A stretch of DNA of 64,000 bases, from contig JABHWZ010000002.1 in the NCBI GenBank assembly GCA_018657525.1, positions 84,590 to 148,589 on the forward strand, given 5' to 3'. Origin of the DNA: an archaeon (GTDB lineage Archaea; Nanobdellota; Nanobdellia; Pacearchaeales; GW2011-AR1). How positions within the stretch are numbered: the first letter of the stretch is position 1; each line of letters opens with the position of its first letter. The translations under genes and the position numbers were made by a program. Below, one piece after another: positions 1 to 64,000 of this stretch. The notes under the pieces were generated by a model. The model made no database searches. It saw only the letters and a program-made list of their open reading frames with translations, and was not told the DNA's origin.

Positions 1-293
1 ATAAAGAACAAGGGACCAAAAAAGTCTCAAAAGTTTTTTTGGGTGCTGACGCCATTCTTAAAAAAGGAATAATAAATAAGATTGGAAGTGAAACAATCGC
101 TAGAATTGCTAAACAAGAAAAAATCCCCCTTTACATAATTGCTGATTCTTGGAAAAAATCCCCTAAACAAGTTAAACTGGAGCAAAGATCTTTTAAGGAA
201 ATATGGAAAAAATCCCCTCGAGAAATAAAAATAAAAAACCCAGCTTTTGAGCTTGTTCCAAAAAAACTAATCACTAAAATAATTACAGAATGA
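1..293 (+). CDS. eIF-2B alpha/beta/delta family protein (ribose-1,5-bisphosphate isomerase-like), C-terminal fragment; 5' end lies off the window
   Basis: Frame 3 is open from base 3. ...KVFLGADAILKKGIINKIGSETIARIAKQEKIPLYIIADSWK resembles the conserved C-terminal core of the eIF-2B/MtnA/e2b2 family. Confidence 0.6.
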   Translation, partial: KEQGTKKVSKVFLGADAILKKGIINKIGSETIARIAKQEKIPLYIIADSWKKSPKQVKLEQRSFKEIWKKSPREIKIKNPAFELVPKKLITKIITE

Positions 294-388
294 ATAGGTT
301 TAAAAGTCCCCAAATTATCCCTTAATATGTTAAAGTTTAGGAAGGTACACAATTTAGTTCTATTTATAGAATTGTAAGGAGGATTAAT

Positions 389-640
389 ATGAAGATATAT
401 GTAGGTAACTTGCCTTGGAGTGTCGATAATGAAGGATTGAAAAAGATCTTTGAAGGTTTCGAACTTGAAGAAGCAACAATTATCCAAGATAAGTTTTCTG
501 GTCGATCAAAAGGATTTGGTTTTGCAACAATCACTGATGATGCATCAGCTCAAAAGGCTATTGAAGCACTGAACGGAAAAGAAATCGAAGGAAGAGAATT
601 GAAAGTTTCAGAGGCCAAACCAATGGAAAACTCTCGATAA
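389..640 (+). CDS. RRM-domain RNA-binding protein (83 aa)
   Basis: RNP-2 (KIYVGNL) and RNP-1 (KGFGFATI) motifs at canonical spacing. Strong SD AAGGAGG lies 8 nt upstream of the ATG. Confidence 0.85.
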   Translation: MKIYVGNLPWSVDNEGLKKIFEGFELEEATIIQDKFSGRSKGFGFATITDDASAQKAIEALNGKEIEGRELKVSEAKPMENSR

Positions 641-690
641 ATCAAAACTTTTAAGTTTTGATAACATTTTATTTTTTATTGTTTTTATTA
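641..690 (+). terminator. hairpin plus T-tract downstream of the RRM gene
   Basis: Perfect inverted repeat ATCAAAACTT/AAGTTTTGAT (641-662) followed by T-rich runs. Confidence 0.45.
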
Positions 691-727
691 TAATAATCCT
701 TATTAATTAGTTCTAATTCATCTTTTG

Positions 728-1207
728 ATGAAAGAACTAATTAGAAATTTATTCCCTGTCAAACAAGCCGGTGCAATGAATTATCTTTGGGAAGATGACC
801 CTGCCTTGAGATTATCTGTTGCCAAGTCTGTGGGAACAAAATTATTAAGCAAAGAGGCAATTTATTCTGATGCCCCTTCCCAAGTTATGGCCCTAATGTC
901 TTTAGCGAGTTTTGCTAATTCAGACCAAGAATGTATTCATGTTGCTGGTGCAATAAATAAATTAGTAACCTCTCGCGACCCGCTCCCATTAGTTTCCGTC
1001 CATAGGGGTTATGCTTTAGCATCAAGATGTTTAATTTCATTAGGAATGTTTTACAAAGGAATCGAGCATCGCCATAAATACCATGGAGCTCCCAATCCCT
1101 CGTTTTATCGTAAAATAGGAAAACAAACTTTTGATACAATTGGACAAAAAGGAATAGCAGGAAATTTTGAAAAATGGGAAACTTTCCTACAAGAAATTTT
1201 TATATAA
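728..1207 (+). CDS. hypothetical protein (159 aa)
   Basis: Long ORF in AT-rich DNA; first ATG at 728 (the track start at 725 is TTG). No recognisable motif. Confidence 0.5.
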   Translation: MKELIRNLFPVKQAGAMNYLWEDDPALRLSVAKSVGTKLLSKEAIYSDAPSQVMALMSLASFANSDQECIHVAGAINKLVTSRDPLPLVSVHRGYALASRCLISLGMFYKGIEHRHKYHGAPNPSFYRKIGKQTFDTIGQKGIAGNFEKWETFLQEIFI

Positions 1208-1609
1208 TTATTGACTCTCCCTAAATTTTTCAACTAAACCAGTCATTTCTTTATTAATTTGTTCTAGAGTTTTTTCCAACTCAACTTTGGCAACTTCTAA
1301 TTTTTCCAGTTGTCCTTGAATAATTTCATTTGTGCCATCAATATCTTTTTTAACTAAATTTTTATTTCCAACATCTACAATTAATTCTTCCGAAATAATC
1401 TTGGCTTTAACAAAAATTCCTTTTCCAATCTGCGCCAAAATTTCTGAATCTTTTTTTCCTTTTAATTCAGTTATTCCTTTGATTAAATCATCCATATCTA
1501 CCCTCGCATTTTCAACCGCTTGAATTTGTTGATGAATGTTCTGAATCTGTTGTTCATACATTTGCAATTTATAAATCAGCTCTTGTTGATTTGCATTTGG
1601 TTGTTCCAT
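1208..1609 (-). CDS. pfdA: prefoldin alpha subunit
   Basis: Two coiled-coil arms flanking a central beta-hairpin region (GKGIFVKAKI...LIVDVG). ATG at 1609 overlaps the upstream stop as TAATG; the track start at 1636 is TTG. Confidence 0.7.
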   Translation of the reverse strand: MEQPNANQQELIYKLQMYEQQIQNIHQQIQAVENARVDMDDLIKGITELKGKKDSEILAQIGKGIFVKAKIISEELIVDVGNKNLVKKDIDGTNEIIQGQLEKLEVAKVELEKTLEQINKEMTGLVEKFRESQ

Positions 1610-2091
1610 TATTCTTGCTCCTCCTTGTCTTCCCAAAAACTTTCAAATTTTTTGTGGTATTTTTTCATGATTTCTGAAAATTCTCCCCTATCAAATTCAG
1701 TCAACTCATCAATAAATTTTCCTTCTTCAGAAGTTTCTTCAAATGAAAGACGCTTTGATTTTCTCACAAAATACATAATTTTCGCAATTAACTGATAAAT
1801 CTCTTGCTTTTCTTCTTGACTCAGTTTTTTAGCTTCTGCAGAATAAATCATATCTTGAGGATTTGGCATAATCCATGAATGCAAAACTGACACCCAAGAA
1901 TAAACTTTCTCACTAATTCGATTAATCAGCTGTCTTGAAAAGTTCGGACTCACATAGCCGTCAGTCAGAATCATGTCTTCAATAAATCCAACCTTCTCCA
2001 AATCTTCATAACTTGATTTAAACCCTAAATCCTTTTTCAATTTTGCAAATTCAGTTTTCAATTCTTCTAATAATTTTTCTTTTCTTTCCAT
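1609..2091 (-). CDS. hypothetical protein (160 aa), translationally coupled to pfdA
   Basis: Long ORF whose stop overlaps the pfdA start by 1 nt. Confidence 0.55.
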   Translation of the reverse strand: MERKEKLLEELKTEFAKLKKDLGFKSSYEDLEKVGFIEDMILTDGYVSPNFSRQLINRISEKVYSWVSVLHSWIMPNPQDMIYSAEAKKLSQEEKQEIYQLIAKIMYFVRKSKRLSFEETSEEGKFIDELTEFDRGEFSEIMKKYHKKFESFWEDKEEQE

Positions 2092-2125
2092 AAATATTCG
2101 AGAATTAATTAGTTTAAAAGTCTTA

Positions 2126-2683
2126 CTACGCTGCCTTCATCCACTTTCTTAAGAATCCACTAAATATCATTACAAAAATTAAGTAATACCAGAACCAAGT
2201 CATAAATCCAAAAAATCTGAAATCTGGAATTGCCGAAAAATAATCCATGAACCATCTAAATAATAATATAAACGGAATAATTGTGAAAACACTCCCCTTC
2301 ATTGTAATACTCATAATCTTCCCAGTAATCTCTAAATTTTTGGACATATTTTTCTTATTCATTTCCATCATCTTTTGAGGATCGTCTTTATACTGTTTTA
2401 ATTCTTGTTGCAGTTCTTTCTGCTCTTTTTTCAATTCCCGTAGAGCATCTTGATCTGTTGCATATTTTTGAACTGCAGTAGTAATAGCCGCGATAAAGAA
2501 AACTAAAATTGTCATTCCCCATGCAAGATTCCAATTTAATAAAGACCCAATAGTCGGATCAAGAACAGCATGCACCCCGTTTTTTATATACGGTACACTT
2601 TGCCAAAGACTAGCAAGAACCAACGCTAAAACCATTAATCCAAACATCATTCCAAAAGCCTTTGCCATCCCTTTGTCGTCCAT
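2126..2683 (-). CDS. DUF106 / EMC3-TMCO1-like membrane protein (archaeal YidC/Oxa1-like insertase)
   Basis: TM helix, then a charged coiled coil (ELKKEQKELQQELKQYKDDPQKMMEMNKK), then two TM helices. This is the typical DUF106 layout, and the family is usually near secY in archaea. Confidence 0.65.
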   Translation of the reverse strand: MDDKGMAKAFGMMFGLMVLALVLASLWQSVPYIKNGVHAVLDPTIGSLLNWNLAWGMTILVFFIAAITTAVQKYATDQDALRELKKEQKELQQELKQYKDDPQKMMEMNKKNMSKNLEITGKIMSITMKGSVFTIIPFILLFRWFMDYFSAIPDFRFFGFMTWFWYYLIFVMIFSGFLRKWMKAA

Positions 2684-2728
2684 CTTTGTTTAAAATTAAT
2701 TTACTTTATAAGTTTACCTCTTAAAGAA

Positions 2729-3325
2729 TTATCTTAATGGTTTAGCAAGTCTTAACCCAATATGGCACCCACCATATGAACATAACTCCAAATCAATTTT
2801 TCTATTATTGTGTGATTGGAAAACTGCCACACTTCCATCAGAGGGGGCATGATATCTCAGATTCCCCTTTCCAATATTTTCTCTGGGTAGTCCTTGACTT
2901 GTCGGATTACTTGTCCACTCTTCCAAGTTAATCCCTTCAAATCTGTGCTCTCTTAACCCATCAATAATTTTTTCTTTTGGACATGTGCCATCAGGGAATT
3001 TCTGATTATCTGTATACATATATAATCCATTAGAAGCTCGCTCAAATCTAGCATCAATTGCTTCAAAGTGATAAGCTTTTGGTTTTAAAATTTTCCCATA
3101 AATTCCCTCATTTTCTGAATCTTCTGATGTTTTTAAAAAATCTAAAAATTTTGCAAATTCATAAAGAGTCAGCATCCGCCCTTCTTCTGGATGAAAAAGA
3201 GTTTCCCATTGACACCCCCACCAATTTTTATCTTCTCCCCCCAAGCTTAATTCTTTTGCGATAGCTAATCCTAATTGCGGAACTTCAATGTACGGTTCTG
3301 AAATAACTTCTACTTTTGGCTTCAT
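2729..3325 (-). CDS. hypothetical protein (198 aa)
   Basis: Long ORF with an ATG start. There is only a weak resemblance of the C-terminus (GGCHIGLRLAKPL) to FGE/SUMF1-like folds, which is not enough to call. Confidence 0.5.
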   Translation of the reverse strand: MKPKVEVISEPYIEVPQLGLAIAKELSLGGEDKNWWGCQWETLFHPEEGRMLTLYEFAKFLDFLKTSEDSENEGIYGKILKPKAYHFEAIDARFERASNGLYMYTDNQKFPDGTCPKEKIIDGLREHRFEGINLEEWTSNPTSQGLPRENIGKGNLRYHAPSDGSVAVFQSHNNRKIDLELCSYGGCHIGLRLAKPLR

Positions 3326-3387
3326 AATTTAATAATAATCTCTTTGCTTTTAAATATTTATCTTTAAAATTTCCCCATTTCATAACG

Positions 3388-3395
3388 TTTATAAA
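3388..3395 (+). promoter_or_regulatory. TATA box candidate for secY
   Basis: TTTATAAA lies 22-29 nt upstream of the secY ATG, suggesting a leaderless or short-leader layout. Confidence 0.4.
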
Positions 3396-3416
3396 ACATA
3401 ATTCGCATACTTTATA

Positions 3417-4865
3417 ATGGTAGATTTACGTAAAATATTCAATCTAATTCCCGAAGTGAGAAAACCAGAAGAAAAGAAATTGGACTTTAATACAAAGTTA
3501 AAATGGACTTTGGTTATTTTGGGATTCTTTTTTGTTTTAGCAAACATCCCGCTTTTTGGTTTATCAAATAATGCTCTTGAACGATTTCAGTACCTTGCAA
3601 TCATCATGGGGACAGATTTTGGTTCAATTATTTCATTAGGTATCGGACCAATTGTAATGGCGTCGATTATTCTTCAATTATTAAGTGGAGCAGGAATAAT
3701 TAACATTGACCAATCAACAACCGAGGGAAAACGATTTTTCCAAGGAGTTCAAAAATTATTAGTTTTATTCTTTATTATTTTTGAAGCATTAGTTTATGTT
3801 TTAATGGGTGGACTTCAGGCCATGCCTGGTTTGGCCTGGCTACTAATAGCCCAATTAATTTTGGGTGGCTTAGCCATATTTTTTATGGACGAAGTTTGTC
3901 AGAAGTGGGGATTCGGATCAGGAATTAGTTTATTCATCGCAGCAGGAGTTTCATGGAGATTGTTTACTTCTGCTTTCCAGTTCGTCAATGCTCAAGGTGC
4001 AAACTGCCTACTTAGCTTTAAATCAACTCCTTGCGCAGGGAAAATTCTAGTTTTAATCCAGTCACTTATGAATGGAGATCAAATGCAATTCGGGGTCGCT
4101 CTTGCTGCTCTTCTAGCCACAATAATTATTTTCTTAGTGGTTGTCTGGGCTCAATCTTTGAAGGTAGAAATTCCATTAAGTTTCGGAAAAATTCGAGGCT
4201 ACGGAGTTAAGTGGCCATTATCTTTCTTTTACGCTTCAGTTCTTCCAGTAATTCTAGTTGCAGCTTTAATAGCAAACATCCAATTATTTGGAGGAATGTT
4301 AGAAAATGCAGCAGCACCATGCGTGACAGAAGGACTCGAGGCATCATGTACTTTCTTGCCTAAAGTGGCCTCTTATTTTGGATGGTTGGGACATTTTGTC
4401 AACGGACAAGCTGTATCTGGTTTAGCTTTCTGGTTAGGTTCCAGTCCAATTCTCGAACTAGCAATTAGGGGAAGTTTGCTGCCAATTCAAATACTTCAAG
4501 GTCTAATCCATGTTCTAGCGTTTGTAATTTTATGTTCAGTTTTCTCAGTCTTCTGGGTGAAAACTTCTGGAATGGACTCACGAGCACAAGCCGAAAAAAT
4601 AGCCGCTTCAGGATTACAAGTCGCAGGTTTCAGACAAGACACAAGAATCTTAGAAAGTATTTTGGACAGATATATTATGCCTTTGACAATTATGGGCGGA
4701 GCAGCAATTGGACTTTTAGCCTCGCTGACAAATCTTTTAGGAGCTTTAGTTTCAGGAACTGCAATACTATTAGTAATCATGATTATGTTCCAGTTCTACC
4801 AAAACATTGCACAGCAACATATGTCCGACATGAATCCAGCATTCAGAAAGTTCATGGGTCAATAA
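3417..4865 (+). CDS. secY: preprotein translocase subunit SecY
   Basis: 482 aa, about 10 TM segments. N-terminus (PEVRKPEEKKLDFNTKLKWTL...) and plug/TM2 region are typical of archaeal SecY/Sec61alpha. Confidence 0.95.
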   Translation: MVDLRKIFNLIPEVRKPEEKKLDFNTKLKWTLVILGFFFVLANIPLFGLSNNALERFQYLAIIMGTDFGSIISLGIGPIVMASIILQLLSGAGIINIDQSTTEGKRFFQGVQKLLVLFFIIFEALVYVLMGGLQAMPGLAWLLIAQLILGGLAIFFMDEVCQKWGFGSGISLFIAAGVSWRLFTSAFQFVNAQGANCLLSFKSTPCAGKILVLIQSLMNGDQMQFGVALAALLATIIIFLVVVWAQSLKVEIPLSFGKIRGYGVKWPLSFFYASVLPVILVAALIANIQLFGGMLENAAAPCVTEGLEASCTFLPKVASYFGWLGHFVNGQAVSGLAFWLGSSPILELAIRGSLLPIQILQGLIHVLAFVILCSVFSVFWVKTSGMDSRAQAEKIAASGLQVAGFRQDTRILESILDRYIMPLTIMGGAAIGLLASLTNLLGALVSGTAILLVIMIMFQFYQNIAQQHMSDMNPAFRKFMGQ

Positions 4866-4866
4866 A

Positions 4867-5139
4867 TTAAATATAGTCTCTTTCTTCTCGCCATTGTTGA
4901 ACTTTTCTTTGGCAATATTCCCTGAATCTTGGATCGCTAGTATACCAACCTTTATTCACAAGTCCCAATCCTGTTTTAACTGATCTTTTTCTTCCTGAAG
5001 AATCATAGAATAAAACTTTTCCATCTAATTCATTAATATCTAATCCAAAAAAATCTCTCATAAACAAAGTTAATGCATCCCCCTGAATTCCACAACTATC
5101 ATTATGTCCTTTTTCTTGTTGTTTTAAAATACTATTCAA
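4867..5139 (-). CDS. hypothetical protein; the 5' part is probably displaced by a frameshift (see findings)
   Basis: The ORF has no ATG (the track start is TTG). Its frame is open upstream to a TAG at 5245-5247, and an ATG at 5290 in another frame fits the operon packing. Confidence 0.4.
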   Translation of the reverse strand: MNSILKQQEKGHNDSCGIQGDALTLFMRDFFGLDINELDGKVLFYDSSGRKRSVKTGLGLVNKGWYTSDPRFREYCQRKVQQWREERDYI

Positions 5140-5289
5140 ATAATGTTTTAGAGCAGCTTTTTCTCCCCACTCGAGTTCAATTCCATAAGCTTGTTTTATT
5201 AATCTTGCTCCTTTTTCTAAATTACTTTGCAGAAAACTCTCTCTCTAGTCTAATTCCTTGAGGTTTAAATTCATCAACGAATTGGGTCA

Positions 5290-5889
5290 TTATTCAAACC
5301 TTCCATAAAATCCTGGCTTTGTCGGAGTTTCTCCCCAATGTGATTTTGTAACTAATGCAATATTGCTACCTTTCAACTCTCTCATTATAACATGTCGAAT
5401 ATATTTCTTTCCTTCTAACCTAAATCTTCCAACTTCCCAAATTTTATTTTGTATAAATGGGGCAGTTCCCAATTCCCTGATGAGGTGTGTTCCAACCCTT
5501 TTGTTTCTTTTATTTTCAACAACATCAATGAATCGAGTGTGATATCTCCAAAAATTATTTCCTTGTTTTACCCATTGTAATGCACAAATTCCAATTATCT
5601 CTCTCCCGCTTAAAGCCAAAATAGACCGGTCATATTTTTCATTTTCCAAAGTCAAATCCTCCTGCTTTTCCATGGGGGATAAATCAGCTTCGTTAAAATA
5701 GTTTGAATCATCAGTAAATCTTTCTTTAATCATCCTAGGACCCAAATATTGGAACTTAACAAACGTTGGACACCTGGAGAAAGGGTCATTCACTGAATTT
5801 TTCATATTTGACAAAATATTTTCCATCTCTAGATTATCCACAATTTTTATTTCAATTTTAGACCCGTCCTTTAGGACAGCAGAATTCAT
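5290..5889 (-). CDS. putative GNAT-family N-acetyltransferase
   Basis: IGICALQWV...VVENKRNKRVGTHLIREL resembles the GNAT motif A (Q/R-x-x-G-x-G/A) region. It abuts the upstream gene with 0 nt gap. Confidence 0.4.
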   Translation of the reverse strand: MNSAVLKDGSKIEIKIVDNLEMENILSNMKNSVNDPFSRCPTFVKFQYLGPRMIKERFTDDSNYFNEADLSPMEKQEDLTLENEKYDRSILALSGREIIGICALQWVKQGNNFWRYHTRFIDVVENKRNKRVGTHLIRELGTAPFIQNKIWEVGRFRLEGKKYIRHVIMRELKGSNIALVTKSHWGETPTKPGFYGRFE

Positions 5890-7356
5890 TTACAAATCTC
5901 CTGCCCAATAAATCTGAGCTTGTTCTCCGTCACATTCCACACAAACATCTCTTAAAACTGCACCATACTTTCTTCTTTCAACATTATTTGGAAAAGTCTG
6001 TTCTAACATTCTTATTTTAGATTGCAATCTCTGGGCATCATTTTTATTAATACCAATAACTGGATGAGAATTTTGTAATTCATGCAACGTTTGAATTAAA
6101 GATCCAAATGAATGCGTCGCTTCATGATATTTATCTCCAAAATATCTAGTAGGAACTATCATCCCTCTACATGGTTTCTTTACAAACTCTCCACATAAAT
6201 AATTAAATTTTTGATTTGTTTCCAAGCTGCCAATCTCTGTAATAAATAAAGGTAAAACAATATCTCCCTCTGAAATATCATATCCCTCAGTATCTTGGAG
6301 TACCACTAAATTGCCAGAAAATCTATCACTAACATAAGCATCTTCCATTCCAATTATTCCTCTAAGAGGCTCTTGCAATTCTACCATAATAATGTCTCTT
6401 TCTTTAGGGATAGAATATTTTCTAAGTTGATGTAAATGAGTCTCCCCTAAAGGATGGCTCAGCATACATCCCTCAATTTCAGCTTCTTCATTTCCAGTTT
6501 TTAATGATTCCAATAATCTAAAAAAAGAAAAAATATCTTCATCATAATCAAAATGCAAAGGATTACAAACATCTGCCAATAAATTTTCTCCAGGCAATCT
6601 CGAACACCATGTTTTATAATTATCATAATCATATGTTACTTGAAGAATTTGGGAGGGATCAGCTAATCTAATTATTTCTGAAACATCTTGTTTAACTCCA
6701 TTTTGTGAACTATGGAGGTAACTATCTTTTAAATTAAGGCATTTGGTTCCTTCTGGACCATTAAAAATAATTGAAACATTTTGTTGCTGAGAAATTTTTC
6801 CTACTAACGCACTTGTTAACCCTCTTGTTGAATAAATTATAGAATGATTTTTTTTAAGGTAAGTATGTGATTTAAAAACAAATCCAGTATCTTCTCCACC
6901 AAAACAAGGTTCTTGAAAATGTTGTGGCTTTCTCTCGTCATCCATCATGTAAAATTTTTCTCTTGACAGAGTATTAGCCATTACCTGACAAGCAACTCCT
7001 CCCGCTCCTGAATCTCGAACTTTCTCTATTGCTTCAATTAATTCCCCCACATATTTTTCTGGTTTTTTTGGGTCCCATAAACAGGTGTGACTTTCAAATT
7101 TTCCCGGACTCTCATTTCTATCTGAACTTCTTGCAATAATTAATTTAGGTTCCTCTGGTCCCCTAGTTAGTCTTACAGAAATTTCTTCTACTTTTCTATT
7201 ACCCTCAACCTTTTCATTTTCTGAAATTGCAAACCCCTTATCTACAACATATTTTCCTGTGTTTCTATTTATTAATTCAACTAACCCTTCTGTCTTTAAT
7301 CCAAATTCAGAAATATCTCCCTTTTCTTTAGCGAGGTCTTTTAACATTAGTGGCAT
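5890..7356 (-). CDS. hypothetical enzyme with a PPDK_N-like (PEP/pyruvate-binding, ATP-grasp) N-terminal region
   Basis: FGLKTEGLVELI...VVDKGFAIS and LIIARSSDRNESPGKFES resemble the GGK..L.EL...VP.GF and AVRSSA..ED..SFAG motifs. The gene starts 18 nt after the rpl15 stop. Confidence 0.4.
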   Translation of the reverse strand: MPLMLKDLAKEKGDISEFGLKTEGLVELINRNTGKYVVDKGFAISENEKVEGNRKVEEISVRLTRGPEEPKLIIARSSDRNESPGKFESHTCLWDPKKPEKYVGELIEAIEKVRDSGAGGVACQVMANTLSREKFYMMDDERKPQHFQEPCFGGEDTGFVFKSHTYLKKNHSIIYSTRGLTSALVGKISQQQNVSIIFNGPEGTKCLNLKDSYLHSSQNGVKQDVSEIIRLADPSQILQVTYDYDNYKTWCSRLPGENLLADVCNPLHFDYDEDIFSFFRLLESLKTGNEEAEIEGCMLSHPLGETHLHQLRKYSIPKERDIIMVELQEPLRGIIGMEDAYVSDRFSGNLVVLQDTEGYDISEGDIVLPLFITEIGSLETNQKFNYLCGEFVKKPCRGMIVPTRYFGDKYHEATHSFGSLIQTLHELQNSHPVIGINKNDAQRLQSKIRMLEQTFPNNVERRKYGAVLRDVCVECDGEQAQIYWAGDL

Positions 7357-7374
7357 TTTAATTGTAGCCCCTTT

Positions 7375-7890
7375 TTATTTTTTGTCTTTACTTTCAGATT
7401 TTTTCTTAGAATCTTTTTCAACAACTTTCTTATCTTCTTTCTTTGTTTCAGATTTCTTAATAACTTTTTCCTTTACAACTGGTAAAATTATTTTTCCACC
7501 AGCTTTCTCAATTTTTTGAATTGCTGATTTTGATGCCTGGAAAGCTGTAATTTCAAATTTATCTTTGACTTCTCCCCCACCTAGAATTTTGTGCTTTGAT
7601 AAATTTATTTTCCCTGCTTTAAAGTCTAATTGAATCTGCCCAACATTAATTCTTTTTCGAGTATCTCTAGCTGTTGCTCTACTTGTAATTCCTTGTTTCC
7701 CAAAGTAATCGTTTCCATATAATTTTGTAATTAAAGTTTTTTTGTGATCTGCTCTCTTACCTGAACCAGCCATACCAACTCCCCCTCGATGTCCGTGTCC
7801 TTTTCGTTTCTTTCTTGCTCCGCCACCATGTGTTCCCATATTCTTCCCATGCATTCTCGACGACTTTGTTCGTTTTTTTATTTTTATCAT
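7375..7890 (-). CDS. rpl15: 50S ribosomal protein uL15 with a Lys-rich C-terminal extension
   Basis: SSRMHGKNMGTHGGGARKKRKGHGHRGGVGMAGSGKR is the uL15 signature. Confidence 0.9.
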   Translation of the reverse strand: MIKIKKRTKSSRMHGKNMGTHGGGARKKRKGHGHRGGVGMAGSGKRADHKKTLITKLYGNDYFGKQGITSRATARDTRKRINVGQIQLDFKAGKINLSKHKILGGGEVKDKFEITAFQASKSAIQKIEKAGGKIILPVVKEKVIKKSETKKEDKKVVEKDSKKKSESKDKK

Positions 7891-7891
7891 T

Positions 7892-8260
7892 TTACAACAT
7901 CCTCCTAATTAATTCATTAATTTTATCTTTGTGATTTCCTAAAACTCCTTTTTTAACTCCGAAATGTTTCTTTGAGTCAATTCCTCCTCGTGCTGGATGC
8001 AATCTAAAGAAAGGTTTTAGTTTTCCATCAACATCTTTTTTCCCTCGCTTTGCAACAAGTTCTTTGTAAGTAGCGTCGTCGATTTCTCCATAAGCAACAA
8101 AATCTCTCAATGTTTTAATCATTCCCATTTGTTCCTTTGAAGGTTTTTCTAAGATCACACAAACATATTTTCTTCTAAGTCGTAATCTATCTAGAGTTTC
8201 AGCTATATCTCTATTAATTCCAATCATTCCTTTAATTCGGATTACAGCTATTTTATTCAT
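7892..8260 (-). CDS. rpl30: 50S ribosomal protein uL30 (L7e)
   Basis: IAVIRIKG...TLDRLRLRRKY...GEI...INELIRRM is the archaeal L30 pattern. The position between S5 and L15 fits. Confidence 0.85.
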   Translation of the reverse strand: MNKIAVIRIKGMIGINRDIAETLDRLRLRRKYVCVILEKPSKEQMGMIKTLRDFVAYGEIDDATYKELVAKRGKKDVDGKLKPFFRLHPARGGIDSKKHFGVKKGVLGNHKDKINELIRRML

Positions 8261-9162
8261 TGTGCTCCCTCCACATTTGTTTTCTTTAAAGCATTAATAC
8301 AAGCTTTCGCTAAATTAAAAGTTGTCCTTTGCTGCCCATCTGTTCTACTATAGACATCTTTAATTCCTGCAAGTTTTAAAATTTTCTTTAATTCATTTGC
8401 AACAGCTAATCCAGTTCCCTGCGGAGCAGGTATCAAAGTAACTTTAACACTTCCAGATTTTCCAGTAACCTTAAATGGAACAGTATGTAATTCTGCACAA
8501 GCACAATCAAACGAAGCACAAGACCGTCCAATTTTCATAACATTCAGTTTTGCCTTTCTAATCCCTTTATCCCTCGCTGGCAAAGTTTCTTGAGACTTTC
8601 CAGATCCAATTCCAATGTGCCCATTTTCATCCCCAACTACTGCCATTGTAGAAAATGTAGGAACATTTCCTTCCTTAGTTTTTCTTTGAGTTTGTCTCCA
8701 CGCTCTTCTTTTTCCACCACCAAACTTTCCTTTAGCTTGTCCAATGGCAATTAAATCAGTTTTAACAATTAGCAAACAATCAATAATTTGCGGCTCTAAT
8801 ATTTTTTTATCTGCTTCTAAAATTTCATCAATACTTTTAACTTTCCCGTCCTTAACCTCTCTACCTAATTTTGTCTTTGGCTCCCATTCTGCAACAATCT
8901 CTTCCCGAGTTTTTTCATTTCTTCTTCTTCCTCTCCGCGGCCTTCCTTTCTTTTTATCTTCCTTATCCTTTTCTTCCATTTTAACAATCTTCTTTTCTTT
9001 CTCAGCTTTAGTAGATGGATCTTCTGCTTCTTTCTTAATTTCTTTTTCAATCATTTTTTCACTAACTGTTTCAGCATTCGCTGCTTTATCTAACGCTGTT
9101 TCTTCTGAAAGAGCGCCTTGCGCTTCAACAGTTTTTTTTACTTCTTCGTCTATTTTTGCCAT
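8257..9162 (-). CDS. rps5: 30S ribosomal protein uS5 with an N-terminal Lys/Glu-rich extension of about 95 aa
   Basis: The core FSTMAVVGDENGHIGIGSGKSQE...PAPQGTGLVA is uS5. The ATG at 9162 lies 1 nt after the rpl18 stop; the track start at 9198 would overlap rpl18. Confidence 0.9.
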   Translation of the reverse strand: MAKIDEEVKKTVEAQGALSEETALDKAANAETVSEKMIEKEIKKEAEDPSTKAEKEKKIVKMEEKDKEDKKKGRPRRGRRRNEKTREEIVAEWEPKTKLGREVKDGKVKSIDEILEADKKILEPQIIDCLLIVKTDLIAIGQAKGKFGGGKRRAWRQTQRKTKEGNVPTFSTMAVVGDENGHIGIGSGKSQETLPARDKGIRKAKLNVMKIGRSCASFDCACAELHTVPFKVTGKSGSVKVTLIPAPQGTGLAVANELKKILKLAGIKDVYSRTDGQQRTTFNLAKACINALKKTNVEGAQ

Positions 9163-9163
9163 T

Positions 9164-9664
9164 TTATTTACTTCCCTCAATCTTAGATTTAATTTCACTA
9201 AATGTTTTTGAAAAATCTTCTTTTAAGTTTTTCCCTTCAATTCTTTCCTGTTCTGGAAACGCTTCTTCCTTACATTGAATTTCTAATCCTGAATCAATAA
9301 GTCCTTTAATAAAAGAATAAACTTTTGTCTTGTAACTTGTTTTTTGCATTCCTAAATCCACAATCGGCGTTTCTAATTTCTTGTCTTGAATTTTTTTACC
9401 CATCAAATATCCAGTTAAATACGACGCTGGAATTGACTTTAAACTTCCTTTTGATTTTTCAGGCCACCCGCATTTTAACAACTCTTTTGAATTAAGAGTC
9501 ATTACTATTTTATCTTGAGCAGCTTCGCTTGTAACATATTGCGCAAGAGCAAACTTGTTTGATTTTCTAAAAACTAATCTCGGTTTCCCCCCCTTCAACA
9601 ATTTAAGTCTAACTAAATAATTCGTCTTCCCTTCTCTCCTTCTTCGTTTTGCTATTCTTTTCAT
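9164..9664 (-). CDS. rpl18: 50S ribosomal protein uL18 (L5e)
   Basis: KRRRREGKTNYLVRLKLLKGGKPRLVFRKSNK is the uL18 N-terminus. The ATG at 9664 forms an ATGA overlap with the upstream ORF. Confidence 0.9.
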   Translation of the reverse strand: MKRIAKRRRREGKTNYLVRLKLLKGGKPRLVFRKSNKFALAQYVTSEAAQDKIVMTLNSKELLKCGWPEKSKGSLKSIPASYLTGYLMGKKIQDKKLETPIVDLGMQKTSYKTKVYSFIKGLIDSGLEIQCKEEAFPEQERIEGKNLKEDFSKTFSEIKSKIEGSK

Positions 9665-9981
9665 TTTCTTAATCCCTCCCATATTTTTTGTAAATCTCTA
9701 TATCCTCGACATTTTTTTGTAAAGACTGGTTGAGCGGTTCTGTTTGTTCCAGGCAAAAAAAGACCTTCTTTATCAATTTCTGAAACTTCTCCTTTGTAAA
9801 TATCAAAACTGAAGACATCATCTCCCACCAAGTTTGATCTAGTTAAAACTAATTGACCTTCTTTAGGAGCATTCCCAAAGAAAAATTTTCTAAGTTCAGG
9901 ATTTCTTTCAACTCTCCCCATAAAACCTATATAATAATAATCTACTGAAGTATCATATACTCTCCCGACTTCAGCATTCAT
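9661..9981 (-). CDS. hypothetical protein (106 aa) intercalated between rpl19e and rpl18
   Basis: The ORF fills the junction exactly, with ATGA overlaps at both ends. It has no r-protein similarity and carries the SD GGGAGGG for rpl18 in its last codons. Confidence 0.65.
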   Translation of the reverse strand: MNAEVGRVYDTSVDYYYIGFMGRVERNPELRKFFFGNAPKEGQLVLTRSNLVGDDVFSFDIYKGEVSEIDKEGLFLPGTNRTAQPVFTKKCRGYRDLQKIWEGLRK

Positions 9982-10382
9982 TTTCTTAATCCTCCAATAT
10001 ACTCTTTCAAGTTTGCTTTACTTCTAAACATTTTATTTCTTATCCTCTTCCTAATTTCATTCACTTCTTCGATATTTAAGGCTTTTTGTTTTTTCAATTC
10101 ATTAACATAGGCTCTCAACTTCCGAGTCATAATCACATATTTCTTTTTTCTATCATTGACTTTCTTTCTAATATTCCCCGTACTTCTTTTAACCTTTGTC
10201 TTAATTTTTTTTCTTCCTTGAACATTCTTAATCAAAATTGCTCCATCCTTTAATAAATCCCGAATATCTTGCTTTGTAATGGCCTCTTTAATTTCTTCTA
10301 ATCGCGCTTCTACAAAATTAATTCTTGCTTTCCCCACATTTAATGTTCTTGCTGTTAATTCTTTCTTTTTCCTTAAGTTCAT
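9978..10382 (-). CDS. rpl19e: 50S ribosomal protein eL19
   Basis: LRKKKELTARTLNVGKARI...IKEAITKQDIRDL is the L19e pattern. Confidence 0.9.
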   Translation of the reverse strand: MNLRKKKELTARTLNVGKARINFVEARLEEIKEAITKQDIRDLLKDGAILIKNVQGRKKIKTKVKRSTGNIRKKVNDRKKKYVIMTRKLRAYVNELKKQKALNIEEVNEIRKRIRNKMFRSKANLKEYIGGLRK

Positions 10383-10795
10383 TTTTTATTATCCTTCGCT
10401 TTTTTAGTTGATTCTTTTTTCTCATTCTTTTTCAAAAACTTTTTTTCATTTAAATTTAAAATTTTAATTCCTAATTCTTTTGCTTTTTTAACCAATTCAA
10501 TCTTTTTCTTTTTTCCAATACTCGCCAAAGTAATCTCCTTACTTTTAACATTTTCTAATTCTTTCATATTTTCAATTGTTTCAATTTTAATTCTATCTGC
10601 CTCGCCTTTTTTATAACCAATTGCTACAACAGCGGGATATCCTTTTTTTTGCTCTCTCATTTTATTATCTCTTCCAGTTGGTCTTCGCCATTTTTGATTT
10701 TTCTTAGTTCTCTTTCCAAGTTTAACATATCGAGCTGCATCTCTTCTCAAAAATTTCGGCTTTTTCTTTTTAATAGTTTTATTTTCTTCAACCAT
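10379..10795 (-). CDS. rpl32e: 50S ribosomal protein eL32
   Basis: KPKFLRRDAARYVKLGKRTKKNQKWRRPTGRDNKMR is the L32e signature. Confidence 0.85.
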   Translation of the reverse strand: MVEENKTIKKKKPKFLRRDAARYVKLGKRTKKNQKWRRPTGRDNKMREQKKGYPAVVAIGYKKGEADRIKIETIENMKELENVKSKEITLASIGKKKKIELVKKAKELGIKILNLNEKKFLKKNEKKESTKKAKDNKK

Positions 10796-11338
10796 TTACA
10801 TTACCTTCCCGGCTTTATTTATAATGAAAATTCCATCCTGGAAAACACGCCTATCCTTATTTGTGATTCTCGTCGCTGTTTCTAAATTAGCCGCAGCTTG
10901 TCCTGCGATTTCTTTGTCTATCGAAGTAACTGTGATAAACTCTTTGTCAACTTTTATCTCAGCTCCTTTCGGAAGTCTTGCAATCCGTGGAATTTTTTCT
11001 CCTAAGAAATTTTTAATTTCCACATCGTCTTCTCTAATCGTAACAGTCATCGGGAAATGATGGAAACAAACCTTCAAGTTATATTCAAATTTTTCTTGCA
11101 CGCCCTTAATCATATTTTCAATATGCGCCCTAAATGTGTTAATTCTTTTCTTTTCTTTTTTAGTTGATTTTTTATTTCCTAAAGTAATTTTATTATCTTT
11201 AATCTCAAAATCTATTTTAGAAAGATTAAATTTCTTTTTATTTTCTCCTTCTTTACCCTTAACAATTAATTCAGAATCTTCTAATTTAACTTCCACTCCT
11301 TCTGGAATTTCAATTGTTTGAAAAATTTCTTTACGCAT
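10796..11338 (-). CDS. rpl6: 50S ribosomal protein uL6
   Basis: IEIPEGVEVKLED..LIVKGKEG and the two-domain repeat fit uL6. The position after S8 also fits. Confidence 0.9.
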   Translation of the reverse strand: MRKEIFQTIEIPEGVEVKLEDSELIVKGKEGENKKKFNLSKIDFEIKDNKITLGNKKSTKKEKKRINTFRAHIENMIKGVQEKFEYNLKVCFHHFPMTVTIREDDVEIKNFLGEKIPRIARLPKGAEIKVDKEFITVTSIDKEIAGQAAANLETATRITNKDRRVFQDGIFIINKAGKVM

Positions 11339-11339
11339 T

Positions 11340-11573
11340 TTATTCTAAATCTCCTTTTAGATAAGTCCTAAATCTTATATTAAAATCCTCAATTTGTTCA
11401 CCGCTCAAATAACGATTACAAACATTGCTAGCTTTAATATATTCTCCAATTATTGCAGGTATTTGGCAATCAATGCTTATTCGACGATCTAAGTGGATCA
11501 TCTCGCTATGAAACTTTTCTAATTTTGCTTCCATTATACTTGCTGCAGCATCTCTAAGTCCCATTTTACACAT
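11340..11573 (-). CDS. hypothetical protein (77 aa) intercalated between rps8 and rpl6
   Basis: There are 1-nt gaps on both sides when started at the ATG at 11573. The SD AAGGAG for rpl6 sits in its last codons. Confidence 0.6.
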   Translation of the reverse strand: MCKMGLRDAAASIMEAKLEKFHSEMIHLDRRISIDCQIPAIIGEYIKASNVCNRYLSGEQIEDFNIRFRTYLKGDLE

Positions 11574-11574
11574 T

Positions 11575-11955
11575 TTAATAAAAGTATGCAATTAAGCACC
11601 CTCCAATTCCTTCTTCTTGAGCTTCTGTATGAGTCATTAAACCTTTATTTGTAGAAACAATAACTACTCCCATATTTCTCGACGGCAGATATCTTCTTCG
11701 ATAATTTTCAATCTGATCTTTATCAACAGTAAATCTCGGCTTGATTGATTTACAATCCATTAAATTACCAATTTCTATTTCCAGAGTTTTTTCCTTCGGA
11801 TTAATTTTATATTTTTTAATTGCTCCTTCTTGCTTCATAATCTTCAAAACTTCAATTAATACATTCGAAATCCGCTTCACTACAATTATATCTTTTCTAG
11901 CTTTCTTTGCATTCCTAATCATATTCAACGCATCCGCAACAGTATCATGTGACAT
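11575..11955 (-). CDS. rps8: 30S ribosomal protein uS8
   Basis: DTVADALNMIRNAKKARK...VVIVSTNKGLMTHTEA...GIGGCLIAYFY is the uS8 pattern. Confidence 0.9.
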   Translation of the reverse strand: MSHDTVADALNMIRNAKKARKDIIVVKRISNVLIEVLKIMKQEGAIKKYKINPKEKTLEIEIGNLMDCKSIKPRFTVDKDQIENYRRRYLPSRNMGVVIVSTNKGLMTHTEAQEEGIGGCLIAYFY

Positions 11956-11956
11956 T

Positions 11957-12313
11957 TTATTCTTGACCTCCTCTACTCATTTGAGTTTTTCTTGAAAGGA
12001 TATCTGCCCCCATTCTTTCATATTGTTCTTGCGGGATACCATATTTGCTTTTAGCCAGAGTTATTGCTTCATCCAATTCTCTTAATTTTCCCCTAAGCTT
12101 TGAACGATCATAACCTACTAGGTAATCTTCTAATTCTGATAGATATTTTATTTTTCCTGGTAAACTCCATCCACTAACTGTTTCTCCATTTAAATGCTCG
12201 AGTGCTTGAGTAATTACTAAGTCCTTCTGTCCGCTTAAATCTTTTGCGGTATTTGTCAATGCTGCTATGAACCTTCTATCTAATTCACTTAATTGTTTCG
12301 TTTCAGTTGTCAT
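11957..12313 (-). CDS. hypothetical protein (118 aa) intercalated between rps14 and rps8
   Basis: There are 1-nt gaps on both sides. The last codons AGA GGA GGT CAA GAA provide the SD GGAGGT for rps8. Confidence 0.65.
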   Translation of the reverse strand: MTTETKQLSELDRRFIAALTNTAKDLSGQKDLVITQALEHLNGETVSGWSLPGKIKYLSELEDYLVGYDRSKLRGKLRELDEAITLAKSKYGIPQEQYERMGADILSRKTQMSRGGQE

Positions 12314-12314
12314 T

Positions 12315-12545
12315 TTAACTATATTTTGTAAAGCCGATTTCTACTGCTAACTTTCGAAAACAGTGTCGACATAAATTTAATCCGTATGAGTTTACTCTTG
12401 CACCAAACCGACCGCAGTTCTCGCATTTTTGCGCAGCAACTCCAAACTTTCTGTCCCTTGGTTTATTATGTTTCAAAAACTTTGCTTTTATTGCTGGTTT
12501 ATTATCCAACTGCGTCATTACTTTTTTCCAATCGCTTGCTGTCAT
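12315..12545 (-). CDS. rps14: 30S ribosomal protein uS14 (zinc-binding type) with an N-terminal extension
   Basis: CENCGRFGARVNSYGLNLCRHCFR is the C-x2-C...C-x2-C uS14 core. Confidence 0.85.
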   Translation of the reverse strand: MTASDWKKVMTQLDNKPAIKAKFLKHNKPRDRKFGVAAQKCENCGRFGARVNSYGLNLCRHCFRKLAVEIGFTKYS

Positions 12546-12880
12546 TTTACTAATCTTGCCTCCCCATATTTTTTTATCAATTTTCTCCCTTCAAAAGTTT
12601 CAGAGTCAAATCTTTCTATTATAATACCCTCTTGATAATTATCTATCGCGAACCTTCCAGCGTAAGCAATTACTTCTTCAATAGGCACCATCCATTGTGT
12701 CCAATTCCTTCCACAAATCCCTTTATCTCCCAATAAAATCATTGTTCCTTCTTCATCCCTTTCTAACAACATAGCATCAAACCTTCCGTCGATGTAATCT
12801 CCTTGATCTAGTACTGGGAAGACGTCCCCGACTTGTAAATTTTTTACTTGTTCCATATTTTCTAATGTTTCATATTTCAT
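12542..12880 (-). CDS. hypothetical acidic protein (112 aa) intercalated between rpl5 and rps14
   Basis: ATGA overlaps at both ends. The SD GGGGAGG for rps14 sits in its last codons. Confidence 0.65.
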   Translation of the reverse strand: MKYETLENMEQVKNLQVGDVFPVLDQGDYIDGRFDAMLLERDEEGTMILLGDKGICGRNWTQWMVPIEEVIAYAGRFAIDNYQEGIIIERFDSETFEGRKLIKKYGEARLVK

Positions 12881-13407
12881 TTTAGTTTACCAATAAATTC
12901 GATTCCGAATTCTTTCTCCATAAATTTAATTATTTCTTCTCGAGTTATAACTTGTCTCTTTGGAATTTTTCCCCGCTTAACTTTCTTCAATTTAACTCTT
13001 CTTCCAGTTCTTTTAAAAGCTACTGTTACATCAAATCCAAGAATTCCTAAATCTCTTTGATATTCAACTCCCGGGATTTCAATATATTCTTTAATCCCAA
13101 ACGAAAAATTGTTCTCGCTGATTTGCTTTTTCTTTAGTTTGTTTTCAATAGCAATAAATAATCTTTTCAATAATTCCTCCTTACCCTTTCTAATTGTAAC
13201 AACTGCCCCAATTTCTAAACCCGGTCTAACTCCTAATGAAGGAATTCTTTTATTTGATTTCGTCTTCGCTGGTTTTCTGTTTGTAACAAGCTGTAAAAGT
13301 TTATATCCCTTCTCAAGATTATCCCCAATCCCGCCTACACTCAACACAACTTTTTCCATCTTAATCGTTCTCATTACATTTTCTGTTTTTATTTTTTCGT
13401 CTGCCAT
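12877..13407 (-). CDS. rpl5: 50S ribosomal protein uL5
   Basis: NVMRTIKMEKVVLSVGGIGD...GILGFDVTV is the uL5 pattern. Confidence 0.9.
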   Translation of the reverse strand: MADEKIKTENVMRTIKMEKVVLSVGGIGDNLEKGYKLLQLVTNRKPAKTKSNKRIPSLGVRPGLEIGAVVTIRKGKEELLKRLFIAIENKLKKKQISENNFSFGIKEYIEIPGVEYQRDLGILGFDVTVAFKRTGRRVKLKKVKRGKIPKRQVITREEIIKFMEKEFGIEFIGKLK

Positions 13408-13408
13408 T

Positions 13409-14059
13409 TTATTCTATTACAATTACCTGTTTATTTAATACTTTGATTGACTTGTCGCCTTCTGAAATTTCTACTGCTTTTCTTTCCTTATCTAGAACTT
13501 TGATAACTCCTTTTTCTCCTGCGTGCTTTCCTTGGAAAACAAGTACCTTTGATTTTTCTTTCAGAGGCAAACATTTTTCTATTTTTTTATCTTTTAAATT
13601 AATCAAAACAGAATCTCCAATATCACATTTAACCTCTGAAATAAAGTTTTTACCGTCGATTAAATTTATCTGAGTTTTTTTACCTTTCAATGTTTTTTTG
13701 TTAATTACTTTTGAAACTTTTTTCCCTGCTTCAGTTGCTTTAATCTCAACCAATTCAAATTTACCTTTGTTAGATAATTCTAATCTATAATGTTTTTTAG
13801 AAGGCACCAAACTTAAAGTATCCAATAAAACTAGTGCATTTTTATCATCTCTAACTTCTTTATTATTTCTCAAAATTAATCTTTCATTAATTGCCTTCTT
13901 AACTTCTTTTCGAGTAGCTGCAACTTTTAAAATATCCCTCAGCACAACCAGTATCGGTAAACCTAAATGTTTCTCAAAGTTAGGACAAACTACATACGCT
14001 GTTCCCTTCTTTGGAATCGGCCAGTTCTTGGGTATTGTTTGTCTCTTTAAATATGCCAT
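13409..14059 (-). CDS. rps4e: 30S ribosomal protein eS4
   Basis: MAYLKRQTIPKNWPIPKKGTAYVV... is the S4e N-terminus, followed by a KOW-like C-terminal part. Confidence 0.9.
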   Translation of the reverse strand: MAYLKRQTIPKNWPIPKKGTAYVVCPNFEKHLGLPILVVLRDILKVAATRKEVKKAINERLILRNNKEVRDDKNALVLLDTLSLVPSKKHYRLELSNKGKFELVEIKATEAGKKVSKVINKKTLKGKKTQINLIDGKNFISEVKCDIGDSVLINLKDKKIEKCLPLKEKSKVLVFQGKHAGEKGVIKVLDKERKAVEISEGDKSIKVLNKQVIVIE

Positions 14060-14407
14060 TTACAATCCTGCCTCCGTTAGTTTTGGATCTAATTTTTCAT
14101 ATTCTGCGCTTCCTTCAAGAAAGCTTCCATTTAAGATATTTTGTCCCATCCAAGAATCCTCTTTATATTCTAAAACGCTAATACTTTTCGGATAAGCAGG
14201 TATAATCCCTCCCAATATTTCAAGACTCCCTGTTGCAGGTCTTCTGACAAGGGTATATAATTTTTTCTCCTCTAAATCAACCTTTGCAACTAATTCGCGT
14301 GACGCACATGGCTTTAATAAAACATCTTTAATCATTATATCATGTAGAGTTCTATCTAAAGAATCCCTCCATGGGTCTATTATTAATTCATGCCCGTTTC
14401 GTATCAT
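14060..14407 (-). CDS. hypothetical protein (115 aa) intercalated between rpl24 and rps4e
   Basis: ATGA overlap with the rpl24 stop and 0-nt gap to the rps4e ATG. The SD GGAGG for rps4e sits in its last codons. Confidence 0.65.
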   Translation of the reverse strand: MIRNGHELIIDPWRDSLDRTLHDIMIKDVLLKPCASRELVAKVDLEEKKLYTLVRRPATGSLEILGGIIPAYPKSISVLEYKEDSWMGQNILNGSFLEGSAEYEKLDPKLTEAGL

Positions 14408-14859
14408 TTTTTCTCCTTGTTTGTTTTAGTTTTTGGATCTATTTTTTTCTCTACTTTTTCTTTCTTCTTTGTCTTTTTAGTTGTTTCTGTTGCAGTCTTT
14501 TTTGTCTTTGCGGTTCTATCTACCATCGAAACAATTTGTAAATTTGACGGTTGCATTTTAATTACAACTTTTGAGCCATCTTGTTTCTTCGCTTGAATTC
14601 CCTCAATTGTAACTTTGCCCTGCTTTGTAAAAACCTGCAAAATTTTCCCTTCTTTACCCTTGAATTTTCCACGCATAATTTTAACTTTGTCCTCTTTTCT
14701 TATTACAACATTTCTTGCTCCAACTTTCTTTCTTAAATCTTTAGCTAAATTTACTCCAAGAAGTTTTCTCTTAATATGAATCGGAGCGTTCGCTCTAAAT
14801 TTCCTCTGCTTCCGAGGCTGTTTACTTGCTTTCCACGCTGTTGAAAATTCTTTTTTCAT
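14404..14859 (-). CDS. rpl24: 50S ribosomal protein uL24 with a Lys/Thr-rich C-terminal extension
   Basis: KQPRKQRK...IRKEDKVKIMRGKFKGKEGKI is the KOW motif. The ATG at 14859 lies 1 nt after the rpl14 stop. Confidence 0.85.
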   Translation of the reverse strand: MKKEFSTAWKASKQPRKQRKFRANAPIHIKRKLLGVNLAKDLRKKVGARNVVIRKEDKVKIMRGKFKGKEGKILQVFTKQGKVTIEGIQAKKQDGSKVVIKMQPSNLQIVSMVDRTAKTKKTATETTKKTKKKEKVEKKIDPKTKTNKEKK

Positions 14860-14860
14860 T

Positions 14861-15262
14861 TTAATAAACCACTGAAGCGATTTTTGCAACTTGCGGCCAT
14901 CGCTCTAGAACCTCCCTTGCAATTGGTCCTTTAATCTGAGTTCCTTTTGGATTGCCTTTTTCATCTTTCAAAATAGCAACTGCATTATCTTCAAATGCCA
15001 CTCGCTCTCCGCTGTTTCTTCTCCATGATTTTTTCTGTCGAATTATTACTGCGTCAAAAACTTTCCCTTTCATGTCAGGCACGCCCTTCCGGATTGAAAC
15101 CTTTACCCAATCTGCAATTTTAGCACTTACCTGTTTAGATTTTTTAGCTTTAGCCTTTTTAACTGAAACAATTTTAACCATCTTCGCCCCACTATTATCT
15201 GCCGCGGGCATAATTGCACCGAGGTTAAAAGCTGAAGTTGTTCGCGCGCTTATTGCTTTCAT
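14861..15262 (-). CDS. rpl14: 50S ribosomal protein uL14
   Basis: ADNSGAKMVKIVSV...VFDAVIIRQKK..RR..G..V.FEDNA is the uL14 pattern. Confidence 0.95.
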   Translation of the reverse strand: MKAISARTTSAFNLGAIMPAADNSGAKMVKIVSVKKAKAKKSKQVSAKIADWVKVSIRKGVPDMKGKVFDAVIIRQKKSWRRNSGERVAFEDNAVAILKDEKGNPKGTQIKGPIAREVLERWPQVAKIASVVY

Positions 15263-15537
15263 TTTACATCCTCCCCTAATAATCCCTCAACTCTTAAATG
15301 ATTCCATGCTCTACTTCTTCTAATTTCTGCACTTTCACATCCTCCAATGCACCCACATCCTATTTGATATTCTCTAATGGTCACTTTTTCTCCATCCGAG
15401 TAAGCAAATATATTTGTTCCACATTGAGGATTTTGGCATCCAAATAAAACTCCTTTTTGCCCACTCACTAAAATATTCTGTGGGACATATGGATTAGATT
15501 CAAACCTGTGAATATCTTGAGGCCTTATTGCTTTCAT
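15259..15537 (-). CDS. hypothetical Cys-rich protein (92 aa) intercalated between rps17 and rpl14
   Basis: ATGA overlaps at both ends. Its first 14 nt are identical to the rpl14 start (MKAI). CQNPQCG...CGCIGGC is a possible metal site. The SD GGGGAGGA for rpl14 sits in its last codons. Confidence 0.65.
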   Translation of the reverse strand: MKAIRPQDIHRFESNPYVPQNILVSGQKGVLFGCQNPQCGTNIFAYSDGEKVTIREYQIGCGCIGGCESAEIRRSRAWNHLRVEGLLGEDVK

Positions 15538-15971
15538 TTTTTCTCTTCTCCAGATTTATCTTCTTTATTCAGTGTTTCACGATGCTCATGTGAAATGGAT
15601 TTAATAAACACAAAATGGATAATCTTACTCAAAGGTCGGCACTCTTGAATCTGAACTAAGTCCCCAATATTTACTGACGCTTCTAAGCATATTGGCAATC
15701 TAGCATGAAGTTTGGTTCTTGATTTAGTATATCTTTCATATTTTCTTACGTAAACTGTTCTTTCAAGTTCAATTACAATTCTTTTTTTAAATTTCTTGGT
15801 AACTGTTCCTTCAAAGATTCGCCCATGAGTTTTTAATTTTCCATGAATATTACAATCTATATCTTTGCATTCTTTCAGAGTCTCTGCTACTTTTGCTCCC
15901 TTCCGTGCTTCGCGATGCCTATGCGCAATGGCGCTTTCTGTTTTTTTCTTTGTCATTTTCTTTTCTGTCAT
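15534..15971 (-). CDS. rps17: 30S ribosomal protein uS17 with terminal extensions
   Basis: GRIFEGTVTKKFKKRIVIELERTVYVRKYERY...IGDLVQIQECRPLSK is uS17. The ATG at 15971 has AGGTGA 13 nt upstream; the alternative ATG at 16040 would overlap sui1 by 11 nt. Confidence 0.85.
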   Translation of the reverse strand: MTEKKMTKKKTESAIAHRHREARKGAKVAETLKECKDIDCNIHGKLKTHGRIFEGTVTKKFKKRIVIELERTVYVRKYERYTKSRTKLHARLPICLEASVNIGDLVQIQECRPLSKIIHFVFIKSISHEHRETLNKEDKSGEEKK

Positions 15972-16029
15972 TTTTGTGTATGTCACCTTTTTTTCCGGGC
16001 CACCTCGAAGAGGTTCTCGTGACCTTTGG

Positions 16030-16332
16030 TTATTCTTCATCTACGGAATCTTCATCAAATCCCATCTTTCCTAAAAGAGGTTTTATTCTCTTTCGATGAT
16101 CTCCTTGGAGTTCAATTCTGCCATCTTTGTAAGTCCCTCCACAAGCTAACTCATTTTTCAGAGCCTTTGCGGTTTTCTTTACATCGACGCTGTTGTCGAA
16201 CCCACTAACCACAGTAACAATCTTTCCGTACCTTTTCTTGTCGGTTGTTACCTTTATTCTTTGTGAACTTTTTACTATCTGCTCACACACACATGCTTGC
16301 TCAGGCAAGCCACATTTTGGACATATTTCCAT
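16030..16332 (-). CDS. sui1: translation initiation factor aIF1 / SUI1
   Basis: CPKCGLPEQACVCE zinc knuckle plus the SUI1 core (KRYGKIVTVVSGF...LKNELACGGTYKDGRIELQGDHR). Confidence 0.9.
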   Translation of the reverse strand: MEICPKCGLPEQACVCEQIVKSSQRIKVTTDKKRYGKIVTVVSGFDNSVDVKKTAKALKNELACGGTYKDGRIELQGDHRKRIKPLLGKMGFDEDSVDEE

Positions 16333-16334
16333 AT

Positions 16335-16520
16335 TTATTGTGTCCCAACTCCAGTTTTATTAGAGGTGAGTATTCTCGCAATTATTTTTCTGATTTCTTT
16401 GTTTTTAGTACTTCCTGTTTTAGTCGAGCTTGACTTTGATTTTATTAATTCCATTTTCAACTCTTTAATCTTTTTTTCCTTATCTTTCTCGCTTAGTTTT
16501 TGTACTTCTTTGAATTTCAT
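16335..16520 (-). CDS. rpl29: 50S ribosomal protein uL29
   Basis: KEVQKLSEKDKEKKIKELKMELIK...IRKIIARILT is the uL29 pattern. Confidence 0.85.
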   Translation of the reverse strand: MKFKEVQKLSEKDKEKKIKELKMELIKSKSSSTKTGSTKNKEIRKIIARILTSNKTGVGTQ

Positions 16521-16690
16521 TTTATTTCTCCTTTCATTTCTTTTTCTAACTTTGCCATTTTTAGTTGATGAGTTTTAAGGCTCTCTTCTAAAACCTTTCT
16601 ACCTCCAGAAACAGGTATTTCTCCTAAATACTTTTGACATGTCGTTATTGCATGTTTACATTGTGTATATTCTTCTTGATGGTCTTTCAT
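16517..16690 (-). CDS. hypothetical protein (57 aa, MKDHQEEYTQCKHAITTCQKYLGEIPVSGGRKVLEESLKTHQLKMAKLEKEMKGEIK) intercalated between rps3 and rpl29
   Basis: Not in the ORF track (under 60 aa). I translated it by hand: 58 codons, with ATGA overlaps to both the rps3 stop and the rpl29 start. The SD AAGGAG for rpl29 sits in its last codons. Confidence 0.55.
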   Translation of the reverse strand: MKDHQEEYTQCKHAITTCQKYLGEIPVSGGRKVLEESLKTHQLKMAKLEKEMKGEIK

Positions 16691-17394
16691 TTCTTTGCCT
16701 CCTCGACTTTTTTAGTTGCTTTCTTTCTTGTGCTCTTCTTTTTCTTAGGTTTTAAACTTACATCTTTTAGTTTCATATTTTCTTTTAACTTATTAATCAT
16801 GGCCTCATCAATAACTACTTTATCTGTCAGTTTTACATAAGGGGATAAAATTGCAACTTTAATTCCTACAACTCCTGGTTTAGTCATCGCAACTGCTTGC
16901 GCCCTATCTACTAACTTTGCACTCTCTCCCGCTTTTTTCAAATATCCCTGAGCAAATCTCCATGTTTTTGCCCTAGTGCTCGGAAGCTTTCCACTCAATT
17001 TAAGTTCTGCACCCAAGGCTCCAGCTTTCATTATTGTCTCCAATGCTCTATAAGCTATAACTTTAAATTTCAAAGGTCCAACTCTTTCCAGACCCAACGC
17101 AATTTCATCCGCCATTAATTGTGCATCAAGCTCAGGCTCAGTTATCTCCTTTATTTCCACATGAGGATTAGCTAATTTGAATTCCTTTTTCAAAAATTCA
17201 GTTAATTCTCCAATTCTCTCACCCTTTCTACCAATAACTAATCCAGGTTTATGCGTCGATACAATAATTTTTTCACCAACCGGAGTGTATTCAATTTCAA
17301 CTTTGCTGGCCTTACCCTTTCCAAGCGATGTTTTAACATATTCTTTAACTGCGAATTCTTCTTTTTTCAAAGCTACTGATTTTCTTTCTTCCAT
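16687..17394 (-). CDS. rps3: 30S ribosomal protein uS3 with a Lys-rich C-terminal tail
   Basis: KH domain (VIGRKGERIGELTEFLKKEF) plus the uS3 C-terminal domain. Confidence 0.95.
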   Translation of the reverse strand: MEERKSVALKKEEFAVKEYVKTSLGKGKASKVEIEYTPVGEKIIVSTHKPGLVIGRKGERIGELTEFLKKEFKLANPHVEIKEITEPELDAQLMADEIALGLERVGPLKFKVIAYRALETIMKAGALGAELKLSGKLPSTRAKTWRFAQGYLKKAGESAKLVDRAQAVAMTKPGVVGIKVAILSPYVKLTDKVVIDEAMINKLKENMKLKDVSLKPKKKKSTRKKATKKVEEAKK

Positions 17395-17395
17395 T

Positions 17396-17965
17396 TTATT
17401 TCTTTGCCCCCTTATTTACTTTCTTTTCTGTTACTACAATTTTAAGATGAGTTCTTTTTCTTTTTATTCGCCCAAATCTTCCAAAAGGTCGAGCCGCTTT
17501 ATTTGCAACAGCCTCGGTGATTATCGGTGCTTCAAGTCCATTAACATTTGCATTGCCTCGTAAACCCTTTAAGATTATAATAAATTCTCCTGATGCTTTT
17601 CCTGGAAATCTGCCTGACATGATTCCTTTACCCTTTCTATGTGGAATTTCCCCAATCATTGGAACTGCTTTTTTCTTCCGTATAACTAATTCCAAATCTT
17701 CCATTGCTTTTTCAATAGTTTTACCTTTAATAAATTTACAAATAAATTTTGCATCCAAAGTTGAAATTGGCACGCTAGTTGAATTAACTTCTGCTTTATC
17801 TCGCTTGACTATTTTTTGTTGAACCGGTTTCTTTGTTTCTTTTTTAACTTCTTCAACTTTCTTATCCTTTTTTATTTCTGTAACTGGAACCCTTGCCCCA
17901 GCTTTTGATTGCTTCTTCATTGTCTTCGAAGTTTTCTGTTCTGGGTTATAATTTTTTTCTGTCAT
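17396..17965 (-). CDS. rpl22: 50S ribosomal protein uL22 with an N-terminal Lys-rich extension
   Basis: AKFICKFIKGKTIEKAMEDLE...GRFPGKASGEFIIILKGLRGNA is the uL22 pattern. Confidence 0.9.
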   Translation of the reverse strand: MTEKNYNPEQKTSKTMKKQSKAGARVPVTEIKKDKKVEEVKKETKKPVQQKIVKRDKAEVNSTSVPISTLDAKFICKFIKGKTIEKAMEDLELVIRKKKAVPMIGEIPHRKGKGIMSGRFPGKASGEFIIILKGLRGNANVNGLEAPIITEAVANKAARPFGRFGRIKRKRTHLKIVVTEKKVNKGAKK

Positions 17966-18020
17966 TGTGTTTTTTGTTCTGCAAAAAATGCAGTTAAAAT
18001 GTTTGCCATTTTGTCTTTAT

Positions 18021-18416
18021 TTAGTGTTTACTTAAAGTTTTTGTCCCCTTTGTAGACCCAACTCCTGCTTTTCCATGGTTAACTCTTCCTCTTGTCGGAG
18101 AGAATTCCCCAAAATAACGTCCAAGCATTTCAATAGTTATATCAGTTGGAATAAATTTATTTCCATTATGAATTTGTATTCTCATTCCAACTAAATCTGG
18201 AACAACAATCAAATCTCTTAAATGAGTTCTGATCTGTTTACCATTTGCTACTTTTTTCTTAGCTCTTGCCACAAAATTTTCTATATCTTGGAAATTTCTC
18301 AAAACCGTTCTCCTTTCTCTCGACTTCAAAAGTTTCGCAAATTCTCTTACATCTAGAGTTTTCAGTTCTTCAATTTTCTTTCCTCGAAATGTTAATTCCT
18401 TTTTTCCTAATACCAT
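18021..18416 (-). CDS. rps19: 30S ribosomal protein uS19
   Basis: IRTHLRDLIVVPDLVGMRIQIHNGNKFIPTDITIEMLGRYFGEFSPTR is uS19. The ATG at 18416 lies 1 nt after the upstream stop; the track start at 18530 runs through the neighbouring ORF. Confidence 0.9.
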   Translation of the reverse strand: MVLGKKELTFRGKKIEELKTLDVREFAKLLKSRERRTVLRNFQDIENFVARAKKKVANGKQIRTHLRDLIVVPDLVGMRIQIHNGNKFIPTDITIEMLGRYFGEFSPTRGRVNHGKAGVGSTKGTKTLSKH

Positions 18417-18417
18417 T

Positions 18418-18669
18418 TTAATCTGTTCCTTGCCTCCAATCCTTAGCTGAGCGATAATTTCCATCATACAAACATTTTTTACATCCTTGATCACTACTAG
18501 AGTATGTGCAATAGTGAGAAATTGCTCCACTAGATTTCATATATGGGGCCCAAGTTTCTTTTCTCCCTTTTTGAGCAGGGCAATCTTTTTCAAATTCTCT
18601 TAACATTCCCATTACTTTTATTGCTTCACTATTATCTTCTTCTGTGCTTGTCGTTGTTTTTTTTACCAT
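18418..18669 (-). CDS. hypothetical Cys-containing protein (83 aa) intercalated between rpl2 and rps19
   Basis: There are 1-nt gaps on both sides. The SD GGAGG for rps19 lies near its 3' end. Confidence 0.6.
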   Translation of the reverse strand: MVKKTTTSTEEDNSEAIKVMGMLREFEKDCPAQKGRKETWAPYMKSSGAISHYCTYSSSDQGCKKCLYDGNYRSAKDWRQGTD

Positions 18670-18670
18670 T

Positions 18671-19381
18671 TTATTTTTTCTTACCTGTTCTTTTCGGCCT
18701 GATTAATCCAACTTTCTGTCCAGGTGCTGAATTTCTTTTTGCAATCCTTGATTTAGGAACCTTTCCTCTTCCCGAACCAAACGGATGATCAATTGCATTC
18801 ATTTTACAAGCAGATGTCCTCGGCCATAATTTATTTTTTGACTTTTTCATGTGATGTTTTTTACCCGCTTTCAATATCGGTTTGTCTAGTCTCCCGTGAC
18901 CTGCAACTACTCCTACAATAGCCCGACATTTTCCATTTAACTTCTTTTCCTTTTTAGAAGGCAGAAGCACATAGATTGAATCTCCCACAATTCTACTTAT
19001 CATTGCAGAACTTCCTGCACTTTTCATAAGCTTCCCACCGTCGCCAGTTCTTGATTCAATGCAATGAATTGGAGTTTTAACCGGGATATCTGCAACCTTC
19101 ATAATGTTCCCATCTTTAACTTCTTTACTTTCAAAATTAATCTTTTGCCCTTCTTGCATTCCCTTAAATGCCGGAACATAAAAATAACTTTTTTTATTTT
19201 CTTTAATATATTCAATTTTTGCTAACGGTGCAGTGTGCGCCTTCGACGCCAATAATTCAACAACAATCCCTTCTCCAGATAATCGCGGCGGATATTGAAT
19301 CTTGTAAATAAACGATTTCTTGTTTACTCTATAAGTTTTACTTCCTTTCCCACGTCTTTGCATAATAATTCTTTTTCCCAT
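18671..19381 (-). CDS. rpl2: 50S ribosomal protein uL2
   Basis: GGKLMKSAGSSA...VAGHGRLDKP..KAG...MNAIDHPFGSGRG is uL2. Confidence 0.95.
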   Translation of the reverse strand: MGKRIIMQRRGKGSKTYRVNKKSFIYKIQYPPRLSGEGIVVELLASKAHTAPLAKIEYIKENKKSYFYVPAFKGMQEGQKINFESKEVKDGNIMKVADIPVKTPIHCIESRTGDGGKLMKSAGSSAMISRIVGDSIYVLLPSKKEKKLNGKCRAIVGVVAGHGRLDKPILKAGKKHHMKKSKNKLWPRTSACKMNAIDHPFGSGRGKVPKSRIAKRNSAPGQKVGLIRPKRTGKKK

Positions 19382-19382
19382 C

Positions 19383-19655
19383 TTACATTAATCTCCTTTG
19401 CTTTATTGTTCTTGGAAATCCATATTCTCTCGCGCCTTGCCTTTTGATATATTTCACGTCTACATATTTCATCTGGCCTTCTACAGTAAATATAATCTCT
19501 CTCCGGAGTGGTGCTAAACAATGTCTTATCGGGCTATTTTGCCTACGCTCTTTTATAACAATTCCCTCTCCTACTTCCGGGATTAATACAAGAGCACCTT
19601 CTTCTTTTGCAGTTCTCATTTCAATAGTTGTCATATTTCCAATATTTTTCTCCAT
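19383..19655 (-). CDS. hypothetical Arg-rich protein (90 aa) intercalated between rpl23 and rpl2
   Basis: TAATG overlap with the rpl23 stop and a 1-nt gap to rpl2. The SD AAGGAG for rpl2 sits in its last codons. Confidence 0.6.
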   Translation of the reverse strand: MEKNIGNMTTIEMRTAKEEGALVLIPEVGEGIVIKERRQNSPIRHCLAPLRREIIFTVEGQMKYVDVKYIKRQGAREYGFPRTIKQRRLM

Positions 19656-19912
19656 TATATAATACCTATTTTAGTCGCCAGGTCAATTGCTGGAAACTCC
19701 TTTTTTAATTTAACGTAAGTGTATTTTTTATTATTTCTAATTGATGTTCTAACCTTTTCAACCTTAACTTCAAATAATTCCTCAACTGTTTTCTTAACTT
19801 CGTCTTTTGAAAATTTCGGACTGACTGTGAAAGTTATAACATTATCTTTTTCAATTAACATAACTGCTTTTTCCGTCGTTATTGGTTTAAGTTGAACTCC
19901 GATTGTTTTCAT
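19655..19912 (-). CDS. rpl23: 50S ribosomal protein uL23
   Basis: KPITTEKAVMLIEKDNVITFTVSPKFSKDEVKKTVEELFEVKVEKVRT is uL23. Confidence 0.9.
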   Translation of the reverse strand: MKTIGVQLKPITTEKAVMLIEKDNVITFTVSPKFSKDEVKKTVEELFEVKVEKVRTSIRNNKKYTYVKLKKEFPAIDLATKIGII

Positions 19913-20157
19913 TTTTTATTTTTCCCTATCTGTAAAAGACTTTTTAATTCTGATGTTCGTTCGAAAACTAAAATATCTGTCCCATGGACTTCCAAGATCC
20001 TAGAATTAAATCGATACCCGCTATCAGTTCCCTTTAATCCAAAACAATGCCAAATTGTATCTTTATATGAGTATTCTTTAAAGTATTCTGCTTCTACAAC
20101 TAAGTTTTCATGTTGAGCATCAATTAAAGTATACATTGAATCAAGACTTAATGTCAT
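19909..20157 (-). CDS. hypothetical protein (82 aa) intercalated between rpl4 and rpl23
   Basis: ATGA overlaps at both ends; no recognisable motif. Confidence 0.6.
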   Translation of the reverse strand: MTLSLDSMYTLIDAQHENLVVEAEYFKEYSYKDTIWHCFGLKGTDSGYRFNSRILEVHGTDILVFERTSELKSLLQIGKNKK

Positions 20158-20975
20158 TTCTTAGCCTCCACTTTTTTAATTCCCTTGAACTTATTATTTA
20201 ATTCTTCAACTGCTTTTTCAGTATAAACTGTTAATCTTCCAAGACCACCATTTGCTAAATTATCCACTCCCAAGTTCCCAGCTTGAACAACATCTATAAT
20301 TGTTGATTTTACTTTTTCGTCTTTACCTAAAACTAAAAGCATACCTGCAGATTTTTTGTACTTTCTTCCTCTTCGTGAACCTCTTCCTGCTCGAACTTTC
20401 TTAGTTTGAAGTGCAATTTCAAATAATGTTTCTCCCAAAATTTTCTTTAAACTATCTTTCAATTCTTTTGCTTTCAAAGAACTTAATTTTGAATCAACAA
20501 TAAACGGAACCTGTTTTTCTAATTTTTCTATTCTTTGATATTTGTGCTGGATATATTCTACATTCGCTGTCGCGCTTAACGCAGATTCTAAAGCTATTTT
20601 CATTTCCTTTTTATTTATTTTTAAAATATTAATCATTGAAGTTGGTTTTGGTGGATGGGCTCTTCGTCCTCCACGAGTATTCGGTGATGTGGCCCCAACC
20701 CAATTAAATTGTGTTCCTCGTCGTGACATTTGTTTTCTTGGAACTCTTGAAGCTCCTCGCCCGTATCCTGATTTCCAAACATGTCTTCTACGAATTAATT
20801 TTCCCGACGCCGACGCTTGAAGTCCTGCCATAGGTGATGGCCCATAAGGTTGCTTTGTTTTCTTAACTTCCAAAACTTTCGCAACAATATCTTCTCGAAC
20901 TTTTTTAGAAAAATAACTAGGACTATCCATTTCCTTTCCTTGCTTTCCGTCTATTTGATATATTTTAATTTTCAT
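20154..20975 (-). CDS. rpl4: 50S ribosomal protein uL4 (L1e)
   Basis: QPYGPSPMAGLQASA...GRGASRVPR...GGRRAHPPK is archaeal uL4. Confidence 0.9.
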   Translation of the reverse strand: MKIKIYQIDGKQGKEMDSPSYFSKKVREDIVAKVLEVKKTKQPYGPSPMAGLQASASGKLIRRRHVWKSGYGRGASRVPRKQMSRRGTQFNWVGATSPNTRGGRRAHPPKPTSMINILKINKKEMKIALESALSATANVEYIQHKYQRIEKLEKQVPFIVDSKLSSLKAKELKDSLKKILGETLFEIALQTKKVRAGRGSRRGRKYKKSAGMLLVLGKDEKVKSTIIDVVQAGNLGVDNLANGGLGRLTVYTEKAVEELNNKFKGIKKVEAKK

Positions 20976-21205
20976 TTTCTTTTAAAATCTTCTTGTTCAA
21001 GATATAAAATATCTCTAGTAACGTGAACTCCTTCACTGCAAGCAATTCCTTTTCCGTCAGAGGCCACACCTAAATAAGCACTTCTTTCCCCCTCTAATTG
21101 GGAAATTACTCCCATGCATTTTTTCATATCCCCATTTATATCAATCTCTGTTTTGTATGCAGGACAAGTTTTTGCACAACTACATAGGATTCCTGCTATT
21201 TTCAT
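20972..21205 (-). CDS. hypothetical Cys-rich protein (77 aa) intercalated between rpl3 and rpl4
   Basis: ATGA overlaps at both ends. Contains a CSCAKTCP...C...C pattern. Confidence 0.6.
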   Translation of the reverse strand: MKIAGILCSCAKTCPAYKTEIDINGDMKKCMGVISQLEGERSAYLGVASDGKGIACSEGVHVTRDILYLEQEDFKRK

Positions 21206-22155
21206 CGCAACGCCACCAGCTCAAAAGCTTTTTTATTTTGTTTTTTAGTCTCTCTCAACGGAGCAGTAATTAATAATTGTCTTTTTGCCGATCCTTGCAC
21301 ACTTCCTGCAACAACTAAATATTCATTATGAACATTTCCATAATTTTTAATATTTGCAATCGGTTTATCATCTGCTTTGGCCAAGTCAATGATTTTATTG
21401 TTGTAAACCACCCTCGTAAACATACCCAGCTGACCAGCCATCGGAGTTCTAAAAGTTACACGAGCCGGATGCCACGGAGCAATTGAACCAACTTTTCTCA
21501 GCCCTTTTTCTGATTTATGAAATCTAAGTTTAATACCAAATCTTTTTACTGGACCTGAAAAACCTTTACCTTTTGTTAAACCTCTAACATCTACCAACTT
21601 TCCTACCTCAAAAATATCTGAAACCGCAATTTCCTTTGTCAAATTTTCTTTAATCCATGCCATTTTTTCAGTGATATCTTGGCCTGTCAATCCAATTTCT
21701 ATTAAATCTGGTGTTTTTTTAATTTCAGTTTTTTTAACTTGAGAATAAGCAATCACCGCAACATCATCATACTCCTCAATTTTAACATCATCTAATTTTG
21801 CTTTATTTTGTTTAGGAATTTTAACTTTCTTTTTTAGTTCTTTATCTAAGTTTTCAGAAAGAATATCTTTCGCCACTTTTTTGTTTTTATAAAATCTTAC
21901 AGAAAAAATCTTTAATGTTGGACACTCGAGAATAGTTACCGGGACAACAATTTCCTTGCCCTTTGTCATTGAATCTTCTGTGCTGTCTTTAACATAAGCC
22001 GAAGCCATTCCAGCTTTATAACAAATGAATCCTTTAAGTCCTTTAGAATTTTCAGATGGAATCGCACTCCAGTTAACTCTAGGCAAAGCTTTTCTGGCTC
22101 GCTTCCGCGGCCAAAATTGCAAACTTCCTCTTCGTGGTCTTGATAATGTTGGCAT
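21202..22155 (-). CDS. rpl3: 50S ribosomal protein uL3
   Basis: RPRRGSLQFWPRKRA...GFICYKAGM...TKGKGFSGPVKRFG is archaeal uL3. Confidence 0.95.
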   Translation of the reverse strand: MPTLSRPRRGSLQFWPRKRARKALPRVNWSAIPSENSKGLKGFICYKAGMASAYVKDSTEDSMTKGKEIVVPVTILECPTLKIFSVRFYKNKKVAKDILSENLDKELKKKVKIPKQNKAKLDDVKIEEYDDVAVIAYSQVKKTEIKKTPDLIEIGLTGQDITEKMAWIKENLTKEIAVSDIFEVGKLVDVRGLTKGKGFSGPVKRFGIKLRFHKSEKGLRKVGSIAPWHPARVTFRTPMAGQLGMFTRVVYNNKIIDLAKADDKPIANIKNYGNVHNEYLVVAGSVQGSAKRQLLITAPLRETKKQNKKAFELVALR

Positions 22156-22289
22156 TTTCTATATTTGTTTGTGTAGCGAAGATTTTCATTTACTTACCCT
22201 GGATATAATCTAAGGGAAAAAACCCTTTAAAAGTCTTTCGTAAAAGGGTGGCAAGAAAGCTTTATAAATCAAAATTAATAAACATTTAT

Positions 22290-22628
22290 ATGACAAAAAG
22301 TTATCTAGATGAACTTCGAGGGATATTTGGTAAAGGTAGTCTCTTTGAAAATCCTAGTCTTAATAGTATGATGCATCCTCCCCAAGTTAAACCAGATTTG
22401 GGCAAAGAATATTTTTTACACGGGGACACAATTTATTTGAATCCACAATTAGATGAAACAGGAAGGCCTGTTTTAGAATTAAACTTTCCCAATAAACAAA
22501 GAGCTAGAGTACCAATTTCCAAAACTGCTTCAAAAGTAAGATATGCTTCTCCTACCGATAACGCCCCAAGAACAATCCAAGTTTTATATGTCAAAAGAAG
22601 ATGGAGTATCGCTTTACTGGCTGATTAA
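22290..22628 (+). CDS. hypothetical protein (112 aa)
   Basis: The track start at 22248 is GTG. The ATG at 22290 sits 22-29 nt downstream of TTTATAAA (22261-22268). Confidence 0.5.
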   Translation: MTKSYLDELRGIFGKGSLFENPSLNSMMHPPQVKPDLGKEYFLHGDTIYLNPQLDETGRPVLELNFPNKQRARVPISKTASKVRYASPTDNAPRTIQVLYVKRRWSIALLAD

Positions 22629-22696
22629 TTTACCTCCTTTAAATATTATTGCACTAAATTTAGTAAGTATTTTGAATTATTTTTTGAGGTTAGATT

Positions 22697-22766
22697 TAAG
22701 ATTTTATTTTACAAAGTAAAAGGGGTCTTCGAAGCGTAGTGAACTACGTGAGAAGATAAAATCTTA
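22697..22766. other. 70-nt compound hairpin between convergent genes (possible bidirectional terminator or small structured RNA)
   Basis: Outer stem TAAGATTTTAT/ATAAAATCTTA, middle stem TCTTC/GAAGA, inner stem CGTAG/CTACG with a TGAA loop. Confidence 0.35.
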
Positions 22767-22792
22767 GATATAAACCAAAAAGAAACAAAAGA

Positions 22793-23503
22793 TTAAGCAG
22801 TAAATTCAAACTCTTTCTTAACCTCTTCCTCATCAATTATCCCTTCACGAATAATTCTACCAATTCTTTTGGAGGCTTCACGAATCAAAGCAAAATCCTT
22901 GCTGTCTTTCATATCTTCTGGCATTTGGATTTTTTCTACAAAAAAATTATGCTTTAATTCTGCTTTTGTAAAATCAGGTTTTTCAAAAATAAAACTTTCC
23001 CCAATTGATTTATCATTCGTAACCAATTTACAAAAATTTGCTTTCGGCTGTTCTCCACCTTTCCCTGGTTTTCCAGATTTTGGAGCTTTCGGCTTAATTT
23101 TTAATTTTGTACTTTCGTCAGGGGTATTAAAACTCAGAGCAAAAAAAGTTTTAGGAAATTTTTCCTGTAAATTTAAAATTTCATGACCTGACATTTCAGA
23201 ATCAATTAAATATCTTTTTACTCCCTGAAATTGTTTCTTGCCTGTAAATTCAAACTCTCCTGTTAAATCTGATGTAGAAACAATTGCTCCTGTAACTTGC
23301 ACTCTTGCCTCGCCAACTTTTTTAGCAACAGCCTGAACTAATTCATTAGCAAATTCAGCAGAAGTATTAATTGTGTGTTTGTTTTTAGATTTTTTTGCTT
23401 TAATAACTGCCCGGTCTCTAAATTCTCCCTTAGAAAATTTCTGAAACTGAAGATGCGCAAAAGCATCACCTTCTCCATCAAACAACTTTTTTATAAAATT
23501 CAT
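22793..23503 (-). CDS. hypothetical protein (236 aa)
   Basis: Long ORF with no recognisable motif. Confidence 0.55.
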   Translation of the reverse strand: MNFIKKLFDGEGDAFAHLQFQKFSKGEFRDRAVIKAKKSKNKHTINTSAEFANELVQAVAKKVGEARVQVTGAIVSTSDLTGEFEFTGKKQFQGVKRYLIDSEMSGHEILNLQEKFPKTFFALSFNTPDESTKLKIKPKAPKSGKPGKGGEQPKANFCKLVTNDKSIGESFIFEKPDFTKAELKHNFFVEKIQMPEDMKDSKDFALIREASKRIGRIIREGIIDEEEVKKEFEFTA

Positions 23504-23602
23504 AGATTTAAAAAAGAATCTTTATTTTTAAACCTTTCTTCAAAAAAAGAACCCCAACATTTAAAAGTTTCAACTACTTGTTTTAAGTAATAAAAAGAGA
23601 AA

Positions 23603-24634
23603 ATGGAAAAACAAAATACCCCCAAAATTATCGACGCTGCAATTTTGCTAGCATTAGTTGTTTTGTCTTTCTTTCTACTTAAGCCAATTCTTTTATCAGT
23701 TTTGTTAGGAATAGTTTTAGCTTTCATCTTCCTTCCATCATATGAAAGACTCTATAAAAAAACTAAATCAAAAAACATTTCTGCTCTTGCTCTTTGTATT
23801 TTCCTAGCTGTTCTAGTAGTTTTACCTTTTTGGTTCCTCACTCCAATTTTTATAAGTCAGTCAGTAAAGATTTATCTTGCAATTCAACAAGCAGATTTTA
23901 TGACCCCTCTCAAATCTCTATTCCCTAAATTGTTTTCTTCAGAAGAATTCTCAATAGAATTAGGTGCAATTGTAAAAGACTTCGTTACTCGTCTAGCTAA
24001 CACAACTGTAACAACTTTTTCAAACTTAATCCTTGAAGCACCAAAATTATTTCTTCAGTCACTAGTCGTATTTTTCACCTTCTTTTTCGTTTTGAGGGAT
24101 AGGGATGAACTAATAATTTATCTAAAAAGTTTGCTACCATTTTCAGAAAACATCCAACAAAAATTATTTAAACAATCAAAAGAAATAACTCGCTCAGTCC
24201 TTTATGGTCAAATTATTATTGGAATTTTACAAGGGTTATTAGTGGGGGTAGGTTTCTTTTTATTCGGAGTTTCTAATGCATTGTTTATGACTCTTTTAGC
24301 AGTTATCTCCGGTGTTTTCCCAATTATTGGGACAACCATTGTTTGGTTCCCCTTGGTGATTTATCTTTTCATTAAAGGCCACATGCTTGCCGTCGTCGGA
24401 ATTACTTTCTTCGGAATTATTTCCTATTTATTAGATAACTGGATAAAACCAATTTTAGTTTCACGAAGAATCGAAATGCATTCCTCTGTTGTATTATTTG
24501 GAATGATTGGAGGATTATTTTTGTTCGGAATTATGGGATTCATTTTAGGACCACTAATTTTAGCATATCTTTTAATTTTATTGGAGATTCATAGAAACAA
24601 AAAATCTCAAGGAATATTTTTTAAAAAAGGGTAG
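23603..24634 (+). CDS. AI-2E family transporter (PerM/UPF0118-type permease)
   Basis: About 8 TM segments. The loop region (LPFSENIQQKLFKQSKEITRSVLYGQIIIGILQGLLVG) and C-terminal layout are typical of UPF0118. Confidence 0.7.
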   Translation: MEKQNTPKIIDAAILLALVVLSFFLLKPILLSVLLGIVLAFIFLPSYERLYKKTKSKNISALALCIFLAVLVVLPFWFLTPIFISQSVKIYLAIQQADFMTPLKSLFPKLFSSEEFSIELGAIVKDFVTRLANTTVTTFSNLILEAPKLFLQSLVVFFTFFFVLRDRDELIIYLKSLLPFSENIQQKLFKQSKEITRSVLYGQIIIGILQGLLVGVGFFLFGVSNALFMTLLAVISGVFPIIGTTIVWFPLVIYLFIKGHMLAVVGITFFGIISYLLDNWIKPILVSRRIEMHSSVVLFGMIGGLFLFGIMGFILGPLILAYLLILLEIHRNKKSQGIFFKKG

Positions 24635-26116
24635 ATGGAATTAAAAACTAAACTTCTAAAATGGTCTGCAGGGTTGCCTGTAGCTATGCTTAACGAGACA
24701 ACAGCAAATAAAATCGGAGTCCATGCCCAAGAAAGAATTCTTTTACAAACTACTTCAAGGCCCCCTAAATCTTTGGCAACAATAGTAGATATTGTGGGAG
24801 ACTTAGTAAAAAAGAAAGAGGTTTTAGTTTCATCAGAATTAAAAACAAGACTTGGATTAAAAATTGGGCAAAAAGTAGAAGTGTTTTTAGCCCCTTCCCC
24901 CCAGAGCATGATTTATATTCAAAAAAAATTGAACAAGCATACCTTAAATAAAAAAGAAATAAAATCAATAATCTCTGATGTAGTTAACAATTCGCTTTCC
25001 GACGCTGAGATTTCTTTATTTGTATCTGCAATGTATGAAGAGGGAATGTCCCTGAAAGAAACAATCTTTTTAGTTGAGGCAATATTAGAAACCGGAAATA
25101 AATTAAAATTAAAACAAAATCTTATTGTAGATAAACATAGCATTGGAGGTATTCCCGGCAATAGAACAACTCCCCTAGTTGTTGCAATTTGTGCAACAGC
25201 CGGTTTAATAATGCCAAAAACTTCTTCACGAGCAATTACTTCTGCAGCAGGAACTGCCGATGTTATAGAAACAATTGCAAGAGTGGATTTTTCAATAGAT
25301 GAGTTGGAAAAAATTATTAAAAAAACAAACGCTTGTATGGTTTGGGGCGGAGCACTAGGATTAGTCCCAGCGGATTCAAGAATAATTCATGTGGAAAAAT
25401 TATTAAAAATAGATCCAGAATCTCAACTATTGGCCTCAATAATGTCCAAAAAATTAGCAGTAGGAAGTAAATACGTTTTAATTGATATTCCTTATGGAAA
25501 GGGAGCGAAAGTAGACAAACAAAAGGCATTGAAATTAAAAAGAAAATTTGAATTACTCGGCAAACATTTTAAGATAAAAATAAAAGTGGTGTTAACAAAG
25601 GGTTTCCAACCAATTGGGAATGGTATTGGTCCTGCTTTAGAATTAAAAGACATACTTAAGATATTAGATCCAGAACAATCTGGGCCAAGAGATTTAGAGG
25701 ACAAATCAATTTTTTTAGCTGGCCAAATTTTTGAATTAGTTGGAAAAACTAAAAAAGGCAAGGGATCTGCAATGGCAATGGATATTTTAGATTCTGGAAA
25801 GGCGTACGAAAAGTTTAAGGAAATTATTCGAGAACAAAAAGGAATGCTTTGCGAAATTCCATTAGCTAAATATAAAAAAGACATTTTTGTGAAAAAGGCA
25901 GGAAAAATAACTGAAATTAATAATAAAAAAATAGCTTCCTTAGCCAAAATAGCTGGATGCCCCACAGATAAGGCCGCAGGTCTCTACTTGTACTCTCACG
26001 TTGGAGCAGAGGTCACAAAAAAACAAAAATTATTAACAATTTACGCAGACTCCCTCCCAAGATTAAAAGAAGCCATTAAATTCCTAAAATGTTCTAACCC
26101 AATAAAGATTGTTTGA
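24635..26116 (+). CDS. deoA: AMP phosphorylase (archaeal thymidine-phosphorylase family, with the extra N-terminal domain)
   Basis: 493 aa. DKHSIGGIPGNRTTPLVVAI and SSRAITSAAGTADVIE are glycosyltransferase family 3 motifs. The length and N-terminal domain fit the archaeal AMPpase type. Confidence 0.75.
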   Translation: MELKTKLLKWSAGLPVAMLNETTANKIGVHAQERILLQTTSRPPKSLATIVDIVGDLVKKKEVLVSSELKTRLGLKIGQKVEVFLAPSPQSMIYIQKKLNKHTLNKKEIKSIISDVVNNSLSDAEISLFVSAMYEEGMSLKETIFLVEAILETGNKLKLKQNLIVDKHSIGGIPGNRTTPLVVAICATAGLIMPKTSSRAITSAAGTADVIETIARVDFSIDELEKIIKKTNACMVWGGALGLVPADSRIIHVEKLLKIDPESQLLASIMSKKLAVGSKYVLIDIPYGKGAKVDKQKALKLKRKFELLGKHFKIKIKVVLTKGFQPIGNGIGPALELKDILKILDPEQSGPRDLEDKSIFLAGQIFELVGKTKKGKGSAMAMDILDSGKAYEKFKEIIREQKGMLCEIPLAKYKKDIFVKKAGKITEINNKKIASLAKIAGCPTDKAAGLYLYSHVGAEVTKKQKLLTIYADSLPRLKEAIKFLKCSNPIKIV

Positions 26117-26157
26117 ATCACAACTAATCTTTTAAACTATTTCTCCCTAAAATTTAT

Positions 26158-26424
26158 ATGAGAGAATCAGAACAAAGAAAAAAAATAGTAGAATACCTTA
26201 AAAGAAATCTGAAAAAAGGTTATACTCTGGACTCACTTCGTTGGGCATTAATCAATCAAGATTATTCAAAAGTTTTAATTGAAAATGCAATTGACAAAGT
26301 GCACCAAGAATTAGCAGAAAAAGCCCCAATCTTAAAAGAAAAACCAAAGATTACATATCAGATTATGGATGAAGAAGATAATCCGGTAAATTTTAAAAAA
26401 CCATGGTGGAAGTTTTTTTCATAA
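26158..26424 (+). CDS. hypothetical protein (88 aa)
   Basis: ORF with a TATA-like CTTTTAAAC about 25 nt upstream. Confidence 0.5.
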   Translation: MRESEQRKKIVEYLKRNLKKGYTLDSLRWALINQDYSKVLIENAIDKVHQELAEKAPILKEKPKITYQIMDEEDNPVNFKKPWWKFFS

Positions 26425-26462
26425 AACAAAACCTTTAAAACTCTTTCATTTCTATTTTTAAT

Positions 26463-26478
26463 ATGCCGCCATCGCATA
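26463..26478 (+). repeat. direct repeat copy 1 of ATGCCGCCATCGCATA (the tRNA-Ser 5' acceptor/D segment)
   Basis: 16/16 identical to 26538-26553, 75 bp upstream of it. Confidence 0.9.
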
Positions 26479-26539
26479 GTTCCTTTGGTCTCGCTAACGC
26501 GAACACGATGGTTAAGATAAAAGAACCAAAGAGACACAT

Positions 26540-26620
26540 GCCGCCATCGCATAATGGTATTGCATCCGGCTTGAGACCGGAGCCCTTTTGGGCGTCCCCG
26601 TTCGATTCGGGGTGGCGGCG
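26540..26620 (+). tRNA. tRNA-Ser (anticodon UGA), class II with a 14-nt variable arm; no encoded CCA
   Basis: Hand-folded cloverleaf. Acceptor GCCGCCA/TGGCGGC, D stem GCA/TGC, anticodon stem TCCGG/CCGGA with loop CTTGAGA, variable arm GCCC-TTTT-GGGC, T arm CCCCG-TTCGATT-CGGGG, discriminator G. Confidence 0.85.
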
Positions 26621-26703
26621 TTCTGGAGAATCGAACTTCGATTTCGAGCGATTTCGTGGTAGCAGGATAATCCCAAAAAAACTGCGAGCGAGATCGGGAG
26701 TCA

Positions 26704-26733
26704 GGGTGGCGGCGTTTTGTGGGAGAATCGAAC
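26704..26733 (+). repeat. direct repeat copy 2 of the tRNA-Ser 3' end plus trailer (GGGTGGCGGCGTT..GGAGAATCGAAC)
   Basis: GGGTGGCGGCGTT (26704-26716) equals 26610-26622, and GGAGAATCGAAC (26722-26733) equals 26625-26636. The copies are 94-97 bp apart. Confidence 0.85.
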
Positions 26734-26854
26734 TGGTTAAACACAGATATTTTTCTGCAATCTTTGATGTTGGGCTCTTTAATTTAATACTAAGTCAGAG
26801 CAGAATGTTTATAACTATTAATGATTAGTAGGTATAGTAAAAGGAGGTAAAAAA

Positions 26855-27052
26855 ATGTTTGAAAAAAAAATGAAAAATCTTGATCTACATGATATAGCAT
26901 TAACAAAACTAACAGTCTTTGCTCTGACTCTTTTCTTGATTACAGTATGGCCTGCCGCATTAACTTTAGCGCTTAGTATTCATTGGGGTTGGTTTTTAGG
27001 TGTAGGAATCTTAGCTATGTTAAGACCGATGTATAGATTTTATCTTAAATAA
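26855..27052 (+). CDS. small membrane protein (65 aa, 2 TM)
   Basis: SD AAGGAGGT lies 8 nt upstream; two hydrophobic helices. Confidence 0.5.
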   Translation: MFEKKMKNLDLHDIALTKLTVFALTLFLITVWPAALTLALSIHWGWFLGVGILAMLRPMYRFYLK

Positions 27053-27148
27053 TAATCTATTTTTTAATTTTTATTTTTTTAGTTATGTGGGCACAACTTA
27101 TTAAAATTCCACATATGCCCTTTTCAATAATAAGCAGAGGCGTTTCTT

Positions 27149-27535
27149 TTATTTTGGGATATTTTCTTTTTTCTGTTTCTTCAAAAATTTATTTAATCTA
27201 GCATTAATCACTGGCAACTCTCTTTTTATTTGAGCCATTTTTTCTTTATATTTCTTCATACGGATATTATAAATTAACCCAGAAATTTTCCCTTCCTTGA
27301 ACCTTTCTTTTTGAGTCTTTTTTATCAGGAAAATTAATGAAGATTGTTTTGCTAAATATTCTGCAACTTTGTTGCGCAATAATCTCACCCTAAATTTTTT
27401 ATAACCAAAATAAGCTCCAATGGAAATGAAAATTAAAAATATTAAAACATAAAACCAATTCCTTCCTATAAAATTTGCAACATTTTTTTTGAGGCTACTA
27501 GTTATGGATGCTTCTGTGCTAATCTCTTCCATCAA
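27149..27535 (-). CDS. membrane-anchored Lys-rich coiled-coil protein (128 aa)
   Basis: One TM helix (WFYVLIFLIFISIGAYFGY) followed by a basic helical tail. It is the last gene of a three-gene operon. Confidence 0.5.
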   Translation of the reverse strand: MMEEISTEASITSSLKKNVANFIGRNWFYVLIFLIFISIGAYFGYKKFRVRLLRNKVAEYLAKQSSLIFLIKKTQKERFKEGKISGLIYNIRMKKYKEKMAQIKRELPVINARLNKFLKKQKKENIPK

Positions 27536-27541
27536 CTTTTT

Positions 27542-28114
27542 TTATTCTTGAAGCAATTCTTCTCCATCATTATATCTCTCCTCTCTTAACGCAATTTGCA
27601 CTTCTTTCAATAAATTTTCTACAACACTCAGATTAAGATTAGGATAGTTTTCAATTCTCAACTCCACTACCATAATTCCATCCCTCAAATTAATGGCTCT
27701 ATTCTTAAGACTTTCAATTTCACCAGTGTAAACTAAAATATCCGTGTATTCAATTTTATTCCAATCAATAAGTTGTAGAGCTTGTCTTGCTTCGAATCTT
27801 TGCGCATTACTTGCCTGAATTTGTCCCCTTAAGATTTCTGCATAATTTACTTGCTCCAACAATTTTTCTGCTAGTAATAATCTATCCTTCAAATAAATAT
27901 TGGAAAAATTATTTTCCTCCATCCAAATAATTATACCCTTTGCTTCTTCAATGCTAATCAACGCGTCTTCGTGAGTGAATACAGAGCCATTCTCAATGTC
28001 AGATTCTAAGACTACTTGGCCGGTAAATCTGATAAAATTTATGTTAAAAAATAAATAAGAGATTCCTAAAATAAATAATGCACTTATCAAAACAATTTTT
28101 ATTTCATCTTTCAT
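27542..28114 (-). CDS. membrane-anchored protein (190 aa)
   Basis: N-terminal TM/signal anchor; ATGA overlap with the upstream 652-aa gene. Confidence 0.5.
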   Translation of the reverse strand: MKDEIKIVLISALFILGISYLFFNINFIRFTGQVVLESDIENGSVFTHEDALISIEEAKGIIIWMEENNFSNIYLKDRLLLAEKLLEQVNYAEILRGQIQASNAQRFEARQALQLIDWNKIEYTDILVYTGEIESLKNRAINLRDGIMVVELRIENYPNLNLSVVENLLKEVQIALREERYNDGEELLQE

Positions 28115-30069
28115 TTTTGCCCCTCCGATTTGTTATTAGGTGTATGTTGGGCAGCCCTTCCCTTTGCATTATCTAATGTTTCTTTTATTCTTTTCATAAT
28201 CTTTTCTTTTTCTAATTTTCTTTTTCTTTCTTTTCTTCCCCTAAATTTTTCCCATGCTTCCTTAACCTTTGCTTTAATTTTATTCCAAATGCCCTCTTGA
28301 GGGACAATTTCTTTTTTTTCTTTTAAGTTGATTTTATGAGCTGTCTTTCCCTTTATCTTAAACTTTTTTTGCCTAATCTTTTTATCTTGCATCAAAGCAA
28401 GAGTAGTTCTCTCTTCTTCTATTTCTGCCAACCTTTCGTTAAGTATATGGAATTGATATTTGTATGCTCTTTCAGAAACCTTTTTATTAATATAATAGGC
28501 TCTTTGGATTATTTTCAATTCAGTTTCAATTTGCATAGACTCAATTTTTAAGTCAGTTCTAATTTGTGATGGCGCAATTAATTTAATTCGTTTATTCCTC
28601 AAACTGATCCTTGATTTTCTTAATATTGCCAGTCTTTTTTCATTGCCCCTAATTGATTCATTATAATCACTAATACTCATTTTTCCAGAATAATATTTAT
28701 TTTGATTATTTGCAATTATTTGCATAACATTACTTTCTTCTTTATTGGTGTCCTCGATATTTTCACTAAGATTAACTTTTTGGTATTTCCTATAACCAAT
28801 TATCCCTGAAATAGAAATTAAGAATATCCCTATGAAAATTAAATGCCAGTACAAGTATAGGAATAATAAAAAATTTCCTTTTCTTTCTAACAATAATAAT
28901 GTCCGCGCTTCTTTCGCTCGTTCAAGAGAAGTAGTATAGTCCCCTCTCCCAAAAGAGATAATTCCCAAATCAACTATTTCTTCAATTGAATCACTTGCAA
29001 ACACCGTGCTTCCTGTGAGCATATTTTTCAAAGGGGTTTTTTTGTCATAATCCCCAAAATTATTTATAACATTTCCCACAAGAAGATTAATTTTTCTAGG
29101 AGTTTCCAATGCAGCAATGACTCTTCTTAACAAATCATCCGATTCAATAGCCGAGTTTTTTATCTTAATAATATTTTGAGACATTTCCCAAGATTCTTTA
29201 TTTTTCCTCTCTACATTCAATAACATTTCCGCTTCTTTAAGTAATTTTTCGGCTTCATCAAAATTAAATCCTTTCTCTTGCATTTCCTTCACAGCACTTC
29301 GTGCCTCTAATAGACTAAGATTAGAGGTTTCAAAAGAAATTTCCTGGATAATTAATCTAATTGTTTGAATCTCTTTATAATTTTGGATTTTGATTTCTTC
29401 TCCCACCATTTGCCCAGTAATTATCCCTTTAATTTCATATTCTTGATAACCACTATAATTCGGAGCACTTAATTGAAGAGTAAAATATGCTGTCTCATTA
29501 TATTCTAATGTTGAAATTATTGCAGGAGATATTGAAATATATGTTTCTAAAAATCCTGTTATATTTAACCTTAAGTTTTTGAGCACTTGCGATTTATATT
29601 GATTATGAACTGGAATCTGGAAGCTTTCATCAAAACCTCGCACAATTTCTATGGTTCTATCATATGTAATTATTTTATTTGTTGCTCCTCCTATACTTGA
29701 CCCAGATCCTCCTCCCGCTCCTCCTCCCGTGGAAACTACTGCTACCCTGGGTAGTTGAAGAATTGTAATATTTTCAGTATCTGATACTTCTGTCAAATTT
29801 GTCCCTGTCGCAGTAGCTGTTATACTTGCATTTTCAACTGTTGCTCCACTATTTACCGAAATTGTTAAAGTATTTGTCCCGCTAGCCCCAATAGCTAAAG
29901 TTCCCAGATTCCTACTTTCATTACCATTAGTTATCGTAAAGTAATCTGGGAGCGACCAGTTTAGATAAACGCTCGTTCCTTCCTTTGTTCCTAAATTCGT
30001 AACTCGGGCAATTAAACTAACGTCGCTATCTCCTTGCGTAACACTTGTTGGAAAAGTCTCAATATCCAC
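28111..30069 (-). CDS. large membrane protein: CARDB-like N-terminal domain, Gly/Ser linker, helical region, TM helix, Lys-rich cytoplasmic tail; N-terminus probably truncated
   Basis: SLIARVTNLGTKEGTSVYLNW is CARDB-like, with a TM helix at LLFLYLYWHLIFIGIFLISISGIIGY. The track start is GTG, and there is no ATG or signal peptide in the open upstream frame. Confidence 0.55.
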   Translation of the reverse strand: MDIETFPTSVTQGDSDVSLIARVTNLGTKEGTSVYLNWSLPDYFTITNGNESRNLGTLAIGASGTNTLTISVNSGATVENASITATATGTNLTEVSDTENITILQLPRVAVVSTGGGAGGGSGSSIGGATNKIITYDRTIEIVRGFDESFQIPVHNQYKSQVLKNLRLNITGFLETYISISPAIISTLEYNETAYFTLQLSAPNYSGYQEYEIKGIITGQMVGEEIKIQNYKEIQTIRLIIQEISFETSNLSLLEARSAVKEMQEKGFNFDEAEKLLKEAEMLLNVERKNKESWEMSQNIIKIKNSAIESDDLLRRVIAALETPRKINLLVGNVINNFGDYDKKTPLKNMLTGSTVFASDSIEEIVDLGIISFGRGDYTTSLERAKEARTLLLLERKGNFLLFLYLYWHLIFIGIFLISISGIIGYRKYQKVNLSENIEDTNKEESNVMQIIANNQNKYYSGKMSISDYNESIRGNEKRLAILRKSRISLRNKRIKLIAPSQIRTDLKIESMQIETELKIIQRAYYINKKVSERAYKYQFHILNERLAEIEEERTTLALMQDKKIRQKKFKIKGKTAHKINLKEKKEIVPQEGIWNKIKAKVKEAWEKFRGRKERKRKLEKEKIMKRIKETLDNAKGRAAQHTPNNKSEGQK

Positions 30070-30203
30070 TGATAAAAATGCATCCGCTGAAGTTTGAATA
30101 TTAAATTGTTTATTATAACTTGATATCCTTCTTTTTCTAAAACCGTTTTTACAGTTGTTCTAATATCTGCTTCGTCATCAACTATTAATATTTTCTTAGC
30201 CAT
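30012..30203 (-). pseudogene. remnant of a second receiver (REC) domain gene
   Basis: The first 29 aa (MAKKILIVDDEADIRTTVKTVLEKEGYQV) form a good REC beta1-alpha1-beta2. The rest is non-REC sequence read through the start of the 652-aa gene in another frame. Confidence 0.55.
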
Positions 30204-30547
30204 TAAATTAGTGCCTCCGTTTTTTGAATCAATGTTTCTTGAGAAAATGGTTTTTGGATAAACCCATCTACCGCATCCATATTAACTTCATTCTTTGGAA
30301 TTATAGAAACATAAACCATTTTTGAAGTTCCATCTACTTTCTCTCTTAATAATCTTAATAAGTCATATCCTGAGAGAGTTGGCATTTTAATATCAATAAA
30401 TATTAGATCAAATTTAGATTCATCAATAGCATCAATTGCTTCTGCACCATTATTCTCCACGAGCACTTCATAACCCTTTGCTTCCAAAATAGATTTCATG
30501 CTATCTGAATCTTTTTGATCATCATCCACAATTAGAATTTTTTTCAT
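30203..30547 (-). CDS. stand-alone response-regulator receiver domain (CheY-like)
   Basis: KILIVDDD, phospho-acceptor context LIFIDIKMP, then ...SIIPK. 114 aa with no output domain. Confidence 0.85.
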   Translation of the reverse strand: MKKILIVDDDQKDSDSMKSILEAKGYEVLVENNGAEAIDAIDESKFDLIFIDIKMPTLSGYDLLRLLREKVDGTSKMVYVSIIPKNEVNMDAVDGFIQKPFSQETLIQKTEALI

Positions 30548-30584
30548 TTTCCCTCTCTTTAATATTTATACAGAAACTTATTAT

Positions 30585-32612
30585 TTAAACTTTCTCTTTT
30601 TCAAACGCATCTAAAACTCTTGAATCAGGACTTAAAACTTCAACTTTATCTTCTTTAAATCTTAACCCTCGATAAACTTTTTGCCAAAGCTCACGCTTTG
30701 CTTTATCTCGATAAAATTCCCAATAATATTGCGGCTGGGTTTTATTTAGAATTTTCCAAAAAGCATCCTTAACATTTGGATTTGGATATTTAGTAAAAAT
30801 AATCGAATTACATTGCTCCCCCGGAAAATCAATCCCCCGCGAACATTTTGTAGAAAATAAAACATCCATTTGACCATCTTTAAATTTTTCAATTATTTTC
30901 CCGGTTTTATCTTTTTCTTGCAATTCTAAAAATTTCTCTCTAGAAATTAAATTGTCTATATCACAATTTTCTAATTCAACTTCCGTGGGCAAATCACTAA
31001 AAGCATTTACATGAATCAGCGTTGGTTTTTTAGCAACTTCCACACATTTACTGAACGCTTTCAAATAATCTTCTCGAGTATATAATCCAGAAGAAAAATT
31101 AGAATATTTACAATCCATTTCCAACCCAGTTCTCTTAACTTCAATTTCCCCTTGCTGTTCAATTTCAGCATCTATTTTTTTAAATTCCTCTATCCCAAAA
31201 ATATCCCTCAACACTTGATCCGAATGAAGTGTACCCGACATTAAAACCAACGCTTTATTTTTATCAATTAATTGTTTAAACATTTTTGCCAAATTTGTAG
31301 TAACCACACTAATAACTAAAGACTCATTTTTTTTGCTAACAGTAATAAAACTATCTAAAATAAAACTTTCAAACATCCTCGCTGTTTCCTCAAAATCAAA
31401 TAGGTAATTTTCTTCATCAATTGCATATAACATTCCCTGGTTTTTCAAAAGTAACCTAAACAAATCATAAATTCCGGTTTCTCTTAACGGAATAATTATA
31501 TCTTTATCCATGGCATTTAGAATTCTTTCATCCCGTTTTATATACGAAATAATCTCCCCCATTTCTTTAATGACCTCTACAAAATCTTCTGCCAGCCAAG
31601 AAGCATTAACTAATGAATTCTGCAATCTATCTAAATTTATCTCTCTCGAATTTGAAAATTTATCTAAAAACTCATCACACTCGTCAATTATTTCAACTTC
31701 AGTTAGAGGTTTTCTATTCAACAAAGTTTCAAGTTTATATTTTAAGGAATTGAAAACAAGCACATCGGCCTCGACATATGCATTAAATTGTTCATAAAAA
31801 GAACAACCTGGTTTGCCCTGATAAAAAATATATTTCTCATTATTTAATCCCATATAAGATTTCTTTTTTGAATCTGAAAAACATTTTAATTCATATCTAT
31901 CTGGAAGAACCGGACTCCAATACGGACAAACCGCCGCCACTGACGCCCGTTTAACATCTTTAATATCATCAAAATCTTTTAAATTAACATTTTTATTTTG
32001 ATTAATATATCTTTTAATTTTTTGCCAATTCTTTTCTCGAATCTCAATCTTGCACGGAATATTAAAATTATTTGCACTCTCATCTTTTCCAATTAATTCT
32101 TTTGCTTCCTCTTTTTTCCCCTCAAAAATATCATGTAGCTTTGCATTAATCTCTTGTTTTATCCTCGGAATTGCAGATTGATTGTCCTTCAAAAATTTAC
32201 AAACATGATTTTTTCTCCCAGTCATTACAGAAATTTTTAGTCGATCCCCATTTTCTTTCAATAAATATTTATTTCCTTCATAGTCTTTTTTATATTGCGC
32301 TTGCAAACCCTTCACTGGAACAACTACTGAAGTCTTGCCTAATTTTCGAGCCACATTTAATGCAATCGCTGATTTCCCCGTACCACAAACTCCGTGCACA
32401 AAAATAATTTTATGTCCTTCTTCAATCGCGTTTAAAATCTCTTTAACAACATCCTGTTGAGTTTTTCCATTACAAAAAGTGAGCGGTTTCAACTCGCGAT
32501 GCTTTTCTTCTTCAGAATTCTCATCAACTTCGTAAAGTGACCATGTCATGAAGTAACGAAATCTATTCCAATTAAAAGTATTTTGGTGATATAATAGATT
32601 CAGATTTTTCAA
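30585..32612 (-). CDS. XPD/Rad3-DinG-like superfamily 2 DNA helicase
   Basis: Walker A HGVCGTGKS, DEAH-like IIDECDEF, LMSGTL, C-terminal FSTKCSRGIDFPGE...YRGLRF. Four Cys between motifs I and II (VCKF, PCKI, VCPYW, GCSFY) could form the Fe-S cluster. Confidence 0.65.
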   Translation of the reverse strand: MKNLNLLYHQNTFNWNRFRYFMTWSLYEVDENSEEEKHRELKPLTFCNGKTQQDVVKEILNAIEEGHKIIFVHGVCGTGKSAIALNVARKLGKTSVVVPVKGLQAQYKKDYEGNKYLLKENGDRLKISVMTGRKNHVCKFLKDNQSAIPRIKQEINAKLHDIFEGKKEEAKELIGKDESANNFNIPCKIEIREKNWQKIKRYINQNKNVNLKDFDDIKDVKRASVAAVCPYWSPVLPDRYELKCFSDSKKKSYMGLNNEKYIFYQGKPGCSFYEQFNAYVEADVLVFNSLKYKLETLLNRKPLTEVEIIDECDEFLDKFSNSREINLDRLQNSLVNASWLAEDFVEVIKEMGEIISYIKRDERILNAMDKDIIIPLRETGIYDLFRLLLKNQGMLYAIDEENYLFDFEETARMFESFILDSFITVSKKNESLVISVVTTNLAKMFKQLIDKNKALVLMSGTLHSDQVLRDIFGIEEFKKIDAEIEQQGEIEVKRTGLEMDCKYSNFSSGLYTREDYLKAFSKCVEVAKKPTLIHVNAFSDLPTEVELENCDIDNLISREKFLELQEKDKTGKIIEKFKDGQMDVLFSTKCSRGIDFPGEQCNSIIFTKYPNPNVKDAFWKILNKTQPQYYWEFYRDKAKRELWQKVYRGLRFKEDKVEVLSPDSRVLDAFEKEKV

Positions 32613-32718
32613 AAATTATTGCAAGTAATTATTAGATAACTTAATTCAGCGAAGTGCATTGGGCTTGCTCTGGCACGTAGCAAGGGAGGATTTGAATGAA
32701 AAAATTACAGAGCAAAAG

Positions 32719-32743
32719 AGGTAATTATTATAAATCTTTATTA
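32719..32743 (+). repeat. direct repeat AGGTAATTATTATAAATCTTTATTA, left copy
   Basis: Identical to 33894-33919 except for a 1-nt indel. The two copies bracket the convergent toxin-like/Panacea-like gene pair. Confidence 0.85.
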
Positions 32744-32856
32744 CTATTTATGATTAAATCCAGAATAGAAATAATACCAAATAAAACTAGCTTTATTTTA
32801 ATTATATAATTTAGTTCATAATATATTTAAACTTGCTTTTTATATATTAATTTTAT

Positions 32857-33234
32857 ATGGAAAGTGGTGAAAAGCCTAAAATAAAATATGTTAATGAATT
32901 TGAGAAAGATATTCATAAACTAAAGAAGTATAGGTCAATAGTAAGTGATGTTGAAGTTTTTATAAAAGCTCTATTGGGATATTTTCCCAATTTAGAACAT
33001 TCAACTTTTCATGTAAAAAAGTTAACAGATTTTGGAGAAGGATTTCACTTCATATATAAGGCAAGAAAAGTTCGTTGTAAATATCTTAAAAGTACAAGGG
33101 ATTTAAGAATTATTTACACTTATAATCCTTACGAAAATAAAATAATCTTAATCGCAATTTATGCAAAAAATAAACAGGCAAATCATGATGTCAATAGAAT
33201 AAAACCTTATTTGGTAAAAAAAATTAACAACTAA
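32857..33234 (+). CDS. RelE/ParE-superfamily toxin-like protein (125 aa)
   Basis: EFEKDIHKLKK... and C-terminal LRIIYTYNPYENKIILIAIYAKN resemble the RelE/ParE/HigB pattern (RiiY...i.l..i..k). Confidence 0.45.
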   Translation: MESGEKPKIKYVNEFEKDIHKLKKYRSIVSDVEVFIKALLGYFPNLEHSTFHVKKLTDFGEGFHFIYKARKVRCKYLKSTRDLRIIYTYNPYENKIILIAIYAKNKQANHDVNRIKPYLVKKINN

Positions 33235-33766
33235 TTTCGAGACCATTTTTTACAGAAAATTTATCATCCCTATAAAACACTAATTCATAATCTATTTCTT
33301 TCCCACTTTCTGTAGCTTTCCAGGGAATATCTTCATGAGAATATGCGCTCGCTCCACTGCCAGACATAGATGAAAGTTTTTGTATAGCTTTATCTATAAT
33401 TCTAAGTTCGTCCCCATTAAGTAAATTTAAGCTAGGTTCAGAGAATGATATAGCCTTTATTTGATTAAATGAGCCATATTTCGTGTTGATAACTTTAACT
33501 TTCTTTTTTGACTGAAGTTTTGTTATTCCCGTCTCGAAATGTGATGGAGCAGGTCCAAGGGGCAATTTAAAATAGCTTTCTCCACTAATAGATTTATCAC
33601 ATAATTCATAGAAATCAAAGTCTGAAAAATACATTATTTTGTAGAGTACAACTTTACCTACATTTTGCAATCCCGATGTTTTATAAATAACATAATGTAA
33701 CATTTGTAGGAACTTTTGTTCATCAAAGACATTATTATCGTCTACCATAATAACCTCTTTTTTCAT
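33224..33766 (-). CDS. DUF4065 / Panacea (SocA-like) domain protein, putative antitoxin
   Basis: VVLYKIMYFSDFDFYELCDKSISGESYFKLPLGPAP matches the KL.KLLYf.D......G.pi.g..y.....GPv core of DUF4065. Confidence 0.55.
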   Translation of the reverse strand: MKKEVIMVDDNNVFDEQKFLQMLHYVIYKTSGLQNVGKVVLYKIMYFSDFDFYELCDKSISGESYFKLPLGPAPSHFETGITKLQSKKKVKVINTKYGSFNQIKAISFSEPSLNLLNGDELRIIDKAIQKLSSMSGSGASAYSHEDIPWKATESGKEIDYELVFYRDDKFSVKNGLEISC

Positions 33767-33893
33767 AGGTTTAAATAGTTTTTCGAGTTTAAATATTTTT
33801 AGTATACTTTGGAGTAGTTCTACTTTTTATTATTACAAATTAATGATGATGCTTTGTAAAAAAAGGAAGAGTTCAAGTCAGCATATCCCGGCG

Positions 33894-33919
33894 AGGTAAT
33901 TGATTATAAATCTTTATTA
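33894..33919 (+). repeat. direct repeat AGGTAATTGATTATAAATCTTTATTA, right copy
   Basis: See 32719-32743. Confidence 0.85.
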
Positions 33920-33979
33920 TTGAATATGAAGAATCTCATCAATCACAAATTATTTAAATTAAATAATTAGATTATTCAT

Positions 33980-34156
33980 ATGGCAAATCCTTCAAAAGTA
34001 TCTTTTATAATCGGAGCAATAATCCTATTATCCGGATTTTTATTTCAAAGTTCCGCAAGCGCAAATTTAATTGTTCAGATTTATTCTAAATGGATATTTG
34101 CCCTCGGAGGATTATTCATTTTAATCGGGCTTCTAAATTTAGCATTGGGAAAATAA
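33980..34156 (+). CDS. small membrane protein (58 aa, MANPSKVSFIIGAIILLSGF...)
   Basis: Hand-translated and not in the track. Two hydrophobic helices. Confidence 0.35.
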   Translation: MANPSKVSFIIGAIILLSGFLFQSSASANLIVQIYSKWIFALGGLFILIGLLNLALGK

Positions 34157-34201
34157 TCTTTTTAAGAAAGTTATCTGATTTAATAATCTAAATAGAGGGG
34201 A

Positions 34202-34762
34202 TTAAACTTTTTTAATTATTAAAACAAAATCCCTTTTTTTTACAGATTTAATATCCTCAAAGTCTTTTTCTAGAAACCTCTTTATATAAGCATTTTTTTG
34301 CCCAGAACTTTTTTCAAAATTAAGCATGTATATTACTAATTTCTTAAATTTTTTGTTATACTCCCTTAATTGTCTATTTAGTCTATCTCTAATTCTCTTC
34401 ACTCCACCCTCTTTACATAGTTTTATTTCAATGCCAATTTTTTTATAACTCATATCCACTATTCCATTACTTTTCTTAATCTGACTTTTAATCCCCTTTA
34501 ACTTAACTCCCAAAGCTCCAAATAGTATATTTTCAATATCTTTTTCATTTTTCTTTTTGAGCGTGTGAGGACTTAAAACTTCTTTTGGATTAAAAGACAT
34601 TAATATTTTTTTAATCTTTTTAAAATCATTATTTATTCTTGTGCTAGATAGTGAACTTTGTTGGTTTGATTTTTTATTAATTGTCTTTTTCTTAACTTTC
34701 TTTTTTATAGATCTTTTTTTTCTCTTTGGAGCTTCTCCCCAAAAATCTTCAAATAACCCCAT
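34202..34762 (-). CDS. hypothetical protein with a basic N-terminus and a possible PD-(D/E)xK nuclease-like core
   Basis: IVDMSYKKIGIEIKL fits a D...E-x-K spacing. This is weak. Confidence 0.3.
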   Translation of the reverse strand: MGLFEDFWGEAPKRKKRSIKKKVKKKTINKKSNQQSSLSSTRINNDFKKIKKILMSFNPKEVLSPHTLKKKNEKDIENILFGALGVKLKGIKSQIKKSNGIVDMSYKKIGIEIKLCKEGGVKRIRDRLNRQLREYNKKFKKLVIYMLNFEKSSGQKNAYIKRFLEKDFEDIKSVKKRDFVLIIKKV

Positions 34763-34916
34763 TTTATATCTACTATAAAAATCTCTAACTTATAAATTTA
34801 TCCCTCTCCAAATTCATTCTAACTCTCGCTACGCTCGTCTCTTGTTACTTTCTTATTTAGAAGTTCAAACTAATGTGTTTGAGGGTAGATGATATTTGAA
34901 TTAAAATAAATTAAAT

Positions 34917-35222
34917 TTATCCAAATAGAGCACCTAGCCCTTCTGCTGCAGCTTCTTTCTTTTCTTCTTTTGGCTTCTCAGCTTTTGCTTCTCCACCTTC
35001 AGCTCCACCCGCAGGTGCGCTTCCAGCAGCAGGAGCACTAGCAACTAAACTAGCACTTGCTAATTCAGCTTCGATATCCACGTCCTTCAAACTAGCAACA
35101 AGAGACTTGATTTTACTCTCGTCCACGTCGATGCCAGCGGCTGCAACAACACTTTTGATTCCTTCTTCATTAACTTCCTTTCCTGCCTTATGCAGTAAAA
35201 GTGCTGCGTATACGTTTTCCAT
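34917..35222 (-). CDS. rpl12: 50S ribosomal stalk protein P1 (archaeal L12)
   Basis: MENVYAALLLHKAGKEVNEEGIK..., an Ala/Gly hinge, and the C-terminal EKKEAAAEGLGALFG. Confidence 0.9.
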   Translation of the reverse strand: MENVYAALLLHKAGKEVNEEGIKSVVAAAGIDVDESKIKSLVASLKDVDIEAELASASLVASAPAAGSAPAGGAEGGEAKAEKPKEEKKEAAAEGLGALFG

Positions 35223-35237
35223 TTTATTGTTTTCCTC
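35219..35237. repeat. 19-nt perfect direct repeat (CCATTTTATTGTTTTCCTC on the plus strand) spanning the stop/start junction, copy 1
   Basis: Identical to 35430-35448. On the coding strand it reads GAGGAAAACAATAAAATGG, i.e. -GKQ stop, A, ATG G. Confidence 0.9.
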
Positions 35238-35433
35238 TCCCAGAATTTAGTTCTGTTTGAGTTGAATATCTATTACAAATTTGATAATCATTTGGACAAC
35301 TCATTGCCCAGAATCGATCTATTTCACTTGCGCAGGGACTACCATCATATAAAAACGGACACATCTTTCCTTCTTCTTTCAAATTTTCAAGTCTTTGAGT
35401 AATTTCTTCTGACATTATTAAATTTTCTGCCAT
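35224..35433 (-). CDS. hypothetical Cys-rich protein (69 aa) intercalated upstream of rpl12
   Basis: There are 1-nt gaps on both sides when started at the ATG at 35433. Contains a CPF...C...C...C pattern and is flanked by the 19-nt perfect repeat. Confidence 0.6.
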   Translation of the reverse strand: MAENLIMSEEITQRLENLKEEGKMCPFLYDGSPCASEIDRFWAMSCPNDYQICNRYSTQTELNSGRGKQ

Positions 35434-35448
35434 TTTATTGTTTTCCTC
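35430..35448. repeat. 19-nt perfect direct repeat, copy 2
   Basis: See 35219-35237. Confidence 0.9.
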
Positions 35449-35764
35449 CATTTAAATTTGGAGTTTGAACTTGGTAAGCTCTTACCCAAAATTTATTTGA
35501 AAAGTCAACTTCATCCATTCCTTCTGAAATAAGTACTCCTGCTAATAAACCTTCTACAATTCCTTGTCCGTCCGGAGCACATCTTCTCCCTATTTTATTC
35601 CAAGAATTATCTGGATCTCTCCTAACATCACGAAACCGGATGTTTTTACAACCCTGTGAATGATATACCTCTATTTTTACCATTAGAGTCTCTCCAGTAG
35701 ATGGTGCAGGATATTGATAAATTTCATCCAACATCCCTTGTGGGATAGAATCTCTTTCTGTCAT
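35435..35764 (-). CDS. hypothetical protein (109 aa) intercalated downstream of rpl10
   Basis: The ATG at 35764 lies 1 nt after the rpl10 stop; the track start at 35857 overlaps rpl10. Confidence 0.6.
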   Translation of the reverse strand: MTERDSIPQGMLDEIYQYPAPSTGETLMVKIEVYHSQGCKNIRFRDVRRDPDNSWNKIGRRCAPDGQGIVEGLLAGVLISEGMDEVDFSNKFWVRAYQVQTPNLNGGKQ

Positions 35765-35765
35765 T

Positions 35766-36722
35766 TTATCCAAACAGTGCACCAAGACCTTCAGCTGCTG
35801 CTTCTTTCTTGGGCTCCTCCTTTTTTTCTGGTTTTGATTCTTCTGCTGGTGCTTCAACTGCCACTGGCTCTGGTTCCCCAGTCATTATTCTATGAACTTT
35901 AGTTCCATGTGCATTTGCTTTTGCTAACAAGTGAGAAATTGTATCTTTTGAGACATATCCCATAGAAACTGCAAAAGACAATGCCTTCCCATAATCTGCC
36001 TTCAAATTTTCAAGAGCCCCTTCAATATCAATTTTAATTTCTGCATAAAATTTATTCTCTTTAGTATCAAGCGCACTCAAAGGTAAGAACCCAATTGAAA
36101 ACGGTTTAATATCTAACTTACTCATCATCGCCGCTGCCCCCGAAGAAATCTCTTCGCCTTCTTTAACTAAAACTTTATCTTCCTTAATTGCAATTTTCCC
36201 ATCTTTAATCTGAATCTGAATTCCCAAAGCACCCAATTCTGAAATTGCTGGACCTGGAACTAAATCTGTTGGACCTGCTGAAACAATAATGTCCAACGGA
36301 GCAATTTGTCCAACTTTTGCTTTTGCAGGACTTTTGTTTCTTAATAAATCCAGAGATAAATCAAATGCATCACTTTCTGAAAATAATATTGCAACAGCTT
36401 CGCCAATCGAACCCTTTAATTTTTCTCCTTCTTTTGTTTCCGCTTCATCGATCGCTCTAAGAATTAAATTTTTCTTTGGAACTTTTACAACTGCTTGTCC
36501 TCGAAGTTTCTTAACAATTTCTTGAAATTGTGAGCCAGGCAAATTCTTAATTGAAGCAATTAAAACTGTTTTACTCCCACTAACTAAATCCTTTAACTCT
36601 GTAACAGTTTCCAATTTCCACTTTGGTGGATCAGTTCTTGCCGAGCGTTTTTGCGAACCTTTCGCGTCGCCCTTGATGTGAGCGGGAGCGCGAGTTTGAG
36701 CTGGTTTTTTTATTTCTGCCAT
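35766..36722 (-). CDS. rpl10: 50S ribosomal stalk protein uL10 (P0)
   Basis: PKWKLETVTELKDLV...VLIASIKNLPGSQFQEI and the C-terminal KKEAAAEGLGALFG. Confidence 0.9.
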   Translation of the reverse strand: MAEIKKPAQTRAPAHIKGDAKGSQKRSARTDPPKWKLETVTELKDLVSGSKTVLIASIKNLPGSQFQEIVKKLRGQAVVKVPKKNLILRAIDEAETKEGEKLKGSIGEAVAILFSESDAFDLSLDLLRNKSPAKAKVGQIAPLDIIVSAGPTDLVPGPAISELGALGIQIQIKDGKIAIKEDKVLVKEGEEISSGAAAMMSKLDIKPFSIGFLPLSALDTKENKFYAEIKIDIEGALENLKADYGKALSFAVSMGYVSKDTISHLLAKANAHGTKVHRIMTGEPEPVAVEAPAEESKPEKKEEPKKEAAAEGLGALFG

Positions 36723-36723
36723 T

Positions 36724-36972
36724 TTATTCTATCACCTTCCTTTTTAATTTTCCGTTAATTATTTCATATGTTCTGGAAAATTCTTCCTCTGTCCCATAAT
36801 TAGTATAAACTCGACTTCCTTCCTCTCCCCAAATAAAAACATAGTTCTCTTCTATTGATCCAGATAAATTATGAACTATTTGTTTCGCCTCTCTTCCATT
36901 TAAAACTTCTAAAAGTCCTTTTCGTCCATCATCAACTTCTCTTCCAATCCATTGTTTCCAATTATTTTCCAT
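36724..36972 (-). CDS. hypothetical protein (82 aa) intercalated between rpl1 and rpl10
   Basis: There are 1-nt gaps on both sides. Its last codons encode GGAAGGTGAT, the SD for rpl10. Confidence 0.6.
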   Translation of the reverse strand: MENNWKQWIGREVDDGRKGLLEVLNGREAKQIVHNLSGSIEENYVFIWGEEGSRVYTNYGTEEEFSRTYEIINGKLKRKVIE

Positions 36973-36973
36973 T

Positions 36974-37606
36974 TTATCTTATCGAAATTTTCTGCGGTTT
37001 AGTCATTGTGAATTTAACTTCAACATTCTTTACATTTTCTTTTTCTCGCGGTAAATGTTTCAGAACAGTTTTGTAAATTGTATTAATATTCTCAATTATG
37101 TCTTCATCTTTCATACTCTGTTTCCCAATCGCAAGTTTAATACTAGCCTCTTTAACTTTAATTTTTATACTATTACTAATTTTTGCTTTCACTTCATTTA
37201 TTGCTTTATCATCTGCATTTAGAATTATTCCTAACTGGGGAGAAGGCATTTTTCCTGCTGGTCCTAACGCTCTACCAAAGGTTGTTGCAATTTTTGGCAT
37301 TAAACTTCCTTGCGCAAGAAAAAAATCATAACTCTCTACTAATTTTTTTAATTTCTTCTTATCATTATATTTCTTAAATTGCTCTGGAGTAATCGTATCC
37401 ACATTTTTATTGTCTGATTCTAAGAAACCTGCAATTTTTTTCTCTTTTACTTGATGCGGAACATTCACAATAACATTAAGTGTTGTTTTTTTCAAATCAA
37501 CTTTTTGCAAATTTATAATTAAATCAACTGTTTGGTCAAACTTCCGTTCCTTCCCTTTACGTAACTCTTCCAGAGCTTTTTTTAAATCGGTTTTCAAATC
37601 TGCCAT
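36974..37606 (-). CDS. rpl1: 50S ribosomal protein uL1
   Basis: RKFDQTVDLIINLQKVDLKK...LGPAGKMPSPQLG is uL1. Confidence 0.9.
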   Translation of the reverse strand: MADLKTDLKKALEELRKGKERKFDQTVDLIINLQKVDLKKTTLNVIVNVPHQVKEKKIAGFLESDNKNVDTITPEQFKKYNDKKKLKKLVESYDFFLAQGSLMPKIATTFGRALGPAGKMPSPQLGIILNADDKAINEVKAKISNSIKIKVKEASIKLAIGKQSMKDEDIIENINTIYKTVLKHLPREKENVKNVEVKFTMTKPQKISIR

Positions 37607-37720
37607 TTTATTATATGTATCTCCTATATCACGCGTCTCAAACCTAGAGTGTATTTTGAAACGATATAGTCAAGCAATACAAAAACTTTAGATAATTTGA
37701 GTTTATAAATTATTCGGTAG

Positions 37721-38197
37721 TTAATCTGTTACAGGATCACCCATAATATTTGTATGCCCATATTGTTCCAATTCTTTGAGGTTTTGAAGACCAACCAATC
37801 CCATCATACCTATAGAAGTATTACTTATTCTTACCATGCCCAACTTTAATCTTTCATCAATGTCTGAATTGTTCTCTTTTTTTAAGAAAATTTTCTTCAA
37901 CCTTTCATAGTCAGCTTCTGTCAGGTGAATGTCTTCTAAATCTCCTTTCCTTTCTTGTTTTGGAAGTACAACTGCATCAACAAAAACATCTGCCTTTGTG
38001 TTTGTAGGGCAAATAAAATAAATCGCGTCTCCCCGTTTAAAAATTCCCTCATAAATGTCAAACTTTTCTCTTAAACCTCGGACTATTTTCTGACGGTAAT
38101 CAGCATTCAATTTTCCTTTTGCTGATTCATACATTTCAATCCAAGGAGCTTTAAATTCCGCAACACTTACTTCGTTTAACATATCTTTTTGCCACAA
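37721..38197 (-). CDS. hypothetical protein (158 aa)
   Basis: Long ORF with no recognisable motif. Confidence 0.5.
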   Translation of the reverse strand: MWQKDMLNEVSVAEFKAPWIEMYESAKGKLNADYRQKIVRGLREKFDIYEGIFKRGDAIYFICPTNTKADVFVDAVVLPKQERKGDLEDIHLTEADYERLKKIFLKKENNSDIDERLKLGMVRISNTSIGMMGLVGLQNLKELEQYGHTNIMGDPVTD

Positions 38198-38283
38198 TTT
38201 TACTTTATATTCTTTATGGTTTTCGAATATATTATGTTTTCTAGAATATAAAACATTAAAAAGAAATCTATCTCTCTTATTTC

Positions 38284-38634
38284 ATGGAATTAATTTGTTT
38301 ACTATCTTCAGGCAAGGGAACATGGGCGCAGGTTTCTGGTTTAATGAAGCATGGCGAATGGGAAAAAATAATTTTAATCGGTGACGATTTTGCAAAAGAT
38401 TTCAAACACGAAAAAGAATTCGAATTTATTAAAATTGATTTAAGTCAAAGAATTAAAGATTTGAAAGAAGATTTATCTCAAAAATTAAAGGGCAAAATTC
38501 ACGGACTTGAAGTCGCACTCACGCTAGCTTCTGGCGACGGAAAAGAACATATGGCATTACTTTCTGCATTAATCAATTTGCCAGTCGGAGTTAGATTCGC
38601 AGCTCTAACAAAAGAGGGAGTAATTGATTTATAG
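38284..38634 (+). CDS. hypothetical protein (116 aa)
   Basis: ORF of possible small Rossmann-like alpha/beta type. No firm motif. Confidence 0.5.
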   Translation: MELICLLSSGKGTWAQVSGLMKHGEWEKIILIGDDFAKDFKHEKEFEFIKIDLSQRIKDLKEDLSQKLKGKIHGLEVALTLASGDGKEHMALLSALINLPVGVRFAALTKEGVIDL

Positions 38635-38711
38635 GATGAATCTTTCTGAACAATTACAAGAATATCAAGAACAACTTGAACGCAGAGAATTAACTTCTTA
38701 CCCCCTTTGCT

Positions 38712-39032
38712 ATGACTGAATTGCCTAGAGAATTATTTACTGAAGAAAATTGGAGCGAAGAAGAACTAGCAGATTTTGAAACAGCTAGAAAATTAGAATC
38801 AAAAGGTTTTGGATTATTAACCAAATTAGAAAAATCAGAAACAACTACAGTTATTCCAAACAGAGAAAATCCCTGGATAATTAATGCTCAAGGAAGGGTA
38901 ATGGCTCCAGAACAATTGGAAAAAATTCCGCCTTTAAAAATAGGGGATTCAAACAGCGAAGAATTAAGAGACGCTTGTTCTTATTTCACCATTTATCAAA
39001 GATATAAAGAATTTATTTCTCTTGATGGTTAA
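38712..39032 (+). CDS. hypothetical acidic protein (106 aa)
   Basis: ORF preceded by a coupled 27-codon mini-ORF (38636-38719). Confidence 0.5.
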   Translation: MTELPRELFTEENWSEEELADFETARKLESKGFGLLTKLEKSETTTVIPNRENPWIINAQGRVMAPEQLEKIPPLKIGDSNSEELRDACSYFTIYQRYKEFISLDG

Positions 39033-39072
39033 TTTTCCTAAAATTTAAATAGGTGTAAAACATTTTAATCTC

Positions 39073-39261
39073 ATGAAATATGAACTATACTATCCTGGTG
39101 AATCAATGCCTGAGATATGTGATACTGCTACAAGACCATTGCCCGAAAAAGATAGGCAGTATCGTTCTTCAAAGAGAAAAGAATCATTTGTTTTAAGTTA
39201 TATAGATGATTCTAAAATTCCTTGCAAAGTTTATTTTTGTAATAATTGGAACAAAAGATAA
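39073..39261 (+). CDS. hypothetical protein (62 aa)
   Basis: Short ORF with a TATA-like AATTTAAATA about 25 nt upstream. Confidence 0.35.
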   Translation: MKYELYYPGESMPEICDTATRPLPEKDRQYRSSKRKESFVLSYIDDSKIPCKVYFCNNWNKR

Positions 39262-39330
39262 ATTCAACCTCCTCATCTCCATCTTTCACCAAAACAATAA
39301 TTTTTTAAATAAACTCGGTTTGATTATTAA

Positions 39331-39699
39331 ATGAATGGACAATATCAAGAAGGATTCCCAATAATTTCTAAATCAAGAATAAATTCTATGCTTCAACAGA
39401 GAAATTTATTTCCCGGGGAATTAGACAAGGATCATTTAATTTTTAATAAAGGAGATATCGCTGCTAACATAACCTTTGATCACATCGAAGGAAGGCCCAT
39501 TGATCCCAAAACTGTGTTTAAGCTTGTGAGCCATTTGGGAATTAACACCTCCGATAGATATTATCTTTTTGATTATAATAGGCAACAATGGAAACTAGAT
39601 GGAGATTCTCATTTTGGGGGCGATTTCACAAGAATTACTTTAAGATGGCTGGAAGTGGAAGAAAAGGATTGTACCCTCGCCGGATTAGCCGGTGATTAA
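39331..39699 (+). CDS. hypothetical protein (122 aa)
   Basis: ORF whose 3' end overlaps the convergent taw1 by 4 nt. Confidence 0.5.
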   Translation: MNGQYQEGFPIISKSRINSMLQQRNLFPGELDKDHLIFNKGDIAANITFDHIEGRPIDPKTVFKLVSHLGINTSDRYYLFDYNRQQWKLDGDSHFGGDFTRITLRWLEVEEKDCTLAGLAGD

Positions 39700-40691
39700 T
39701 TCCACTTAATTTTTAATTCTTTTTTATCCTTCCCCAAAACAATTGCCCTTGACACTTCGTGCTCGTCGAGGATTTTCCATTTTCCACCCAAGTTCTCAAC
39801 AAGTTCCTTGGCGAATTTTTGCATATCCTTGTGCCAAGGCATTTTATCATAACCCAATCTTGCGCGCGCAAATCCCACGCTCATAAAACCTTTCAATTCA
39901 ATAAACTTTGGATTTGCCTCTTTAATTAATTCAGCAAATTCCAAAATATTTTTCTGCGACATATTTTTTGTTTTAATCAGATTAATTCTAAAAACACTTC
40001 TAGGAAATTGACTCATTAAACTCAAACTTTCATTTAGTTTTTCCCACGCATTTTTTATAGAACTTTTATGGAATTTTGTATAATCTTTTTCATTCGAAGT
40101 ATTAACTGAAATATAAAGTTGCGTAGGCTTTTGTCCTTTTGCTAAAAGTTCTTTCAACTTTTGTGGATAAAGTCCATTAGTGACTAAAAAAGAAGTTTTC
40201 TTTCTTTTTCTCAGCTCTTCAATTAAACTTCCAATTTTCGGATACAGCGTCGGTTCCCCACTCAATGAAATTGCAAATTGCATTGGCTCTTGTGCCTCTT
40301 CAAATTTTTCCATATTTGTATCTTGCCTAACTTGCCGTTTGAATTTACTTGGATCTCCTGACGATTTTTTAAATCCCTCCAAAAGTTTTTTCTGTGCCTC
40401 AATACATCCATCAATAATTGCAGAAGGAGAATTAATTTCATTTCCTAATTTATCCCCAAGATTTAATTCAATTGCTCTCCAACAATGTTCACATTGGTTC
40501 GGACACCACATAACCGCCGGCGTCATTTGGCAACATCTATGGCTTTTTATTCCGTAAAACTTTTCTTTGTAACAAACTCCTTGATCTCGCAAAGACTTTT
40601 TCGTCCAATGACAAACTTGCACTGCTGAATGTTTCCCTACAATTTCATAATGTTGCTTTTTCAAAACTTCCTTAACTTTTTCAGGTATCAT
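39696..40691 (-). CDS. taw1: tRNA 4-demethylwyosine synthase (Taw1/TYW1, radical SAM)
   Basis: N-terminal Cys cluster region (VCHWTKKSL...GVCYK..FYGI.SHRC.QMTP) and the radical-SAM motif CPNQCEHC. Confidence 0.8.
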   Translation of the reverse strand: MIPEKVKEVLKKQHYEIVGKHSAVQVCHWTKKSLRDQGVCYKEKFYGIKSHRCCQMTPAVMWCPNQCEHCWRAIELNLGDKLGNEINSPSAIIDGCIEAQKKLLEGFKKSSGDPSKFKRQVRQDTNMEKFEEAQEPMQFAISLSGEPTLYPKIGSLIEELRKRKKTSFLVTNGLYPQKLKELLAKGQKPTQLYISVNTSNEKDYTKFHKSSIKNAWEKLNESLSLMSQFPRSVFRINLIKTKNMSQKNILEFAELIKEANPKFIELKGFMSVGFARARLGYDKMPWHKDMQKFAKELVENLGGKWKILDEHEVSRAIVLGKDKKELKIKWN

Positions 40692-40723
40692 AAAACTTCA
40701 GAGAAACCATCAATTAAAAATCT

Positions 40724-42115
40724 TTAGAAAAAACTCTTGACCCAGAAAATCATCAAAACTAACAATAATAATAGGAAAAACTGGGTTAATATTGCAAAAC
40801 TTCTTCTTGCAATTTTTTTGCTTCCAGTAATGCCTAAGACGGTTAGATAAAAGAATCTTCCTCCGTCGAAGATCCCAACTGGCAACATATTAATTAGAGC
40901 TACACTTATTGAGATTAAAATTAACCACCATAATAAATTATAAATGAAAACACTTGCTCCATCCCAACGCGGTTTGTAATAAACATTTGGCTTTTTGTAA
41001 CGCATAAAAATCTTAGTAATTTTTTCAGCAAGTCCCGAACTTTCTTGATTGATAAATACAATCTCTGGATGCTGTCCCAAACTAATTTCCGAAGTCCTCA
41101 GCACATCTCTCTCAATACTAGTCAAGGTTATCGTTTCCCCTGCAGAATATTTATTTAATTCTTTCCCAAGTTTTTCTCTATCTAAAATCTCAACTCCATT
41201 AACTTTTGTTATTATCCCCCCAAGGAGATTATTAATCGCTGGAGCATCGTAATATAGTAAAGCATATTCTTCTCCTACAAATTGTTTAACCCCGACGAAT
41301 ACTTCCCCGTTGTATGTTATTTCATTTAATTCTCCGCTATTTAATAATTCTACAACTTGTGGGACGTTTGGATTTTCTAACTGAATTCCATTCACATTTG
41401 CTATCCCGCTAACATTTGCAATTTCATAAGCATAACTATCAAACTGAACTCCGCCAGGTACGAATGCCATAGAAAAAAATACAGACAAAATAATTCCGAA
41501 GAAAATCGCAACTAAAATATTTGCAAAAGTTCCAGCAGAAAGAATTGCCATTTGTTCTGTTTTTTTGTGCTTCTGCATATTCTCTTCGTCGAGCTCAACA
41601 AAGGCCGCTAAAAATACTGGAAGGAAGAATGGAAAGAATCCAAATCCTGTAGATTTGATTTTAATTTTATGGTACGCTGCAAAAATACCGTGGGCAAATT
41701 CATGGGAAATTGCGATTACTGCCAAGATAACAATCCAATAAATAAAAAAGAACGGAGGCAGAAAATCCAATTTAAACGCTTGAGGTAAGTAAGGAATCAA
41801 AGGCATTATCGGCGGAATTTTAATCGCTCGAACAATATCTGGAGCAAAAGCGTAAATCCAAACAATCCGCCCCAAAAACCACAACATCGTAGCCATCAGC
41901 ACATAGCCTAGAGCAATAGAAACATAACTCAAAACTTTCAAAGTTTTAGTGTATTTATTCCCAACATAATTAATAAGTTTAATTCCCCAACCAGCTTTAT
42001 ATAAAAATAGCAAACCTTCTTTTTTTAAATTCTTACGATTCTTATATAAAAATAACGAAACGAAAATTGCAAATAAAGCTAACAATACCAAATCATAAAC
42101 AATAAATTCAACCAT
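40724..42115 (-). CDS. M50-family site-2 protease with an inserted PDZ-like region
   Basis: HEFAHG (HExxH) in a TM helix and NMLPVGIFDGGR (the NxxPxxxLDG motif); multiple TM segments. Confidence 0.8.
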   Translation of the reverse strand: MVEFIVYDLVLLALFAIFVSLFLYKNRKNLKKEGLLFLYKAGWGIKLINYVGNKYTKTLKVLSYVSIALGYVLMATMLWFLGRIVWIYAFAPDIVRAIKIPPIMPLIPYLPQAFKLDFLPPFFFIYWIVILAVIAISHEFAHGIFAAYHKIKIKSTGFGFFPFFLPVFLAAFVELDEENMQKHKKTEQMAILSAGTFANILVAIFFGIILSVFFSMAFVPGGVQFDSYAYEIANVSGIANVNGIQLENPNVPQVVELLNSGELNEITYNGEVFVGVKQFVGEEYALLYYDAPAINNLLGGIITKVNGVEILDREKLGKELNKYSAGETITLTSIERDVLRTSEISLGQHPEIVFINQESSGLAEKITKIFMRYKKPNVYYKPRWDGASVFIYNLLWWLILISISVALINMLPVGIFDGGRFFYLTVLGITGSKKIARRSFAILTQFFLLLLLVLMIFWVKSFF

Positions 42116-42162
42116 CTTTTTACCTAATAATTAAGAAAGTGAAAAAGGGTTTTTAAAATGAA

Positions 42163-42531
42163 CTAATCAAAAAAGGATTCATATTCACGTATAGCCCAAA
42201 ATGTATCTTCTGCTGGAATACCTTTTTCAGTAGCATTTTCTATTGTTTTTAGACCATTCGAGACAGCAATAAATTTTGCTTCCCCTCTTTCAACTCTTTC
42301 CTTTACTTGAGGTAAATTCCAAATAGTTTCAGAAGGTGTAACATCTGGGCTTCCACTATGCCCAAAATTAGCATCCATTAAATATCTATCATAATCTTTT
42401 GCTTGAGCCTGGGCTTCCATTTCCTCAAAAGTATCTATTACCTTAACATAATAACCTCGAATCTCAGCTAATGCTTCCACATTCTCTTTAAGAACATAAT
42501 CATGCAATCCTATTAAAGCTGTTTTTGTCAT
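42163..42531 (-). CDS. hypothetical protein (122 aa)
   Basis: ORF with a possible flavodoxin/CheY-like alpha/beta pattern. Not callable. Confidence 0.5.
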   Translation of the reverse strand: MTKTALIGLHDYVLKENVEALAEIRGYYVKVIDTFEEMEAQAQAKDYDRYLMDANFGHSGSPDVTPSETIWNLPQVKERVERGEAKFIAVSNGLKTIENATEKGIPAEDTFWAIREYESFFD

Positions 42532-42573
42532 AGAATTTCTTTTATTTATTGACTTTTAAACTTTCCGAAAGAA

Positions 42574-42738
42574 TCATTTCTTCTTCAAAGGTCTAAATGC
42601 TCTTTTGTTACATTTCCGACATTTTTCTTTGCCCTCTAGAACTTTAAGCGAAGTCGACTTTTTTTTAGTCTGACAATTCTTACACACAAATACATTCTTG
42701 AACAATCGCGCTTGCGCTTCAGGTATTTTTGTTGCCAT
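42574..42738 (-). CDS. rpl40e: 50S ribosomal protein eL40 (54 aa, MATKIPEAQARLFKNVFVCKNCQTKKKSTSLKVLEGKEKCRKCNKRAFRPLKKK)
   Basis: Hand-translated and not in the track. FPEAxARxF-like N-terminus and the C-x2-C...C-x2-C zinc ribbon are typical of archaeal L40e. Confidence 0.75.
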   Translation of the reverse strand: MATKIPEAQARLFKNVFVCKNCQTKKKSTSLKVLEGKEKCRKCNKRAFRPLKKK

Positions 42739-42793
42739 ATTAATTAAGAATAAATTTGGTTTTTAAATGTTGGGATTTATTGTGAGATAATCC

Positions 42794-43021
42794 TTAAAGA
42801 ACTGGAGTCAAAAGTTTCAACGTAAGTTTACCAAATTCTCTTTGTTTATCTTTATATTCTTGGAGCACATCTGCTTCTTCTAGAAAAGCCATGGGGTCTC
42901 CTCGATATCCCTCTTCACTTAATCCACTAGACATTTTTCTTCTCAGAGGAAATCTTCTAGTTGGCTCTTTTCCTAAATGAGCAAAAACTTCTTTATATTC
43001 TGGTTGGTTTTTTTCTGTCAT
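42794..43021 (-). CDS. hypothetical protein (75 aa)
   Basis: Short ORF with no motif. Confidence 0.4.
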   Translation of the reverse strand: MTEKNQPEYKEVFAHLGKEPTRRFPLRRKMSSGLSEEGYRGDPMAFLEEADVLQEYKDKQREFGKLTLKLLTPVL

Positions 43022-43063
43022 ATTTTTACATAGAAATTTAGTTTTTAAAAATATCTATTCAGG

Positions 43064-43082
43064 ATCATAGTTTCCGTTTAAT
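43064..43082. repeat. 19-nt perfect direct repeat ATCATAGTTTCCGTTTAAT (duplicate of the aIF5A stop region), distal copy
   Basis: Identical to 43131-43149, which contains the last 5 codons plus the stop of aIF5A. The copies are separated by 48 bp containing a hairpin. Confidence 0.9.
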
Positions 43083-43131
43083 TATTTTCGTTCCTTGTCT
43101 GCTGATTTTTCAGCAAGGATAGGTGCAAAAA

Positions 43132-43524
43132 TCATAGTTTCCGTTTAATGATTTTTGTACCTTCAATATCCCAGTATTCGCAATTTCCACTTTCTTCTAA
43201 AGAATCACAAACTTCTTTTTCTGGGCAATCAATATCTAAAGTTTCAAAAGATTCCATATCCATAACGCTGGCCTTTCCTTCGCTTTTTGAAAGAACCTGG
43301 CCCTTTCGTTTGTCTACCATTGGCACCTCTAGTCTATCGTGTCCAGGCACAACAAAAACTTTTTTGTTTCCAGTAATCAAACCAACAGCCTCGATTCTCG
43401 CCTTTGCATGTCCATGTTTACCTGTCTTAGAAATATCAATTTTTTTCACAACACATGGGTGTCCATCCACAATAATATTCGTCCCAACTTTTGCTTCAGT
43501 AGCGTTAATAATTTTTAATACCAT
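43132..43524 (-). CDS. eif5a: translation initiation factor 5A (aIF5A)
   Basis: Hypusination loop SKTGKHGHAKARIE. Confidence 0.9.
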   Translation of the reverse strand: MVLKIINATEAKVGTNIIVDGHPCVVKKIDISKTGKHGHAKARIEAVGLITGNKKVFVVPGHDRLEVPMVDKRKGQVLSKSEGKASVMDMESFETLDIDCPEKEVCDSLEESGNCEYWDIEGTKIIKRKL

Positions 43525-43572
43525 CTTTCAAAGAAAATTTCCTTATTTATAAAAGTTTGTATGATTTTTTAC

Positions 43573-43974
43573 TTAATCTGATTTTATTTGTTCAAGTAAT
43601 GAACTTAAAACCTTTCTATAAACTTCTGCTTCATAAACCTCAACAGGTAAAATGCGCGATGACCTAAGAACAAATGGCTTGGAATAATCCTTCCCTCCGG
43701 CAATCTTGAAAGCATCCCCCAGGGAGTGGGTAGTATGGAAAATTAATTGACTAGCAATTGAATTGGAATTTGGGCTATCAAAATTTTTGTATTCTACTTT
43801 TACTTCCAAATTTCTTGGAAGATTAATGGAACAGCTATGAAAACATGAATTTTCAAATAACATTTGAGATAGTTCCCTACTAAAATCTTCTAAAGTCTGT
43901 GCGTCTTGAGGAGATCGACCTGGAAAAAAGTCAGGCATAATTTTCCCATATTCTAAACTTAAAATTTTACCCAT
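43573..43974 (-). CDS. hypothetical protein (133 aa)
   Basis: ORF with no motif. Confidence 0.5.
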   Translation of the reverse strand: MGKILSLEYGKIMPDFFPGRSPQDAQTLEDFSRELSQMLFENSCFHSCSINLPRNLEVKVEYKNFDSPNSNSIASQLIFHTTHSLGDAFKIAGGKDYSKPFVLRSSRILPVEVYEAEVYRKVLSSLLEQIKSD

Positions 43975-44085
43975 AAACTACAATCCCTTTCAAACTTCTT
44001 AAATCTTTAGACGCTTTAAAATTTATCAAAAACATAACTTCTATATTTCAATTAATTTTATAAACACTCTAACTAACTTACAATT

Positions 44086-44808
44086 ATGGCACTTCAAGAA
44101 AAAGACTTTATTGAAATTGAATTCACTGGCAGAATAAAAGACACCGGAGAAATTTTCGATTCAAACATCCAAGCTGACTTAGACACGGCAGGTTTACAAA
44201 AACAAGAAGTAAAACCATTTGCATTCGCGTTAGGTCAAGGAATGTTTCTAAAAGGTATCGACGAATTTTTAATCGGCAAAGAACAAGGAGAGTATAATAT
44301 TGAACTCTCGCCAGAAAAAGCCTTCGGCCTCAGATCATCTGAACTAGTTCAATTAATGCCAATAAAAGTTTTTGCCCAACAAAAAATAAATCCTGTACCA
44401 GGAGCAGTATTTAATTTCGACGGAAGAATGGGAAAAGTTCTGTCTGCATCGGGCGGTAGAGTAATGATCGATTTCAATCACCCAATGGCAGGAAAGACAG
44501 TAATTTACGATGTCAAAATTTTAAGAAAAATAGAAGATATGAACGAAAAAATTGGTGCCTTTGTAAATTTCTTATTTAGAAAAGATTTCAACTTCGAGGT
44601 TAAATCAAATAAAATAGTTTTGGAAGTTGAAAAAGCAATGTCTAAATTCGCACAAATGTTTGAAGAAAAGTTCAAAGAACTTTTCGGTTTAGGTTTAGAA
44701 ATAAAAGAAATTGCAGAACAAGCTGAAAAAATAGTTGAAAAAGCAGTCAGTGAAAAAAATCTAGATAAAGCGAAAGACATATCAGAAGAAGCAGACCCTT
44801 CTGAATAA
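44086..44808 (+). CDS. FKBP-type peptidyl-prolyl cis-trans isomerase (long archaeal/SlyD-like type)
   Basis: DFIEIEFTGRIKDTGEIFDSN...LGQGMFLKGIDEFLIGK...HPMAGKTVIYDVKIL. Confidence 0.85.
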   Translation: MALQEKDFIEIEFTGRIKDTGEIFDSNIQADLDTAGLQKQEVKPFAFALGQGMFLKGIDEFLIGKEQGEYNIELSPEKAFGLRSSELVQLMPIKVFAQQKINPVPGAVFNFDGRMGKVLSASGGRVMIDFNHPMAGKTVIYDVKILRKIEDMNEKIGAFVNFLFRKDFNFEVKSNKIVLEVEKAMSKFAQMFEEKFKELFGLGLEIKEIAEQAEKIVEKAVSEKNLDKAKDISEEADPSE

Positions 44809-44861
44809 TCATTCTACCTCTCAACAATCCTCTCGAATAATTATCTTTTAGCCCAACAATA

Positions 44862-44870
44862 CTTATAAAT
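44862..44870 (+). promoter_or_regulatory. TATA box candidate for ftsZ, preceded by CCAACAAT
   Basis: CTTATAAAT lies 21-29 nt upstream of the ftsZ ATG. The same CAACAAT-plus-TATA architecture occurs at 46431-47154. Confidence 0.4.
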
Positions 44871-44890
44871 CTAAAAACTATTTTTTAAAC

Positions 44891-46030
44891 ATGGATAGTT
44901 TTAATCAAGAGGGGGGAGAGCAAAATTCTACACAATCTGTCCCTCGCGAAGAAATGCCTTCACGCGGAGTTTCTAATGAAGTTCGAGAAATAGATAGAGA
45001 ACTCGAAGAATTATTAAAACAACAAACTGCAAAAATTAAAGTAATTGGAATCGGAGGCGGAGGAAATAATTCTTTGTCTCGAATGAAAGAAATAGGAATC
45101 AAAGGTGGAGAATTAATTGCAATAAACACCGACGCGCAAGATTTACTTTACGCCCAGGCAGACCAAAAAATTCTAATTGGAAAAGAATTAACTCAAGGAC
45201 TTGGTGCAGGAAGCAATCCCAAAATAGGTGAGGAATCAGCAAAAGAATCTGAATCAGAAATCAAGAAAAAAATTGCAGGTGCAGATATGATTTTCATAAC
45301 TTGTGGTTTGGGTGGAGGAACAGGTACCGGAGCCGCTCCTGAAGTCGCAAGAATCGCAAAAAAGCAAGGTGCTTTAACAATTGGCGTCGTTACACAACCA
45401 TTTGCCATCGAGGGTAAAAAAAGATTGGAAAATGCAACAGAAGGTTTAGAAAAAATGGAGTCAATGGTAGACACTTTAATAGTCATCCCCAACGACAGAC
45501 TTTTAGATTTAGCCCCAGAATTGCCACTTCACACCGCCTTCAAAATCTCAGACGAAATTTTAACCAACGCAGTTAAAGGAGTTACAGAGTTAGTAACAAC
45601 TTCTGGACTAGTAAACTTAGACTTCGCAGATATCAAAGCAGTAATGTCAAACGGAGGAGTTTCTTTAATCGGAATGGGAGAATCAGACACCGAAAACAGA
45701 GCAATTGACGCAATCCAAAAAGCAATAGAAAATCCACTTTTAGATGTCGATATAAATAACGCTGGAGGCGCTTTAGTAAATATTGTTGGAGGACCAGACA
45801 TGAGTTTAGATGAGTGCAAATCAATAATTGAGTTAATCGGCAATAAACTTAGCCCCGACGCAAAACTAATCTGGGGGTCACAAATTTCTGCTGACATGGA
45901 AAAATCAATAAGAGTAATGATAATTATAACCGGTGTCAAAAGTAATCAAATAATCGGACACGGAAAAACAATCGACCAATTAAAACACGACGAAATCGAG
46001 GACGAACTCGGGATTGAATTTTTTGAATAA
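44891..46030 (+). CDS. ftsZ: cell division GTPase FtsZ
   Basis: IGIGGGGNN, tubulin signature GLGGGTGTGAAPEVA, NTDAQ. Confidence 0.95.
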   Translation: MDSFNQEGGEQNSTQSVPREEMPSRGVSNEVREIDRELEELLKQQTAKIKVIGIGGGGNNSLSRMKEIGIKGGELIAINTDAQDLLYAQADQKILIGKELTQGLGAGSNPKIGEESAKESESEIKKKIAGADMIFITCGLGGGTGTGAAPEVARIAKKQGALTIGVVTQPFAIEGKKRLENATEGLEKMESMVDTLIVIPNDRLLDLAPELPLHTAFKISDEILTNAVKGVTELVTTSGLVNLDFADIKAVMSNGGVSLIGMGESDTENRAIDAIQKAIENPLLDVDINNAGGALVNIVGGPDMSLDECKSIIELIGNKLSPDAKLIWGSQISADMEKSIRVMIIITGVKSNQIIGHGKTIDQLKHDEIEDELGIEFFE

Positions 46031-46031
46031 A

Positions 46032-46427
46032 ATGAAAAGTTTAAGGCAGCAAATGGAATCAAATGGATATGAAATAAGAATTTTAACTAAAGGTAACTTT
46101 GCAGATTTTTTAGCATCATCTGCAGTTGCGTTGGCAAAAGCTAATTATTTAGATCTTCAAATTTTTGATTCTAAAAGAGCATTTGAGGGAGAGGATAGAA
46201 TCTTAGTTGAGAGACAGAGGGTTGCATTTATTTATCCTTCTAAGGCATATGATGATTGTAGATTTAACACTCCAAATAAAGGGTTTCCGATGGGACAACA
46301 ATACTATAATCTTTCTTGGAAAGATGCTACAACTGGGGAAGTAGATGATCTGATGCCCTTTCAATCTGATTTTATAGGTCCCTTGAGAGTCAGAAAGGAA
46401 AAAGACTATAATTGGAATAAAGATTAA
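46032..46427 (+). CDS. hypothetical protein (131 aa) tightly coupled to ftsZ
   Basis: The ATG at 46032 lies 1 nt after the ftsZ stop; the track start at 46014 overlaps ftsZ. Confidence 0.55.
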   Translation: MKSLRQQMESNGYEIRILTKGNFADFLASSAVALAKANYLDLQIFDSKRAFEGEDRILVERQRVAFIYPSKAYDDCRFNTPNKGFPMGQQYYNLSWKDATTGEVDDLMPFQSDFIGPLRVRKEKDYNWNKD

Positions 46428-46430
46428 ACC

Positions 46431-46448
46431 ACAACAATTATTAAAAAC
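46431..46448 (+). promoter_or_regulatory. promoter cassette ACAACAATTATTAAAAAC
   Basis: Copy 1 of a repeated CAACAATT-N-TTAAAAAC(C) motif. Its TATA part lies about 21-28 nt upstream of the ATG at 46469. Confidence 0.45.
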
Positions 46449-46468
46449 TACTTTTCTTATTAAATAAA

Positions 46469-46738
46469 ATGGATAAACAATATCGCGACAGAGACCCTCA
46501 ATTAGTTCGTCTCTCTAAGCTAAGAATGTATTGCGGAATTTCTTTTCATAATTTAAAAGCAAAATGTCTTGGAACTGAAGACAATTCTTGCGGTCCTGAA
46601 AATTGTCCTTTGGCTAGAAAAGCAACTTCAGATGATTTAAGAGAACATAAACCCGAACCAATCTCCGAAGATGAACTTGAAACAGGCAATCCTTATCAAG
46701 TTTGGATGGTTCAAACAAGAGAAGTAATTAGGAAGTAA
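46469..46738 (+). CDS. hypothetical protein (89 aa)
   Basis: ORF with its own promoter cassette. Confidence 0.5.
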   Translation: MDKQYRDRDPQLVRLSKLRMYCGISFHNLKAKCLGTEDNSCGPENCPLARKATSDDLREHKPEPISEDELETGNPYQVWMVQTREVIRK

Positions 46739-46755
46739 AATTTAGACAAGGCCCC

Positions 46756-46804
46756 ACAACAATTTTAAAAACCTTTCAGCAGACTACAACAATTCTTAAA
46801 AACC
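46756..46804 (+). promoter_or_regulatory. two tandem promoter cassettes (ACAACAATTTTAAAAACC and ACAACAATTCTTAAAAACC)
   Basis: The copies are 30 nt apart. The second is 21-28 nt upstream of the ATG at 46824. Confidence 0.45.
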
Positions 46805-46823
46805 ATTTTCCTTTTTGAATAAA

Positions 46824-47105
46824 ATGAGCGAAGAATCCCCTTCAGAAGGAAGACAATATTCTAAGGACCAAGTACAACAAATTAGGAACATTGATAGTCA
46901 ACAGAGAGATTTAACTGAAGGATTAAAGAAAAATAAAAACCCTCCTCTTCCAGAAGTTTATTCTCAGGTTTTAATATTGAGAGAAAAAATGGATGAGTAT
47001 CTTGAATTTTATGGAGAAAGAATTATTCCAGAGCAGGAAATAGGTAAAACTCTCTTAACTTTTCTAGGATCCAAACAGGGGGATCTTGATGATATTCCGT
47101 TCTAA
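46824..47105 (+). CDS. hypothetical protein (93 aa)
   Basis: First ATG at 46824; the track start at 46815 is TTG. Confidence 0.5.
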   Translation: MSEESPSEGRQYSKDQVQQIRNIDSQQRDLTEGLKKNKNPPLPEVYSQVLILREKMDEYLEFYGERIIPEQEIGKTLLTFLGSKQGDLDDIPF

Positions 47106-47137
47106 TCAATATCAACTTAAAACACCTTAATGTAATC

Positions 47138-47154
47138 CAACAATTTTAAAAACC
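47138..47154 (+). promoter_or_regulatory. promoter cassette CAACAATTTTAAAAACC upstream of secE
   Basis: The same motif, 19-28 nt upstream of the secE ATG at 47173. Confidence 0.45.
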
Positions 47155-47172
47155 CTTTATCTCTATTTATTT

Positions 47173-47346
47173 ATGGTAACTCAAAAACTAAAATCATTTT
47201 TCGTTCAATGCAAACGAGTTTGGACTGCATTAAAAAAACCATCCAAAAAAGAATTTAATCAAACCGCAAAAGTTGCAGCAATCGGAATTTTAATCTTGGG
47301 CGCTTTAGGGTTTTTAATCTCAATTGCAATGAAAATTTTTGTATAA
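47173..47346 (+). CDS. secE: preprotein translocase subunit SecE / Sec61gamma (57 aa, MVTQKLKSFFVQCKRVWTALKKPSKKEFNQTAKVAAIGILILGALGFLISIAMKIFV)
   Basis: Hand-translated and not in the track. An amphipathic basic N-terminus plus a single C-terminal TM helix. The position upstream of spt5-rpl11 is the conserved archaeal context. Confidence 0.7.
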   Translation: MVTQKLKSFFVQCKRVWTALKKPSKKEFNQTAKVAAIGILILGALGFLISIAMKIFV

Positions 47347-47362
47347 AAAGATTTAAAAGGTT

Positions 47363-47869
47363 ATGACCATTAATCATTTTATGACGTTGATAAAAGGTTA
47401 TTTAAAATTTCTAAAATATTTTGTTCCAATAGTTATCGGATTGTTTTTGATATTTATTCTTTTTGTTTCATTTATTGCTAAGCAATTTCCCGATGGATTC
47501 GCGATGATGGGTTTATTATTATTAATTGGAGGATTAGGGGTAATTTTATTTCTTGTGGGGGTAATTTTAGCTTTAATTGATTATTTTTTTGGAAAAGGCG
47601 AAGAGGAAATCAAAACAATTGAAAGTAATCCTCAAAATAAACCAAAAACAATTCTCTCTGTTCCAAATGAATCAAAAAAATTTCCTCTTCCCCTTCTGGG
47701 AGGTTTAATAGGAATTTTATTTGGTCTTTTAACAAGTTTAACTTATCTTGGAAAGGATTACGCAGATTTTGGATATATTGCTTTAAATGTTGGGGCAGCA
47801 ACTTTTTTTGCCTATCTCCCTTTAGGAGTTTTTATTGGATGGCTAATTGCTAAATTCAAAAAAGATTAA
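47363..47869 (+). CDS. hypothetical membrane protein (168 aa, about 4 TM) inserted between secE and spt5
   Basis: Hydrophobic helices; starts 16 nt after the secE stop. Confidence 0.55.
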   Translation: MTINHFMTLIKGYLKFLKYFVPIVIGLFLIFILFVSFIAKQFPDGFAMMGLLLLIGGLGVILFLVGVILALIDYFFGKGEEEIKTIESNPQNKPKTILSVPNESKKFPLPLLGGLIGILFGLLTSLTYLGKDYADFGYIALNVGAATFFAYLPLGVFIGWLIAKFKKD

Positions 47870-47946
47870 TCATAAAAAGATTTAAATACCCCTAATTTTA
47901 ATTAATTATATCTACTTCTTTGAAGTTAAGAAGTAGTGGACACAAA

Positions 47947-48399
47947 ATGATTTTCATTATAAAAGTAACAACAAACAAAGAAGAACGATCCGTCGACATG
48001 ATTGCTGAGAAAGCTCAGAAAAAAAATCTAAATGTTTTTTCAGTTTCAAGACCTTTCGGACTTCGAGGATACATCTTACTAGAAGCTGAGGACAGAGATT
48101 CTGCAGAAGAATCAGTTTTTAATTTACCTTATGTAAAGGGAATAATTGGGAAAACAATTCCTTATGAAGAAATTCAAAACATGGTTGAACCATCAGCGAC
48201 GACAATTTCAATTCAAGAAGGTGACATCGTTGAAATTATTGGAGCAACTCTAAAAGGCGAAAAAGCCAAAGTTACAAGAATCGACAAACAAAAAGAAGAA
48301 GTCGTTGTAAATTTATTAGGAGCAGTAGTTCCATTACCAGTCTCAATTAAATTGGATAGCGTAAAGGTTATAAGGCGTGAATCTGAGGAAGAAGAGTAA
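47947..48399 (+). CDS. spt5: transcription elongation factor Spt5 (archaeal NusG)
   Basis: NGN domain (IFIIKVTTNKEERSV...GYILLEAEDRD) plus a KOW motif (EGDIVEIIGATLKGEKAKVTRID). ATG at 47947. Confidence 0.85.
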   Translation: MIFIIKVTTNKEERSVDMIAEKAQKKNLNVFSVSRPFGLRGYILLEAEDRDSAEESVFNLPYVKGIIGKTIPYEEIQNMVEPSATTISIQEGDIVEIIGATLKGEKAKVTRIDKQKEEVVVNLLGAVVPLPVSIKLDSVKVIRRESEEEE

Positions 48400-48833
48400 T
48401 GGAAATAAAAGATTTATTAGAATTAGGGAGGGGAAAAATTAGAGACTTTAAAAGCAAAGTTATGCCTAAAGGATATTTTGAAGAATCTGTTAGGGTTTGT
48501 TTAAATTTAAAAGGAAAAGACCCCGCTTCAGATAAATTTGCAGAAGCATTCGAAGAATTTTGGTTATTCAATATTAGACAAGCTACCTATCAAGAAACGC
48601 TTCATGATAGAATGAAAGCAATTGTTGAATCTAGTAGGAATGTCGAGGGGGGGAAAGATCTCGTTGAGTATCTTGGACGAACCTCTTTAGAGTTTAGAGC
48701 AAGGTCAGACGCAATCACCCAAGTAAGAACTAATTATAGACTTTGGAGAGAAGGTCAACAAGATTATTCTGTTTTTGAAGATTCTTTAAGAGGAGCATTA
48801 ACTTTAAATAAACAAATCGGAGTAACTCAATAA
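48399..48833 (+). CDS. hypothetical protein (144 aa) intercalated between spt5 and rpl11
   Basis: TAATG overlaps at both ends. Its first 4 codons (MEIK) and 14 nt are identical to the rpl11 start. Confidence 0.65.
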   Translation: MEIKDLLELGRGKIRDFKSKVMPKGYFEESVRVCLNLKGKDPASDKFAEAFEEFWLFNIRQATYQETLHDRMKAIVESSRNVEGGKDLVEYLGRTSLEFRARSDAITQVRTNYRLWREGQQDYSVFEDSLRGALTLNKQIGVTQ

Positions 48834-49531
48834 TGGAAATAAAATTATTAGTTGAAGGTGGAGCAATGAAACCCGGACCAGCAATCAGTCAACAGCTTGG
48901 GCCAGCCGGAATCAATATGGGCAAAGTCATTTCTGATGTTAACGACGCTACTTCAGGTTTCAAAGGATTAAAAGTTCCAGTAACTTTAGAAGTTGATACA
49001 AAATTAAAAACATTTGAAATTAAAGTATTCTCCCCACCAGTTTCAGAATTATTAAAAAAACAATTAGGATTAGAAAAAGGCGCCGGAGAACAGAAAAAAA
49101 TTCAGGCAGGAAACGCCTCTATTGAAGATATAATTTCTGTTGCAAAAACAAAATTACCCAATTTATTATGTAAGGACTTGAAAGCTGCAGTTAAAACAAT
49201 TGCAGGAACTTGCGTTAGTTTAGGATTATTAATTGAAAATCAACCAGCTGTTAAAATTGCAAGCGAAGTAGAGGCAGGAAAATATGATAATGAAATTCAA
49301 GAACAAAAAACAGAAACAGATGCAGAAAAAAGAAAACAATTAGATTCATACTTTAAGGATTTACATTCAGCTCAAGAAAAGCAGAAGAAAGAAGAAGAAG
49401 AAGCTGCTGCTGAAGCTGAAAAGGAAGCAGCTGCTGCCGCTGAACCAAAAGAAGGAGAAGCAGCTCCAACAGCACCAACAGCAGAAGGCGAGGCTCCAGC
49501 ACCACCCGCAGCAACAGAGGAAAAGAAATAA
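48833..49531 (+). CDS. rpl11: 50S ribosomal protein uL11 with a Glu/Ala/Pro-rich C-terminal tail of about 70 aa
   Basis: The core KLLVEGGAMKPGPAISQQLGPAGINMGKV... is uL11. The tail is KKEEEEAAAEAEKEAAAAAEPKEGEAAPTAPTAEGEAPAPPAATEEKK. Confidence 0.9.
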   Translation: MEIKLLVEGGAMKPGPAISQQLGPAGINMGKVISDVNDATSGFKGLKVPVTLEVDTKLKTFEIKVFSPPVSELLKKQLGLEKGAGEQKKIQAGNASIEDIISVAKTKLPNLLCKDLKAAVKTIAGTCVSLGLLIENQPAVKIASEVEAGKYDNEIQEQKTETDAEKRKQLDSYFKDLHSAQEKQKKEEEEAAAEAEKEAAAAAEPKEGEAAPTAPTAEGEAPAPPAATEEKK

Positions 49532-49557
49532 AAACCCTCTGTAATTATAAAAATCAT

Positions 49558-49630
49558 GGGGCGGTAGTATAGCCTGGTAGTATTTCAGGTTTGGGACCTG
49601 ACGACCGCGGTTCAAATCCGCGCCGTCCCA
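49558..49630 (+). tRNA. tRNA-Pro (anticodon UGG); no encoded CCA
   Basis: Hand-folded. Acceptor GGGGCGG/CCGTCCC (one G-U pair), D loop AGCCTGGTA, anticodon stem TCAGG/CCTGA with loop TTTGGGA, T arm CGCGG-TTCAAAT-CCGCG, discriminator A. Confidence 0.85.
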
Positions 49631-49673
49631 TTCGGTGTTATAAACACCGTGGGTTTGAATTAAGTAAAATAAA

Positions 49674-49898
49674 ATGGCAACAAAATTAAAAAAAACAAAG
49701 TCAGCAGGAAGGTTTGGAGCTAGATATGGGAGTACCCTAAAAGCTAAACTTACTAACGTGGAAGAAAAACAAAGAAAAAGACAAACCTGCCCAATTTGCC
49801 AAAAGGCAGGCGCAAAAAGATTATCTAACGGAATCTGGCAATGTTCAAAATGCAACAAAAAATTTGCATCAAATACATATCACTTACAGGAGGATTAA
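49674..49898 (+). CDS. rpl37ae: 50S ribosomal protein eL43 (L37Ae)
   Basis: GRFGARYGSTLK... and the zinc ribbon CPICQ...WQCSKCNKKFA. Confidence 0.9.
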   Translation: MATKLKKTKSAGRFGARYGSTLKAKLTNVEEKQRKRQTCPICQKAGAKRLSNGIWQCSKCNKKFASNTYHLQED

Positions 49899-50036
49899 AT
49901 GGTAGAATACAAATGCTTCAAATGCGGGCACAAAATTGAATCAGAAGATCTTAACAAGAGATTTGTCTGTCCAGAATGTGGTTCAAAGATTTTCAACAAA
50001 CCGCGAACTAAAGTAAAAAAAATAAAAGCAATTTAA
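49899..50036 (+). CDS. rpoP: DNA-directed RNA polymerase subunit Rpo12 (RpoP) (45 aa, MVEYKCFKCGHKIESEDLNKRFVCPECGSKIFNKPRTKVKKIKAI)
   Basis: Hand-translated and not in the track. C-x2-C...C-x2-C zinc ribbon. It abuts rpl37ae and pfdB with 0-nt gaps, which is the conserved archaeal neighbourhood. Confidence 0.75.
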   Translation: MVEYKCFKCGHKIESEDLNKRFVCPECGSKIFNKPRTKVKKIKAI

Positions 50037-50354
50037 ATGGAATCTCAAGAAAACATACAAGAATTACAATTATTAGAACAAAATATGCAAAACATTCTTT
50101 TTCAAAAACAAGCCTTTCAAATGGAGGTTGTAGAAAACGAATCCGCATTAAACGAGATTGAAAAAGCCGGAGACGACGTTTTCAAAATAATTGGACAATT
50201 AATGATTAAATCAGATAAAGAAAAAATAAAAAAAGAATTAGATGAAAAACAGCAACTTCTAAACTTAAGATTAAAATCTTTAGAAAAACAAGAATCCGAG
50301 TTCAAGGAACAATTAGAAAGCTTAAGAAAAGAAGTAATTGACACTAAAAAGTAA
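50037..50354 (+). CDS. pfdB: prefoldin beta subunit
   Basis: 105 aa: coiled coil, beta hairpin (VFKIIGQLMIKSDK), coiled coil. Confidence 0.8.
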   Translation: MESQENIQELQLLEQNMQNILFQKQAFQMEVVENESALNEIEKAGDDVFKIIGQLMIKSDKEKIKKELDEKQQLLNLRLKSLEKQESEFKEQLESLRKEVIDTKK

Positions 50355-50432
50355 TTCTTTCCCTCTAAGTAAACTAAATAATATATCTTAAACTTACGAA
50401 ATCTTTATAAATATCCACAATATAATTTTTCT

Positions 50433-50831
50433 ATGGTTTTCGATAAAATAAAAAGAGCATTCTCAAGTTCACTTGATGGAGAGGGAACAGACAACGAATA
50501 TTTAGAGATTGATTTAGATTCAGAAGAAAAAGAAACTAAGAAAGTTTTAGTTAAACTTTTTGTCTTAAAAGATTACAATGAGGTTAACGCGATTTTAAAT
50601 GTATTGAGGGAAGGTTATACGATTGCAGTAATTGACATTTCAGTTCTAAAGAAAAAAGACCCAATTGAATTAAAGCGGGCAATTTCTAAAATAAAAAAGA
50701 CAACTGAAGCTCTTGAAGGAAACATAGCAGGATTTTTAGAAAATACAGTAATAGTAACGCCGGCCTTCGCAAAAATTTCTAGAGAAGTCTTAACAGAAGT
50801 TTCTGAAGAGTCTAAAGATAGATTTAGATAA
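50433..50831 (+). CDS. sepF: SepF-like cell division protein (DUF552)
   Basis: An N-terminal amphipathic helix (MVFDKIKRAF), a linker, then the SepF core (KLFVLKDYNEVNAILNVLREGYTIAVIDIS...LEGNIAGFLENTVIVTP). Confidence 0.75.
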   Translation: MVFDKIKRAFSSSLDGEGTDNEYLEIDLDSEEKETKKVLVKLFVLKDYNEVNAILNVLREGYTIAVIDISVLKKKDPIELKRAISKIKKTTEALEGNIAGFLENTVIVTPAFAKISREVLTEVSEESKDRFR

Positions 50832-50836
50832 TTATA

Positions 50837-51325
50837 TTAATCCTTTTTATTCCATTTCACTAAGTATTTTGAATCTGCCTCTAATTTAAAAGAATCACAC
50901 CAAAGATGATAATCCGTTTTTACTATTGGAATTGAACATTCTCTATCTAAATCTCTATAGAGTGAATCAAATCTAGCCTCAATGAATTGCCTCAACTCTA
51001 AACTTGTCATATCAAGCTCTGCCGCACGTAATCCCATTAAAAATTTTTGATCTTGGAATCCAATTGAATCATATAATTTTTGATAATTTAATTCTCCTGA
51101 AGGAAGAGTTAAACATTCTCTTGCAACTTTCCCTAAATTACTGTAGCCCTTAATTTGATTCTTGAACCAGTCTACTTGAGACATATCTGAAAAACCAAAA
51201 CAAATTTGCCACCCTCCTCTTCCAACATATTGAACTTCCATTTTTCTTTGTCTTTTAATTTTACCTTCTTGAATTTGCCTAGCTATTTCTTCAGTTAATG
51301 TTGTTCCATTTTTTCGCTTTTCCAT
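50837..51325 (-). CDS. hypothetical protein (162 aa)
   Basis: ORF with no motif. Confidence 0.5.
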   Translation of the reverse strand: MEKRKNGTTLTEEIARQIQEGKIKRQRKMEVQYVGRGGWQICFGFSDMSQVDWFKNQIKGYSNLGKVARECLTLPSGELNYQKLYDSIGFQDQKFLMGLRAAELDMTSLELRQFIEARFDSLYRDLDRECSIPIVKTDYHLWCDSFKLEADSKYLVKWNKKD

Positions 51326-51385
51326 AAAATTCTCATCAGGTTTGGCTTTAAAAAACTTTATAATTCCCTCTTTCTTATTTTCTAC

Positions 51386-52006
51386 ATGAAAACATTGTTT
51401 ATTTCAGCAAAATCTAAAGCAAAGTTCAAACTTCCCAAATTTGAAAAACTTCCAAAAAATTTGGCAATTGCTTATTCAATTCAGTTTCAAAAACAAGCTC
51501 AAGAAATAAAAAAAATTCTAGAAAAAAATCACAAAATTACTTTTTTTAATCAAGTTCTCGGTTGCTCACTTCTTAATTTTTCCCAAAACACCGAAGGTGT
51601 TTTATTAATCGGACAAGGAAAATTCCATGCAACTGGTTTAGCAATTGAAACCAAATTGCCAGTTTATATTTTAGAGCAAAATAAAATTTCAAAAATTTCA
51701 AAAAAGGAAATTGAAATTTTATCCAAAAAACAAAAAGGAGCATATTTAAAATTCCTTCATGCCGAAAAGATCGGAATTTTAGTTTCAACAAAACCTGGTC
51801 AGCAAAACTTAAAAGCCGCAATTAAATTTCAAAATAAATTGCAAAGTTCTGGGGCAAAAAAAGATTCCTATTTGTTTATCGCTAACGACCTTGACATCGC
51901 TGAATTTGAAAACTTTCCGCAAATACGATCATGGGTAAATACTTCTTGTAGACGAATGGACATGGCGAGTTCTTCAATTATTAATCTAGATAAAATTCCA
52001 AAATAA
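51386..52006 (+). CDS. dph2: Dph2-like diphthamide synthesis protein, N-terminally truncated (domains 2-3 only)
   Basis: QVLGC, LLIGQGKFHATGLA, KIGILVSTKPGQ and NTSCRR align from memory with the QVLGC / LFIGSGIFHPLGLA / KFGVIVSIKKGQ / ACPR blocks of Pyrococcus Dph2. It is only 206 aa versus about 340. Confidence 0.6.
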   Translation: MKTLFISAKSKAKFKLPKFEKLPKNLAIAYSIQFQKQAQEIKKILEKNHKITFFNQVLGCSLLNFSQNTEGVLLIGQGKFHATGLAIETKLPVYILEQNKISKISKKEIEILSKKQKGAYLKFLHAEKIGILVSTKPGQQNLKAAIKFQNKLQSSGAKKDSYLFIANDLDIAEFENFPQIRSWVNTSCRRMDMASSSIINLDKIPK

Positions 52007-52043
52007 AGAAAGACTTAAAAACATCTAATTCAAAATTTTTTTT

Positions 52044-52427
52044 ATGAATGTTTTAATATTAGATAGAAGATTAGACCCAGCAAAGAATAGTAATGGCGAA
52101 ATAGAAAAACGTCAAGAATGGATTTCAGATGTATTTCACCGTTTGATTGAGGGAGAATATTCAATTAAGAGAACATATTCATTACATCAATTAGAAGAAG
52201 AACCACCTCATTCTTTAGAAAATTATCAAGCAATTATAGCTCATCCCTATGCAAGAGATTATCGTTCATTATTCAGGGTAGCTAAGAGTAATCCTCTTTT
52301 AAAAGTAATAATGTATGGGGATTATACGTTCGAAGATCAAATTGATGCAGAGGAATATTCCCCAAATATCACTCTATTATTGGAAGGAGTTTGGTCGGAT
52401 GAATTATTGGAGATATTAGAAAAATAG
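52044..52427 (+). CDS. hypothetical protein (127 aa)
   Basis: ORF with no motif. Confidence 0.5.
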   Translation: MNVLILDRRLDPAKNSNGEIEKRQEWISDVFHRLIEGEYSIKRTYSLHQLEEEPPHSLENYQAIIAHPYARDYRSLFRVAKSNPLLKVIMYGDYTFEDQIDAEEYSPNITLLLEGVWSDELLEILEK

Positions 52428-52469
52428 AATAATCAAAAACTTTTTAAATGTCTTTTTTCAAAAAATTAT

Positions 52470-52691
52470 ATGGCACACATCAAAGACGCGCGAACCCCAA
52501 AACATTTGGTTTGTTATATTATAGAAAGGGAACCTTACAAAATTCAAACTACTTATGGGAGTTTAAATTTGCCAGAGGATTTAGTACCGAGCGAGTTAAG
52601 AGAAAATCAAGATAAAGACAATTTCAGAGCGAAAGTTACTGCTGATCTAAAAGCAAAAGAAATCACATCACTTATTTTCGAAAGTTTTTGA
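52470..52691 (+). CDS. hypothetical protein (73 aa)
   Basis: Short ORF with its own TATA-like element. Confidence 0.4.
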   Translation: MAHIKDARTPKHLVCYIIEREPYKIQTTYGSLNLPEDLVPSELRENQDKDNFRAKVTADLKAKEITSLIFESF

Positions 52692-52717
52692 AAAATATTA
52701 ATTCTTTAATTTCATCT

Positions 52718-53104
52718 CTAAATATTAGCAATATTGAAAACTGTTTTCAAAGCTACTATTATTGTAGCCGGAACAAATAATGCTAAAAGCGCACCAAAGA
52801 TAGAACTAACGATTCCTCCAACTCCAATGCCGATTAATGAACCCTGCACACTGTCCATACCAAATCTACTAACAATAACTAAAATAGTTCCAGCAATTAA
52901 AAAGTTCTGTGACTCGCGCCCTCCAACATTCATGAATCCCACAACAAGCCCCAATAAAACAAGCACTCCATAAACCTGCGCACTATAACGCGTCAAAAAC
53001 GGAATAGAAACAAGCGAACTCGAAAGCCCAATTACAATTGCAAGAATCACACCCAGCAAAAACGCCCATGCACCAATAACATTTTCCCGCGCTCTAATCA
53101 CCAT
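52718..53104 (-). CDS. hypothetical integral membrane protein (128 aa, 4 TM)
   Basis: Four Gly/Val/Ile-rich hydrophobic helices. Confidence 0.55.
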   Translation of the reverse strand: MVIRARENVIGAWAFLLGVILAIVIGLSSSLVSIPFLTRYSAQVYGVLVLLGLVVGFMNVGGRESQNFLIAGTILVIVSRFGMDSVQGSLIGIGVGGIVSSIFGALLALFVPATIIVALKTVFNIANI

Positions 53105-53212
53105 TTTCCTCGACCAAATAAAATCTACTAATTATATAAATGTTTCTTTTATTTTCAAGATTATGACTTTTTTAATATAAACATTTAAATATCTGAACCT
53201 AATCGCTTTTTT

Positions 53213-53863
53213 ATGGCCCAAAAAACTTTAGCATATAATGAACCCAGATTTGGAATGTTTGGAGTGAAAGAAGCAGCAGTTAGAGAGTTTATTCTTAATG
53301 GCAATAGCCAAGCAGAAAATTCTGAGCTAGATTTATTTGTGGGTGATGCTATGGATTCAAAAAAGGTAGATCCAGATGCTTTAGAAAGGGATTTTGACAG
53401 AGTCAATCAAAGATTTGGAAAAATATTAGTCGCAGTTCGAGATTTGAATCCTGATACGTTCAGAAAGGACAGATATAATTTCATTAATACTTTATATCAA
53501 AAACATCCAAATAATGAATTCAGATTAGTTTATGCTCAAGATAGTTTTGAGGTTACTCCACATCTTCCAAAATTACCCAATTTCGAAGCTTGCTTTGAAC
53601 AAGATTCACGCTCATGGGCAAAATGCTGGTTAGAGCAACAGGAAATAGTAAAGATACCTTCTGCATTATTACATTTTTCTTATCAACGTGGAGCAGATGA
53701 AACATCCAGACAGGGTGCAGCAAATGTTTGGCATGGACTCCTAGATTGCGTTCCATCTTTACCTGAAGTATTTATAAGATACTTTTCTCCAGGTTGGAAG
53801 GATGCAGATCACGAACACCCTCTGGCTAAAATGACCGTAGAGGATTGGATAGAATTCATGTAA
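53213..53863 (+). CDS. hypothetical protein (216 aa)
   Basis: ORF with no motif. Confidence 0.5.
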   Translation: MAQKTLAYNEPRFGMFGVKEAAVREFILNGNSQAENSELDLFVGDAMDSKKVDPDALERDFDRVNQRFGKILVAVRDLNPDTFRKDRYNFINTLYQKHPNNEFRLVYAQDSFEVTPHLPKLPNFEACFEQDSRSWAKCWLEQQEIVKIPSALLHFSYQRGADETSRQGAANVWHGLLDCVPSLPEVFIRYFSPGWKDADHEHPLAKMTVEDWIEFM

Positions 53864-53965
53864 TAATCCTTTCTGTATAATATAACCGCGCTCTTTTACT
53901 CATAACCTATATTCTAAAAAACAGAAATCTTTATAAACCATTAGTAACTCCGAAATTACAACAAG

Positions 53966-55918
53966 ATGAAAAACAAAATATTCAACTTAATGTTCGTGAG
54001 CGTTTTCGCAGTAATTCTTTTAGCTGGAATGGCTAGTGCAGCGGGGTTAAATTTTGTGGATGTTGAGTATTCTTCAACAGGAGACCACAATTCAGATTTA
54101 GAAGTTAAATTTAAATTACAAAATGAAATTTCAAATGGTTATGATATTTCAAATATTATTTTAGACTTTGATTTAGTTGCAGATGGAACATGGTCTCTGC
54201 CTTCTACAAGCGGATTAGATTTGGCTTCTGGAGAAGAGTCTTCATTATTAACTGCCACTCTTACTATACCAGAGAATAAAAATGCAGGAGACTATTCAGG
54301 AGAGTTAGGAGGAACATGTGAATATTCATCTTCAACAGGAAGTTCTAGAACAATTAATGATCATACTATTGATATCTCAATAAACCCCGCACCTTCTTTA
54401 ACAATCTCAAACGGAGAAGACGCATTAACAGAAGCAGACAAGGATACAACAATCACAATAACAAATGATGGAAACGTAGACTTAACAGGAATTGAATTAA
54501 TAGCATCAACAGAAGATTTCGATGTTACATTTAATTTAAATGATTTTGATTTAGCTGCTGGAGCAACAAAAGATGTAACAGTAACATTAAACGAAGACTA
54601 CGACGAAATATTTGGAGGCTCAGTTTCAATCACAGCTGAAGAATCAACAAACAACTTATCAGATACAGGCTCAGTTAATTATCAAGGAGACTTCTGCGAA
54701 GAAGTTGCAAATTTAGAAGACTTAGGAATAACAATCGAAGAAATAAATATTAAAGAAGGATTCGGAGAGGATGACGAATATGTTTACCCTTTCGACGAAG
54801 TAGAAGTTGAAATCACAATTGAACCAGGAAGATATGACATTCAAAAAATCGAAGTTGAGTGGGAATTATACACATTAGACGGAGAAAAAATCGCAGACGA
54901 TACTGAATCAAAATTCAACTTAGATGAAGATGACAGTGACAAAGAAATGATTATAAGATTCAAATTAGACGAAAGCTTAAATGATTTAGAAGGACAAGAC
55001 AAATTAAGACTTTTCGTAAGAGCAAAAGGTAAAGTCGACGACTCAGATTCAAGCAACGATAACGAAGATACTTGTGTTTCAGCTTACGAAGATATAGATG
55101 TTATCACAGACGACACTTTCATGGTTTTAGATAACATAGAATTTAGTGCAGATTCAGTTTCATGTGGAACAGACTTAACAATCACAGCAGAGTTATGGAA
55201 CATTGGAGATGAAAAACAAGAAGACATAACAGTTTTAATTTACAACTCAGAATTAGGAATAAGCAAAGAAGTTGAATTTGATGACGTAAGCGCATTTGAC
55301 AGCGAAGATTTAAACGCAGTAATCACAATACCTGAAAACGCAGTCGGAAAAATTTACGAATTGCAATTCAGAATATACGATGAAGACAATGACATTTACG
55401 AAACAAGCGAAGAGGAAGACACAGCAATATTCAAAGAACTTTTAACAGTTTCAGGAAGTTGCGCTTTATCTTCAACTCCAACTATTTCAGCAAGTTTAGA
55501 ATCAGATGCTCAAGCAGGAAAATCTTTGGTAGTTAAAACTACAATTGTAAATCCTGGAACAGAATTAGCAACTTACATTATCAAAGCAGCAGGTTACGCT
55601 GACTGGGCTGAATCAGCTGAGTTCGATTCTTCAACAGTTGTTTTAGAAGCCGGAGCAACTAAAGAATTAGAATTAACTTTCGAAGTAAAGAAAGACGCCG
55701 CAGGCGATGAAACTTTCGAGATCGAAGTTTATTCAGGAACAGATTTAGTATTAAAACAACCAGTTTCAATCACAATTACAAAAGCATCAGGATTTTTCGC
55801 TAGAATAACAGGCAACGTGGTCGGCGGAAACAGCTGGTACTTATGGGCAATCGGAGCACTAAATGTAGTCTTAGTTCTAGTAATAATCATAGTAGCTCTA
55901 AGAATCGCAAAGAGTTAA
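53966..55918 (+). CDS. very acidic secreted surface protein with repeated CARDB-like domains and a C-terminal TM anchor
   Basis: Signal peptide (MKNKIFNLMFVSVFAVILLAGMASA). Repeated x-I-T-N-x-G-type beta-sandwich signatures (ITITNDGNVDLTG, AELWNIGDEKQED, TIVNPGTELAT). C-terminal WYLWAIGALNVVLVLVIIIVALRIAKS. Confidence 0.7.
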   Translation: MKNKIFNLMFVSVFAVILLAGMASAAGLNFVDVEYSSTGDHNSDLEVKFKLQNEISNGYDISNIILDFDLVADGTWSLPSTSGLDLASGEESSLLTATLTIPENKNAGDYSGELGGTCEYSSSTGSSRTINDHTIDISINPAPSLTISNGEDALTEADKDTTITITNDGNVDLTGIELIASTEDFDVTFNLNDFDLAAGATKDVTVTLNEDYDEIFGGSVSITAEESTNNLSDTGSVNYQGDFCEEVANLEDLGITIEEINIKEGFGEDDEYVYPFDEVEVEITIEPGRYDIQKIEVEWELYTLDGEKIADDTESKFNLDEDDSDKEMIIRFKLDESLNDLEGQDKLRLFVRAKGKVDDSDSSNDNEDTCVSAYEDIDVITDDTFMVLDNIEFSADSVSCGTDLTITAELWNIGDEKQEDITVLIYNSELGISKEVEFDDVSAFDSEDLNAVITIPENAVGKIYELQFRIYDEDNDIYETSEEEDTAIFKELLTVSGSCALSSTPTISASLESDAQAGKSLVVKTTIVNPGTELATYIIKAAGYADWAESAEFDSSTVVLEAGATKELELTFEVKKDAAGDETFEIEVYSGTDLVLKQPVSITITKASGFFARITGNVVGGNSWYLWAIGALNVVLVLVIIIVALRIAKS

Positions 55919-55919
55919 A

Positions 55920-56285
55920 ATGGCATTTTTTCTACCTAAATGTATTCCTGATTATCGATTTTCAGATAAGTGGGTTCAATATTTACCTTTAATTGGAATT
56001 CCTGCAGAACTAAGGGGAAGGAGGAAAAAGAGAAATAGAATTGCAACTGATGTACAATCAGTTTCAGGAATTGCTGGGATGTTTGGAGCAGTATTGCTAT
56101 TGACTTCTTCTTTAAAAATGCCACAGACAAATCAACAATACAATCAAGCAATCACAGAAGGTTTACCTCCTGCAACTTATGAGGAAGTTCAATCTATCTC
56201 TCGAGAAAGATGGGTAAGAAAACTTGACGAATCAGATTATACTGCAGATGAAATTAGAGAATTCGTTAAAGGAGAAAGAGATTAA
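55920..56285 (+). CDS. small single-TM protein, paralog 1 of a tandem triplet (121 aa)
   Basis: Shares the C-terminal block NQQYNQ..EGLPPATYEEVQSISRERWVRKL.ESDYTADEIRE with the next two genes. It starts 1 nt after the surface-protein gene. Confidence 0.65.
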   Translation: MAFFLPKCIPDYRFSDKWVQYLPLIGIPAELRGRRKKRNRIATDVQSVSGIAGMFGAVLLLTSSLKMPQTNQQYNQAITEGLPPATYEEVQSISRERWVRKLDESDYTADEIREFVKGERD

Positions 56286-56286
56286 A

Positions 56287-56661
56287 ATGAAATCACTCCA
56301 TAATTTTATAACAAAAAAATTTCCAGATGAATGGGCACAATTGGTCCCAATTTATGGGATTCCAGCAGCGACTAGGGTTGGTGATTCATTGACTGTGAAA
56401 AGTGTTCTTACCTCAGTAATCCAATTGGCTTCAGTAGTTACAGGGGTTATTGGTTTAACTTTAACTAGTTTTGCGATTAATGATATGCCTAAGACAAATC
56501 AACAATACAATCAACTCCTCCAAGAAGGTTTACCTCCCGCTCCTTACGAACAAGTCCAATCTATCTCTCGAGAAAGATGGGTAAGAAAACTTAATGAATC
56601 AGATTATACAACTGAAGAAATTAGAGAACTAGTTAGAGGCAAATATGGAGAAAAGGAATAA
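56287..56661 (+). CDS. small single-TM protein, paralog 2 (124 aa)
   Basis: ATG at 56287, 1 nt after the paralog 1 stop. The N-terminal FPDEWAQLVPIYGIPAA block is shared with paralog 3. Confidence 0.65.
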   Translation: MKSLHNFITKKFPDEWAQLVPIYGIPAATRVGDSLTVKSVLTSVIQLASVVTGVIGLTLTSFAINDMPKTNQQYNQLLQEGLPPAPYEQVQSISRERWVRKLNESDYTTEEIRELVRGKYGEKE

Positions 56662-56662
56662 A

Positions 56663-57028
56663 ATGAAATTATACAATTTTCTAACAAAAAAAGTTCCAGA
56701 TGAATGGGCACAATTGGTCCCAATTTATGGGATTCCAGCAGCGAATAAGGTTGGTAGTGCATTGACTGTGAAAAGTGTTCTTGCCCCAGTAATCCAAATT
56801 TGTTCAGTAGTTACAGGGGTTATTGGTTTAAGTTTAATGTTAACTGGTTTTGTGCTTAATGATAGACCTAAAGATAATCAAAGATATAATCAACTTTTGA
56901 ATGAAGGTTTACCTCCTGCAACTTATGAAGAAGTTCAATCTATCTCTCGAGAAAGATGGTTAAAAAAACTTAACGAATCAGATTATTCCGCAGATGAAAT
57001 TAGAGAACTAGTTAGAGAAAGAGATTAA
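56663..57028 (+). CDS. small single-TM protein, paralog 3 (121 aa)
   Basis: ATG at 56663, 1 nt after the paralog 2 stop. Confidence 0.65.
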   Translation: MKLYNFLTKKVPDEWAQLVPIYGIPAANKVGSALTVKSVLAPVIQICSVVTGVIGLSLMLTGFVLNDRPKDNQRYNQLLNEGLPPATYEEVQSISRERWLKKLNESDYSADEIRELVRERD

Positions 57029-57029
57029 A

Positions 57030-57356
57030 ATGACATTATATAAATCTTTAAAAAACACAGGAAGAGCATTGGCCTTAAGTGGATTAATTACTTTGGCTGG
57101 TTGCAGTAAACCAGAAACTCCTGAAGAAGAACCAGACAGATTAACTCGAACTTTGGAAGTTGGAAAGAAAACTTTTAAAGGAGTAAGTTATAATGGGCTG
57201 ACACGAGATAATACCTTTTCAGTGAGTGAGAACACACATAATACTACTATCTTTCTTCCAAGAGATACAAATAATTTTCAATACAGGCACCAAAAATTTA
57301 AAGTTTTAAAATTAACCCCCAAATCAATAACTTTAAGATTAATAGAACCTTACTAA
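57030..57356 (+). CDS. putative lipoprotein (108 aa)
   Basis: Signal sequence ending in the lipobox-like LAGC; 1-nt gap after paralog 3. Confidence 0.5.
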   Translation: MTLYKSLKNTGRALALSGLITLAGCSKPETPEEEPDRLTRTLEVGKKTFKGVSYNGLTRDNTFSVSENTHNTTIFLPRDTNNFQYRHQKFKVLKLTPKSITLRLIEPY

Positions 57357-57400
57357 CCAAACTTCCCAAATTATTTAAACCTTTCAAAGTTTATTTTTCT

Positions 57401-57916
57401 ATGAAAAAACAAATCACAAATATTTTCATTAGATATTTAATTTTACTTTTAGTTGCAATCCCAAACCTTTATTTATTTTATAAAATTTTCACCCCTCTAA
57501 CTCTTTATTCAGTTTATTTTATCTTAGACATTTTCTTTGAACCCGGTTTAATTTTAAATATGATTTACCTCCCTTTTCTTAAACTTCCTGTCGTTTTAAT
57601 TCCTGCTTGCATAGCTGGCTCAGCCTACTATCTTTTATTAATCCTAAATCTTTCAATTTCAAATATAAAAATAAAAAAAAGAATCACCATGATTCTTTAC
57701 GCATTTGCCGCACTTTTAATTTTCAATATTTTAAGAATTTTCTTTTTAATTCTCCTAGCAGATTCTTCAATGTTCGAAATAACTCATAAGTTTTTTTGGT
57801 ATTTTCTTAGCACAATTTTCGTAGTTTTAATTTGGTTCTCTGAAGTTAAACTTTTTAAAATAAAACAAATCCCATTTTACTCAGATTTTAAATTTTTATA
57901 TAAACAAACAAAATGA
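57401..57916 (+). CDS. exosortase/archaeosortase-family membrane protein (short form)
   Basis: Polytopic, with candidate catalytic residues in the family-typical order: Cys in IPACIAGS, Arg in FNILRIFF, His in EITHKFFW. Confidence 0.5.
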   Translation: MKKQITNIFIRYLILLLVAIPNLYLFYKIFTPLTLYSVYFILDIFFEPGLILNMIYLPFLKLPVVLIPACIAGSAYYLLLILNLSISNIKIKKRITMILYAFAALLIFNILRIFFLILLADSSMFEITHKFFWYFLSTIFVVLIWFSEVKLFKIKQIPFYSDFKFLYKQTK

Positions 57917-58539
57917 TCTTTGATTTATTTTATAGCTTCATTGCAACAATTGTTTCCTTAGTGCAAAGCTCAGGTTATCTAGGAATATTTTTAGGAATGA
58001 CAATTGAAAGTTCTTTTATTCCCTTCCCGAGCGAGGTTATATTAATTCCGGCCGGAGCCTTAAGTGCAAGTGGACAAATGTCTTTCAGTTTAGTTTTGCT
58101 AGCAGGAATCTTCGGAAGTTTACTTGGAGCTCTCATTAATTATTTTTTAGCACTTTATCTTGGTAGAAATACAATTGATTTTTTAATTTCAAAATACGGA
58201 AAGTTAATGCTTTTAGATAATAAAAAATTAAAAAAAACAGATACTTTCTTCAACAAGCATGGAGATATAACAACTTTTACTGGAAGACTCATCCCTGTGA
58301 TTCGTCAGTTAATCTCACTTCCCGCAGGTTTCTCTAAAATGAATCTCACAAAATTCATATTCTTTACCTCACTCGGCGCAGGAATATGGTCGTTTATTTT
58401 AGTTTACATTGGATATTTATTTGGAAATAATTTAGAATGGTTACATGCAAACAAAAATTTATTAACTATCTCAATGATTTTATTATCCGGAATAATTATA
58501 ATTGGATATTTAGTTTACAAAAGAAAAATTAAATTATGA
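57913..58539 (+). CDS. DedA/VTT-domain (SNARE-associated) membrane protein
   Basis: GYLGIFLGMTIESSFIPFPSEVILIPAGAL and ...TGRLIPVIRQLISLPAG are DedA signatures. Confidence 0.85.
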   Translation: MIFDLFYSFIATIVSLVQSSGYLGIFLGMTIESSFIPFPSEVILIPAGALSASGQMSFSLVLLAGIFGSLLGALINYFLALYLGRNTIDFLISKYGKLMLLDNKKLKKTDTFFNKHGDITTFTGRLIPVIRQLISLPAGFSKMNLTKFIFFTSLGAGIWSFILVYIGYLFGNNLEWLHANKNLLTISMILLSGIIIIGYLVYKRKIKL

Positions 58540-58554
58540 TTTTAGAATTTTTAA

Positions 58555-59283
58555 TTAAATTATAGAAAGAGCTTCAGTAATAAATTTTTCAGTTACTTCT
58601 AAAATTTCACAATCACTTACATGAAATGTGTAACAACTAATGCCATTTTGTTCTATCTTACTTTCTTCCCCTTCAACAATATTTATGAAAGTGTACCGAT
58701 TTTCCTCGTCGCAAATTGCTTCTGGATCTTCCATAATTGTTGCTCCTAGATATGTAAAAAATTCATTGAACACATGATTTGCAAGAACTCCCTTCCCTTC
58801 ACATTGAAAATCTCCAGTGCTATTCAAAACAATCGCTTTATCGACGACTAACTCTCCACTAAATGGAATATCAATTTCATTTTTCCGTGGATCATTTCTT
58901 AAATAAAGATTATAATTCACAAGTTTTCCTTGATAAGATATTGGGAAACTTGTATGATAAAACTTAATCCCTTTTTCATCAAGAATTTCAAAATCTCTTT
59001 CTTGGTATTCAAAATGTTTAATCGCTTGCATCGAAAAATAAGTAATTAAAAAAATACCAATTATCCCCCCAATAATTATTAAAACCCCCCAAAGAATTTT
59101 ATTCTCTTTTTGAATTTGCCCTTTATTTACCTCTGGAATTTCCTGTTCACCACAAGCTTTTTCTAATTTTTCTTTTCCGCCTTTTTTAACCTCAAAAGTT
59201 TCACAAACCTTTGCCCCAGAATTCAGATTTTTGGGGTACACCGAGCGGTGAGTTTTTTCTTCACTTTCTTTCTTTTTTACCAT
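58555..59283 (-). CDS. hypothetical membrane-anchored extracytoplasmic protein (242 aa)
   Basis: A basic N-terminus, one TM helix (ILWGVLIIIGGIIGIFLITYF), then a Cys-containing globular domain. Confidence 0.5.
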   Translation of the reverse strand: MVKKKESEEKTHRSVYPKNLNSGAKVCETFEVKKGGKEKLEKACGEQEIPEVNKGQIQKENKILWGVLIIIGGIIGIFLITYFSMQAIKHFEYQERDFEILDEKGIKFYHTSFPISYQGKLVNYNLYLRNDPRKNEIDIPFSGELVVDKAIVLNSTGDFQCEGKGVLANHVFNEFFTYLGATIMEDPEAICDEENRYTFINIVEGEESKIEQNGISCYTFHVSDCEILEVTEKFITEALSII

Positions 59284-59370
59284 TTTAATTTATTGTATTC
59301 CGGGTTTTTAAACTTTATTCATTTTATCTAATAAAATGAATAAAGAGAAATTATATTTAAGAATTTCACT

Positions 59371-59946
59371 TTATTTAATTCCAATTATTTTCAATAAAAA
59401 TTCATCAACCAGCTTTACTAAATCTGAACTATTCCCCTCAATAAACACACAATTTTCTTCTTGCTTAATTGAATTCTCTTCTGTTTCAGAAATTATAATA
59501 AAATTATTCGAACAATTTTTTATGGGCAAATCTTCTTCACATTCTGTTCCTTCCAGACAAGCAAGTTGAATTCTTTGGGCCACATTATTCATATTAATAT
59601 AAACTTCTGAAAGAGCATCATTTTCTGAAGATGAAATGTATAAGGGTTTATTTTCATAGACTCCAATGGAATTCAACAATGAATTCTCTAGACCAGATAT
59701 TTCATTAGGATTTGTCTTAAAGCCAAATTGTCTACCTTCTTTCTCAACAATCCATAAACCATTATTTAAAATAAATTCATGTCCCCCATAATTTATTTGT
59801 GTTTGAATAGAAGAATCTTCCCCCTTATCATAAAAACTATATCCAATCGTCCCAAGAAACATTATTGAAATAAGCACGACCCCAATAATCAAATTGTTCC
59901 GCTCTTGTTTTTTCGCCCGGTTCTCTTTACTAATTAATTTTCTCAT
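59371..59946 (-). CDS. hypothetical membrane-anchored extracytoplasmic protein (191 aa)
   Basis: An N-terminal signal anchor (LIIGVVLISIMFLGTIGY) followed by a soluble domain. Confidence 0.5.
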   Translation of the reverse strand: MRKLISKENRAKKQERNNLIIGVVLISIMFLGTIGYSFYDKGEDSSIQTQINYGGHEFILNNGLWIVEKEGRQFGFKTNPNEISGLENSLLNSIGVYENKPLYISSSENDALSEVYINMNNVAQRIQLACLEGTECEEDLPIKNCSNNFIIISETEENSIKQEENCVFIEGNSSDLVKLVDEFLLKIIGIK

Positions 59947-59980
59947 AAATAAACAATTCTATAAATCTTTTTAAATACTT

Positions 59981-60223
59981 TTATTGTTGTTTTTTGTGGT
60001 ACAATCCCAAGATATAGATTAAATCTTTATTAATAATTAAATAAGAAAGTCTAAATGGTTTAATGTAAAGTTCTCTTGTCCCTTTTCTAACATTTCTCAT
60101 TGGTTTTCCAACTTCAGGATTATCTGATATTTTTTTAATTTGCTTTTGAATTTTTGTTCTAATAAAATTGTCTAACTTAGAAAAAATTTCAACAAATTTT
60201 TTATCAAAACGTATTTCTACCAT
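59981..60223 (-). CDS. RelE/ParE-family toxin
   Basis: 80 aa. ...ISDNPEVGKPMRNVRKGTRELYIKPFRLSYLI...IYILGLYHK is the RelE/ParE pattern. It overlaps the upstream antitoxin by 7 nt. Confidence 0.7.
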   Translation of the reverse strand: MVEIRFDKKFVEIFSKLDNFIRTKIQKQIKKISDNPEVGKPMRNVRKGTRELYIKPFRLSYLIINKDLIYILGLYHKKQQ

Positions 60224-60477
60224 TTTAACATTTCATCAAGATTTTCAGAATCAATACTAACAAACTCCCCAGTTTCAATTCTCTTGTGTGCTTCTTCAGT
60301 TCTTTTTGCAAATTCCAAATCTTCCTCGATATTATCTGCAAAATCCTCTACTTTTTTAAGAATTATCTGCTTATCATTTCTTATCACAATTAATTTGTCT
60401 CCTTCATTAAAATCTTTTCTAAGTGATTGAGGGATAACAACCTGCCCCCTTGAACTTACTTTTGTAATTTCTATCAT
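60217..60477 (-). CDS. AbrB/SpoVT (MazE-like) family antitoxin
   Basis: ITKVSSRGQVVIPQSLRKDF is the swapped-hairpin AbrB motif. Confidence 0.75.
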   Translation of the reverse strand: MIEITKVSSRGQVVIPQSLRKDFNEGDKLIVIRNDKQIILKKVEDFADNIEEDLEFAKRTEEAHKRIETGEFVSIDSENLDEMLKW

Positions 60478-60496
60478 AGTAAGATTAATCTTACTA
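60477..60496. promoter_or_regulatory. perfect 20-bp palindrome TAGTAAGATTAATCTTACTA abutting the antitoxin start codon (candidate operator)
   Basis: The sequence is exactly self-complementary. It lies between a TATA-like ATTTAAATA and the ATG. Confidence 0.5.
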
Positions 60497-60616
60497 ACTA
60501 TTTAAATCCTCCTACTTTAAAATATCTTTACTAACAATTGAATAAGATAATATCTAAGGCTACCGCCATAACCTTAAAAAAAAAGAAAAATAAAAAAATA
60601 AAAAATTTGTGTGTGT

Positions 60617-63061
60617 TTACATTTCTGTTAGAGTAGATGTTCCTGTAGCTCCAACAACTCCTAGGTAAGATTTACCAGCAGTTGTGTCAACTGTAGCAGG
60701 CATAGTAACTAATCTACTTGCAGCAGCAGCCGTGTCATCTTTTTCATAACCAGCAACAACTAATGCAATTTTTCCAGATGTGAAAGCTCCATCAACACTC
60801 TTAATTAAGTATTGACCTGCTCCAACTCCAGTAGCATCAGTAAATGCAGATCCACAAGTTCCACTAGTAACACCTAATGCAGTCGCAGTAGCCGAGTTAA
60901 TACATGATCCACCAACTAAAACAACATTCTTGGCTTGCCAAGATGCTTTTTCAGCGTCAGTAAATACCATGCTTCCTCCGTTTACAGCAGTACCTGTAGA
61001 ACCAGTTTCAGTTAAGTATACTTTAGCAGATGTTTCCGATGTTCCTGTAGGATAATACACTTCAGCATAATCCTCATCTGGATTAGTGTAATGTAATACT
61101 CTAGGAGCAACTTCTCCTTGCGTAACAACCATATAAGCCTCGTAAGTACTTGTTTCATCTATTTCTAGACCAGTACCTCCACCAGAACCTGCATGATTAA
61201 CCTGAGAAACTTGTAATGCTCCAGTACTTGTATCATCAATAGTTAAATTGAAAATACCTTTACCTAAGTTGTCATCTTTATCTTCATAATCGAAGCTTAA
61301 GAACCAACTAGCTGCACTATATCCTGCAACTGTTCCATTAGTAACGTTTATTGCACCAGGTACTGTCGCAGTATCAACTCCTTCGATAGGCAAGTAAATT
61401 CCCATTCCACCAGCAGTATATAATCTATTAAAGACTACATTTGTACCAGCTGCAATATCTATTGATTCTAAACCTCCTGAAGTGTAATTAACTGCGTTAA
61501 TAGTTAATGTAACATCTCCGATGTCACATGTATCAGCTGCAATTTTTTCCTTACAAACTGTTGTCCATGTCCCATCAACATTCTTTTCAATATCTGTTTC
61601 ATTTCTAGCATTAGTACTATCTTCACTAATTTTAGCTCTCAATAGATAAGATTCTCCTTCAGCAGTCACATTATATGAAGCAACAAAGTACGAGTGATAA
61701 TCATCACCAGTAGAGTTTTTCTCTTGGAATACAAGAGTACTTCCACTTGTAGTAAGCAATCTATCATCCACAGCTTTACCAAGACCAGTAAATTCACCAC
61801 TTGCGTTAGAGAATAATAAGTTTAGACTAACTGTTCCATCTTTGATAGGAGCTGTTAATTCCATACTTGTATCACTATCTTTTGCAACAATGATTTTCTC
61901 CTCTTCACTTCTTTCAAGTTCATTCATAGTAAATTTAACTGCTTCAAAACCAGGCATAACCATCTCTAATTCAGGACTTAAGTAAATCTCTTCGTCAGTC
62001 TTCCACTCTAAAACAATTTTATTGATTTTAGTAGCAGTAGTAGTACCACCCGAAGTTTTATAGACATAACCTTTAATACCTCCGACATTTTCGTCGTTTA
62101 GTTCAATTTCTGAACCATGAGTTATTTCAAGTTTACCTGAACCAATACTAAATGCAGTATTACCTGTTTCACCAGATACTTCTAATTTACTAATATCTCT
62201 TACCCCAATGTAATCTCCGTTGTTAAGTTTATAGCTACTACCCGCTGTAAGTTTTCCACTTGCAGGAGCTCTTTCACCATCAACCATGTAAACAACTTCG
62301 TCAGCATCAATATAACTGATAGAAACTTGATGTCCACTAACTGTAACTGTTTCACCTTCTGAAACTTCACCAACAGCAGCTGAATCTAATAGAGTTAATT
62401 TACCCCATTCAGTAGCAGCAGTTCCGTTTAATAGTTCTGATACGTAATAGCTTCTACCCATTAAAGGAATATCACTTCCTTCAATATCATCAGCACGCGC
62501 ATTAGAATCGATTGATGATTCAGCATCTTGAGTAAAATCAAGAGTATAGTTCATAACATATGTACTCGAACCTAATTTAAAACCAACAGTAGGTGTTTTT
62601 TCATTCAATCCTGCTGCACTTTCATAATCAGAGTCTCTGAAATGTTCAAGTGTAGGAGCACCTAATTCGATTTTTTGTTCATAACTAAATTCGTCGTTAT
62701 CATCTGCAATATATGTACCTTCTGCTAAAAGAGTCGATAATTCATCTTCGTCGATTGTTCCAGTAAAAGTTCCACTCCACGTGTCTCCAATGTTCAAGGC
62801 ATCACTTGGCTTTGCAAGTAATACACTGTCTCCAGAAGGAGCACCTGTAGTAGGCATCTGACTAGCTAAGTAACTAGCAATACTATTTGCTTGAGTTGCG
62901 TCCATAGCATCTGCACCAGCACCATAAACAACAGCAGTACCCGAAGTACCAGCAGCCTTAAATGGAGCAGGGAAAGATCCTGCAGCAGCAACACCCATAG
63001 TCATACCAGTTAATAAAACACTAGAAGCGATTGCACTTATTTTTTTGAAATTAAATTTCAT
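60617..63061 (-). CDS. S-layer protein candidate (814 aa)
   Basis: Signal peptide. N-terminal VVYGAGADAMDATQANSIASYL and C-terminal GKIALVVAGYEKDDTAAAASRL resemble the S_layer_N / S_layer_C blocks of Methanococcales-type S-layer proteins. The protein is Thr/Gly/Ser/Asp-rich, with a codon composition distinct from its neighbours. Confidence 0.65.
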   Translation of the reverse strand: MKFNFKKISAIASSVLLTGMTMGVAAAGSFPAPFKAAGTSGTAVVYGAGADAMDATQANSIASYLASQMPTTGAPSGDSVLLAKPSDALNIGDTWSGTFTGTIDEDELSTLLAEGTYIADDNDEFSYEQKIELGAPTLEHFRDSDYESAAGLNEKTPTVGFKLGSSTYVMNYTLDFTQDAESSIDSNARADDIEGSDIPLMGRSYYVSELLNGTAATEWGKLTLLDSAAVGEVSEGETVTVSGHQVSISYIDADEVVYMVDGERAPASGKLTAGSSYKLNNGDYIGVRDISKLEVSGETGNTAFSIGSGKLEITHGSEIELNDENVGGIKGYVYKTSGGTTTATKINKIVLEWKTDEEIYLSPELEMVMPGFEAVKFTMNELERSEEEKIIVAKDSDTSMELTAPIKDGTVSLNLLFSNASGEFTGLGKAVDDRLLTTSGSTLVFQEKNSTGDDYHSYFVASYNVTAEGESYLLRAKISEDSTNARNETDIEKNVDGTWTTVCKEKIAADTCDIGDVTLTINAVNYTSGGLESIDIAAGTNVVFNRLYTAGGMGIYLPIEGVDTATVPGAINVTNGTVAGYSAASWFLSFDYEDKDDNLGKGIFNLTIDDTSTGALQVSQVNHAGSGGGTGLEIDETSTYEAYMVVTQGEVAPRVLHYTNPDEDYAEVYYPTGTSETSAKVYLTETGSTGTAVNGGSMVFTDAEKASWQAKNVVLVGGSCINSATATALGVTSGTCGSAFTDATGVGAGQYLIKSVDGAFTSGKIALVVAGYEKDDTAAAASRLVTMPATVDTTAGKSYLGVVGATGTSTLTEM

Positions 63062-63240
63062 TCTTTTTTATTTATAACCTCCTTTCACCTCTATCAACTA
63101 TAAGTTGCCTAAGGCAACTCAACCTCAACTCGACCGTTATAGGGCTAAACTTTCCAGTTGAGATGAACATAATCTAACGCCCTATTAGATAACTCAAGGT
63201 GTGAGTTAATTAATAAAATTCATTTTTCTTTATAAAGCTT
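63062..63240 (-). promoter_or_regulatory. long structured 5' leader and TATA box of the S-layer gene
   Basis: TTTATAAA at about 63229-63236, which is about 170 nt upstream of the ATG. There is a GGAGGT SD, a hairpin GTTGCC-TAA-GGCAAC, and two interleaved 7-bp helices. Confidence 0.4.
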
Positions 63241-63517
63241 ATTCAAAGTTTTTTCGGTTCATAGGTAAATCTCTGTCATACTATAAGATTTACTTATAAA
63301 GGTTGCGTTATCACTTCTTAAACAAAACACTATTTATCCTATATAAAATTTTACCTAAACCAAACCTTTATTAACATGTATATCATAAACTTAATATATA
63401 TTATTTAATAATAGATAAGTTTAAAATATATATTGCACATATATATTAGAAAAAAACATATATACTACATCGACGATAAAAAAATAAAACTAAAATAAAA
63501 ATTATCCAGCATATTCA

Positions 63518-63871
63518 ATGGCCAAACAAAAAATAAGAGAAATCACAATAAATGAATCAGGAGGAACTTTTGCAATCCTTAAAAAACCAAAAATTGCAAA
63601 ATCAGATTACGATTTTGAAGGCCTATTATCTTTAAGACAGTTATTGAATAATGAAAAAGCAAGAATTTTACACACTATCAAAGTTGCAAAACCTTCTTCA
63701 ATTTATGCTTTGGCTAAGAAATTAGATCGTAATTTTAAGGCAGTTTTTGATGACATTAAACTTTTGGAGAGATTTGGGTTCATTGAATTATTAGAAGAAA
63801 AAACAAAGAATCGAACTCGCCATAGGCCAGTAGTAATTGTAGATTCTTTGATAATTCAATTTAATGTTTAA
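63518..63871 (+). CDS. putative winged-helix transcriptional regulator (117 aa)
   Basis: KPSSIYALAKKLDRNFKAVFDDIKLLERFGFIEL looks like an HTH plus wing. This is weak. Confidence 0.4.
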   Translation: MAKQKIREITINESGGTFAILKKPKIAKSDYDFEGLLSLRQLLNNEKARILHTIKVAKPSSIYALAKKLDRNFKAVFDDIKLLERFGFIELLEEKTKNRTRHRPVVIVDSLIIQFNV

Positions 63872-64000
63872 TAATAAGCTCTAAATAAAATTTGAACTGA
63901 TCTTCCAGATTGAGTAAAATCTTGCACAGCACCCTTATAATTTTTAGTTAGATTGCCTTTGAAAATCGAAGGAATTAATTCTTGTCCATCCACCTCAATT
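63868..64000 (-). CDS. C-terminal fragment of an unidentified ORF running off the window (...IEVDGQELIPSIFKGNLTKNYKGAVQDFTQSGRSVQILFRAYY)
   Basis: Hand-translated; open to the window edge. Confidence 0.35.
   Translation of the reverse strand, partial: IEVDGQELIPSIFKGNLTKNYKGAVQDFTQSGRSVQILFRAYY

Follow-up and report, generated by a model that had tools for sequence, protein, structure and literature searches.

The target-site duplications of IS elements measure 2-14 bp and those of casposons 14-15 bp. Integron gene cassettes are diverse, promoterless and mostly single-ORF units, which accumulate at a single site behind a strong promoter. In archaeal ribosomal operons, extra ORFs of the S10/spc cluster were first seen as ORFa-e in Methanococcus vannielii. 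The canonical archaeal cluster contains such additional ORFs (RNP1, SUI1, S4e, L32e and L19e), and the adjacency of uS17 and uL14 lies within a 14-gene core conserved in Bacteria and Archaea (PMC10833476). In Haloferax volcanii, ATGA overlaps between stop and start codons give rise to strict termination-reinitiation coupling, the translation of the downstream gene being absolutely dependent on that of the upstream gene (Huber et al. 2019, PMC6728339).

In the 64-kb stretch of DNA analysed here (the window), a small ORF of 92 codons, ORF92, lies between the genes for S17 and L14. It has in common with the extra ORFs of the archaeal S10/spc cluster that it is a non-universal cistron of the co-transcribed kind between universal ribosomal protein genes. 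Those ORFs, in contrast, are conserved across Archaea and Eukarya and encode mostly basic ribosomal or RNA-processing proteins, whereas ORF92 occurs in one species-level lineage, is near-neutral and occupies an otherwise universal uS17-uL14 junction. Literature searches turned up no earlier account of ORFs intercalated into the ribosomal operons of DPANN. The features of the junction are the following:

14861..15262, minus strand: rpl14 (uL14), Pfam PF00238, E 3e-33; intact, 133 aa
15249..15265, minus strand: downstream repeat copy; ORF92 stop (TGA) and L14 start share bases as ATGA, followed by L14 codons 1-4 plus 2 nt
15259..15537, minus strand: ORF92, 92 codons plus stop; lineage-restricted (orphan) cistron; 5 Cys, pI 7.6, 10.3 kDa
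15266..15523, minus strand: unique segment, 258 nt between the repeats, encoding ORF92 codons 5 (last base only) to 91 (first base only)
15270..15274, minus strand: Shine-Dalgarno-like motif GGAGG inside the ORF92 3' end, 7 nt before the L14 ATG (direct reading)
15524..15540, minus strand: upstream repeat copy; S17 stop (TGA) and ORF92 start share bases as ATGA, followed by ORF92 codons 1-4 plus 2 nt
15534..16040, minus strand: rps17 (uS17), Pfam PF00366, E 1.6e-17; the NCBI start at 15956 gives 140 aa

The hallmark of the locus is a perfect direct repeat. Sequence reading and pattern search both find AAAATGAAAGCAATAAG on the minus strand in two places, 15249-15265 and 15524-15540, and a third match is absent from the 64 kb even when two mismatches are allowed. 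The first-pass annotation, which had described a 17/17-nt copy of the rpl14 start at the beginning of ORF92 and the resulting N-termini MKAIR (ORF92) and MKAIS (L14), is borne out on both points. The repeat comprises 3 nt before the ATG, codons 1-4 and 2 nt of codon 5, and its edges are sharp: the flanking bases differ at both ends, and only 5/13 positions match in the next 13 nt downstream. In the upstream direction the similarity (6/11) is at noise level because purines face purines; the 28-nt extension (82%) proposed by a repeat finder was rejected as purine-tract similarity between Shine-Dalgarno regions. Both copies carry an ATGA stop/start overlap, S17/ORF92 at 15534-15537 and ORF92/L14 at 15259-15262. 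The remainder of ORF92 codons 91-92 and its stop lie within the downstream copy, whose right flank runs on as the conserved L14 N-terminus. The identical arrangement recurs in 24 or more independently assembled contigs (NCBI, JGI, ENA, Logan) and in four NCBI MAGs; such agreement shows that the repeat is not an assembly artefact.

How far the repeat exceeds chance depends on what is counted. The 113 gene-like starts of the window form 6328 pairs, which were scored for exact runs through the ATG. Runs of at least 15 nt occur in four of them (18, 17, 16 and 15 nt), ORF92/L14 included, and runs of 14-18 nt in nine. The chance of a run of at least 15 nt is thus ~3-5e-4 per pair. Taken over all adjacent gene pairs of the window it rises to ~0.02-0.03; restricted to intercalated ORFs, each set against the gene downstream of it, it is ~1e-3. 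Since unrelated start pairs do reach runs of 15-18 nt, a coincidence has a probability of ~1e-3 to 3e-2, according to the way of counting tests. The repeat is real and clearly beyond chance, yet less extreme than the naive estimate of 4^-17.

These figures bear directly on the possibility that ORF92 is of independent origin and has its own start, the 17/17 identity having arisen by coincidence or convergence rather than by duplication. The reinitiation sites of an AT-rich genome would favour AAA-ATG-AAA followed by A-rich, unstructured codons; here MK begins 20% of the gene-like ORFs, the purine-rich upstream contexts are alike everywhere, and unrelated start pairs reach exact runs of 14-18 nt in nine of the 6328 cases. 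Inserts of one family, termed family A, start with MKA(I/F) in three relatives (L082, L098, L046) and match their own L14 starts at only 12-13/17 positions, which also suits a convergent origin. The identity at the present locus exceeds this background: across positions -3 to +14, other ribosomal-gene starts match the L14 start at 8.6/17 positions on average and at 15/17 at most in 817 comparisons, never at 17. Moreover, 11 of the 17 identical bases are 3' of the ATG, and the sequence following ATGAAA, GCAATAAG, is found at no other start of the window. The partner is the immediately downstream gene, the identity exactly borders a segment absent from relatives, and ORF92 has no other ATG. Coincidence is accordingly an unlikely explanation. 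Start borrowing by the family-A inserts themselves was rejected as anything beyond a hint, their 12-13/17 falling within the null, in which at least 13/17 is reached in 3.5% of the 817 comparisons.

The ancestral state of the junction can be read from relatives. Collection scans gave, among the matches listed, 160 loci of Pacearchaeota/Woesearchaeota-type DPANN, the organism itself not being among them, with L14 proteins 68-86% identical to that of the window. In 21 of these 160 relatives the L14 start is exactly AAAATGAAAGCAATAAG, present once, and 11 of the 21 are empty junctions in which the S17 stop overlaps the L14 start (ATGA). The stretch GGAGAAGAGAAAAAATGAAAGCAATAAG, which spans the S17 end and ORF92 start in the window, agrees without a difference, over 28 nt, with the uninterrupted S17/L14 junction of one relative (L010), and the relative with the closest S17 among the matches listed (L164) has an empty ATGA junction with AAAATGAAAGCAGTAAG. 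Flank comparison with 62 empty-junction relatives assigns the two sides: the 30 nt upstream are closer to the copy at the S17 end than to that at the ORF92 end (16.1 vs 12.5 of 30), and the right flank is closer in the downstream copy (21.3 vs 17.0 of 30). By this comparison, the upstream copy appears to retain the ancestral left flank and the downstream copy the ancestral right flank.

The reading that we favour, to which a probability of roughly 0.65 is given, is that a 258-nt ORF-bearing segment was inserted into the first codons of rpl14 with a 17-bp target duplication, ORF92 then becoming a coupled accessory cistron. The ancestor would have had a single-copy junction, ...GGAGAAGAGAAAAA-ATGA-AAGCAATAAG..., in which the stop of S17 and the start of L14 overlapped. 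Into the first rpl14 codons of this junction a 258-nt segment with an open frame would have entered, 17 bp of the target being duplicated, presumably by a staggered-cut or microhomology type of mechanism. The downstream copy would have rebuilt a complete rpl14; the upstream copy, staying on the S17 3' end, would have provided the new frame with the start codon of L14, with the ATGA overlap and with codons 1-4. The initial proposal that the rps17/rpl14 junction was duplicated on arrival of the segment gains support from the single-copy 17-mers, the 28-nt match and the flanks, and the refutation check named there, whether the empty site of relatives is incompatible with a single-copy junction, was run on the 160 loci and passed. 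A borrowed rpl14 initiation region, also proposed there, is strengthened: the only in-frame ATG of ORF92 lies inside the repeat, the 258-nt segment itself having none, and the segment is open in just one of six frames, the one set by the repeat ATG. The suggested search for population variants lacking the insert was run and returned none. All S17 cluster variants carry ORF92, and the predicted product of exact excision, ...GGAGAAGAGAAAAAAATGAAAGCAATAAGCGCGCGAAC..., had 0 matches in metagenome contigs. The contigs are 99.97-100% identical over 3 kb, with one SNP in 3 kb, as in a clonal population, and among the matches listed there is no close sister lineage, the best S17 being at most about 75% identical. 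We infer the insertion event rather than observe it, because the population is clonal and neither an empty-site variant nor a sister was found.

A repeat that starts at the junction could also reflect a tandem duplication of the 5' 275 nt of rpl14, after which the partial copy upstream drifted into an ORF of its own; with the copies 275 nt apart (91 codons plus 2 nt), the upstream frame would run into its stop precisely at the second copy's ATGA. The insert is no more similar to the rest of rpl14 than shuffled sequence (Smith-Waterman score of 15 vs 14 +/- 2.1), and nothing is seen at the protein level either. A perfect 17-mer with abruptly ending identity beside fully randomised sequence is unlike a decaying duplication. 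With residual similarity absent outside the 17 nt, this origin is effectively refuted and retains only a very small probability.

Two tests identify ORF92 as a real coding sequence, namely host-like codon usage and a single open frame out of six. Its codon score is 0.33 in frame, as opposed to -0.62 to -1.07 in its other frames, which compares with 0.42 +/- 0.16 for real genes and -0.90 +/- 0.33 (maximum -0.13) for off-frame windows. GC1/2/3 values of 0.47/0.42/0.21 show that codon usage and GC3 periodicity are host-like; host-like codon usage is by itself no sign of recent arrival. The five alternative frames contain 3-7 stops each. These values weigh against the notion that the segment is not a gene but a non-coding spacer, a structured RNA or an assembly artefact with a fortuitous ORF, as does the agreement of the independently assembled contigs and MAGs. 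For a structured RNA in the 258-nt segment, which was rejected, there is neither an Rfam family nor an unusual fold (z-score -0.63). What would suit a fortuitous ORF is the missing homology described below and an AF2 single-sequence model that is not confident (pLDDT 36) and unusable; taken together, a non-gene is highly improbable. ORF92 is a genuine cistron, probably young or fast-evolving and accessory, and it is most likely dispensable. The protein predicted from it is small, close to neutral and rich in Cys, and may bind metal. Compared with S17 and L14 (pI 10.0-10.5), its pI of 7.6 departs from a basic, RNA-binding composition. It matches no Pfam or NCBIfam family profile of the kind expected for a conserved ribosomal-operon resident (S4e, L32e, L19e, RNP1, SUI1). 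For nuclease motifs (HNH, GIY-YIG, LAGLIDADG), no Pfam or PHROG family was found at E <= 0.01, which does not suit a homing endonuclease.

Combined with this coding signature, the finding of only self-matches makes ORF92 an orphan gene. No homolog was found in about 15 billion proteins, nothing in Pfam, NCBIfam, PHROGs, PADLOC or PDB sequences, no match in viral contigs and none in a word-index search of 5.8 billion; an exhaustive HMMER search of 1.84 billion representatives and the 160 relatives likewise gave no homolog. The sole non-self match, a 2399-aa RTX-type protein (P0002, E 2.4e-9), was rejected as spurious because its ten near-identical repeats inflate the summed score. Neither the 64-kb window nor 162 related loci, viral contigs and protein databases contain a second copy of the insert. 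To trace where the 258 nt came from, the segment was compared by blastn and tblastx with the remainder of the window and with 160 loci, which yielded only noise. ORF92 shares with orphan genes and products of de novo birth that it is short, lacks homologs at this search depth and recruits its start codon from existing sequence, and related cassettes are fast-evolving (dN/dS 0.3-0.9). It differs from de novo birth in that its codon usage is already gene-like and a non-coding precursor is not identifiable.

Missing homologs could alternatively reflect age. ORF92 may be an ancient and very fast-evolving cistron of this junction, a diverged member of one of the families seen in relatives. Its 5' end would later have been replaced through short-patch gene conversion, the L14 start at a distance of 275 nt being the donor, or would stay identical under selection on the initiation region. 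At non-synonymous sites the inserted ORFs evolve 3-8 times faster than S17 and L14, and their orthologs fall to 32-54% identity while L14 keeps 83-95%; at the about 72% ribosomal-protein identity of the nearest relatives among the matches listed, homology of ORF92 would escape detection. Its fully host-like codon usage would suit a long residence, too. Gene conversion, on the other hand, requires pre-existing homology; an L14-like start is not selectively required by other inserts; and a related pair of loci with a similar repeat (L092/L089, see below) indicates that such repeats decay rather than being maintained. Furthermore, ORF92 is Cys-rich and near-neutral with predicted beta strands, as opposed to the mostly helical, K/E-rich families, and BLASTP gives no link. 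An old resident with a converted start is therefore quite improbable.

Returning to the insertion reading, the sequence hallmarks of a coupled cistron are present at both ORF92 junctions: a 4-nt ATGA overlap and, shortly before it, a Shine-Dalgarno-like motif within the upstream gene's 3' end. At the first junction, rps17 supplies GGAG at 15548-15551, 10 nt before the ORF92 ATG, as well as the TGA of the overlap. At the second, the GGAGG in the ORF92 3' end forms the new predicted ribosome-binding context of L14, supplied by the insert; in relatives, GGAG or GGAGG in the S17 3' end is at the same distance from the start. ORF92 may be translated by ribosomes that end S17 and reinitiate at the overlapping ATG, and its 3' end (GGGGAGGATGTAAAATGA), with GGAGG and the second ATGA overlap, would hand them on to L14, so that the essential downstream gene stays coupled. 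ORF92 would then ride on both the promoter and the translational coupling of the ribosomal operon. Overlaps and motifs are those of the coupled Haloferax pairs (PMC6728339); the difference is that here the coupling site itself appears duplicated and a foreign cistron threaded into a coupled pair, as judged from sequence. Read in this manner, the locus would record at single-nucleotide resolution how a conserved core can take in a new cistron and stay whole: the coupling site, duplicated over a short length, both rebuilds the essential gene and gives the newcomer a working start.

With transposable elements and casposons the insert has in common that it is absent from relatives and bounded by perfect direct target repeats (17/17 here, with a single 17-mer at 11 empty junctions), and that another insert of independent origin, found at this junction in L092, is likewise bounded by a repeat, of 16 nt. 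It differs in the length of the duplication, 17 bp being longer than typical, and in that the 'element' amounts to one 258-nt ORF fragment lacking a promoter. Neither a transposase nor an integrase was matched in the segment by Pfam, NCBIfam or PHROG. Terminal inverted repeats are not convincing either, an asymmetric 11/13 pair near the ends being at chance level. As there is also no other copy, no known insertion machinery is implicated. This lack of machinery was counted against the insertion reading, together with the host-like codons, the absence of a repeat from most other inserts, the failure to find an empty-site variant or close sister, and the shared start context in an AT-rich genome.

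ORF92 is one case of a wider and hitherto unremarked turnover of small non-ribosomal cistrons at S10-spc junctions in Pacearchaeota/Woesearchaeota-type DPANN. The S17|L14 junction is occupied in 35 of 155 related loci (about 23%) by small ORFs of about 21 unrelated sequence families, and the operon of the window contains six extra cistrons of this kind. The inserts evolve fast and some are lost again by deletion: close pairs (90-95% nucleotide identity) differ in occupancy, and one locus (L083) keeps a 64-nt 5' remnant of the ORF of another (L003). One family is found at L5|S14 in the window and at S17|L14 in L003, and resembles, more weakly, the L24|S4e ORF of L052; for this ORF112/L003 family a viral origin was rejected, no viral relatives being found. 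Supposedly frozen junctions in this large group of ultrasmall archaea are thus among the most dynamic sites of orphan gain, rapid divergence and loss. They offer a tractable natural system for studying orphan gene birth and fixation, coupling as a constraint on operon evolution, and the question of whether new or selfish genes find a nursery or safe harbour in highly expressed operons. A practical consequence concerns phylogenomics: where annotation pipelines or marker-gene studies take ribosomal genes to be contiguous, such inserts are to be expected in DPANN genomes.

Flanking repeats are uncommon among these inserts. As an independent parallel to the window, a different ORF at the same junction in L092 is flanked by a perfect 16-nt repeat, GGAGGAAGTAAAATGA, consisting of the last four S17 codons and ATGA, which in its relative L089 has decayed at three positions. 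Most other S17|L14 inserts have their own, unrelated starts and repeat runs of only 4-11 nt, so that duplication with start borrowing is not a general signature; among 31 non-redundant occupied S17|L14 loci, the own L14 start is copied upstream over at least 14 nt only at the present one. A boundary motif common to the inserts was not found beyond ATGA, and neither an attC/attI-like element nor an integrase was detected within the operon. Junction inserts resemble integron cassettes in being diverse, promoterless and mostly single-ORF units at one site behind a strong promoter, in an occupancy that varies among close relatives and in tandem combinations, two families being modularly combined in L032. 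They differ from them in that the operon showed no integrase and no attI or attC-like element, in their varying junction positions, and in that expression would be by translational coupling rather than from a cassette promoter.

It is conceivable, if doubtful, that the junction ORFs are mobile, promoterless 'operon-riding' mini-cassettes, which would integrate at coupled stop/start junctions through some machinery making ~16-17 bp target duplications, spread between lineages and hop between junctions, ORF92 being a fresh integration. Such units would exploit the lethality of a polar disruption of the essential downstream gene. Hints in this direction are the family found at different junctions, the modularity of L032 and an insert that is 98% identical between two genomes with flanks 86-94% identical. 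A further one is that the two independent perfect repeats (16 nt in L092, 17 nt in the window) overlap the same AAAATGA core.

The repeat is part of the S10-spc cluster of ribosomal protein genes in an AT-rich DPANN archaeon; MAGs named Pacearchaeota, Woesearchaeota or Nanoarchaeota are its relatives. The operon is on the minus strand and contains six extra cistrons, among them the 92-codon ORF92 between S17 and L14.

Features of the cluster in the window
16687-17394, minus strand, S3
16517-16690, minus strand, ORF57, at the S3-L29 junction, no Pfam match
16335-16520, minus strand, L29
16030-16332, minus strand, SUI1
15534-16040, minus strand, S17
15259-15537, minus strand, ORF92, at the S17-L14 junction
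14861-15262, minus strand, L14
14404-14889, minus strand, L24
14060-14407, minus strand, ORF115, at the L24-S4e junction, no Pfam match
13409-14059, minus strand, S4e
12542-12880, minus strand, ORF112, at the L5-S14 junction, no Pfam match
11957-12313, minus strand, ORF118, at the S14-S8 junction, no Pfam match
9661-9981, minus strand, ORF106, at the L19e-L18 junction, no Pfam match

The S17 frame is open over 168 codons and has a K/E-rich N-terminal extension; its start position is uncertain (140 aa according to NCBI, 145-168 aa according to other pipelines). The RNase P subunit gene (RNP1/Rpp29), located between SUI1 and S17 in most archaea, is absent from this site in the window.

Direct reading and a pattern search bore out the first-pass annotation in that AAAATGAAAGCAATAAG is present at the starts of both ORF92 (15524-15540, minus strand) and L14 (15249-15265, minus strand). 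It starts 3 nt before the ATG and runs through codons 1-4 (MKAI) to the second base of codon five; the fifth residue is R in ORF92 and S in L14. Each copy includes an ATGA overlap, of the S17 stop with the ORF92 start and of the ORF92 stop with the L14 start, respectively. The copies are spaced by 275 nt, identity breaks off sharply at both edges, and no third copy exists in the 64-kb window, even at two mismatches. An extension to 28 nt at 82% identity was discounted as a purine-on-purine likeness of two Shine-Dalgarno-like tracts.

Because gene starts in this genome share context, an empirical estimate of chance was used. Exact runs of at least 15 nt through the ATG occur in 4 of 6328 pairs of 113 gene-like starts in the window, the ORF92-L14 pair included. 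The chance of such a run is ~3-5e-4 per pair, ~0.02-0.03 after correction for all adjacent gene pairs in the window, and ~1e-3 if the question is that of an intercalated ORF copying the start of the next gene. Other ribosomal-gene starts, compared with the L14 start at the same 17 positions (n = 817), score 8.6 on average and 15 at most. The repeat is real and non-random, yet less extreme than a naive calculation implies. Coincidence or convergence of the two starts is unlikely, and a common origin of the 17-mers, later conversion included, is probable. The arrangement is not an assembly artefact, since it recurs unchanged in four NCBI MAGs (GCA_018653175.1, contig JABIAR010000001, among them) and in 24 or more contigs from independent assemblies.

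For comparison of the junction, 160 related loci were gathered among the matches listed with L14 as anchor (L14 identity 68-86%); these matches include no close sister lineage of the window's genome. In 155 loci, S17 and L14 overlap in 68 (nearly all by ATGA), are separated by 0-20 nt in 18 and by 21-149 nt in 34, and flank an insert of at least 150 nt in 35. The L14 start is the exact 17-mer in 21 of the 160 relatives, 11 of which have empty ATGA junctions, and the 14-mer ATGAAAGCAATAAG in 42; a second, upstream copy of the own L14 start is confined to the window's genome among the related loci compared. The S17 end and ORF92 start of the window equal the intact S17/L14 junction of the related locus L010 over 28 nt (GGAGAAGAGAAAAAATGAAAGCAATAAG), and the empty ATGA junction of L164, the closest S17 relative among the matches listed, is AAAATGAAAGCAGTAAG. 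At the empty junctions of 62 relatives, the 30 nt 5' of the ATG share 16.1 identities with the S17-end copy vs 12.5 with the ORF92-end copy, and the 30 nt 3' of it 21.3 with the L14 copy vs 17.0 with the ORF92 copy. New DNA is thus framed by the two repeat copies, and these in turn by the left and right halves of the ancestral junction. These flank halves and the relatives' empty sites, compatible with a single-copy 17-mer, support the earlier proposal that the junction, including the first ~5 rpl14 codons, was duplicated when the 92-codon segment arrived. For the full model, in which the new ORF also uses the copy of the L14 initiation region, we estimate a probability of roughly 0.65.

Within the class of 21-149 nt gaps, many relatives (e.g. 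L008, L011, L015, L031 and L053) have the ATGA overlap replaced by spacers of ~46-66 nt ending in ggagg-N5-7-tcaaATG. These spacers could be what is left of lost inserts, as in L083, or an intergenic layout peculiar to a clade.

No source sequence for the insert was found in the window or related loci. An origin of the insert by tandem duplication of the 5' region of rpl14 is scarcely credible and was excluded because the insert keeps no residual similarity to rpl14 (Smith-Waterman score 15 vs 14 ± 2.1 for shuffles). Formally, the 17-bp repeat is a target-site duplication, longer than those of typical IS elements and close to those of casposons. Unlike these elements, the insert lacks any element features: it has no transposase, no further copies in the window, 162 related loci, viral contigs or protein databases, and no terminal inverted repeats above chance.

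A second case is provided by the related locus L092, where a different, 127-codon ORF at the S17-L14 junction is bounded by the perfect 16-nt repeat GGAGGAAGTAAAATGA (1605-1624 and 1985-2004). This repeat consists of the final four S17 codons plus ATGA, so that S17 and the inserted ORF both end in EEVK. Since L092 is independent and 0 of 900 non-self pairs without the window reach 16 nt, repeats at this junction arose more than once; most other inserts here share a context of only 4-11 nt. In L089, a relative of L092, the two copies at the same positions differ at 3 positions. The pair shows that junction repeats erode instead of being kept intact, an argument for a recent origin, and against selection, of the perfect repeat in the window.

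By intrinsic measures, ORF92 is a gene. Its in-frame codon log-odds are 0.33 (0.42 ± 0.16 for the window's long genes), those of off-frame windows -0.90 ± 0.33 (maximum -0.13) and those of the segment's remaining five frames -0.62 to -1.07. By codon position, GC (0.47/0.42/0.21 at 1/2/3) resembles that of the neighbouring genes, and the 258-nt unique segment has 0 stops in the ORF92 frame and 3-7 in each other frame. The segment has no Rfam match, unusual RNA structure (fold z = -0.63) or compositional anomaly. The gene-like codon score and the recurrence in independent contigs render a non-gene or artefactual segment highly improbable.

ORF92 is an orphan: Pfam, NCBIfam, PHROGs, PADLOC, PDB sequences, viral contigs, a 5.8-billion-protein search and a HMMER search of 1.84 billion representatives returned nothing or the identical protein only. 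The sole other match (P0002) is spurious, an RTX protein with a repeat-inflated score. AlphaFold without alignment yields a pLDDT of 36. The protein has a mass of 10.3 kDa, five cysteines (C34-x3-C38, then C61-x-C63-x3-C67) and a pI of 7.6, and so differs from its basic ribosomal neighbours. Our guess is a small, highly expressed, dispensable and possibly metal-binding product that persists through embedding in an essential coupled operon.

The sole in-frame ATG of ORF92 is that of the upstream repeat copy, other candidate starts being only GTG at codons 24 and 52; the frame thus depends on a borrowed L14 start, as the first-pass annotation had suggested. Preceded by GGAG, this start occupies the same kind of ATGA overlap with S17 as L14 at empty junctions, and probably took the place formerly used by L14. 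The ORF92 3' end GGGGAGGATGTAAAATGA carries GGAGG 7 nt upstream of the ATG of L14 and also provides the ATGA overlap with L14. In Haloferax volcanii, genes joined by ATGA-type overlaps are coupled by termination-reinitiation so strictly that the downstream one is not translated unless the upstream one is (PMC6728339). By analogy, ribosomes would pass from S17 through ORF92 to L14; the rate of ORF92 synthesis would resemble that of ribosomal proteins, and expression of L14 would have come to require translation through ORF92. Direct reading of the insert's coding strand revealed no archaeal terminator-like run of at least 5 U. Compared with known systems, what is new is the combination, at a junction usually deemed invariant, of ATGA coupling with an orphan gene and an insertion of the target-duplication type.

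The S17-L14 junction is part of a core gene cluster that is conserved across both Bacteria and Archaea (PMC10833476). Extra ORFs make this junction a hotspot in the clade, a more novel result than the repeat itself; no prior description of intercalated-ORF turnover at these junctions was found in the searchable literature. The occupants of 31 non-redundant filled loci fall into ~21 unrelated sequence families of 56-131 codons, mostly ATGA-coupled at both ends and almost without Pfam or PHROG matches. L14-L24 is filled more often (44/160 loci), by heterogeneous ORFs (61-217 aa) whose starts directly adjoin the L14 stop (e.g. L006:2904-3167, L044:2904-3320, L084:2404-3057, L136:2404-3021) and which include, by eye, HAD-hydrolase-like and DUF523-like sequences. 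L24-S4e is filled in 10/150 and S3-L29 in 3/110 loci, and L29-SUI1 in none of the related loci.

Even where S17+L14 are 90-95% identical, genomes differ in whether the junction is filled or in the ORF that fills it. The related locus L003 carries a 105-codon ORF at S17-L14 (2187-2504); L083, 95% identical in L14, is without the full ORF and has a 64-nt spacer (~100-175) corresponding to its first ~60 nt. The deletion is bounded by short GGAGAyAT..ATT repeats, a sign of loss by microhomology-mediated deletion. For L089/L092, the insert is 98% identical (nt) vs 86-94% for the S17 and L14 flanks (dS 0.04 vs 0.36-0.42), suggesting recent exchange of the insert. Orthologous inserts diverge 3-8 times faster than their flanks at non-synonymous sites (dN/dS 0.3-0.9 vs 0.05-0.26); ORF92 could thus be an orphan without being brand new. 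This rate favours the alternative of an old, fast-evolving resident whose start was converted later, which we nevertheless consider quite unlikely.

The window's other extra cistrons (ORF57, ORF115, ORF112, ORF118, ORF106) are tightly packed, have gene-like codon scores and show no junction repeat >8 nt; among other relatives, the set of filled junctions varies from one to the next. ORF115 is an orphan, with no homologs in the 5.8-billion-protein search. ORF112 (L5-S14) is homologous to the S17-L14 ORF of L003 (E 3e-15, 44% over 54 aa) and to its truncated remnant in L083 (108-170), so that members of this family sit at two or more junctions, depending on the genome. The match to the L24-S4e ORF of L052 (2899-3315)/L140 is weaker (20 residues, 50% identity for L052) and would add a third. 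A few cases hint at mobile 'operon-riding' cassettes that would integrate by a defined mechanism, an unlikely reading.

The S5 frame (8257-9198, minus strand) encodes 313 aa, with S5 domains only from residue ~168, and overlaps the 3' end of L18 by 35 nt; S5 is also long in the related loci L164 and L165 (288 and 318 aa). Its N-terminal part is either a long extension or an accessory segment fused in frame.

Follow-up and report, generated by a model that had tools for sequence, protein, structure and literature searches.

Structured inserts and partial copies of both tRNA ends flank an intact tRNA-Ser(UGA) gene in an archaeon of the Pacearchaeales

It has long been an open question how tRNA genes of archaea gain introns, are split and disperse their fragments; current models of disrupted tRNA genes invoke mobile elements, and few intermediates have been observed. 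Fujishima et al. reportedly described, in 2010, transposing bulge-helix-bulge (BHB) introns of archaeal tRNA genes in the Thermoproteales. Casposase targets the T-loop segment of a tRNA gene, duplicates 15 bp and permits tandem arrays (PMC5137440). After integration into archaeal tRNA genes, one tRNA terminus (5' or 3') is left behind as a direct repeat, as in the 44-bp repeat of SSV1 and the tRNA-Thr-F repeat in Caldiarchaeum (PMC3293823). Finally, Nanoarchaeum equitans represents an RNase P-free state with leaderless tRNAs (PMC10941002).

The window analysed here (the whole stretch of 64,000 nucleotides), from a tiny DPANN archaeon, contains a tRNA-Ser(UGA) gene flanked on either side by a small insert and a partial copy of the nearer tRNA end. 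As in casposon and CRISPR spacer integration, a T-loop-encoding palindrome within a tRNA gene is part of the target (PMC5137440), the adjacent segment overlapping the tRNA 3' end is duplicated, and the target is regenerated so that each array unit carries one segment; at 14 nt, the 5' duplication comes near the length of casposon duplications (14-15 bp). Unlike casposons, the inserts are 45-90 nt long, non-coding and RNA-structured, duplication length varies and at the 3' side frequently far exceeds the casposon value (20-55 nt), the D-loop side is the target of the 5' family, and no Cas1 or casposase was found in the window or in approximately 20 kb of flanking contig. With the SSV1/pNOB8-type repeats and the tRNA-Thr fragment of Caldiarchaeum subterraneum the locus shares a partial end copy in direct orientation beside an intact, reconstituted tRNA (PMC3293823). 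Repeats of the SSV1/pNOB8 type bracket kilobase-scale, integrase-encoding elements and derive in part from attP, whereas the inserts here are shorter than 100 nt and gene-free, and the copies are target-derived.

Short, structured, family-forming inserts shared by different tRNAs at loop positions are also typical of the Thermoproteales BHB introns. Those introns interrupt the tRNA, are excised at a BHB and cause no duplication; here, by contrast, the tRNA is uninterrupted, no usable BHB is present and one end is duplicated. MITE- and REP-like hairpin repeats are likewise small, with paired ends and no coding capacity, and occur in several contexts. They differ from the present inserts, which have a very low copy number (one per approximately 84 kb), include a family (A1) strictly associated with tRNA-Ser, are flanked by duplications far longer than usual target-site duplications, and possess conserved G.U pairs that point to selection at the RNA level. 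In N. equitans, as here, the promoter lies at a fixed distance from tRNA position 1 and tRNA fragments stand beside structured flanks. Unlike the split tRNA halves of that organism, however, the fragments duplicate a complete neighbouring gene, and their flanks show neither mutual complementarity nor a BHB.

Anatomy of the tRNA-Ser(UGA) locus

All features described below lie on the forward (+) strand. The inner tRNA-Ser(UGA) was called at 26539-26621 by ARAGORN. It was missed when the 64 kb were scanned at Rfam gathering thresholds and recovered with relaxed filters, the Rfam tRNA model then matching in full length at 26540-26620 with 51.9 bits. The clean class II tRNA-Ser which the first-pass annotation had folded at 26540-26620 is complete by both programs, and the gene is intact and functional. 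It is syntenic with the tRNA-Ser(UGA) found downstream of AMP phosphorylase in most relatives.

The 16-mer ATGCCGCCATCGCATA, previously described as perfectly repeated 75 bp upstream, was identical at 16 of 16 positions between 26463-26478 and 26538-26553 (spacing 75), with 0 matches expected from dinucleotide shuffles. The outer 5' copy (26463-26478) comprises two leader nucleotides and tRNA positions 1-14 (26465-26478). The 3' repeat, for which the chance expectation was also 0, is equally real. Its extent had been understated as 26610-26636 and 26704-26733: positions 26604-26637 match 26698-26734 (34 versus 37 nt) with three mismatches and one 3-nt indel, and include the exact cores GGGTGGCGGCGTT (26610-26622 and 26704-26716) and GGAGAATCGAACT (26625-26637 and 26722-26734). 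Chance is thus ruled out as the source of either repeat. The outer 3' copy (26698-26734) consists of a diverged 3' part of the T-loop/T-stem (GAGTCAGGG), the acceptor and a trailer copy. Its positions 26704-26716 are the exact acceptor 3' strand plus discriminator and TT, and a second anti-T element (see below) lies at 26725-26733 within the trailer copy; a T4 run at 26715-26718 is a possible terminator.

The intervening segments (59 nt at the 5' side, approximately 60 nt at the 3' side) are unique within the window. Together, the outer pieces cover only tRNA positions 1-14 and approximately 57-73, and they lack an anticodon arm and a T arm. When the region 26400-26800 was searched with cmscan against Rfam (E<=10), the tRNA and two chance-level matches were returned and nothing else: no second tRNA, no ribozyme and, within the inserts, no tRNA-like remnant. 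The covariance models see a single tRNA, and, as stated earlier, no T arm precedes the distal 3' copy.

An assembly artefact was ruled out because independent assemblies carry the module identical base for base, which disposes of sequencing or assembly error as a source of the repeats. A Logan contig of SRR3724533 showed 100% identity across 1566 nt including the module, a JGI contig has the same gene spacing as the window, and the exact translation of a spurious module-spanning ORF was present on at least 24 contigs (38 collection blocks). Both ORFs overlapping the locus had been judged non-coding, which is supported as they cross a tRNA. Such tRNA fragments, and the spurious ORFs called over them, are annotation traps.

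Structure of the inserts and position of the promoter

The 5' insert (26479-26537, 59 nt) belongs to a conserved family, A1, which is specific to tRNA-Ser genes. In 15 of 15 contexts the A1 core CTTYGGTCTCGCTNACGCGAA follows a 14-nt tRNA-Ser 5' copy, and in all 15 the full inner 5' end is present; UGA, CGA, GCU and GGA isoacceptors are represented. The core is near-identical between genomes whose AMP phosphorylases share only about 50-68% identity, and its invariant 17 nt are more than pairing alone requires. Helix P2 is formed by 26483-26489 and 26525-26531 (extendable to 26479-26489 and 26525-26535), and an invariant hairpin, P3, by 26491-26494 and 26499-26502.

An antisense segment, CGATGGT (26506-26512), is complementary to tRNA positions 4-10; across the family, the complementarity concerns positions 4-12 and covaries with them. 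The helix between 5' copy and antisense segment was 91% paired, as compared to at most 38% when the strands were slid against each other. Compensatory changes occurred at four pairs, 0 of 500 shuffles matched the observed score, and the match of the antisense segment to positions 4-7 of the local tRNA gave a permutation p of approximately 5e-5. A pseudoknot is predicted in which 26468-26474 pairs with 26506-26512 and 26479-26489 with 26525-26535. In locus L089 of a related genome the inner tRNA is a better match for the antisense segment than the outer copy is, and by reading of the sequences the same may hold for L096. Two assignments of the 5' unit to known RNA classes were rejected: (i) an HDV-like ribozyme, as the unit has the a-b-(hairpin)-a'-b' topology, yet lacks the conserved cytosine before the last strand (J4/2) and has an L3 loop of only 4 nt; (ii) a C/D-box guide RNA, as the CUGA and UGAUGA strings vary across the A1 family.

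A TATA-type box, TTTAAAA (26435-26441), ends 23 nt before G1 of the outer 5' copy; established archaeal promoter geometry suggests that it serves as the promoter. In tRNA-Ser genes free of copies, the box ended 22-28 nt before G1 (mode 24) in 28 of the 36 cases with a detectable box. Where 5' copies were present, it lay at the usual distance from the outermost copy in 11 of 16 genes and almost never at that distance from the inner tRNA. With the promoter located ahead of the outer 5' copy, transcription probably includes the 5' module, which would form a long leader. A 75-nt leader behind a promoter placed as for leaderless transcription raises the question of 5' maturation in relatives of Nanoarchaeum.

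The core of the 3' insert (26645-26700) is a hairpin element of family B1, whose covariance model matched 26642-26703 with 73.6 bits. Its main helix is formed by 26649-26656 and 26689-26696, and an inner helix by 26662-26665 and 26680-26683. In an alignment of eight copies the main helix was 100% paired with compensatory changes at five pairs, and a U.G pair was kept in all eight. B1 also occurs away from tRNA genes (once in L014, twice in L021), including intergenic sites and the 3' end of a gene, and there it has no long duplication. Between tRNA and hairpin lies the trailer (26621-26637), with an anti-T-loop element, GAATCGAAC (26628-26636), complementary to the T-loop GTTCGATTC (26599-26607). 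Directly 5' of the hairpin element is a short T-loop-like copy, TCGATTT (26638-26644); a corresponding copy precedes the hairpin in L002 (TTCGATTC) and, in the tRNA-Pro T-loop version, in L028 (TTCAAATCC).

Recurrence in related archaea

The architecture recurs in Pacearchaeota and Woesearchaeota, of which the window is one instance. Some 30 related loci combine a short structured insert, placed at the D-loop or T-loop, with a duplicate of one tRNA end and a surviving gene. The upstream module consists of a 14-nt copy of the tRNA 5' end plus an insert of approximately 45-65 nt, often in tandem arrays; the downstream module has a copy reaching from T-loop to trailer plus an insert of approximately 55-90 nt. 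When exact 10-nt end copies were scored for 84 distinct tRNAs, 5'-end copies were located upstream of 18 and 3'-end copies downstream of 15, with no copy of either kind on the wrong side. Equivalent 3' copies follow tRNA-Ser, -Pro, -Gly and -Met genes. All copies lay within approximately 460 nt (459) of the tRNA except in L081, an isolated 10-nt match at 1872 nt.

The flanking copies always carry the (acceptor) sequence of the local tRNA, and insert families are common to several genomes and to different tRNAs. In L092, one insert of approximately 70 nt (one mismatch between its two copies) stands behind both a tRNA-Gly and a tRNA-Ser gene: behind the former it ends in a full Gly 3'-end copy from C56, and behind the latter the copy opens likewise (CGATTCC) before the contig ends. 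As the same insert is flanked by the ends of two different tRNAs, the copies are target-derived and not carried by the element. L021, with its two B1 hairpins, is a second genome containing an insert twice; A1 and B1 are single-copy in about 84 kb of the present genome, and the flanking DNA of the same contig held no further tRNAs or hairpin copies.

The 5' copies of relatives mostly stop at tRNA position 14, whichever of several unrelated insert families is present. The arrays in L090, L092, L094 and L096 mix families and still have one 14-nt copy per insert; those of A1 contain exactly one per insert and no remnant of positions 15-26. Duplication lengths vary over the whole set, from 9 to 31 nt at the 5' side (outer limit) and from approximately 20 to 55 nt at the 3' side. 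The presence of a 5' module is independent of that of a 3' module, and the distribution of both is patchy. Most orthologous tRNA-Ser genes of close relatives have no modules, and in many close relatives the promoter directly precedes the tRNA. Unit number differs between the near-identical strains L095 and L098, the outer copies are decayed in L089, L096, L101 and L018, and in L002 a T5 run stands right behind the inner tRNA, before the 3' module.

At some loci a dead copy extends past the insert (L011, L013, L072). In L011 and L013 it lies upstream and reaches position 25-26 or thereabouts, with the insert inside; the dead copies of L072 and L064 are long, spanning the tRNA from roughly position 9-10 through its 3' end, and contain two insertions and one insertion, respectively. 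Tandem tRNA-Ser(UGA)/tRNA-Ser(CGA) pairs occur in relatives, and nine have tandem tRNA-Ser genes at this syntenic site. Partial duplications free of an insert were not seen in about 100 loci.

Origin of the modules

Two short insertions with long target duplications, one of the explanations offered in the first-pass annotation, fit best, given conserved insert families combined with copies that match the local tRNA. Also in favour are the strict polarity of the copies, arrays with one 14-nt copy for each insert, the patchy distribution, RNA structure supported on the tRNA-sense strand, the promoter at the outer copy, the lack of a second tRNA, an Rfam ribozyme or a workable BHB, and the precedent of casposase. 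We infer that small non-autonomous elements inserted and that the target duplications accompanying these insertions left one gene intact, a reading to which we give about an even chance. One functional tRNA-Ser(UGA) gene would have received two small, non-coding, structured insertions, one per end, at the D-loop (position 14/15) and in the T-loop/T-stem region. Each would have brought a direct duplication of the tRNA segment from the insertion point to the gene end, so that a complete gene survives downstream of the 5' insert and upstream of the 3' insert; the outer pieces would be target-derived copies and not exons. Every 5' insertion would regenerate the 14-nt target, which would account for the tandem arrays that relatives possess. 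At the 3' side, the insert core would be a small hairpin repeat of the kind also found at non-tRNA sites. In the leader, the antisense segment is predicted to pair with the redundant 5' copy, pseudoknotted with the insert's own stem, and this pairing would leave the acceptor stem to the real 5' strand, free of competition from the copy. Release of the tRNA would depend on end-processing nucleases instead of splicing.

As noted before, an X-insert-X footprint is also present at gene junctions of this window, and this proved real. The target-derived direct duplication flanking an insert, expected of a transposon or MITE, is evident from the local copies, the shared inserts and L092. Many dispersed copies per genome, as such elements often have, were not found in the ~84 kb (A1 and B1 being single-copy), which counts against the insertions, as do the B1 copies lacking a long duplication in L014 and L021, duplication lengths that vary unlike a fixed transposase stagger (the 5' copy mostly ends at position 14, but its outer limit differs), and the L089 antisense segment. 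The dead copies extending past the insert in L011, L013 and L072 indicate that some duplications may predate their inserts, and the identity of outer and inner copies across species could alternatively stem from gene conversion or selection. Also against them, no integrase, transposase or Cas1-like genes were detected among window ORFs of at least 230 aa. The layout may show how tRNA genes gain insertions without being destroyed; further features of the loci are units arranged in tandem, unit numbers that differ between strains, and inserts adapted at the RNA level to their host tRNA.

An origin by insertion competes with the unlikely alternative that the modules are conserved pre-tRNA leader and trailer elements used by the cell. 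The outer copies would pair with each other into a second stem resembling the acceptor, and maturation would be guided, timed or regulated by the structured inserts; this could substitute for RNase P in a lineage related to RNase P-free Nanoarchaeum. N. equitans is presumably of the same GTDB phylum as the window's lineage. In a variant, the 5' unit would be a small RNA acting on tRNA-Ser. The minimum free energy fold pairs the outer copies over 11 bp (z = -2.9), the covariation and conserved G.U pairs show RNA-level selection, and the invariant 17-nt A1 core exceeds pairing needs. The promoter at the outer copy, with a tight box-to-G1 spacing like that of leaderless tRNA transcription, and the better fit of the antisense segment to the functional tRNA in L089 (possibly also L096, from the sequences) point the same way. 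No Rpp29 gene was found between SUI1 and S17, its usual place; the apparent absence of RNase P, however, concerns this one gene position. Against this alternative stand the patchy distribution of the modules, which are missing from most orthologous tRNA-Ser genes of close relatives, the independence of 5' and 3' modules, a unit number that varies by strain and the decay of outer copies. In L002 the T5 run would end transcription ahead of the 3' module, and the 5' unit corresponds to no known ribozyme, its HDV-like topology lacking the catalytic C.

Slightly less probable again is that partial tandem duplications of tRNA ends arose on their own, for example by slippage at the T-loop/anti-T-loop palindrome or by decay of tandem tRNA-Ser(UGA)/tRNA-Ser(CGA) pairs, and that the dead copies were then colonised by small hairpin repeats as safe landing sites. 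In favour of this order of events are the tandem genes in the nine relatives, the long dead copies of L072 and L064, the inserts within the upstream dead copies of L011 and L013, and B1 without long duplication at non-tRNA sites. The window's 3' side is also compatible with a tandem repeat of 37 nt whose second copy was interrupted by the hairpin after 7 nt. A flank alignable to a tRNA, as a decayed tandem gene would leave, was found in L072 and L064 and not in the window, whose inserts hold no tRNA-like remnant and form conserved families of their own. The lack of any insert-free partial duplication in about 100 loci, A1 arrays with nothing of positions 15-26 and a copy boundary constant at position 14 over unrelated insert families also oppose it.

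More speculative, and in our view improbable, is either of two extensions. The units of 14-nt 5' copy and insert, with their 3' counterparts, would form a new class of tRNA-gene-specific, target-regenerating miniature insertion elements, whose antisense segment guides insertion or neutralises the duplicated end; or the 5' unit would be a cis-acting, possibly catalytic processing module from which the tRNA 5' end is released, in archaea that may be devoid of RNase P as Nanoarchaeum is. If either were true, the loci would be living intermediates toward disrupted (intron-containing or split) tRNA genes.

The first-pass annotation had also considered remnants of integration at the tRNA. In such a case the outer copies would be attL/attR-type repeats of a plasmid or virus and the inserts its remains, which we regard as very unlikely. 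This reading is loosely supported by the direct repeat of part of the tRNA at both borders, by the terminal repeats known from archaeal tRNA-gene integration, and by tandem arrays separated by target copies, which typify serial integration. Contrary to such an element, the inserts are ORF-free (59 and approximately 60 nt here, 45-90 nt overall), no integrase or other gene lies between the repeats, all copies but that of L081 are within approximately 460 nt with no recombinase between them or nearby among the large ORFs of the window, one insert carries the target-derived ends of different tRNAs (L092), and insert size and structure are kept across species, unlike random deletion remnants. A viral or plasmid origin of the inserts was dismissed after two scans of viral contigs for the insert cores, in which the only matches lay in high-GC contigs and were due to chance.

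That the outer copies are true exons, with inserts and inner copies as introns, or pieces of a split or nested tRNA, is hardly tenable and largely refuted by geometry: despite the promoter at the outer 5' copy, the canonical 37/38 introns common in tRNA-Ser genes of this clade and a BHB-like geometry (UUUC/GGAG, 3-nt bulges) around the 3' hairpin of the window, L002 and L028-Pro, the inner tRNA is complete with a normal Rfam score and contiguous at 26540-26620, so that there is no interruption whose removal restores a cloverleaf; the outer pieces give no tRNA signal, lack T and anticodon arms and have no complementary flanks; the T-stem is mismatched in the outer 3' copy, and in L089 the D-stem would be broken by the outer 5' copy. 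Excision of a repeat period would need a 4-bp BHB helix between identical 4-mers, none of which is self-complementary. In a scan for BHB motifs (3-nt bulges, 4-bp helix), whose cut rule had been verified manually against the canonical L015 intron, no candidate removed either repeat period exactly, and every candidate gave a non-tRNA product. The BHB-like helix adjoining the 3' hairpin was 62.5% paired without covariation across the B1 family, is not conserved, and its predicted product is not a T arm.

Two minor observations concern the leader and trailer. A pairing between them beyond the copies (GGUCUCGCU with AGCGAGAUC) was judged coincidental, because both strands belong to independently occurring elements. 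The anti-T-loop trailer was rejected as a clade-wide trait (mean 6.8 versus 6.1 bp in shuffles). Analogous elements follow the T-loop sequence in L028 Pro (GGATTTGAAC), L046 and L053, and the trailer of the window's tRNA-Pro (49648-49661) has one of 14 bp including G.U pairs; the element is clear in a subset of tRNAs, both window tRNAs among them.

The duplicated tRNA-Ser locus and its relatives

The window derives from a DPANN archaeon of the Pacearchaeota/Woesearchaeota type, and contig JABIAR010000001.1 of GCA_018653175.1 matches it. The class II tRNA-Ser(UGA) proposed in the first-pass annotation was recovered at 26540-26620 by ARAGORN and by the Rfam tRNA model (51.9 bits); the Rfam gathering scan of the 64 kb had missed it because of speed filters. 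The perfect 5' repeat described there was likewise borne out: the 16-mer ATGCCGCCATCGCATA, made up of two leader nucleotides and tRNA positions 1-14, occurs at 26463-26478 and 26538-26553. The 3' repeat is present as well, but its extent had been understated. The match between 26604-26637 and 26698-26734 (three mismatches and one 3-nt indel) comprises the 3' part of the T-loop and the 3' strands of T-stem and acceptor, together with the discriminator and a trailer portion of 17-20 nt. Zero matches were expected in shuffled sequence for either repeat. An assembly artefact is excluded, as the module recurs on at least 24 contigs (exact translation of a spurious module-spanning ORF) and on a Logan contig from a different sample (1566 nt identical), and a JGI contig shows equal gene spacing. 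The observation is confirmed. Neither of the two ORFs spanning the region, already doubted as coding, had a credible family match.

Orthologous loci were compared, as had been suggested, in a set of 80 syntenic loci gathered via the upstream AMP phosphorylase gene (L numbers denote related loci or contigs). The end-copy layout recurs in many of the relatives: tRNA-Ser genes of both types, UGA and CGA, are in numerous cases preceded by a duplicate of their 5' end, 55-113 nt upstream (L013 has an additional one at 268 nt), and in many cases followed by one of their 3' end, approximately 80-460 nt downstream. Every copy agrees with the species-specific acceptor sequence. Of 84 distinct tRNAs, 18 have an exact 10-nt copy of the 5' end upstream, a count inflated by 12 loci chosen for carrying the 5' insert; 15 have an exact 3'-end copy downstream, and no copy was found on the wrong side. 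The 5' copy typically stops at tRNA position 14, and the 3' copy frequently starts at C56 (L092, L097, L072, L016/L018). The 3' module was also found at tRNA-Pro, tRNA-Gly and tRNA-Met genes.

Canonical 37/38 introns (~21-47 nt) are present in the tRNA-Ser(UGA) genes of L004, L015, L016, L017, L018, L032, L033, L041 and L046. These genes escaped ARAGORN run without the intron option; with it, tRNA-Ser of L016, L018 and L041 was mis-typed as Leu or Ala. A motif GAATC(G/T)(A/C)ACTGGTTAAA(C/T) is conserved on the 3' side of tRNA-Ser in the window (26734-26760), L002 and L005, with or without the 3' module.

Inserts between the copies

A near-invariant core, CTTYGGTCTCGCTNACGCGAA, is common to the 59-nt 5' insert of the window (family A1; 26479-26537) and to L002 and L058, whose AMP phosphorylases are 68% and ~50% identical to that of the window. 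In a metagenome scan the core matched 12 low-GC contigs; 5 further matches, on high-GC contigs, were chance hits. All 12 show a 14-nt copy of the tRNA-Ser 5' end, then the core, then an intact tRNA-Ser, and together they span all four isoacceptor types. Tandem A1 units are frequent, with identical units in L086/L101 and L098, and mixed insert families are arrayed in L090, L092, L094 and L096. Arrays always contain one 14-nt copy per insert; the near-identical strains L095 and L098 differ in unit number.

In A1, the 7-9 nt following ...ACGCGAA complement, and covary with, tRNA positions 4-12. Of 48 cells scored at the variable positions 4-7, 36 are paired when the unit is set against its own tRNA, compared to a mean of 2.1 of 4 for other tRNAs (permutation p ~5e-5). 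In a 12-sequence alignment the proposed structure, consisting of a 5' copy/antisense helix, a closing stem and an invariant hairpin, was 91% paired (at most 38% with partners slid), with compensatory change at 4 pairs and a covariation score reached by 0 of 500 shuffles. The strand order is that of a predicted H-type pseudoknot with an A-rich loop ahead of the last strand. The most plausible role of the antisense segment is to tie up the redundant 5' copy within the precursor.

The core of the 3' insert is a hairpin (family B1; 26645-26700), aligned here in eight copies (window, L002, L014, L024, and two each from L021 and L028). Its main helix is 100% paired with 5 compensatory pairs and has U.G in 8/8 copies, a pattern which indicates selection on RNA of that strand. 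Three copies lie away from tRNA 3' ends: in L014 the hairpin sits within the 3' end of an 88-aa gene and provides a new stop codon, and both L021 copies occupy an ordinary intergenic region. In L092 another 3' insert follows both tRNA-Gly and tRNA-Ser, with 1 mismatch in ~70 nt. Behind the Gly gene this insert runs into a complete repeat of the Gly 3' end, starting at C56; behind the Ser gene the copy opens identically (CGATTCC) before the contig ends. From the off-tRNA B1 copies and the L092 insert at two tRNAs it follows that the inserts are dispersed elements and that the tRNA-end copies are target-derived.

Origin of the arrangement

The reading with the best support is an insertion of small, structured, non-autonomous elements on the D-loop side and on the T-loop side of tRNA-Ser, which corresponds to the strongest of three options offered initially, insertions with long target duplications. 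Each insertion would duplicate the segment from the insertion point to the gene end, leaving one intact gene. The strict polarity would then arise because only gene-sparing outcomes are viable for a single-copy tRNA gene, and arrays because insertion regenerates its target. The closest mechanistic precedent for such insertion-coupled duplication is casposase, which recognises the T-loop segment within a tRNA gene, generates a 15-bp duplication and can form tandem arrays (PMC5137440). No casposase-like enzyme or other recombinase was found among the ORFs of 230 aa or more in the window. The architecture of tRNA-end copy plus insert appears unreported, no account of it having been found in the literature searched. 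The tRNA-Ser locus is a clear, reproducible case of this lineage-wide, apparently undescribed way for tRNA genes to acquire short inserts.

Among the rivals, a host processing or regulatory function of the modules weighs heaviest. It is followed by a duplication-first reading in which hairpin repeats colonised the site later, backed by L072, L064, L011 and L013, and then by remnants of att sites from integrative elements (PMC3293823). A reading as introns or split tRNA genes comes last and is largely excluded. Covariance models detected one tRNA only, and neither a second tRNA nor a known RNA family in the flanks at E<=10 (Rfam). A scan for bulge-helix-bulge (BHB) splice motifs, its geometry and cut rule hand-checked on the canonical intron of L015, found none able to excise the 5' or 3' repeat period, as expected, since both strands of the central 4-bp helix would have one and the same sequence and the repeats contain no self-complementary 4-mer. 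The best candidates reflect nothing more than the complementarity of a trailer element to the T-loop, and their predicted products are non-tRNA. A BHB-like geometry (UUUC/GGAG, 3-nt bulges) adjoins the 3' hairpin in the window; the hairpin family as a whole does not preserve it (62.5% paired, no covariation). As the T-stem of the outer 3' copy is also mismatched, the split, nested and multi-intron readings raised in the first-pass annotation were rejected.

Transcript start and further features of the window

Where tRNA-Ser genes have no 5' copy, the end of a TTTAAAA-type box lies 22-28 nt before G1 (mode 24). Where copies are present, the same distance separates the box from the outermost one, and hardly any such gene has a box ahead of the inner tRNA; the box of the window (26435-26441) ends 23 nt before the outer G1. 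Given the established geometry of archaeal promoters, transcription should start at or beside the outer 5' copy, in which case the inner tRNA has a structured leader of ~75 nt. Archaea usually encode the RNase P protein Rpp29 between SUI1 and S17; one weak, indirect test did not detect it there in the window (15534-16332). The S17 ORF has an N-terminal extension of ~48 residues without assigned match. N. equitans shares its GTDB phylum with these archaea. It has no RNase P and leaderless tRNAs (PMC10941002). The tRNA-Pro(UGG) trailer (49632-49661) consists of a hairpin, CGGTGTTATAAACACCG, followed by CGTGGGTTTGAATT, which can form 14 bp, G.U pairs among them, with the T-arm of the gene itself, GGTTCAAATCCGCG; this anti-T-loop element occurs without any duplication.

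Small ORFs without known family are inserted in gene junctions at 15249-15551, 9660-9992 and 35219-35448, each bracketed by a perfect junction duplication (RBS and start of the next gene): (i) a 92-aa Cys-rich ORF between S17 and L14 (AAAATGAAAGCAATAAG twice, 17 nt); (ii) a 106-aa ORF between L19e and L18 (GGATTAAGAAAATGAA twice, 16 nt); (iii) a Cys-rich ORF of ~70 aa (19-nt flanking repeat GAGGAAAACAATAAAATGG twice). Their footprint, an insert between two direct repeat copies, is shared with the tRNA-Ser locus. The gene tables of L105 and L106 contain many further small family-less ORFs among ribosomal-protein genes. A further short-range pattern of this kind is a 33-nt direct repeat at 43064-43163 (91% identical, 67-nt spacing, ATCATAGTTTCCGTTTAAT.ATTTT.GT.CCTT.). 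At 56086-57017, 3-4 tandem repeats of ~370 nt (74-91% identical) correspond to successive ORFs of ~121-127 aa in the L103 gene table. Just past the right end of the window (L103/L104, 1619-4330) two nucleotidyltransferase/HepT-like toxin-antitoxin pairs lie in succession, and after each comes a protein of ~490-680 aa without assigned family; in L103/L104 a MazE/ParE pair adjoins an S-layer-like gene.
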